From the IMG/VR virus record IMGVR_UViG_3300032231_000021, positions 1 to 27,845 of that record: a stretch of 27,845 bases of DNA. One strand, given 5' to 3'. Below are positions 1-27,845 of the stretch, piece after piece (position 1 is the first letter of the stretch; every line of letters starts with the position of its first letter). A model generated the notes under the pieces. It was not told the DNA's origin. It was given only the letters and a program-made list of their open reading frames with translations, and ran no database searches. Made by a program: the position numbers and the translations under genes. Source of the DNA: a virus. Lineage: Duplodnaviria > Caudoviricetes.

Positions 1-159
1 ATCTGCGCTGAGATCCACCGGAAGATCCACATCGAGCTTGAACGTAGGATGGCTCCTATGGTAGCCTCGGGGCTCTACACCCCGGCAGAATTAGCCGCCC
101 ACAAGGACCTCCTGTGCGAGCGGATCACAATGCGTGAGATCAAACAGAAAGGTAAGTGA
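1..159 (+). CDS. 3' end of an upstream hypothetical protein (partial)
   Basis: Frame 1 is open from base 1 (ICAEIHRKIHIELERR...KQKGK) to TGA 157-159, which overlaps the RNR ATG at 159 (TGATG coupling). Confidence 0.6.
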   Translation: MCAEIHRKIHIELERRMAPMVASGLYTPAELAAHKDLLCERITMREIKQKGK

Positions 160-2144
160 TGAAAGACGCATCCTTCAGGGCCCAACTGGTGGCCCGTCGA
201 ACCTACTGCCGACCACAAAACGACGGGTCCTTTGAGTCCTGGGAGGATGTGGTCAACCGTGTCATCAACCACCAGGAGTGGCTCTGGGCTCGCGCCAAGG
301 GCGGACCCCTGGACGTCAACGAGCGGGGCGAGCTGGCCGAGCTGCACGAGCTGATGCTTGAGCGCAAGGCCCTCCCCTCGGGGCGGATCCTGTGGATGGG
401 CGGTACCGAGCAGGCGAAGAAATCCGAGATCGCCATGTTCAACTGTTGCTTCTTGGAGGTCCGGGACGTCTACACAGCAGTGGACGCCTACTACCTCCTC
501 CTCAATGGTTGCGGGGTCGGCTTCAAGCCTGTTGCGGGCTTGCTGAACGGCTTTGCACAGCCTGTGCAGTTGGAGCTGATCCGATCGCAACGCACGACGA
601 AGGGCGACCCTGGCAACCGGGAGCAGTACTACACCCGTGACGAGCAGGGCAACAAGCTCAAGGTCTGGCACCTCACCATAGGTGACTCGGGGACTGCCTG
701 GGCAAAGGCGCTGGGCAAGCTCCTGACCATGAAGCGCCCGGTCGACAAGATCATCCTCGACACCACCGAGGTCCGGCCTGCCGGGGAACACCTCGCCGGG
801 TACGGCTGGTTGTCCTCGGGGGACAAGAAGGTCTCGGAGGCGTTCGCCAACATCATCCACATCCTGTCCAACGCGGCCGACCGGATCCTCACTGAGATCG
901 AGATCCTGGACATCATGAACCTGATCGGGACGACCCTCACGTCGAGGCGCTCGGCCCAGATCGCCATGATGCACGCCCACCATGAACTAGCGGAGCAGTT
1001 CGCTGATGCCAAGAAGGATCATTACCATAGTAAGCCCTGGCGGGGACAGTCAAACAACAGTCTCGTCTTCTGGCGACGGCCCAGTAAGCTGGAGCTGCGA
1101 GGGCTGTTCCAACGGATGCTCGACGCTGGTGGGTCAGAGCCCGGACTCTACAACGGAGAAGCTGCTCGTAAGCGTGCCCCCTGGTTTACCGGGACAAACC
1201 CGTGTGGCGAAATACTGCTACCGGATGGGGGCCTATGCAATCTGGTGGAGCTAGACCTCTCGAAGTTTACGGACACTGACGACCACGAACTCATGACCGC
1301 CATGGAGCTGATCGCTCGGGCCAACTACAGGCAAACCTGCGTCAGCCTCAAGGATGGCGTCCTGTCGGCCAAGTGGCACGAGACCAACGAGTTCCTGCGG
1401 CTGTGCGGCGTCGGCATCACCGGCATCGTGAAGTTCCTGGACTCGATCTTCGACTCGTCGGCACAGGAGGAAATCCTGTCGGACCTCAAGTGGAAGGCCA
1501 ACAGCGCTGCCAAGCAGATGGCAGACGAGCTGGGTCTCCCGAGGCCCAAGGCGGTCACTACGGTCAAGCCTAGTGGTACCCTTGGGAAACTCATGGACAC
1601 GACTGAGGGGCTCCACAGGCCCCTTGGGCGGTACATCTTCAACTGGATCGGCTTCTCGAAGTACGACCCGATGGTGTCCAAACTTGAACAAGCCGGGTAC
1701 ACTGTTAAAGCGAACCCGTACAACTCTGAAGAAGTGATCATCTGTGTCCCGGTCGACAACGGCCCGGGGGACTGGCAGGTCACCAAGGACGGACACGAGG
1801 TCAACCTGGAGGGCGCGGTCAAGCAATTGAACCGCTACAAGCTCGTCATGGAGACCTACGTGGACCATAACGCCAGCGTCACCATCTCATACTCCCCTGA
1901 GGAGATCCCCGAGATCGTGGACTGGCTCTACCGGAACTGGGATGCCTACGTGGGCGTCTCGTTCATCCTGAGGACCGACCCGACGAAGACAGCGGAGGAC
2001 CTCGGTTACCCATACTTGCCCCAAGAGGTGGTGAGTGAGTCGGACTACCTGGCCTACACAGACGGCCTGAGTCCAGTCGATGTCCATGGTGGCGACATGC
2101 TTGACCTGGACGAGTGTGAAGGCGGGGCCTGTCCCGTCCGTTAG
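159..2144 (+). CDS. nrdJ: Class II adenosylcobalamin-dependent ribonucleotide reductase
   Basis: Motifs FNCC, LLLNGCGVGF, RRSAQI, NPCGE (thiyl radical Cys), TVKPSGT and a C-terminal CEGGACPVR redox Cys pair; about 660 aa, with no beta-subunit gene adjacent in the window. The ORF track starts at GTG 156. Confidence 0.93.
   Translation: MKDASFRAQLVARRTYCRPQNDGSFESWEDVVNRVINHQEWLWARAKGGPLDVNERGELAELHELMLERKALPSGRILWMGGTEQAKKSEIAMFNCCFLEVRDVYTAVDAYYLLLNGCGVGFKPVAGLLNGFAQPVQLELIRSQRTTKGDPGNREQYYTRDEQGNKLKVWHLTIGDSGTAWAKALGKLLTMKRPVDKIILDTTEVRPAGEHLAGYGWLSSGDKKVSEAFANIIHILSNAADRILTEIEILDIMNLIGTTLTSRRSAQIAMMHAHHELAEQFADAKKDHYHSKPWRGQSNNSLVFWRRPSKLELRGLFQRMLDAGGSEPGLYNGEAARKRAPWFTGTNPCGEILLPDGGLCNLVELDLSKFTDTDDHELMTAMELIARANYRQTCVSLKDGVLSAKWHETNEFLRLCGVGITGIVKFLDSIFDSSAQEEILSDLKWKANSAAKQMADELGLPRPKAVTTVKPSGTLGKLMDTTEGLHRPLGRYIFNWIGFSKYDPMVSKLEQAGYTVKANPYNSEEVIICVPVDNGPGDWQVTKDGHEVNLEGAVKQLNRYKLVMETYVDHNASVTISYSPEEIPEIVDWLYRNWDAYVGVSFILRTDPTKTAEDLGYPYLPQEVVSESDYLAYTDGLSPVDVHGGDMLDLDECEGGACPVR
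1006..1254 (+). CDS. Candidate overprinted 82-aa ORF (+1 frame inside nrdJ)
   Basis: GGAG at 992-995, ATG 1006; contains CEGC; the host gene shifts locally to A/T-ending codons. Confidence 0.3.
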   Translation: MPRRIITIVSPGGDSQTTVSSSGDGPVSWSCEGCSNGCSTLVGQSPDSTTEKLLVSVPPGLPGQTRVAKYCYRMGAYAIWWS

Positions 2145-2152
2145 GAGCAGTC

Positions 2153-2458
2153 ATGAAGAAGTTTTTCGCAGCACTGGCCGTCTCGACGGCTCTCCTGGTC
2201 ACCCCGGTGGCCGCCCAAGACAACTGCGGCACCACGGCCCAGGCCGACGCCATCGTCAAGACATACGAGGAGATCCCCATCATCTCGTGGATCAACGATA
2301 AGGGCCAGATCATCATGGTCTACGCCAACCTCGACAAGGGTACCGTGACGGTGTTTGCCGCCCGCCCTGACGGCGACCGGGTGTGCATCGTGTCGGAGGG
2401 CATGAACGTCCGCATCGGCCCTGCACCGCAGAAGCCCCCGGGAAAGGACGAGCTGTGA
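2153..2458 (+). CDS. Secreted/periplasmic hypothetical protein
   Basis: SD AGGAG; Sec signal peptide MKKFFAALAVSTALLVTPVAA-Q; two Cys in the mature part. Confidence 0.85.
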   Translation: MKKFFAALAVSTALLVTPVAAQDNCGTTAQADAIVKTYEEIPIISWINDKGQIIMVYANLDKGTVTVFAARPDGDRVCIVSEGMNVRIGPAPQKPPGKDEL

Positions 2459-2742
2459 TCTACACGATGAGGATCTACCTGACGGGTGGGGTCATCATCG
2501 ACAAGCTCAGCCGCTCGGCGGACAAGGAAGCCCACCTCCAGGAGTACCTGGGGAGGGGCGTCCGGACCACCGACGGCTCGTGCCTTGTTATCTACCCTGC
2601 CCGCATGATCGAAAGGATAGAGTGTTATGGCGCAGATAACCCGCCACCCAAGCTCAAAGAGAAACGCAAAAATGCTGCTCCTAGAGCTGCTCGAAAATCC
2701 TCCGGCGAAGCTAAGCGTGACATACCGCAGCCAGACGGGTGA
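2455..2742 (+). CDS. Hypothetical protein
   Basis: GTG 2455 overlaps the previous stop (GTGA) with AAGGA upstream; typical C-ending codons in the 5' half. The ORF track starts at 2383. Confidence 0.6.
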   Translation: MIYTMRIYLTGGVIIDKLSRSADKEAHLQEYLGRGVRTTDGSCLVIYPARMIERIECYGADNPPPKLKEKRKNAAPRAARKSSGEAKRDIPQPDG

Positions 2743-2854
2743 CTTTGTGGTAGACTGCTGCGAGGACTGGGACAACGAAGACGTGGCCCTGACCATCGCA
2801 ACGCATCAAGTCTGGTTTGGGGAGATCTTACGTGGAGACCTTGACGACGAGTGA
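2627..2854 (+). CDS. Hypothetical protein (75 aa, acidic C-terminus)
   Basis: AAGGA upstream of ATG 2627; fills the space up to the primase; overlaps the previous ORF by about 115 nt. Confidence 0.6.
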   Translation: MAQITRHPSSKRNAKMLLLELLENPPAKLSVTYRSQTGDFVVDCCEDWDNEDVALTIATHQVWFGEILRGDLDDE

Positions 2855-4451
2855 GTACCAGTTCAAGGGCCCGTGCAGTTCGTGCGGGTCCTCGGACGCC
2901 AACGCACACTACGACGATGGGCACACCTACTGCTTCTCGTGTGGTGTCCACACCAGAGGAGATGGAGATGTGGTGGAAGTATCTAACCCTAAGCCAGCTG
3001 AAGGCACTGTATGTGTCACTGACTACCCGGCTTGGAAAGCTCGGGGCCTCTCTCAAGAGTCCTGCCGCAAGTGGGGACTGGGGGTTACTGAGCACCGAGG
3101 TGAGCGCTTTCGAACCTTCAAATACGGAGACGCATACAAGCTACGTCCGAAGGAAAAGAACGGCATCAAGTGGGTTGGGTCCGCGCCGGACCAGTTATAC
3201 GGTCAGAACCTCTGGGGGTCAGGTGGTAAGATGGTCATCGTCACGGAGGGTGAGATAGATGCCGTATCAGTGTCCCAAGTCCAAGGTCATAAGTGGCCTG
3301 TGGTCTCGGTGCCCAACGGGGCACAGGGCGCACGGAAGGCCCTACAGAAAAATCTGGAGTGGCTATCTACCTTCGAGACTGTGGTACTCTTCTTCGACGA
3401 CGACGGTCCAGGCCGCGAAGCGTGCGAAGCCAGCGCTCCGCTCTTCAAGCCCGGTAGTGTCAAGATCGCACACGTCCCTGGCTTCAAGGACGCGAATGAA
3501 GCTCTTGTCGCTGGTCAATCGAAAGAGATCGTCACCGCGATCTGGCAAGCCAAGCCCTGGAGGCCTGATGGCATCGTCGCTGGCTCGGACCTTTGGGAAA
3601 CCATTACCCGGCAAGAGACGATCCATTCGGTCGACTACCCCTGGAGAGCCCTCCAAGCGAAGACGCAAGGCCTTCGGAAGAGTGAGGTGGTTACGCTCAC
3701 TGCCGGGTCGGGTGTTGGTAAGTCGGCGGTGGTCCGTGAGTTGGCACATCACCTCCTGGTGAGGGGCGAGACCATCGGAATGATGATGTTCGAGGAGACC
3801 GTCAAGCGTACGGCGCTCGGGCTCATCGGCGTTGAACTAAATAGGAGTCATCATGAAACTGACCTTAGAGCACTGGCCGATTTCGAGGGCGCTTATGCTG
3901 CTACTCTTGGGACTGGGCGCTGCTTCCTGTACGATCATTTTGGCAGTACTGGCTTTGATAATGTACTTGATCGGGCAAGATACATGGCTAACGCTCTTGG
4001 CTGTGGCTATCTCTTTCTCGATCACCTGTCTATCCTGGTTTCTGGCATGGCTGACGGAGACGAGCGAAGGCTAATCGACAACGCTATGACGTCTATCAAG
4101 ACGCTGGCCATGGAAACAAACATGGGGATAGTCCTCGTGTCACACCTAAGGAGACCATCCAATGGTAACTCTCATGAAGAAGGCGCAACAACTAGCCTAT
4201 CTCAGCTTCGCGGTTCTCATGCTATCGCTCAGCTCAGCGACATGGTTGTGGGTCTGGAACGAGATCAGCAAGATGTAAACAACCCCGACCTCACCACGCT
4301 CCGGGTGCTCAAAAACCGATGGACTGGCGAGACGGGCCTAGCAGGATACCTACACTATGACAGATACACCGGAAGACTCCGGGAAGTCGATGGTCCGAGT
4401 GCCGGACCTAGCGGTCGACCCTTCGAAGGTAGTGACTCCGAAATATTCTAA
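2841..4451 (+). CDS. T7 gp4-like DNA primase-helicase
   Basis: Zinc ribbon CSSC...CFSC, TOPRIM motifs VTEGEIDA and FFDDD, Walker A AGSGVGKS, LDHL, LRGS and VLKNR SF4 helicase motifs. Start uncertain (TTG 2841 after GGAG, or 2817). Confidence 0.96.
   Translation: MTTSEYQFKGPCSSCGSSDANAHYDDGHTYCFSCGVHTRGDGDVVEVSNPKPAEGTVCVTDYPAWKARGLSQESCRKWGLGVTEHRGERFRTFKYGDAYKLRPKEKNGIKWVGSAPDQLYGQNLWGSGGKMVIVTEGEIDAVSVSQVQGHKWPVVSVPNGAQGARKALQKNLEWLSTFETVVLFFDDDGPGREACEASAPLFKPGSVKIAHVPGFKDANEALVAGQSKEIVTAIWQAKPWRPDGIVAGSDLWETITRQETIHSVDYPWRALQAKTQGLRKSEVVTLTAGSGVGKSAVVRELAHHLLVRGETIGMMMFEETVKRTALGLIGVELNRSHHETDLRALADFEGAYAATLGTGRCFLYDHFGSTGFDNVLDRARYMANALGCGYLFLDHLSILVSGMADGDERRLIDNAMTSIKTLAMETNMGIVLVSHLRRPSNGNSHEEGATTSLSQLRGSHAIAQLSDMVVGLERDQQDVNNPDLTTLRVLKNRWTGETGLAGYLHYDRYTGRLREVDGPSAGPSGRPFEGSDSEIF
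2968..3258 (+). CDS. Candidate overprinted ORF in the primase (+1 frame, position comparable to T7 gene 4.1)
   Basis: SD GAGGAG 2956-2961, ATG 2968, MWWKYLTLSQLKALYVSLTTRLGKLG...; local A/T-ending codons in the host frame. Confidence 0.4.
   Translation: MWWKYLTLSQLKALYVSLTTRLGKLGASLKSPAASGDWGLLSTEVSAFEPSNTETHTSYVRRKRTASSGLGPRRTSYTVRTSGGQVVRWSSSRRVR
3853..4074 (+). CDS. Overprinted two-TM membrane protein (73 aa, +1 frame inside the helicase)
   Basis: SD AGGAG 3843-3847, ATG 3853, two hydrophobic helices; helicase codons become strongly T-ending over this span. Confidence 0.65.
   Translation: MKLTLEHWPISRALMLLLLGLGAASCTIILAVLALIMYLIGQDTWLTLLAVAISFSITCLSWFLAWLTETSEG
4162..4278 (+). CDS. Overprinted single-TM micro-protein (38 aa, +1 frame inside the helicase)
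   Basis: SD TAAGGAG 4147-4153, ATG 4162; MVTLMKKAQQLAYLSFAVLMLSLSSATWLWVWNEISKM, TAA 4276-4278. Confidence 0.55.
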   Translation: MVTLMKKAQQLAYLSFAVLMLSLSSATWLWVWNEISKM

Positions 4452-4602
4452 GGACTCGACAGTCATTACCGGGGTCGTCGAGGGCGTTCCGATCATCGGG
4501 GTACACTCTGAGGAGGAGGTCTTCGTTCTCCCGATCAGCTTGTTCCACCTGATGATGGAAGCCTACGTCGACGTGTACACAACAGAGGAGGCGTACCACT
4601 GA
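4432..4602 (+). CDS. Hypothetical protein overlapping the helicase 3' end
   Basis: Fills the gap between the helicase and the next ORF, with TGATG coupling at 4600-4604. Start is GTG 4432 or ATG 4357. Confidence 0.55.
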   Translation: MTPKYSKDSTVITGVVEGVPIIGVHSEEEVFVLPISLFHLMMEAYVDVYTTEEAYH

Positions 4603-4856
4603 TGGACGACGTATGGGACACACTTCAGAACGAGACGGACGTAGCTAAACTCATCGAGGTCTACGAGATGGGTCAGGACAAACTTCACATCATCAAGGAG
4701 CAGATCCGTGAAGGAGACCGAGAGCATAACAAAATCGTCTACTACCTCAAACTCATTAAAGCTCGCATTGTTGAACTCTCAGATCGAGTTCCTGACGGAG
4801 CAACTGAGGTACGAGAGGGAGACCCACAAGGAGGAGATCCAGAAGCTCAAGGATGA
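4602..4856 (+). CDS. Hypothetical protein (helical/coiled-coil)
   Basis: SD GAGGAGG before ATG 4602; typical codon usage in the 5' part. Confidence 0.7.
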   Translation: MDDVWDTLQNETDVAKLIEVYEMGQDKLHIIKEQIREGDREHNKIVYYLKLIKARIVELSDRVPDGATEVREGDPQGGDPEAQG

Positions 4857-4890
4857 GCTGAGGCACCTCAGGTGGAGCCATAGGCTATGA
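4708..4890 (+). CDS. Hypothetical coiled-coil protein (60 aa)
   Basis: SD AAGGAG 4695-4700, GTG 4708; the 3' half has genome-typical codons; its stop overlaps the next ATG (ATGA 4887-4890). Confidence 0.55.
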   Translation: MKETESITKSSTTSNSLKLALLNSQIEFLTEQLRYERETHKEEIQKLKDELRHLRWSHRL

Positions 4891-5066
4891 ACACCGAAGA
4901 CGATCTGATGAGGGCGTCAGCCCTCGTCTCCATGCTCGCGATCGTTGGTGACGTCGACGAGGTCCTGGACAGCCGTACGCTCTTCGGGCTCAACTTCAAC
5001 ACGTACGACCTGGACCAACTCCGGTTGGCCCTGGCGTTCATGCTAGTCTATAAGGACATGGAATGA
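4887..5066 (+). CDS. Hypothetical protein (59 aa, below the ORF-track cutoff)
   Basis: MNTEDDLMRASALVSMLAIVGDVDEVLDSRTLFGLNFNTYDLDQLRLALAFMLVYKDME; GGAG upstream and ATGA overlaps at both ends. Confidence 0.7.
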   Translation: MNTEDDLMRASALVSMLAIVGDVDEVLDSRTLFGLNFNTYDLDQLRLALAFMLVYKDME

Positions 5067-5341
5067 TGAGTGACAAAACCCAGCATTGTCCCGGCTGCAA
5101 GACCCGCCAGGACGAGATCGAAAGCCTACGCTACGCAGCCCACTCTGCGATCGACGATCGGAAGATGCTGCTGAAGGAAACGAAACGCCTGCTCATGGAG
5201 GTCGAGATCTACGAGAACGCCCTACGCAAGATCACCGAGTGCCCACACCCCATCCCAAGGGCTGACGGCATGGTGGATATGGATTGGAACCCTGCCCGCA
5301 TGGTGCAGATAGCCGAGGAGGCCCTGAAAGAATGGACTTAA
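5063..5341 (+). CDS. Hypothetical protein with N-terminal CxxC and coiled coil
   Basis: SD TAAGGA; HCPGCK motif; coupled to its neighbours. Confidence 0.75.
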   Translation: MMSDKTQHCPGCKTRQDEIESLRYAAHSAIDDRKMLLKETKRLLMEVEIYENALRKITECPHPIPRADGMVDMDWNPARMVQIAEEALKEWT

Positions 5342-7110
5342 TCTTCGACATCGAGACGAACGGACTGCTAGACAGCCTGGACCGGATACACTGTATCTCC
5401 GTCATCGACTTGGAAAACCCCTACAAGGTCCTCGACTTCGGACCGAAGGACATCGCCGAGGGGATCGAGTACATCATGAAGGCCGACACGTTGATCGGAC
5501 ACAACATCATCCGGTTCGACATCCCGGCCATCAAGAAAGTGTACCCCTCGTTTGACTTTAAGGGGACACTAGTGGATACGCTCGTGGCGGCTCGGGTCAT
5601 TTGGCCTGACGTCCGCGACCGCGACATGATCCTCCGCCAGCGGGACCCTGAGTTCCCTGGTAAGATGCTCGGGAAGCAAACCCTCGGTGCCTGGGGCCGA
5701 CGCCTCGGGGTCGCCAAGGGGGACTATGACGGACCGTGGGAGACCTGGAACCGGGAGATGCACAACTACTGCATCCAGGACGCCCGGGTCACCCTGACAC
5801 TCTACAACAAGATCCTCGCCAAACACCTCGACCCGCGTTGCTGGTACCTGGAGCACGAGGTATCCAAGATCCTATGGGAGCAAGAAACACATGGATTTGC
5901 ATTTGACGTTGACGCCGCTTCAGATCTATATGGCAGGCTATGTGGGAGGCGTGACGAGCTTAATACTGCTCTGGCAGGTCTGTTCCCTGATTGGGAAGTG
6001 CGTACGCCGTTTGTCCCCAAAGCGAACAACAAGAAGCTAGGGTATGAGAAGGGTGTCCCAACCGAGAAGGTCAAGGTCATCCAGTTCAACCCCAACAGCC
6101 GAGATCATATCGCGAACCGTCTTGTCGAGAAGTACGACTGGAAGCCGACGGAGTTCACGCCGGAGGGTAAGCCCCGGGTGGACGAGGTCGTTCTGGGTAA
6201 GCTCGACTATCCCGAGGCCAAGCTACTGGCCGAGTCTTTCCTCATCGCGAAGCGCATTGGTCAACTTGCTGAAGGCCAGAACGCTTGGCTGAGGATGGAG
6301 AAGGACGGGGTCATCCACGGCTCGGTCAACGGTAACGGCGCAGTAACAGGGAGGATGACACATGCGTACCCCAACATGGCCCAGGTTCCATCTACTCGTG
6401 CGCTTTATGGAGCTGAGTGTAGGAGTCTTTTTGTCGCTCGCCCTGGTCACCTTCTGGTTGGCTGTGACGCTGATGCTCTTGAGCTTCGCCTACTCGCCAG
6501 CTATATGGCCTACTTTGATGATGGGGCTTATGTAGATGTGGTCCTCAACGGCGATAAATCGAACGGCACGGACACTCATTCTCGAAACGCTGAGGCGCTC
6601 GGTTGTGATCGGGACACAGCTAAGACGTGGTTCTACGCCTTCATATACGGAGCTGGTAACAAGAAGCTGGGAAGCATCCTGGGAGGTAGTGCGAAAAGAG
6701 GAGCTGCTTCAAAGGCTGACTTCTTTAGATCACTGCCTGCACTCGGCAAACTTGTCGAGACAGTCAAGACTACAGCCACCCAAAGGGGACACCTCAAGGG
6801 ACTGGATGGTCGTGAGTTGCCCATCAGATCGCCGCACGCGGCGTTAAATACCCTGCTCCAGTCCGCTGGTGCAGTCGTAATGAAGCAGGCCCTGGTCATC
6901 CTCGACGAGGACATCAAGGCCTACAACGAACCGGCTCACTTCGTCGCGAATGTACATGACGAGTGGCAACTTGAAGTGGAGGAAGGTAGTGCAGAGCGAC
7001 TGGGACGAAGAGCAGTTGACGCTATTCGAAGAGCTGGTGACGAGCTTGGGCTTAGATGCCCTATGGACGCCCAGTATTCCGTCGGACGAACCTGGGCCGA
7101 CACCCATTGA
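5332..7110 (+). CDS. polA: T7 gp5-like family A DNA polymerase with 3'-5' exonuclease domain
   Basis: ExoI FDIETNG, ExoII GHNIIRFD, ExoIII YCIQD, TGR, motif A DADALELR, motif B RDTAKTWFYAFIYG, motif C VHDE; SD GAGGAGG before ATG 5332. Confidence 0.97.
   Translation: MDLIFDIETNGLLDSLDRIHCISVIDLENPYKVLDFGPKDIAEGIEYIMKADTLIGHNIIRFDIPAIKKVYPSFDFKGTLVDTLVAARVIWPDVRDRDMILRQRDPEFPGKMLGKQTLGAWGRRLGVAKGDYDGPWETWNREMHNYCIQDARVTLTLYNKILAKHLDPRCWYLEHEVSKILWEQETHGFAFDVDAASDLYGRLCGRRDELNTALAGLFPDWEVRTPFVPKANNKKLGYEKGVPTEKVKVIQFNPNSRDHIANRLVEKYDWKPTEFTPEGKPRVDEVVLGKLDYPEAKLLAESFLIAKRIGQLAEGQNAWLRMEKDGVIHGSVNGNGAVTGRMTHAYPNMAQVPSTRALYGAECRSLFVARPGHLLVGCDADALELRLLASYMAYFDDGAYVDVVLNGDKSNGTDTHSRNAEALGCDRDTAKTWFYAFIYGAGNKKLGSILGGSAKRGAASKADFFRSLPALGKLVETVKTTATQRGHLKGLDGRELPIRSPHAALNTLLQSAGAVVMKQALVILDEDIKAYNEPAHFVANVHDEWQLEVEEGSAERLGRRAVDAIRRAGDELGLRCPMDAQYSVGRTWADTH
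5891..6040 (+). CDS. Overprinted single-TM micro-protein (49 aa, +1 frame inside the polymerase)
   Basis: GGGAG 5876-5880, ATG 5891; MDLHLTLTPLQIYMAGYVGGVTSLILLWQVCSLIGKCVRRLSPKRTTRS; local T-ending codon shift in the polymerase frame. Confidence 0.5.
   Translation: MDLHLTLTPLQIYMAGYVGGVTSLILLWQVCSLIGKCVRRLSPKRTTRS
6362..6535 (+). CDS. Overprinted hydrophobic micro-protein (57 aa, +1 frame inside the polymerase)
   Basis: SD GGGAGGA 6349-6355, ATG 6362; MRTPTWPRFHLLVRFMELSVGVFLSLALVTFWLAVTLMLLSFAYSPAIWPTLMMGLM; strong T-ending codon shift in the polymerase frame. Confidence 0.6.
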   Translation: MRTPTWPRFHLLVRFMELSVGVFLSLALVTFWLAVTLMLLSFAYSPAIWPTLMMGLM

Positions 7111-7189
7111 GGAACAGATTGACTTCGACGAAATCTGGGCCGAAAAATTAAGGAATAAGTATGGCATCGCCAAGCCATTTGCTGATTGA
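6989..7189 (+). CDS. Small acidic protein overlapping the polymerase 3' end and exonuclease start
   Basis: SD GGAGG 6978-6982, GTG 6989; VQSDWDEEQLTLFEELVTSLGLDALW...; covers the otherwise empty 7111-7160 gap. The ORF track starts at 6950. Confidence 0.55.
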   Translation: MQSDWDEEQLTLFEELVTSLGLDALWTPSIPSDEPGPTPIEEQIDFDEIWAEKLRNKYGIAKPFAD

Positions 7190-8066
7190 TGGAGACATCC
7201 TTCTCTATCAGACCACCCAGTCTTGTCTCAATGAGGCGGACTGGGGGAACACCTATGTCACCTGTTGGATGGACCTCGGGGAACTCAAGTTCCTCATCAA
7301 CACCATCCTGAACCGCTGGATGGAGGAGCTCGATGCGACCAGTTACACGATCTGTCTTTCGGACTATGAACGGAACTTTAGGAAGGAACTTGATCATAGC
7401 TACAAGGAGCAGCGGGATGGATCAAAGAAACCCGTCGGCTACGCGCGGGCTTATGAGTGGATACAGGGAATACACCCGTGTCGAAAGGTGGAAACGCTGG
7501 AGGCAGACGATGTTATGGGCATCATGGCCACGAACGGAGAGACGGAAAACCCAATCGTGGTCAGCGACGACAAAGATCTGCGGCAAATCCCGGGACGACT
7601 TTACGTTCCACGTCGCAGGGAACTCCTTACCATCACGCCTGAAGATGGCTATCGGTACCACATGCACCAAACTCTGGTGGGCGATCGGGTCGATAACTAC
7701 CCGGGGTGCCCGGGGATCGGGGAAGTACGGGCTGCAAAGGCTCTCGACGATAAGCATGTGGAGGACCTCTGGCCTACCGTCGTGGGCTTATATACTAGAG
7801 CTAAACAGACTGCTGAAGACGCAGTGCATCAAGCGCGACTTGCAAAGATCCTTCAGCACACAGACTACGTAAAAAGAAAGGTAAAATTATGGGAGCCAAG
7901 TGTGAGTTCTGTGGTAGTCGAGACAAGGCGTGTTCCTCCTTCAGGGAGTACGCGCACTGCGACGAAGCCCTCTTCCACGCCAACATCGACTGGGACGAAG
8001 CCGTCGACTCCGAACTTCGATACTACCCCAATGAAGGCGGTCTCGAACCTGAGGTCAAGACGCTAG
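7161..8066 (+). CDS. T7 gp6-like 5'-3' exonuclease
   Basis: LLIDGDILLY, LEADDVMGI, SDDKDLRQIPG, GDRVDNYPGCPGIG (H3TH); SD TAAGGA. Confidence 0.93.
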   Translation: MASPSHLLIDGDILLYQTTQSCLNEADWGNTYVTCWMDLGELKFLINTILNRWMEELDATSYTICLSDYERNFRKELDHSYKEQRDGSKKPVGYARAYEWIQGIHPCRKVETLEADDVMGIMATNGETENPIVVSDDKDLRQIPGRLYVPRRRELLTITPEDGYRYHMHQTLVGDRVDNYPGCPGIGEVRAAKALDDKHVEDLWPTVVGLYTRAKQTAEDAVHQARLAKILQHTDYVKRKVKLWEPSVSSVVVETRRVPPSGSTRTATKPSSTPTSTGTKPSTPNFDTTPMKAVSNLRSRR

Positions 8067-8281
8067 GCCGAGCCGAGGATGTCATCAACATCCCGGAGCA
8101 CTACGCCAAGTGGAAGATCGAGCCTATCACCTTCGTCATGAAGAACGGCCTTCCGTTCGCTGAGGGGAACGTCATCAAGTACACCATGCGCCACCGGGAC
8201 AAGAACGGCCTGGAGGACATCAAGAAAGCCATTAAGTACTTGAAGTTCATAGCAGAAGCAGACTACGGGGTGGAGCTTTAG
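7889..8281 (+). CDS. DUF3310 / T7 gp1.7-like nucleotide kinase with N-terminal Cys cluster
   Basis: INIPEHY...IEPI...FAEGNVIKYTMRHRDKNGLEDIKKAIKYL; SD AAGGT 7878-7882. Confidence 0.85.
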   Translation: MGAKCEFCGSRDKACSSFREYAHCDEALFHANIDWDEAVDSELRYYPNEGGLEPEVKTLGRAEDVINIPEHYAKWKIEPITFVMKNGLPFAEGNVIKYTMRHRDKNGLEDIKKAIKYLKFIAEADYGVEL

Positions 8282-8293
8282 CTCCCCCTTTTT
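8267..8293 (+). terminator. Intrinsic terminator ending the replication module
   Basis: GGGGTGGAGC-TTTA-GCTCCCCC followed by TTTTT. Confidence 0.75.
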
Positions 8294-8316
8294 CTATTAG
8301 GGGCGCTTTAGGAAGG
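8294..8316 (+). promoter_or_regulatory. Possible phage-RNAP late promoter
   Basis: CTATTAGGGGCGCTTTAGGAAGG lies between the terminator and the first structural gene, where T7 has phi6.5. No convincing second copy in the window, so this is positional inference only. Confidence 0.25.
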
Positions 8317-8323
8317 ATACAGG

Positions 8324-8527
8324 ATGCAAATTCCTTACATCTCCAGGGAGTTACTAACCTTCCTGGAAGAAATTTATCCGTTGCGGATGCCCACTGTTGA
8401 CGAGACAGAACGAGAAATCTTCGTCCGAGTTGGTCATCGCGAGGTTATCCGCACTCTTAAGAAGTTCCATGATGAGCAAGTTGCGAACAGCATGGAAGGA
8501 AGGTTATACAAGAATGTGCATGTCTAA
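8324..8527 (+). CDS. T7 gp6.5-like small protein
   Basis: IPYISRELLTFLEEIYP...GHREVIRTL pattern and syntenic position. Confidence 0.7.
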   Translation: MQIPYISRELLTFLEEIYPLRMPTVDETEREIFVRVGHREVIRTLKKFHDEQVANSMEGRLYKNVHV

Positions 8528-8756
8528 ACCCAAGATGCCGAAGATGCCGACCCCGAAGGACCCGGTCCTGCCCGCGCAGCCTATTGCGCCGCAGAACCCT
8601 GCGTCTCTCCAGGTCGGCCGTAAGGACGAGGATGATGCAACCAGCAAGCTGAACGCCAACAAGGCCCGTAAGAAGCTCCGCATCAAGCGGACTGACTCGG
8701 TGTCTACGCAGGGCGGACAGAGCGTCGGTGGTGCCTCTGGCGTCCAGGTGAACTAA
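8514..8756 (+). CDS. T7 gp6.7-like virion/ejection protein
   Basis: Starts MCMSKPKMPKMP, Pro-rich, ends RKKLRIKR...GGASGVQVN; synteny. The ORF-track start at 8397 is probably too long. Confidence 0.75.
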   Translation: MCMSKPKMPKMPTPKDPVLPAQPIAPQNPASLQVGRKDEDDATSKLNANKARKKLRIKRTDSVSTQGGQSVGGASGVQVN

Positions 8757-8757
8757 C

Positions 8758-9645
8758 ATGTGTACCTCAAGTGGCCGCAAGGCGGCCTCCGAGGGGCTCA
8801 CCGCACAGCGTCGGGCTCCCGGTCGCATGGTAAGTAAATCCAAGTTCGTGGGCGGTCAAGCCGCTCTCTACAAACAAGTCAGTGTCAGCGGGGACTACAT
8901 GAAGGGCCTGTACAACCAGGCAACCCGCGCCAACGATCGCATGGGTGCCGAAGCCGGTGGGAGCACCATCGACGCCCGGGCCTACGGCGGTACATCGCGT
9001 GACACGGGCGGCGAAGCTAACAACACCGAGGTCAGTTTCTCCGGCACGCCCTCCCTAGGTGTCACCGGTGGTACCTATACGGGTGCCTCAGGGCGCAAGT
9101 ACAACATCAACCGCTCCTCGATAAGCAAGTACGGCTCTGGTGAGACCGGTGGCGACGTCCAGAGCATGACCACCACCTTCGGGGTCGGTAAGCGACAGCC
9201 TCAGGGTACCGTCATGGACAAGTCCGCGAACACCGCTGGTGCCCCCAAGCGTACGTTTGGTGTCAAGAATATGTCCAGTCCTGATGAAGATCCTGATCGG
9301 TACAAGAACTGGAACGTCGGTGCCGTCAAGGGCGGTGTTGACGTCGGCAAGACCGAAGAAGAAGCCCGGGCCACCTATAAGGACTTCGGGATGGACTTCG
9401 ACAAAGACGAGTATCGCGGTGCGTTCTACAAGACCGAGAAGGGCCTTGCGAACCAACAGCGTTCCAACGTCGCCGGTAAAGAAGGCGCTCGCCGCAAGGT
9501 CAACCGGATCCGCAACGCCAACAAGGGCGGGATCGGTGCAGACCGTGGAAACCGTCGCCTGAAGGGCAAGAAGCAGGGCAACCTGCGGATTAGCTCGGCC
9601 GGTGTACAAGGCGGTGGAACTGGCGGGGGCACGACCCTTAGCTAA
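8758..9645 (+). CDS. Extended gp7.3-like virion protein (G/S/T/K/R-rich, 295 aa)
   Basis: Immediately upstream of the portal, MC start, C-terminal KKQGNLRISSAGVQGGG motif. Confidence 0.65.
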   Translation: MCTSSGRKAASEGLTAQRRAPGRMVSKSKFVGGQAALYKQVSVSGDYMKGLYNQATRANDRMGAEAGGSTIDARAYGGTSRDTGGEANNTEVSFSGTPSLGVTGGTYTGASGRKYNINRSSISKYGSGETGGDVQSMTTTFGVGKRQPQGTVMDKSANTAGAPKRTFGVKNMSSPDEDPDRYKNWNVGAVKGGVDVGKTEEEARATYKDFGMDFDKDEYRGAFYKTEKGLANQQRSNVAGKEGARRKVNRIRNANKGGIGADRGNRRLKGKKQGNLRISSAGVQGGGTGGGTTLS

Positions 9646-11231
9646 TGGAAACCAAAGGCGTGGCTGAAGCCCGGTACGAAGCATTGATGCGCAATCGCGA
9701 GACAGTGCTAAAGCGTGCTAGGGAAGCCTCGGCCCTCACTATACCCAACGTGATCGTCCGCTCAGGACACACGGAGACGAGTGAGTTGCCGACGCCCTTC
9801 CAGTCTGTGGGTAGTCGCGGGGTTCGTAACCTCGCATCCAAGTTCCTGCTCTCCCTCTTCCCGCCCAACGTACCGTTCTTCAAGTACACGATCGACGACC
9901 TCGCGGTCGAAGAGATTGAACAAGAGGCCGGGTCAGAGGGTCGCGGTGAGATCGAGAAGGCGCTAGGTAAGCGCGAACGACTGGTCATGAAGGAGATCGA
10001 GTCGTCCTACTTCAGGACGGCAGCCTTTGAGGCTTTTAAGCATCTGATCATCTCGGGGAACGTCCTTATGTTCGTTCCTGAAGATGGGATGGCTCAGGTC
10101 TTTGGCTTGGATAAGTTCGTGGTCTCTAGGGACCCCTCGGGGACCGTCCTTGAGATCATTCTCAAGCAGTCATTTGCCCCGAGTACTTTGCCCCCCGAAG
10201 CGCAAGCATTGCTCGGTGGAGGGGGCACAAACATGGGTATGGATGCCCAGACAGTGAACCTGTACACTGGTATCCGTAGGACCCAGAAGGGAAAGTACGA
10301 AGTCATCCAAGAGGTTGGTGGCAAGATCATTCCCAATACCCGCAAGGTCTTCGACGAAGAGTCCTGCCCTTGGAAGGCCCTCCGGCTGACCAAGATTGAC
10401 GGCGAGGATTACGGTCGTGGCTACGTGGAGGATTACCTCGGTGATCTCATCTCCCTTGAGGGGCTGTCTCAGACGCTCCTGGAGGGCAGCGCAGTTGCTG
10501 CCAAAATCATTACCCTGGTCAACCCCAACGGGACGACCAACATCAAGGACATCGCCCAAGCCGAGAACGGCGCGGTGATTGCCGGATCTCCCGACGAGGT
10601 CGCCATGTTGCAGGCTGAGAAGCGTGCTGACATGAGCGTTGCTCAGACGCAGGTCCAGAACCTCACACAGAACCTGTCCTTTGCATTCCTCATGAACACT
10701 GCTATCCAACGGCAGGCGGAGCGGGTGACTGCACAGGAGATCAGGTTCATGGCGCAGGAACTTGAGTCGGCCCTAGGTGGCTTGTACTCACTCCTCGCTC
10801 AAGAGTTCCAGCTTCCGATGGTACGTATCTTCGAGAAGCGCATGGAAAAGAACCGCAAGGTCCCGCCCTTGCCGGATAACATCACGATGCCTACCGTGGT
10901 CACCGGGCTCGACGCCCTGGGCCGTGGTCAGGACCTCCAGAACCTCGATGCGTTCCTCATGGGACTCGGGGAGCTCATGGGGCCGGAGATCCAGAAGTAC
11001 CTCAACTTCCAGGAATACATCAACCGGCGTGGTGCGGCACTTGGTATTGATATGAACAATCTTATCAAGACGGACGAGGAGATTGCACAAGCGGAGCAAC
11101 AGGCCCAGATGATGGGTCTTGCCCAGAACATGGGACCGCAGGCCATCCAGGCCTTCGCCCAGATCCAGGGTAAGCAGATGGACGGTGATGCCAAGGTGGC
11201 TGCCGCCGCTGCGAAAGAAGAAAAAGGATAG
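9645..11231 (+). CDS. Portal (head-tail connector, T7 gp8-like)
   Basis: FQSVGSRGVRNLASK, GEDYGRGYVEDYLGDL, AERVTAQEIR, TGLDALGRGQD; 528 aa. Confidence 0.97.
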   Translation: METKGVAEARYEALMRNRETVLKRAREASALTIPNVIVRSGHTETSELPTPFQSVGSRGVRNLASKFLLSLFPPNVPFFKYTIDDLAVEEIEQEAGSEGRGEIEKALGKRERLVMKEIESSYFRTAAFEAFKHLIISGNVLMFVPEDGMAQVFGLDKFVVSRDPSGTVLEIILKQSFAPSTLPPEAQALLGGGGTNMGMDAQTVNLYTGIRRTQKGKYEVIQEVGGKIIPNTRKVFDEESCPWKALRLTKIDGEDYGRGYVEDYLGDLISLEGLSQTLLEGSAVAAKIITLVNPNGTTNIKDIAQAENGAVIAGSPDEVAMLQAEKRADMSVAQTQVQNLTQNLSFAFLMNTAIQRQAERVTAQEIRFMAQELESALGGLYSLLAQEFQLPMVRIFEKRMEKNRKVPPLPDNITMPTVVTGLDALGRGQDLQNLDAFLMGLGELMGPEIQKYLNFQEYINRRGAALGIDMNNLIKTDEEIAQAEQQAQMMGLAQNMGPQAIQAFAQIQGKQMDGDAKVAAAAAKEEKG

Positions 11232-11234
11232 TAC

Positions 11235-12038
11235 ATGTCAACCGAACGTGAGGCCATGCCCGAAGACGCCACACAGAGCATGATCAATTCTGTGAACTCG
11301 ACGGATAACGTGGACGAACCGAAGGAACCAAGCCGCCCCGAGTGGCTCCAGGAGAAATTTGAGTCTCCTGAGCAGCTCGCGAAGGCCTATGACGAACTAC
11401 AGCGCAAGCTGGGGCAATCCAAACAGCCCGCACCAGATCTGGACAAGCAGGAAACCCTGCAAGATCCAGCGGAGCAGACAGAACAACCCGACAGGTCACA
11501 GCAAGTAGACCAATCTGCTCCACTCCTTCCTGGTCTTGACAACGACACAGTCGAGTCAATCAGCGATTATGCGTGGGAGAACCAGTCACTGAGCGACGAT
11601 CATTACGAGACCCTGGCTAAAGCAGGATACTCTCGTGACATGGTCGACGCCTACATGGCCGGTCAGTTCACCATGGCCGAGCAGGGCCACAACCAGCTCA
11701 TGGAAGCCGGTGGCGGTGAAGGAAACGTACAGACGATGTTCCAGTGGGCTCAACAGAACCTCCCGGAACAACAGATCACAGCCTATGACGAGATGTTCGA
11801 TCGTGGCGGCCCGGAAGCCTTGATGGCCATGGAGAACCTCCGCGCGAAGTTCGACAACGCAGGCGGATCTAGCGCATGGCAAGGCGTGGTTGGAGCCAAC
11901 GCCCCGTCGCATGACACTTCGGTGTTCCAGAGTAACGCAGACGTGATCGAGGCTATGTCCGATCCCCGTTACCACACGAACCCGACGTATCAGCGGCAGG
12001 TCATCGAAAAACTAAATAGATCTAACGTCAAGATCTAA
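11235..12038 (+). CDS. Capsid scaffolding protein (gp9-like)
   Basis: RPEWLQEKFESPEQLAKAYDELQRKLG, acidic, C-terminal AMSDPRY...YQRQVIEKL. Confidence 0.92.
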   Translation: MSTEREAMPEDATQSMINSVNSTDNVDEPKEPSRPEWLQEKFESPEQLAKAYDELQRKLGQSKQPAPDLDKQETLQDPAEQTEQPDRSQQVDQSAPLLPGLDNDTVESISDYAWENQSLSDDHYETLAKAGYSRDMVDAYMAGQFTMAEQGHNQLMEAGGGEGNVQTMFQWAQQNLPEQQITAYDEMFDRGGPEALMAMENLRAKFDNAGGSSAWQGVVGANAPSHDTSVFQSNADVIEAMSDPRYHTNPTYQRQVIEKLNRSNVKI

Positions 12039-12043
12039 CCATT

Positions 12044-12108
12044 GCGGGTTTGCTCCTGGCCCGCTATAGGTCCCCCTGGGTTTTGCCTACCTCCTGCCCG
12101 GGGGGACC
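12044..12108 (+). ncRNA. Tandem hairpins with anti-Shine-Dalgarno loops (candidate sRNA or cis regulator)
   Basis: Stem GCGGGTT/GGCCCGC with loop TGCTCCT; 12-bp stem GGTCCCCCTGGG/CCCGGGGGGACC with loop TTTTGCCTACCTCCTG. Confidence 0.45.
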
Positions 12109-12125
12109 ACCTAATGGAGAGCGAC

Positions 12126-12758
12126 ATGACACCAACTTGGATGCCGATCGCCCAGACCTATGTCGGCACAGACGAAGTACGGGGTTCTAAACACAACCCT
12201 AAGATTGTAGAATGGTTCAAAGACGTAGGACACGGATGGGTCAAAGACGATGAAACTCCTTGGTGCGCTGCTTTCGTGGGCGCGGTCCTGGAGGAAGCCG
12301 GGTACACCTCTACCCGTGCCCTCAACGCGCGTTCTTATCTCACTTGGGGTCATAAAGCCAAAGACCCCAGCTACGGAGACATCGTCGTCTTCTGGCGAGG
12401 AAAGAAAGACGGATGGCAAGGACACGTAGCCTTCTTCGTAAAGGAGACTAAGGAATATGTGTGGGTTCTTGGGGGTAACCAATCCAACTCAGTCAACATC
12501 CAACGATACTCAAAGTCCAAAGTACTGGGCTACCGCAGGCCCGCGACTCTTAAAGCTTCACGCACAGTTACAGGTGCCGGTGGTGTGGTCGCAGGTGAAG
12601 CTATCAGGCAGACCGCCGAGCGGGTTGACGAGACACGGGACATCCTCCTAGGGTTTCCCAATGAGTACATCCAGTATATCGGTCTAGCCCTCATGGCCCT
12701 CAGTGTCGGACTTATCGTGTACGCACGTTACGACGACATCAAGAAGAAGGGCCGATAG
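12126..12758 (+). CDS. TIGR02594-family (NlpC/P60-CHAP-like) peptidoglycan hydrolase with C-terminal TM segment
   Basis: HNPKIVEW, DDETPWCAAFV (catalytic Cys), GHVAF (His), LGGNQSN; C-terminal IGLALMALSVGLIVYAR helix; GGAG 12116-12119 before ATG 12126. Confidence 0.88.
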   Translation: MTPTWMPIAQTYVGTDEVRGSKHNPKIVEWFKDVGHGWVKDDETPWCAAFVGAVLEEAGYTSTRALNARSYLTWGHKAKDPSYGDIVVFWRGKKDGWQGHVAFFVKETKEYVWVLGGNQSNSVNIQRYSKSKVLGYRRPATLKASRTVTGAGGVVAGEAIRQTAERVDETRDILLGFPNEYIQYIGLALMALSVGLIVYARYDDIKKKGR

Positions 12759-13334
12759 ATGAGCAGTTTCTCAGAAAAGTACATCCCAGACGAAGACGCC
12801 AACGGACTCTTCTTCTCTCACCTCACTCTGAACGGTGACGGGACCACCCGGGACATGAACGTAGACGGGTCGGTTACCCCTCAGTACTTCTACTGGGGTC
12901 CAGCCGCTGGTAAGGTGGGCGTTGTGTCCTCGTTCGCCTTCGAGATGACGGACGCGAAGAACTGGTCTCTGGCCGAGTTTGCCAACCTAGGGTCCGCCCT
13001 TACGAACGGCCTCGCGATCGAACTGTACGACACCGTACTTGACTCGGTCGTGGCCGACTTCACCGATGGCGAAGACATCAAGTCCAACCAAGAGTTCTAC
13101 CAGTACTTCTACGACGCATCCTACGATGACTGGGGCTCAGGCGACACTGAAGCCATGCTCCACGGCCATCTCAATCTGAACGTGACCATCGGCGCACCGC
13201 TCATCATCAAGGATGACTTAGTGCTGCGTGTCGGGGTGCTCGACAACCTGACCGCTGTAACCAAGCTGCACTTCAACATCTCCGGTTTCTATGGAGTTGG
13301 GCGGCCCGGTAAAAGCGGGACGAGGGCGTACTGA
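12759..13334 (+). CDS. Hypothetical acidic beta-rich protein, possibly virion-associated
   Basis: 191 aa, typical codon usage, abuts the lysin stop; MNVDGSVTPQYF segment and alternating beta-strand patterns. Confidence 0.75.
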   Translation: MSSFSEKYIPDEDANGLFFSHLTLNGDGTTRDMNVDGSVTPQYFYWGPAAGKVGVVSSFAFEMTDAKNWSLAEFANLGSALTNGLAIELYDTVLDSVVADFTDGEDIKSNQEFYQYFYDASYDDWGSGDTEAMLHGHLNLNVTIGAPLIIKDDLVLRVGVLDNLTAVTKLHFNISGFYGVGRPGKSGTRAY

Positions 13335-13744
13335 TGGAAGACCTACTTAACAAGATTGTAGGACAGATCGGCGACCTGATACCCTCATGGGTACCTTGGG
13401 TTGCCGGGGGTTCTACCGTAGGCCTGATCGTGCTGGCAGTGCTGGCACCTTCGGTCCTCCAGATCGCAGCCAACTGGCTCTCGGCCCTGTCGCCCATCCT
13501 ACGGGGTGTCGCCTCAGGGATCGTAGAGTTTGTTAAAGCTCTGTGGTCTGGATTTCTCGATATGACCGATAACGGTCGTAGCTTGCTGTTTGTGGGGGCT
13601 GTGGCCCTTGCAGCCTACCTATGGGGGTACACCCACGGGGCAGGCTCAAGGACGCTCCTACCCCCCTTGAACAGCGTTCGTGAGGCTATTGTGCCGCTAC
13701 CTACCCCTAGACCTTCCAATTGGAAGGACTGGCTGGGCAGCTGA
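13334..13744 (+). CDS. Membrane protein with two TM segments (holin-like candidate)
   Basis: Hydrophobic stretches VGLIVLAVLAPSVLQI and LLFVGAVALAAYLWGY; TGATG coupling at both ends. Confidence 0.7.
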   Translation: MEDLLNKIVGQIGDLIPSWVPWVAGGSTVGLIVLAVLAPSVLQIAANWLSALSPILRGVASGIVEFVKALWSGFLDMTDNGRSLLFVGAVALAAYLWGYTHGAGSRTLLPPLNSVREAIVPLPTPRPSNWKDWLGS

Positions 13745-14277
13745 TGCACATTAACCACAGATTGAAGCTGGTCTTCTGCCGAGTGCCTAAGACAGCTTCC
13801 ACTAGCTTTATGCGAGCCATCGGCCACTGGGATCTAACCCCCCAGGTGGCTGCCGGTAAGCATACCCACGCGATGTTCCGTGAGATGACAGACAAGTTCA
13901 TCGAGGAGTATCGTGACTACCGGTGGGTCGGGATGGTGAGGAACCCCCACGATTGGGTCCCCTCGCTCTACTCCTGGATCCACAACAACCACCCCAGGAT
14001 GAAGCAGACCGTATTCGGAAGCACCGAGGTCCCGCATAACTGGGTGGAGTTCCTACAGGCGCTGAAGGCAACCCCGATGGACTGGCTGTCTGACCCAAGG
14101 GTCCAGGACCGCATCGAGGTCTTCCGCATGGAGGACATCCCTTTGATTGAGGCGTCATTTGACATTAAGATGCCCCATCAGAACCGCACGGCCAAACCCC
14201 GTGAGTTCAACCCAACTCTTCACGAAGATGCTCTCGTTCAACAGATATTTCACAGAGAGTTATCTTTTTACAAATGA
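13744..14277 (+). CDS. PAPS-dependent sulfotransferase family protein
   Basis: 5'-PSB loop LVFCRVPKTASTSF, 3'-PB motif MVRNPHDWVPSLYS, later RMED and HQNRT motifs. Confidence 0.8.
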   Translation: MHINHRLKLVFCRVPKTASTSFMRAIGHWDLTPQVAAGKHTHAMFREMTDKFIEEYRDYRWVGMVRNPHDWVPSLYSWIHNNHPRMKQTVFGSTEVPHNWVEFLQALKATPMDWLSDPRVQDRIEVFRMEDIPLIEASFDIKMPHQNRTAKPREFNPTLHEDALVQQIFHRELSFYK

Positions 14278-14360
14278 ACCGACTGGATATTGAAGTGACC
14301 CAATGCGGGCTCCTACGGGACCACCGCCACGGACAATCCTTTCTAGTTCCGCATAGGTTC
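14276..14360 (+). promoter_or_regulatory. Structured leader upstream of the major capsid gene
   Basis: Nested pairings GAACC/GGTTC, GACTGGA/TCTAGTT, ATTG/CAAT and GCGG/CCGC, capped by TCC-TACG-GGA (cUACGg tetraloop). Confidence 0.5.
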
Positions 14361-14388
14361 TACCACAACCAATATAAGGATAAGGACA

Positions 14389-15423
14389 ATGGCTGCTGCC
14401 ACTCCTTCTGCTATTGGTGGTATCGACCTCTCCGCTCTTAGCGGTACCTATGCCACCGACAATGCCCTCTTTCTGAAAGTATTTGGCGGCGAAGTCCTGA
14501 CTTCGTTCGCTCAGAACACGGTCATGATGGGCCGTAACTTCGTCCGCACGATCTCCAGCGGTAAGTCTGCACAGTTCCCGATGATCGGCCGTACCTCGGC
14601 TGCTTACCACACCCCTGGTGCGGAAATCACGGGCGACGAGATCGAGCACAACGAGAAGATCATCGTCATTGACGACCTTCTGGTTGCTTCGGCGTTCCTG
14701 TCGAACATCGACGAAGCCAAGAACCACTATGACGTTCGCGGCCCCTACAGCCGTGAGCTTGGTCTGGCCCTCGCCAACCAAATGGACAAGCACATCCTTC
14801 AGCAGTTCCTGATCGGTGCCAACGACGCTACCGCTGCTCCTTCGAGCGAAACGGATCGCGTTGGTACGGTCATCGACCGCACGGATGCTGGCCTCACGAC
14901 GCCTGCTTCGGACTCGTTCCTCGGTCAGGCCAACGGCCAGAACCTCGTTAAGGCCCTCTTCGCGGCTGCTCAGTCGCTCGACGAAAAGAACGTGCCGAAG
15001 GACGGCCGCTTCGCCATCGTCAAGCCGCAAGAGTACTATGCCCTTGCTAACCTGGATGCCATCGTGTCCGCAGACTTCGCTCGCCGCAACATCGGTGGCC
15101 GTGAGTCGGGCATGGTCTTCCAGATCGCTGGCATCGAGATCCTTGCTTCGAACAACCTGCCGACGGCTGACCTTGACGCCACGACTGGTGCTCCCCCGCT
15201 GACGGGTGACGCCACTGAGCGCCACGCTATCGACGCTTCGAACACGGCTGCTATTGTCGGTCACCCGAGCGGTGTCGGTACGGTCAAGCTGATGGACCTC
15301 GCCACTGAGATGGACTACGACATCCGTCGCCAGGGTACCCTGATGGTTGCCAAGTATGCAGTTGGTCACGGCGTCCTGCGCCCTGAGTGCTGCGTGCAGA
15401 TCATCGACGTGCAGGGCTCTTAA
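14389..15423 (+). CDS. Major capsid protein (T7 gp10-like)
   Basis: ALFLKVFGGEVLTSF, RTISSGKSAQFP, IDDLL, YDVRGPYSRELGLALA, GHGVLRPEC; strong SD TAAGGA and highly biased codons. Confidence 0.97.
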   Translation: MAAATPSAIGGIDLSALSGTYATDNALFLKVFGGEVLTSFAQNTVMMGRNFVRTISSGKSAQFPMIGRTSAAYHTPGAEITGDEIEHNEKIIVIDDLLVASAFLSNIDEAKNHYDVRGPYSRELGLALANQMDKHILQQFLIGANDATAAPSSETDRVGTVIDRTDAGLTTPASDSFLGQANGQNLVKALFAAAQSLDEKNVPKDGRFAIVKPQEYYALANLDAIVSADFARRNIGGRESGMVFQIAGIEILASNNLPTADLDATTGAPPLTGDATERHAIDASNTAAIVGHPSGVGTVKLMDLATEMDYDIRRQGTLMVAKYAVGHGVLRPECCVQIIDVQGS

Positions 15424-15445
15424 TCCTAATTAGTGGAGAAGACCC

Positions 15446-15643
15446 ATGTCACACTTTGCTGCAACGAAGATCTTTGAAGATCTTATGGATACCGAAGGCG
15501 GTACCCAGACGATCGCAAACCTTCGCGCTTACTACCAAGCGTACCTGACGGAGCAAGGCTCCAACGGTGCGGTTAGCTACGAGAAGTGGCTGGCCTGTGT
15601 AGAAAGCTACATGCGGAACTCGGCTCTGCCGGGTGCTGCGTAA
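15446..15643 (+). CDS. Hypothetical 65-aa protein co-transcribed with the capsid gene
   Basis: SD GGAG; lies between the capsid stop and the terminator. Confidence 0.7.
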   Translation: MSHFAATKIFEDLMDTEGGTQTIANLRAYYQAYLTEQGSNGAVSYEKWLACVESYMRNSALPGAA

Positions 15644-15654
15644 CTTACCCAATG

Positions 15655-15694
15655 GGGGAGACTTTGGGGAATACCCATTGTCTCCCCTTTTTTT
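15655..15694 (+). terminator. Intrinsic terminator after the capsid genes (T-phi analogue)
   Basis: GGGGAGAC...TGGG-GAATA-CCCA...GTCTCCCC followed by TTTTTTT. Confidence 0.8.
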
Positions 15695-15706
15695 TAAGGA
15701 ACCATC

Positions 15707-15937
15707 ATGGCATACGTGAAGGACACACCTGCTCGCACCGCCACTAAGGCGACGAAGCACGACACCAACACTCAAAACGCCAGGGCTCTCTGGGTAGGTA
15801 CTGCCGGTACTGCTAACCTCACAGACCCTGAAGGAAACACCATGGCCGACTTCCCACTGGTTGCCGGTCTCAACCCGATCCAGGTATCGCGTGTCCGCAC
15901 TGGCGGGACTGCTGACGACATCTGGCTCCTGTCCTAG
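15707..15937 (+). CDS. Head-spike base protein (RcGTA Rcc01079-like)
   Basis: 76 aa with the pattern TPARTA...ARALWVGTAG...AGLNPIQVSRVRTGGTADDIWLL, recognised from memory of the family; SD TAAGGA. Confidence 0.72.
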   Translation: MAYVKDTPARTATKATKHDTNTQNARALWVGTAGTANLTDPEGNTMADFPLVAGLNPIQVSRVRTGGTADDIWLLS

Positions 15938-15946
15938 GAGGGCGCT

Positions 15947-17176
15947 ATGCTCGGACTAGGTATCAGCTTATCCAACGCTGCTCTCATGGGTGCTGGCGGT
16001 GGAGGAGGGGGCTTCAACCCTTCTCAACTTACTCTACTCGGGGCGTACGAGATGTTCGACCGCTCCTCGACTTTTCAGGGCTATCGCAACCTTAAGGCCA
16101 ACACTGGGACCTACGTCCCGCTCAGCAAGACCAAGGTCGATACGACCCCCCTTGGTACGATCATGGACAAGTCGCAGCTCCCTGGCTGGGACGGTACTCA
16201 GACCTTCCAAGAGTGGCTCGATGCCACAACCCCGGATGTCGACCACGACTTCTCCAGCGACCCCGGGTACACCTTAGGTGCTGGCTGGGCCATCACCGGT
16301 GGCAACCTCGTGGCAACGGCGGCAAACTCTTTAGCGACCTACAACTTCGGCGCGGAAGACAACACCTACTACTACTACGAGCTGACCTTCGGGTCCTACA
16401 CCTCGGGTAACGTGGGGGTGGACTTCGGTGGCAACACCGGGACAATTAATGTCTCCGGGGCCGCCTCGACGACCTACCAAGGGGTCATCTGGTCCGGAGC
16501 CTCTGGCAACGGCAACGTAGAGATCACACCAGTGTCCGGGAACTACGAGATCGCCTCGATCAAGGTATGGAAGACCCCAGGGAACCACGTCTTTGCCACA
16601 GGTAACGACCGGGGCACGGCACAGACCGACGGCAACGCCATCACCTACCTCAACACTCTTAACGGTGACTGGTTCATCGGCGACGAACTAGTAACGATCG
16701 CTGGTACTAACATCTCCGGTCTGGCCATGTTCGATCCGAACGACACCGGCGTTATGAGTGCATACGGCGGCATAGCCCACATCGGCCTCAACGCTACTGC
16801 CGAAGACAGTATCCTATTTAGCAACCAGACCGGTGGCGGATCGTTCACCCCGAACCTATACATTGACGACGGTGCGAACACCGAGGACCTCTACACCAGA
16901 GGATCCGCGAACGTCGCCCTACAGCTCGCTGAGTGGAACGTCAACGGCGGCACTTCGTACCAAGTGTGGGAAGACGGCTCTTCTGTTGGGAGCGGCACGC
17001 CTACTTACACGGTGGACATGACCGGGCAATCTAACAACATCTCCATCGGCACGACTGTTGAAGGTAATGACTCGTTAGACGCTTACGGTGCCCTCTACGC
17101 GGTGTACTTCTACGAAGGCGATCGGTCAGCGGACCTGTACACCTACGTCAACACCAACACTGGGGAAAACTTCTAA
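15947..17176 (+). CDS. Head-spike fibre / carbohydrate-binding virion protein
   Basis: N-terminal MLGLGISLS anchor, Gly linker, then FNPSQL and G/T/N/aromatic-rich beta-sandwich-like domains; follows the spike base gene. Confidence 0.7.
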   Translation: MLGLGISLSNAALMGAGGGGGGFNPSQLTLLGAYEMFDRSSTFQGYRNLKANTGTYVPLSKTKVDTTPLGTIMDKSQLPGWDGTQTFQEWLDATTPDVDHDFSSDPGYTLGAGWAITGGNLVATAANSLATYNFGAEDNTYYYYELTFGSYTSGNVGVDFGGNTGTINVSGAASTTYQGVIWSGASGNGNVEITPVSGNYEIASIKVWKTPGNHVFATGNDRGTAQTDGNAITYLNTLNGDWFIGDELVTIAGTNISGLAMFDPNDTGVMSAYGGIAHIGLNATAEDSILFSNQTGGGSFTPNLYIDDGANTEDLYTRGSANVALQLAEWNVNGGTSYQVWEDGSSVGSGTPTYTVDMTGQSNNISIGTTVEGNDSLDAYGALYAVYFYEGDRSADLYTYVNTNTGENF

Positions 17177-17781
17177 TGACCCTTTACGCAATGACTGAGT
17201 TAGAGGCGGTCAACATCATGCTCGCCTCTGTCGGTGAAGCGGAGGTCACAACTATCGAAGACGAGACCATTGAGGATGCCCAGATGGCCCTCACTACGCT
17301 CCGGCAGGTCTCACGCGAAGTCCAGACAGTTGGGTGGCACTTCAACACCGACTACGACTACCCTATATCTGTGAACGTGGACAACAAGCTACCGTACCCT
17401 GTTACGGCTGCCCATGTGGACCCTATGGACACCGAGAGCAAGGACCTCGTCAAGCGCGGGGACTTCATGTACGACCGGGTCAACCGGACGTTCGTGTTCT
17501 CTGCCGGGACCACTGTCAAGTTCAAAGTCACTTGGCTCCTGGACTTCGGGGATCTCCCCCAAGCCTGCCGGGAGTACATCACCTACCGCGCCGCCCGGCG
17601 CTTCGGTAAGAACGTCATGGGCGATGAAGCTACGGTCCAGTTCTCCTCTCAGGACGAACAGATGGCCCGGGCTAACTTCCTGGCCGACGAAGCTCGTCGC
17701 GCTGACCACAACATGATCACGGACTCGTGGTCGACCTCTCGGATGTTCTACCGGAGACGGAACACCATTGGAGGTTCCTAA
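17176..17781 (+). CDS. Tail tubular protein A (gp11-like)
   Basis: TELEAVNIMLASVGEAEV, VSREVQTVGWHFN, LPQACREYITYRAARRF. Confidence 0.95.
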   Translation: MTLYAMTELEAVNIMLASVGEAEVTTIEDETIEDAQMALTTLRQVSREVQTVGWHFNTDYDYPISVNVDNKLPYPVTAAHVDPMDTESKDLVKRGDFMYDRVNRTFVFSAGTTVKFKVTWLLDFGDLPQACREYITYRAARRFGKNVMGDEATVQFSSQDEQMARANFLADEARRADHNMITDSWSTSRMFYRRRNTIGGS

Positions 17782-20771
17782 TGCCTAGAGTACTTGGGAA
17801 CATCCCAAACTTCATCAATGGCATCAGCCAACAACCTGCGGCCCTGAGGCTCCCGTCTCAGGCCCAGAGCATGACTAACTGTTACCCTACGGTGGCCAAG
17901 GGCCTGTCTAAGCGCCCTGCACTGGAGCATGTCACCAAGATCTCGAACTCCCAGGCCGACAACGCCTTCGTGCATCTGATCAACCGCGACGTCACCGAAA
18001 GGTATGTCGCCATAGTCGACTACTCGGACACCCAAAAGGTCCGGGTCTTTGACTTCACAGGTGCTGAGGCTACCGTGACCTTCACGGCTACCACGGCGTA
18101 TGTCCCCACGGTCCCGTCGACTAGTATGGCGGCCCTCACGGTGGCGGACTATACGTTCTTCGTGAACAAGTCGAAGGTCGTGGCTAAGGATGCTGGTACC
18201 GTTGCATCGCGGCCTTATGAGGCCCTAATCTCCTTCGGTACGGTCCAGCCTGGATCCGAGATCAATGTTATTGTGACAGAGGCCACCGTAGGGACCTCTA
18301 CGTACACCCTGGCCATTGGCGACACTGACCCCTCAGAGCTAGACACTAGCTACGCGGCAGGTCAGATCGTGGCCCGGATGCAAAGTGGTGCTGGTTCGCC
18401 AGCCACTGGTCCGGCCTTGGGTGCCAACTTCACTTCTCACAGCCTCACCGAGACTGCCGGGTCCGTTATCTACCTCGCCAACTCCACCAATGACTTCACG
18501 GTCACGGTGCGGGACGGCTCGAACGGCCTCGGGATCAAGGTGATCAAGGACAAGGTCCAGTACTTCGAGGATCTGCCTCGGGCAGGCGAAGAGGGCTTCG
18601 TGGTCCAGGTCGCTGGTGACCCCGTGACATCCTTCGGTTCCTACTGGGTGACCTTCGAGAATGCTGGTATCCCTGTCTGGAAAGAGAGCGCCCAACCGGG
18701 CATTGACAATCAACTTGACGGGGCGACCCTACCACACACCCTGGTCAATACCGGGGCTCTCGCCTTCACATGGGATGAGGCCACCTGGGATGACCTTGCA
18801 GTCGGAGACACAGACACCAATAGTTTCCCGAGCTTCATCGGGGAGACCATTAACGACATCTTCTTCACGGAGAGTCGCTTGGCCTTTCTGGCTGGTGAAA
18901 GTGTCATTATGTCACAAGCCGGGGAGTTCTTTAACTTCTTCCGTACGACGACAACTGCGCTTGTGGACGGGGACCCGATCGACGTAGGGACTAACCACAC
19001 CAAGGTTAGCATCTTGCGCCATGCGGTACCGTATCAGGAACAGCTGCTTCTGTTTAGTGATCAGACTCAGTTTCGCCTCACGAAGGGGGACCTCTTATCA
19101 CCATCTACTGTTGGTATCGACCCGATTACCGAGTTTGAAAGCTCTATCCAGGCGCGTCCAGCGGCTGTGGGGAACTTCATCTTCTTCGGTGTCGAGAAGA
19201 GCGACTATGCTTCCGTACGAGAGTACTACGTCGCTGATGACTCGCTGCGCAACGATGCTCGTGAGATCACCGGCCACGTACCTCGCTATCTACCAAGCGG
19301 TATCAAGCGTATCGCGGGCTCGTCGAACGAAGACGTGATCATCATGCAATCGTCAGGCAGCGCGGTTAACGAGCTGTTCGTCTACAAGTACTTCTGGTCG
19401 GGACAGAACAAAGTCCAGTCGGCCTGGGGTAAGTGGTCGTTCCCTGACGTTGACGCGATCCTCGGCTTCGACTTCATCAAGTCCACACTCTACGTCGTCA
19501 CCAAGCGTGGCGATGGGGTCCACCTGGAGAAGATGGAGCTTGACACCGGGTCAGAAGACGACTCGGGGACTAGCTACGACTACCACCTGGACCGCAAGAC
19601 GTTCTCGACTAATGCTGACGTAACCGGTACTTACTATGGAGAGAACCTTGACCATACAGCTTATACTTTCGCTGACATTGACTGGGATAATACTGTCGAG
19701 CCTGTATGTGTTGGCATCGCTGGAAACAGTGCGACTTACCCGGTTGGCTACAACGTCCCCTTCTTGCAGTTCACAGCAAATCTACTTACCAAGTCAGAGG
19801 CGCTAGATCACGCGGACTGGACGAAGACAGGCGCTGCTACCATTACGCAGACGACCCTGACGTCACCAACAAACACCGCCACGATGGACGAGATCACGTT
19901 CACCGCTGGTCCCACCGATGGTGTCCTACAGACCTACACTCCAGACGCTTCATCTATGGAGGTCGGCGACTCGTGGAACTATGCGTTCTACTACGAGCCT
20001 ACAGGGACTGCCGGGGTCTTCAAGACCAAGATCAGGTTCGCCACTGGGGGTACCCCGGAGGAGTCCGAGATCACGGTCGATACGTCTACCAATACGATCA
20101 CCGTAGGTCCGACCAACGGTGGTGTGGCTACCATCACACCGCTCAATGGAGGGTTCTACCGTGTCAACATCGGTAAGACGATCACTAACGCAAGCAATGC
20201 AGACGTTGAAGTCTACATTACGCAGGGTGCAAGCGGTACATTCCGCTGCTGGGGCCACTACCTTAACTCAGGCCTTACGGCTGGATACTACATCGGCACC
20301 GATGCGACCAACGAGAACGAGGCCCTTGTCTACGAAGGTGACTTGACTGCTGACGACTTCGCCTTTGGCATCCCCTACACGGCAGAGTATGTCGTGTCGG
20401 AGCTTGTCGCTAAGGCCCCGTCGAGTACTGGAGGCGGGGACCAACAAGGGGGCGGTACCGTCCCGATAACCGAAGCTCGAAACCAACTCTACTGGTTGAA
20501 CTTCAAGTACGACGATACAGGGTACTTCAAGGTCCAGGTAGACAATGTTGGGCGTGACGCGAACACCTACGTGTTCAACGGTCGCGAGTCGAGCTATGTC
20601 GACAACGAAGTAGGGGCGCTCCCGATCAAGAGCCGGGGGTCCTTCCGAGTTCCTCTTCTGGGACGATCAGATCGTATTACGGTCACGGTCACCTCGGATG
20701 ACATCCTTCCGTTCAACCTTATCAGTGCGGACTGGATGGCGAACCTACACATGAAGTTCAAGAGAGCATAA
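17781..20771 (+). CDS. Tail tubular protein B (gp12-like nozzle) with inserted domain
   Basis: IPNFINGISQQP, GLSKRP, VGDTDTNSFPSF, FFNFFRTT, DPIDV, EITGHVPRYLP, QSAWGKW; 996 aa from ATG 17781. Confidence 0.95.
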   Translation: MPRVLGNIPNFINGISQQPAALRLPSQAQSMTNCYPTVAKGLSKRPALEHVTKISNSQADNAFVHLINRDVTERYVAIVDYSDTQKVRVFDFTGAEATVTFTATTAYVPTVPSTSMAALTVADYTFFVNKSKVVAKDAGTVASRPYEALISFGTVQPGSEINVIVTEATVGTSTYTLAIGDTDPSELDTSYAAGQIVARMQSGAGSPATGPALGANFTSHSLTETAGSVIYLANSTNDFTVTVRDGSNGLGIKVIKDKVQYFEDLPRAGEEGFVVQVAGDPVTSFGSYWVTFENAGIPVWKESAQPGIDNQLDGATLPHTLVNTGALAFTWDEATWDDLAVGDTDTNSFPSFIGETINDIFFTESRLAFLAGESVIMSQAGEFFNFFRTTTTALVDGDPIDVGTNHTKVSILRHAVPYQEQLLLFSDQTQFRLTKGDLLSPSTVGIDPITEFESSIQARPAAVGNFIFFGVEKSDYASVREYYVADDSLRNDAREITGHVPRYLPSGIKRIAGSSNEDVIIMQSSGSAVNELFVYKYFWSGQNKVQSAWGKWSFPDVDAILGFDFIKSTLYVVTKRGDGVHLEKMELDTGSEDDSGTSYDYHLDRKTFSTNADVTGTYYGENLDHTAYTFADIDWDNTVEPVCVGIAGNSATYPVGYNVPFLQFTANLLTKSEALDHADWTKTGAATITQTTLTSPTNTATMDEITFTAGPTDGVLQTYTPDASSMEVGDSWNYAFYYEPTGTAGVFKTKIRFATGGTPEESEITVDTSTNTITVGPTNGGVATITPLNGGFYRVNIGKTITNASNADVEVYITQGASGTFRCWGHYLNSGLTAGYYIGTDATNENEALVYEGDLTADDFAFGIPYTAEYVVSELVAKAPSSTGGGDQQGGGTVPITEARNQLYWLNFKYDDTGYFKVQVDNVGRDANTYVFNGRESSYVDNEVGALPIKSRGSFRVPLLGRSDRITVTVTSDDILPFNLISADWMANLHMKFKRA
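19636..19806 (+). CDS. Candidate overprinted single-TM micro-protein (+1 frame in tail tubular B)
   Basis: MERTLTIQLILSLTLTGIILSSLYVLASLETVR...; dense T-ending codons in the host frame; alternative start TTG 19648 with GGAG 19638-19641. Confidence 0.4.
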   Translation: MERTLTIQLILSLTLTGIILSSLYVLASLETVRLTRLATTSPSCSSQQIYLPSQRR

Positions 20772-21226
20772 TGAAGCAATGGGAGTTGGCAAGGCGGGAG
20801 GATGTCCAGCACGTTATGGACAACATCCGCAAGGAGGACTTCATTGAAGGTCTGGCGTTCCGGGGGATAGACATACGGCCTTGGGTGGTCGAGCACTATT
20901 CCCCCGGGCGCACCTACGTCCTCAGGGACACCGATGGTACCCCTGGGGGTATCGCGGGGACGGACCCTAATCCGTCAGAACAATACGGCCTAGTCTGGAT
21001 GCTCGGGACACCTCTGATCGAACAGAGGAAGTTCAAGTTCCTGCGGGGCAGCAAGGATTGGATCGACGAAGCGTGCAGGCCTTACAAGGCCGTAGGCAAC
21101 TTGGTCCATGCTGCAAACACTGTCCACCTCAGGTGGCTCCAGTGGTGCGGCTTCACCATGCTCCGTAAGGTCCAGGCAGGGCCGTTCAACGAAGATTTCA
21201 TCGAGTTTATAAAGGTGATCGAATAA
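20771..21226 (+). CDS. gp13-like internal virion protein A (GNAT-like fold)
   Basis: GLVWMLGT, VGNLVHAANTVHLRWLQWCGF; synteny. Confidence 0.85.
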   Translation: MKQWELARREDVQHVMDNIRKEDFIEGLAFRGIDIRPWVVEHYSPGRTYVLRDTDGTPGGIAGTDPNPSEQYGLVWMLGTPLIEQRKFKFLRGSKDWIDEACRPYKAVGNLVHAANTVHLRWLQWCGFTMLRKVQAGPFNEDFIEFIKVIE

Positions 21227-21807
21227 TGTGTCTCATGCTAGGTGCAGTAGGCGCAGCAGGTGCAGCGGGTGGCGCGATGAGCGGTATCATGACCGCCGTG
21301 ACATCCATCGCTGGTATTGGTATGAGTATCATGCAGTCCAATGCGCAGAACCAAGCTGCTGCCGCACAGTACAAGAACCAAGTCGAATACATCCAGCGTC
21401 AGGAAATCCAGACGCAGAAAACCCTAAACCAACAAGTAGCTCAGCAGTCTATGCAGACTCAGAGTGACACAGAAAAACTACAAGGCGAGAAGGCGGACAA
21501 CTCTATCCGAGCCTACAAAGCCGCAAGCCGTGCATCAGCCGCAGCCGCCGAGAGTGGCGTTACCGGGCTCTCCGTCGATAACCTCATCGGGGACATCTGG
21601 GGCGAGGCTGGTCGCTACGAGAACAAGGTTGACCATAACGCTAAGGTGGGGCGTGCCCAGGCCAACATGAGCCTCAAGATGGCTCAGCGCCAAGGGTCCG
21701 CTCGGATCGCCTCTATGGAGATCCCGGTCAAGCCCAAGTTTAACACAGGCCTACAGATTGGCTCAGCAGTGCTGGGGGGTCTCTCTGGCCTAGCAAGCGC
21801 ATTCTAA
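21226..21807 (+). CDS. gp14-like internal virion protein B
   Basis: MC start, hydrophobic Ala/Gly N-terminus, Gln-rich coil, AAESGVTGLSVD. Confidence 0.88.
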   Translation: MCLMLGAVGAAGAAGGAMSGIMTAVTSIAGIGMSIMQSNAQNQAAAAQYKNQVEYIQRQEIQTQKTLNQQVAQQSMQTQSDTEKLQGEKADNSIRAYKAASRASAAAAESGVTGLSVDNLIGDIWGEAGRYENKVDHNAKVGRAQANMSLKMAQRQGSARIASMEIPVKPKFNTGLQIGSAVLGGLSGLASAF

Positions 21808-21816
21808 GGAATAGCT

Positions 21817-24276
21817 ATGCCCGTATCAAGAAAGTCGCGTGTACAGGTCGACCCTGGGTTGAGAGACCCGGGGTTCAAGACCTACCGCGCTGAGTCGGTC
21901 CCTCACATTGACCCTCAGCGCAAACAGTCACAAGCATCAAACTACGAACGTCTTGCCCGCGACCTCGGGCAGTTTAACTCGAACCTCCAGTCCTTCGGTA
22001 GGGCCGTGGACGCCGCTAACAAGCGTGCCGAAGCCAAGGCCAAGAAGATGGAGGCCGAGAAGAAGGCCGCTGAGGCCCGTAAGAAACGTGAAGCTGCCTA
22101 CGCTGCCCGCAAGAAGAGCGGTGGTGGTGGCTATCGCCGCAAAGGAAGGAAAGGACGCCGCACTCGCGAGCAGTGGCTCGAAGAGAAACGCGCAGCGTTC
22201 GAGAAGAAGTACACCCTTGAGAACAAGTACGGCAACGAGGTCTCGAAAGAGTACGACGCCGGGAAGCTCAAGGTCATCGGTGAAGCTGACGAAGATCCTG
22301 GCAGCGACAAGCGCGTCAAGGGTCTGCCCAACGAAACCCTGGAAGCCTATAAGGACCTGGGGGAAGTCAAGAAGGGCATCGGTAAAGAGTTCCACCAACA
22401 GCTCAAGGCTGAACGGGCGAACGAAGCTGCCGAAGGCTACAAGATAGCCGACCAGGACGAGCACGGGGAACCTGAGGTGGTCCCAACGGGGGCGTACACC
22501 GAAGAGGTTGGCCCCAAGGGCGATAAGATCATGGTCCCTGTGACCGTGCCTAAGGAGAAGCGGTTCATCACCGAAGACGAGATCATGATGGAAGGCCTGA
22601 AGAAGCAGGCGTTCATCGACTCGACTATGGGTTCCCATCCGCTGGTCCGTCGCCACTCCAAGTTCCTCAACTTCCAAAACACCCAGGCCCGTATCGCTGG
22701 ACTGAAGGACGCTGAGCGCCAAGATCGGCACCATCAGGCCCTGAAGTTCCAAGAGAACACCGTCGTCGAGGAGATCAAGAAGGGCCAGGAGCTTGGGCTC
22801 AACCCTGACCAGATCGCCCAGATGGCTATCTCTACAGGCCTCCAGAATGCCCAGATAGTCTCCCCCGAGACCACAAAAGAGCATATCATCAAGACGACCA
22901 TTGGTACCCTGGCGAAGACCCTGAAGGACCCCAACGTCGATCTGGACACCGTCCGGTCGGTCATGGCGTTCGCCCAGGGGTCACCAGATGCAGGCGTCGG
23001 GGTCACCTCGTGGCTCAAGCACCCGAAGTACCAGAAGAAGGTCGGTGCCCTGGTCAAGCTGGCCTCTAAGGTCTATGCCCGGGAAACGTCTAAGGAGATC
23101 GCCGCTGCCGAGGTCAAGAAGTACATGGCCGCTCGGGCTGACGGTAAGATGCCGACAGCGTTCCAGGACATTACCTTCCCGGTCAACGGCGAGACCCATA
23201 CGGTCACCGCTGCGGAACAGCAGGTCATCCTGTCCGAGACAGTCGCCAACAAGGCGCTCTATCTCAACGGTAAGGACGGCCAGATGTATCCTGAAGAGGA
23301 GCACATCCCCCGCCTAGTGGCCGCGTTCAAGGACTTCCCGTTCCAACGCTCGGAGCATTTCGCTAAGATCTTCAAGGCGTTCCATGTCAACATTGGCGAG
23401 CAGATGCACCCACAGGACCCGAACTTCAAGAGGGCCAGGGCTCTAGCCGTCGAAATGTTGAACCAGGGACCCGAGGGTCTGGAGATGATCCGGCAGTACT
23501 TCGGTAACAAGCACATGCCCAAGTTCTGGGAAATGGCTTATGCCCTGGAACGGTCTGGCCCTCTCTCGGACGAGGACGTGATCCAGAAGCTCAACGTCTA
23601 CCTTGACCACCGGAACACCCGGGCGAACGTAAAGCTCCCCAAGAGCCAATACGCGATCGCTAAGGGATGGCAACCGGACTACCTGGACAAGGAAGAGCGT
23701 GACCGGGCCATCGAGGTCGCTAAGGCTGACACCCTGGACGAGGAAGTCTCCGACAGTGAGTTCGAGACGCGCCTTGAGCAGATCGGTCAGCGCCTCCGTA
23801 CGTTCAACCCGGAGTTCAACGGCCACAAGTTCAACGCTCGGGGTCTTACGGTCCCTGTGCGGGCCTTCTCCATGGCCTTGGAAGCTGGCTTCCCTCGGAT
23901 CACGAAGGACTTCGGTCTGGAGGGAGACTTCCACATCCAGGCCACCGGTAACGGCATGTTCAAGATCGTCGACAAGAAGGGCGACATCCAGATCATCAAG
24001 AAGGGACCCTTAGCAGGACGCCCCGCGTTCCTCAAGCAGGAGACCATCATGACCGTCGGTAAGGACGCTGTTGACCGAGAGGCCCTCGTGGCTGGTAAAG
24101 AGAAGAGCCGTATCCGTGACCGGACGTGGTTTGGCTGGGCTGCTGAAAATCTCGGCTGGGACGACTATGACTATGTCCCGCACGAGCAGGCAGCTGACCG
24201 TCAACGCACCGAAGCCGGTGAACTGGAAAAGATAGCTAAAGAACATCCTAACGCGATGTCTGACAGAGGTATGTAA
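21817..24276 (+). CDS. gp15-like internal virion protein C
   Basis: 819 aa, helical; N-terminal LARDLGQFNSNLQSFG; position between the gp14- and gp16-like genes. Confidence 0.7.
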   Translation: MPVSRKSRVQVDPGLRDPGFKTYRAESVPHIDPQRKQSQASNYERLARDLGQFNSNLQSFGRAVDAANKRAEAKAKKMEAEKKAAEARKKREAAYAARKKSGGGGYRRKGRKGRRTREQWLEEKRAAFEKKYTLENKYGNEVSKEYDAGKLKVIGEADEDPGSDKRVKGLPNETLEAYKDLGEVKKGIGKEFHQQLKAERANEAAEGYKIADQDEHGEPEVVPTGAYTEEVGPKGDKIMVPVTVPKEKRFITEDEIMMEGLKKQAFIDSTMGSHPLVRRHSKFLNFQNTQARIAGLKDAERQDRHHQALKFQENTVVEEIKKGQELGLNPDQIAQMAISTGLQNAQIVSPETTKEHIIKTTIGTLAKTLKDPNVDLDTVRSVMAFAQGSPDAGVGVTSWLKHPKYQKKVGALVKLASKVYARETSKEIAAAEVKKYMAARADGKMPTAFQDITFPVNGETHTVTAAEQQVILSETVANKALYLNGKDGQMYPEEEHIPRLVAAFKDFPFQRSEHFAKIFKAFHVNIGEQMHPQDPNFKRARALAVEMLNQGPEGLEMIRQYFGNKHMPKFWEMAYALERSGPLSDEDVIQKLNVYLDHRNTRANVKLPKSQYAIAKGWQPDYLDKEERDRAIEVAKADTLDEEVSDSEFETRLEQIGQRLRTFNPEFNGHKFNARGLTVPVRAFSMALEAGFPRITKDFGLEGDFHIQATGNGMFKIVDKKGDIQIIKKGPLAGRPAFLKQETIMTVGKDAVDREALVAGKEKSRIRDRTWFGWAAENLGWDDYDYVPHEQAADRQRTEAGELEKIAKEHPNAMSDRGM

Positions 24277-27200
24277 TGGCAGAACCCCTCATCACTGAGG
24301 CAGACCAGGAGGAAGACCTGACTCTGCCTCCTGCTCCTGAAGTAGCCCCGGCTGCCGAAGGGGTTCCCCAAGAACCACCGCCTCCACAGCCCATCGAAGA
24401 AGAAGTTTCGGATGTGGATGCTAAACCCCCCGGGGAACCACCGGTAGCACCGGCCGAGCCTGTTCTAGCGGAGACGCCTCCGCCTGAGCCGGTCAACGAG
24501 TTCGACGCTAAGATCGCAGAGATTGACGCCAAGGACTACAACGAACTCTACGCTGTCACAGACAGTGATGTCTACAAGCCTGCCCACAGGCCGCTTACGG
24601 TCGAAGGGGCAGAGCAGTATTTGAAGATCAATGGCGGGCAGGACGACCGGGCAGACCCGAACACCCTGGACCTCCTGAGTTATGCAGCCTCGGACAACAT
24701 CCTGACTAGGACGCTGATCCATGACGCTACCTCAGGGGCCATATCGAACATCGCCCTGGACTACCTCGCCCCTGAGCTTCTGAAAGAAGACCCTAACTTC
24801 AAGATCGACGAGACTGACCCGTGGTTCATGTCTCTGCCCCCACACCAACAGCGGCAGATGATGGAGTCGAACAACGAGATCCACTCTCAGCTAATCAAGA
24901 ACCGGATCCTGCGCGAGCAGAAGATCGCGGACGAGTTTAGCCGGTCTGGGTGGGTCCAGTGGACCTCCGCGAGTGTCCTACAGCTTGTACTCGAAGGCGG
25001 ACCTATCGGTCTGGCCGGTCGTGGTATCTCGGCTGTCACGGGCGCTGGCAGGGCCATCAACTGGGCCGCCACTGGCTTCGGTAAGGCTGCGCAACTCGCT
25101 CAGAACTCCAGGTACCTCGGTGCCGTCAAGGGGTCCATGAACGGCTTAGCAGGTGCCTCTACAGAAGCCTTCATCTCGTACAACATGAACGTGATTGGCG
25201 AGAACGAAGCACTCACTCAGGCCGCCCTCGGGACTGGCTTCGGTGGTGTGATCGGGGCTATCAAGCCCTCCTGGATGGGCGTTCACAGAGTTGACGTCGA
25301 CCCGGTAGCTGCCAAGGCCGAGACCATTGACGCGCAAGCTGCGTTCCAGGCCAAGCAGGCCCGGGAGCGTGGTGAGGTCGTGGTCTATGGTGCCGAACAG
25401 GCCAAGCGTGGAGGGGACCCTGATGCCCCCTCTGGATCAACCGCACTCACCCCCCACAGGGCTCCGCTCGATGGGGACATCCTGTCACCCTCAGGGAAGG
25501 ACCAGACGGGTACCATACGGAACCGCCATGCTGACGATGCGGAGTTCGAGGACCTGTCCCCGGAGAACCGCAAGACCACCACCGCTGAGACCAAAGGGGC
25601 TGACCCTGAGGACCTTATCGGTAGTCGTGCCGACGACGCCCCGCAGATACGCGAGGTCATCTTCAAGTCCGACGCTAAGCAGGTAGTCCGGGAACGTGGC
25701 CAGTCTAAGAACGCCACGGCTCACCTGGACAACGATGCGGAGTTCCTGGACGATGCCTTCGGTATCCTCTACGGCAAGATGTCCCGTGCCAACGCCGACA
25801 TGCAGAAGCTCTTCGCTAATGCCTGGAGACGCCAAGGGTACCGCAACGAAGCAGCCCGCAAGGTCTGGACGATCGCAGGCAAGCGGGCCGATGACTTCGC
25901 TGCTAGGTCCGGTGATGACGTACGTCACGGCTGGGACAGTAAAGACGCGGCCATGAAGAACCTGGAGGAAGGCGAAGAGCTGGTCCAGGTCGAACTACCG
26001 GAAGGCACGAAGATCATCGAGGGCGGAGACGTCCTGGCTGACCGTGTCGGTGAAGCTGGCCAGATCATGTTTGGTGGTGGCAAGCTCGACGGCGGCCGCT
26101 TCAAGGCTGGACGGACGATCCCTAAGGGTAACCCGGATATGCTGCGTGGCAAGTATGCCGACGGACGGCCCATGCCCCCGGAGGCTATCGCTCGACGCAA
26201 CTCCACCATGGAGGACCTTAACAAGCAGATCGACGACCCTGAGAAGATCGACCCGATTGATCCTAACGAGGCTGGCTCCGGTATCGGTGCTGACCGCGTC
26301 ATGGACGACAAGGCGACTGTCCTGACCTCGGAGAATGCTACCAAGTGGGCACAAGACCCGGCCAATGCGCCCATGCGCGAAGGCTTTATCGGTCTGTCCC
26401 GCGTGGTCCGCATGATGCAGTCCAAGAACCCGTACCTAAGGTTGGGCACTCGGATGCTCTTCGGTGACTCGTTGATCTCTACCGGTAAGGACCGTGGGGG
26501 ACCCCCAATGTCCACCAGTGGTCTCTCCACCGAGCAGATGCTCCGTCAGGCCTTTGACCAGGACCAGGACCTCATCACTGATGTGTTCCGGTATGGCGAA
26601 GCTGCTTACTACAAGGAACTCACGGCCTCGGGGCGTAAAGCTCCTAAGGGCCGGAAGCTCAAGAAGGAGTTCTCGGTCAACCTCAAAGAGTGGCAGGCTT
26701 ACAAGAACGCCGGTCGCACCGCAGACTACACCGCCAAGTACGGCACGGCTCCACCGAAGTCCATCCAGGACGCCGGTAAGAAGCTGGACGATTGGAACAA
26801 GTCTATCCTGGAGGACATGCAGGATCCTGGGGCCAAGTATGGCAAGTCCGGGTCTGTACCTCCGGTGGCTGGGGCTGATCAGGTGGTCTGGAAGGAAGGG
26901 TACTTCCCGCAACAGGTCAGCAGCAACAAGATCGCTGCGTGGGCCAACAAGGGGTTCCCGGATGCTCTTAACCAGGTACTCAAGCGGGCTCTGTACAACA
27001 AGGCCCTCCAGACGAACCCTAACGTCAAGTTCGATGACTTCGAAGCCATAGCCAACCTCATCTCTGACGCGATGTACAAGGGCGGGACTACCAACTTCTA
27101 CGGTAGCCGTGTCCCGAGCTTCAAGACAGCCGAGGACCTGATCCAGCACGCCCAGAACTCTGGGCTTAACCTCTCCCCAGCGCGGATGCAGCAACTCCGG

Positions 27201-27845
27201 GACAGCTTCGACTTGTTCGTCGGGCAGTCCAAGGAAGCGACGTCCAACCTGAAGGAACGTATGGACATCGACATTCTTCAGAAGTACACCGTGAACGGTA
27301 AGGGCGGCAAGACAGAAGATCTGTCGATGCTGGACCTGCTCGAAGATGACTTGATGAACAGCCACCAGAACTACTCTCGGACCCACCGAGGGTGGACTGC
27401 CATGGCCAACTCGTACATCCCGGACAAGGAGACAGGCAAGGCTCAGACGGTACAGGTGCCGGTCGATCCTCAAGACCCCACCAAGGGCATGAAGGACCAG
27501 TATATCACCTTCAGTAACATGCAGCAAGTCAATCAGTACCTGCATGACCTGGAGCGGATCCACACTGACCTCCAGCTCGACCGGAAGAACTGGAACCCGT
27601 TCACTCAGAACACCGATGGTGAACCTAGCCTCTGGAGACAGGGGGACCGGGACATCATGCGCGAGTCGATGATGTGGATGATCAACCAGTCGGGCGAGAA
27701 GCCTAGCCGGTTCGCTCAGGTAGCTCGGATGTTGACTTTTGCCCAGATGTTGGGTAAGGGCGGCATGTCGACCCTCCAGGAGTCCATGTCTTACCTCGGT
27801 AGGACCGGGGTCCATGGGGCGATGCGCTACGTCGACGATCGGACG
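24276..27845 (+). CDS. gp16-like large internal virion protein D (partial, runs off the window)
   Basis: ATG 24276 overlaps the previous TAA. No stop-terminated ORF is listed in this frame and the window ends in frame, giving at least 1190 codons (MAEPLITEADQEEDLTLPPAPEV...). Confidence 0.8.
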   Translation, partial: MAEPLITEADQEEDLTLPPAPEVAPAAEGVPQEPPPPQPIEEEVSDVDAKPPGEPPVAPAEPVLAETPPPEPVNEFDAKIAEIDAKDYNELYAVTDSDVYKPAHRPLTVEGAEQYLKINGGQDDRADPNTLDLLSYAASDNILTRTLIHDATSGAISNIALDYLAPELLKEDPNFKIDETDPWFMSLPPHQQRQMMESNNEIHSQLIKNRILREQKIADEFSRSGWVQWTSASVLQLVLEGGPIGLAGRGISAVTGAGRAINWAATGFGKAAQLAQNSRYLGAVKGSMNGLAGASTEAFISYNMNVIGENEALTQAALGTGFGGVIGAIKPSWMGVHRVDVDPVAAKAETIDAQAAFQAKQARERGEVVVYGAEQAKRGGDPDAPSGSTALTPHRAPLDGDILSPSGKDQTGTIRNRHADDAEFEDLSPENRKTTTAETKGADPEDLIGSRADDAPQIREVIFKSDAKQVVRERGQSKNATAHLDNDAEFLDDAFGILYGKMSRANADMQKLFANAWRRQGYRNEAARKVWTIAGKRADDFAARSGDDVRHGWDSKDAAMKNLEEGEELVQVELPEGTKIIEGGDVLADRVGEAGQIMFGGGKLDGGRFKAGRTIPKGNPDMLRGKYADGRPMPPEAIARRNSTMEDLNKQIDDPEKIDPIDPNEAGSGIGADRVMDDKATVLTSENATKWAQDPANAPMREGFIGLSRVVRMMQSKNPYLRLGTRMLFGDSLISTGKDRGGPPMSTSGLSTEQMLRQAFDQDQDLITDVFRYGEAAYYKELTASGRKAPKGRKLKKEFSVNLKEWQAYKNAGRTADYTAKYGTAPPKSIQDAGKKLDDWNKSILEDMQDPGAKYGKSGSVPPVAGADQVVWKEGYFPQQVSSNKIAAWANKGFPDALNQVLKRALYNKALQTNPNVKFDDFEAIANLISDAMYKGGTTNFYGSRVPSFKTAEDLIQHAQNSGLNLSPARMQQLRDSFDLFVGQSKEATSNLKERMDIDILQKYTVNGKGGKTEDLSMLDLLEDDLMNSHQNYSRTHRGWTAMANSYIPDKETGKAQTVQVPVDPQDPTKGMKDQYITFSNMQQVNQYLHDLERIHTDLQLDRKNWNPFTQNTDGEPSLWRQGDRDIMRESMMWMINQSGEKPSRFAQVARMLTFAQMLGKGGMSTLQESMSYLGRTGVHGAMRYVDDRT

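Follow-up and report, generated by a model that had tools for sequence, protein, structure and literature searches.

The window, i.e., the whole analyzed stretch of 27,845 nucleotides, was identified as a fragment of a T7-like phage genome. A search of cultured phages and IMG/VR yielded no close relative of it, with all candidates under 60%. The coordinates of the primase/helicase and DNA polymerase genes and of the frames overlapping host genes are given in Table 1; the helicase open frame runs from 2817, and its exact start position is not fixed. All seven +1 frames listed in a preliminary description of this DNA (2968, 3853, 4162, 5891, 6362, 6989, and 19636, named here by their first position) were found in the sequence and in the +1 frame of their host gene. 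The frame 4357, absent from that list, was added; it lies in very open local structure, and a search for its relatives returned none.

Table 1. Host genes and +1 frames in the window.
Feature	Position	Strand	Start, SD, or match	Assessment
Primase/helicase (T7 gene 4 type), host frame	2850..4451	+	phrog_239, E 5.7e-168	
+1 frame, 96 aa	2968..3258	+	no T patch, 43% S/T/R/P	judged shadow frame
+1 frame, 73 aa, two hydrophobic stretches	3853..4074	+	ATG, AGGAG SD	probably a nested gene for a membrane protein
+1 frame, 38 aa, one hydrophobic stretch	4162..4278	+	TAAGGAG SD	positional counterpart of T7 gene 4.2 N-terminus
+1 frame, 81 aa, overlaps helicase end and fills gap behind	4357..4602	+	ATG, weak SD	likely gene
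Family A DNA polymerase (T7 gene 5 type), host frame	5332..7110	+	phrog_17, E 4.9e-135; PF00476	
+1 frame, 49 aa, one hydrophobic stretch, then basic tail	5891..6040	+	ATG, SD	probably a conserved gene for a membrane protein
+1 frame, 57 aa, strongly hydrophobic	6362..6535	+	GGAGG SD	likely young nested gene in family-wide hotspot
+1 frame, 66 aa, acidic, extending from the polymerase end into the exonuclease start	6989..7189	+	GTG start	conserved gene
+1 frame, 56 aa, hydrophobic, in tail gene	19636..19806	+	T patch, ATG without SD	doubtful

The fraction of T-ending host codons reached 0.43 (3853), 0.41 (4162), 0.36 (5891), 0.50 (6362), and 0.35 (19636), compared to 0.15, 0.14, and 0.20 in the remainder of the helicase, polymerase, and tail genes, respectively. 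A-ending codons were reduced in two patches (0.12, 0.07) and slightly increased in three (0.23, 0.18, 0.16), an inconsistency which indicates that the shift is mainly one toward T. Within two-codon boxes, T-ending codons made up 14/25, 5/8, 9/15, and 11/16 inside the four patches of helicase and polymerase versus 12/61 and 20/121 outside; as the capsid gene showed no such increase (13/94), expression bias does not account for it. Using the best 30-codon T peak as a measure, the polymerase peak was reached in 0/1000 synonymous shuffles, the helicase and tail genes gave P 0.023 and P 0.022, and no excess over the shuffles was found in 8 other genes. By T-peak and two-codon-box counts, the T-ending patches claimed for helicase and polymerase are real and T-biased. 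The claimed coincidence of patches and +1 frames was confirmed for the five hydrophobic frames, with best-fit T segments inside the frame or at most 9 codons away and flanks close to expectation, but it did not extend to 2968 and 6989 with little or no patch. Promoter-like sites and repeats were sought at the patches, and none coincided with them.

An ATG, an SD site, and a hydrophobic stretch were combined in four +1 frames (3853, 4162, 5891, 6362). The comparison with synonymous shuffles that had been suggested clearly favored these frames under all three nulls: a gene-wide shuffle predicted 0.058 such frames and a 40-codon local shuffle 1.19 (0/1000 shuffles reaching 4 in each case), and a junction-preserving shuffle predicted 0.36 (0/500). 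For the +2 frame, 0 were observed and 0 expected. The excess stood at 6/6 threshold settings, all thresholds being chosen by the authors and two frames lying narrowly above them (KD 1.60, 1.63); hydrophobicity was judged by hydropathy alone (KD 19-residue maxima of 1.6–2.5). We are aware of the fact that SD plus start is common among the +1 frames of this genome and therefore no evidence on its own. The full combination of patch, own SD, start, and hydrophobicity applies to four of the seven frames and fails for 2968, 6989, and 19636. The label of mostly membrane proteins fits insofar as five of the seven are hydrophobic, 2968 having no hydrophobic stretch and 6989 being acidic.

Conservation of frame, start, and character in relatives was found for 5891 and 6989, partially for 3853 and 4162, and not for 6362 (in its own clade), 2968, and 19636. 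For 5891, all four full-length clade relatives (L255, L276, L226, L260) retain the ATG at the same codon, a T patch (z 2.9–3.4), and a hydrophobic stretch (KD 1.75–2.14). In pooled counts, 49 T versus 22.8 expected were counted over the hydrophobic codons and 10 versus 12.3 before the start, and the patch is common to five phages at 57–69% identity. The SD of 5891 lies within host codons prone to give GAG/GGA anyway. In distant relatives, with the window left out, the corresponding zones were occupied in 13/116 helicases versus 2.2 expected (3853), 5/115 versus 0.9, and 4/154 polymerases versus 0.2 (5891), compared to 0, 0, 0, 1, and 1 in five control zones. Under a stricter null the helicase zone excess became smaller (25 versus 14.2).

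Frame 3853, with 32 third-position T versus 19.5 expected, lies in open local structure and uses an AGG codon in its SD. It was open in two near relatives at every difference listed (18/30 and 8/17 of the differences, those lying away from the ends and from the start). At least 16 host codons differ in a relative of about 85% identity, all listed ones synonymously and with no clear suppression of synonymous change there; the +1 peptide drifts freely and gains two prolines, the open frame has P 0.55 under neutrality, and T retention just P 0.047. The SD of 4162 is built from the rare codons CTA AGG AGA. A second Met at 4174 aligns with the start of T7 gene 4.2 at the helicase H-E-E-G codons, so that 4162 shares with the gp4.2 family the +1 start at this site and the hydrophobic N-terminus. 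The T7 4.2 family phrog_5140 was its sole PHROG match, and PF17576 (DUF5480) was not matched in Pfam. At E 0.033 and 38 aa versus about 110 aa, 4162 was rejected as a full member of that family, and the similarity may stem from the common host frame.

Frame 6362 has an SD formed by GGG AGG that ranks among the strongest 1% of +1 ATGs, and 29 third-position T versus 15.2 expected. Hydrophobicity and patch are lost in its nearest relative (69% identity) and in the remaining clade. A narrow zone test (starts at 6350–6440) gave 3/154 versus 0.5, one of the three not being truly hydrophobic. A subsequent whole-gene grid scan delimited, post hoc, the zone 6290–6540, which is used in 36/154 polymerases versus 8.5 and 10.9 expected; these cases are not independent, as 8 changes on the tree suffice for the 15 strong ones. 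In another, distinct clade of eight phages, a frame in this zone is present in 8/8, the ATG at one codon in 7/8, and an SD from AGG/AGA in 8/8. T7 gene 5 itself contains a 47-codon +1 frame in the hotspot, with an ATG within the K-I-H-G codons. Tested against its own null it gave P 0.25–0.30 for the hydrophobic stretch and 0.04 with the ATG, and alone it is indistinguishable from chance. The literature searched contained no report of recurrent hotspots in T7-like enzymes.

Two of the claimed frames lost ground. For 2968, 20 T versus 19.0 expected and an ATG at its codon in 9/18 relatives versus 8.5 expected were counted; with neither patch nor hydrophobic stretch nor an excess of starts, it was discarded as a hidden gene. 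For 19636 the T patch is real (0.50 over codons 610–646) and the peptide hydrophobic, but the patch begins 9 codons upstream of the ATG, at the edge of a tail-protein insertion, no SD precedes the ATG, and stops interrupt the frame in the single relative tested.

Frame 6989 is of a different kind. It contains 16 D+E among 66 residues, has nearly no T patch (10 versus 8.5), and is half overprinted on the polymerase. Its GTG aligns with ATG in relatives, a GTG/ATG exchange at one codon, its synonymous conservation peaks at z 9.1, and it belongs to a family of 33 proteins. One homologue of it had no match in cultured phages, and family and domain searches recognized no other domain. On sequence grounds it is a real gene for an acidic, non-membrane protein and the one with the strongest support among the hidden genes, and the expectation that standard gene callers would miss such genes does not hold for it, since gene finders do call it. 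In its flexible acidic region it carries a Q-aliphatic-x-L/M-F/L motif of the clamp-binding type, QLTLF at 7013–7027 (residues 9–13), followed by QIDF at 7115–7126. QLxLF is given as the high-affinity clamp consensus in the available part of PMC11139829. The motif occurred in 5/152 versus 0.11 expected, and QLxLF in 4/6 clade genes (null P 0.0005–0.0016 each), held by rare host codons. Within the family, strict QLxLF was found in just 13/31, and 14/31 have a pentamer or hexamer that agrees with the definition in PMC11139829; the second motif is kept in 28/31, mostly as a four-residue QLDF, one residue short of consensus. When 6989 was modelled together with two E. coli clamp subunits, the predicted complex scored 0.13 (mark 0.34), which speaks neither for nor against binding.

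Taken together, most of the five frames 3853, 4162, 5891, 6362, and 6989 are probably translated and selected genes. As first proposed, the patches of high T are likely the traces of genes that overlie helicase and polymerase in the +1 frame; the three nulls and the relatives favor this, with 2968 removed and 19636 left doubtful. Frames 3853, 4162, 5891, and 6362 likely represent four predicted small membrane proteins. We do not retain the notion of a family, as a different host sequence underlies each frame and none shares a Pfam or PHROG family. Searches of Pfam, PHROG, PDB sequences, and the ESM Atlas provided no usable family for the hidden frames. The frames look like separate births. Ribosomes would start internally on the replication-gene mRNA at SD sites made of rare host codons, and selection for hydrophobic residues would keep T at host third positions against the C/G preference of the genome. 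Only few stretches of these enzymes may permit stop-free hydrophobic +1 frames, so that genes would be born there repeatedly and independently.

The main alternative is a constraint at the nucleic acid level (weak mRNA structure, slow codons at domain borders, or a binding site) that keeps the patches, with hydrophobic +1 frames as a by-product. Third-position T automatically brings hydrophobic residues along with ATG starts and a lower number of +1 stops, and the expectation from the local shuffle as well as the free drift of the 3853 peptide agree with it. We nevertheless consider it unlikely, since the shift is mainly T and not A+T, and the patches start at or after the start codon and span the hydrophobic codons. 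Furthermore, the SDs use rare AGG/AGA upstream of the patch both in the window and throughout the other clade, patch positions differ between clades, no promoter-like site or repeat accounts for the patches, and 6989 would be left unexplained.

Quite unlikely is a role of the hydrophobic peptides in lysis or its timing, comparable to phiX174 E or the leviviral Sgls. The architecture is the same: of 33 active Sgls, 21 are encoded in +1 relative to rep (available part of PMC7693330), and leucines of E arise from T at the third positions of gene D (available part of PMC8227390). However, no family match to lysis proteins was obtained, the frames are located in the replication module and not among late genes, and the window has a distinct endolysin-like gene near 12114, which speaks against the frames being the only lysis genes. 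Owing to this position and this gene, lysis timing ranks last among the three functions originally considered, behind superinfection exclusion and anti-defence. An origin of the patches by recombination with lower-GC relatives, as mosaic segments, or by chance fluctuation is very unlikely. T7-like relatives at GC3 0.3–0.5 often have hydrophobic +1 frames, the tail patch borders an insertion, and the helicase and tail peaks alone reach only P about 0.02; against this, A-ending codons are not consistently raised, five diverged phages have the 5891 patch in common, and a near relative retains 20/40 T. Ribosomal frameshifting, by which shortened helicase or polymerase would end in a membrane anchor or a clamp-motif tail, is most unlikely, for although all frames share one shifted frame and a clamp motif would fit a polymerase tail, every frame is equipped with a start and SD of its own, in most cases a few codons behind a stop, the 6989 start is conserved through its GTG/ATG exchange, and shifts would remove conserved catalytic or C-terminal motifs.

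Returning to overprinted genes, their function can be approached tentatively. The hydrophobic peptides might be non-essential inner-membrane accessories, produced while the DNA is replicated, that shield the infected cell by blocking membrane-acting defences or a second phage; this is the role we favor, although we regard it as less likely than not. For 6989 we see even chances that it fills the peptide pocket of the clamp, using one or both motifs, and thereby diverts the clamp from host replication. Somewhat short of even is the broader proposal that T7-like helicases and polymerases contain fixed hotspots of recurrent +1 membrane microproteins, including the T7 gene 5 frame, and that these, together with an overprinted two-motif clamp decoy in one clade, would form an unseen layer of host control. 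If the frames are translated, T7-like genomes as annotated, and also their recoded or refactored versions, miss several proteins inside essential enzymes. In GC-rich phages, a local third-position T excess would be an inexpensive means of detecting such genes, and the repeated births at common sites of these enzymes would form a natural series in which to study how genes of dsDNA phages originate de novo. A laboratory phage is at hand for a direct test of the T7 gene 5 frame, and the 6989 family would be a testable phage peptide aimed at the clamp protein pocket.

It is already known from phiX174 E, the leviviral Sgls, and T7 4.2 that third-position T leads to hydrophobic +1 proteins. T7 genes 4.1 and 4.2 are both +1 to gene 4, as 4162 is to the helicase. 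T7 4.2 comprises 112 aa and extends past the gene end, whereas 4162 stops within the helicase region; the available part of 10.1101/2024.10.10.617714 describes 4.2 as dispensable and without known role. No nested gene is annotated in T7 gene 5, and no annotated T7 counterparts exist for 3853, 5891, 6362, and 6989. For phiX174 E in gene D, host third-position T becomes second-position T of a hydrophobic protein as here (available part of PMC8227390), but the whole phiX174 genome is T-rich, while T is raised locally against a C/G preference in the window. Leviviral Sgls are small, unrelated frames with SD, start, and TM segment, born repeatedly in +1 of the replication gene and clustered in hotspots (available part of PMC7693330). 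The window likewise encodes small, hydrophobic (by hydropathy only) +1 proteins with SD. Sgl hotspots lie in divergent parts of Rep, in contrast to 6362 over well-conserved polymerase motifs, and the phage of the window, unlike the Sgl carriers, is a dsDNA phage with its own lysis genes. Mu MuC uses two clamp-binding motifs (available part of PMC12867686), comparable to the N-terminal QLxLF and the similar second motif of 6989, but is a transcription activator. Finally, Twort Gp168 and G1 Gp240 engage the bacterial beta-clamp, Gp168 being small like 6989; it blocks the DNA channel and not the peptide pocket (available part of PMC8565349), and it is at this pocket, left unused by Gp168, that 6989 is predicted to act.

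The virus record is linear (27,845 bases), and its genes are ordered as in a T7-like phage: ribonucleotide reductase, primase/helicase, family A polymerase, exonuclease, portal, scaffold, endolysin-like gene, capsid and tail genes. The nearest cultured phages were found to be Ralstonia, Rhizobium, Roseobacter and Pelagibacter phages, with less than 60% identity to the window. The preliminary description had proposed seven nested +1 frames, here named by their start positions; all seven are present in the +1 frame, and T7 genes 4.1 and 4.2, its point of comparison, are both +1 to gene 4. Its finding is real, partly overstated. Patches of T-ending host codons became visible for 3853, 4162, 5891 and 6362 (fractions of 0.43, 0.41, 0.36 and 0.50 versus 0.15 and 0.14 in the remainder of the two genes). 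Frame 2968 has neither a T patch nor a hydrophobic stretch, 6989 is acidic, and 19636 starts with an ATG lacking the SD of its own that had been claimed. The patches are not explained by the codon usage typical of high expression, since T also rose in two-codon boxes (14/25, 5/8, 9/15 and 11/16 inside, 12/61 and 20/121 outside) with no rise in those of the capsid gene (13/94). A-ending codons were lower in two patches and modestly higher in three. Best-fit T segments lay inside the frames or at most 9 codons away, and the 20 codons flanking each side were at or near expected T.

Coordinates of genes, nested frames and further features in the window
Position	Feature	Observation
to 4451	Primase/helicase gene	Host of 2968, 3853, 4162
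5332–7110	Family A polymerase gene	Host of 5891, 6362, 6989
2890–2990	Zone near T7 gene 4.1 position	Hydrophobic +1 frame in marine L139, L115, L146, L091; 4/105 versus 0.6 expected; absent from window
4357–4602	Extra +1 frame, 81 aa	Acidic; starts within helicase end, occupies otherwise empty gap to 4602
6290–6540	Polymerase hotspot	
6317–6540	Zone in clade of eight	
7333–7872	179-codon +1 frame inside exonuclease gene	Several SD-ATG starts; not hydrophobic; T raised in two-codon boxes of this gene (27/68)
7800–8066	Exonuclease frame	Extends ca. 55 codons beyond family match into next gene; tail end S/T/P-rich
13744–14277	Gene between lysis-like genes and capsid gene	Weak sulfotransferase family match (phrog_3347, E 0.001)
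ca. 19720–20300	Tail gene	Insertion of ca. 190 residues relative to its relative in genome G001; 19636 T patch at left edge

Using an ATG, an SD match of at least 4 bases, at least 30 codons and a 19-residue hydropathy of at least 1.5 as our criteria, 4 frames were found in helicase plus polymerase and none in 9 other genes. Synonymous shuffling gave a mean of 0.058 such frames (maximum 2 in 1000 shuffles). Shuffling in 40-codon blocks, which retains much of each patch, gave a mean of 1.19, and preserving the base after each codon 0.36; 4 frames were reached in 0/1000 and 0/500 shuffles, respectively. The excess persisted at 6/6 threshold settings. We are aware of the fact that this argument is partly circular, because third-position T mechanically yields hydrophobic residues and ATGs. 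What needs explaining is the existence of the patches, and for this relatives are more informative than shuffles.

Pattern scans yielded five relatives from the window's own clade (57–69% polymerase identity), four of which span the 5891 region. The 5891 start proved conserved: an ATG occupies the same codon in 4/4, followed by a hydrophobic stretch (KD hydropathy 1.75–2.14) and then basic residues. The scan window at 5902 was the sole place with a T excess >2.5 in all five full-length genes (z 2.7–3.4). Pooled over the four relatives, T amounted to 49 versus 22.8 expected in codons 10–34 and to 10 versus 12.3 before the start. These four were the only ones of 154 non-redundant polymerases to pass in this zone (0.2 expected). 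Frame lengths range from 44 to 151 aa, so that constraint seems limited to the N-terminal 45 residues.

Frame 6362 itself was not conserved; the nearest relative keeps the ATG without patch or hydrophobic stretch, and the frame is absent from the rest of the clade. Scanning whole genes, this part of the polymerase was found to be the family's main hotspot, with 20 versus 1.8 expected in the scan window at 6412 and 36/154 polymerases versus 8.5 or 10.9 expected over the hotspot; the cases are not independent, 15 strong ones needing 8 changes on a FastTree tree. Judged from sequence, the strongest and strongly conserved nested-frame candidate of the comparison is a well-supported, GC-rich clade of eight (L274, L211, L266, L218, L214, L258, L245, L251), ca. 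40% identical to the window. It was noticed via its hydrophobic stretch (8/8; frames of 148–210 codons), while the ATG at one codon (7/8) and the AGG- or AGA-built SD (8/8) are separate features; the pooled T excess reached z 12.7. A marine clade uses a different conserved start upstream. At the hotspot, T7 gene 5 holds an unannotated 47-codon +1 frame with its ATG in the K-I-H-G codons and a hydrophobic end. ATG and hydrophobic stretch were found in 5/9 parsed T7 relatives and absent in 4, with 3 others unparsed. This predicted T7 frame lies within chance range (P 0.04–0.30 against T7's own null) and is a lead, not a finding.

In the helicase, the second Met of 4162 falls exactly at the H-E-E-G codons, the start of T7 4.2. 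Its sole PHROG match, a weak one, is to the T7 4.2 family (E 0.033), and its SD is composed of the rare codons CTA AGG AGA. The 4162 zone was in use in 5/115 helicases (0.9 expected) and the 3853 zone in 13/116 (2.2 expected), compared to 0, 0, 0, 1 and 1 in five control zones; under a stricter null and with no start required, the helicase excess was smaller (25 versus 14.2). Two near-relative contigs were aligned to 3853, with 18/30 and 8/17 differences listed and the start outside the view. In the ca. 85%-identical one, the listed differences touch 16 host codons, all synonymously, include no +1 stop (an open frame has a chance P of 0.55) and comprise 6 third-position T lost and 6 gained (T retention P 0.047); its peptide changes freely, two prolines included. 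No +1 stop was found among the listed differences of the 93%-identical one. These near relatives lend weak support to 3853, and strong sequence constraint was not seen there. The frame at 4357–4602 fills the gap behind the helicase as the tail of T7 4.2 does; relatives were searched for and none found.

Frame 6989 covers the final 40 codons of the polymerase, crosses the gap that follows and reaches into the start of the exonuclease. Relatives have an ATG at the position of its GTG, and this is where synonymous conservation in the clade is highest (z 9.1). A profile search returned 33 proteins, queries included, so this frame is called by gene finders, which had been expected to miss such frames. 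It carries QLTLF within the overlap and QIDF further downstream; PMC11139829 gives QLxLF as the beta-clamp consensus of highest affinity. To encode this motif within the overlap, the host gene must use several rare codons in a row (null P 0.0005–0.0016 per gene). The motif was seen in 4/6 clade genes and, in this zone, in 5/152 polymerases versus 0.11 expected (elsewhere 0 versus 0.76). Strict QLxLF is present in 13 of 31 non-fragment family members. The second motif is present in 28; it is mostly four-residue QLDF, and its Q is invariant in 29 aligned. From the motif, 6989 may bind the beta-clamp as a putative clamp decoy. Phage Mu MuC is described as binding the clamp via two such motifs, with lethal overproduction (PMC12867686), and Gp168 as inhibiting it through a different surface (PMC8565349). 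At the polymerase 3' end of L101, L120, L146, L089, L127, L124 and L143, a QLxLF +1 frame runs on into a downstream protein that by eye resembles a homing-type endonuclease, the clamp-type motif being overprinted on its N-terminus.

Rare host codons likely form internal SD sites, from which ribosomes would initiate in the +1 frame on replication-gene mRNA, and T at host third positions would be held by selection for membrane-spanning residues. Position in replication genes, rapid turnover and the reported dispensability of T7 4.2 (10.1101/2024.10.10.617714) suggest that the products have accessory functions in mid-infection at the inner membrane; of the predicted roles, protecting the infected cell is favoured over lysis, at low odds. 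Overprinted hydrophobic +1 genes are an already known kind; the present set adds one unexpected non-membrane gene (6989) and a family-wide polymerase hotspot. Among the papers listed in the literature searches, which covered few subscription papers and not the classic T7 sequence papers, none dealt with nested membrane frames that recur in T7-like polymerases or with the 6989 clamp-motif family. Long hydrophobic +1 frames free of stops are probably possible in only some stretches of these enzymes, and genes would therefore arise there repeatedly. Such birth in an overprinted frame likens the nested polymerase and helicase frames to leviviral Sgls, described as genes that arise repeatedly within rep, +1 to it (PMC7693330), and to phiX174 E, described as having arisen in gene D (PMC8227390).
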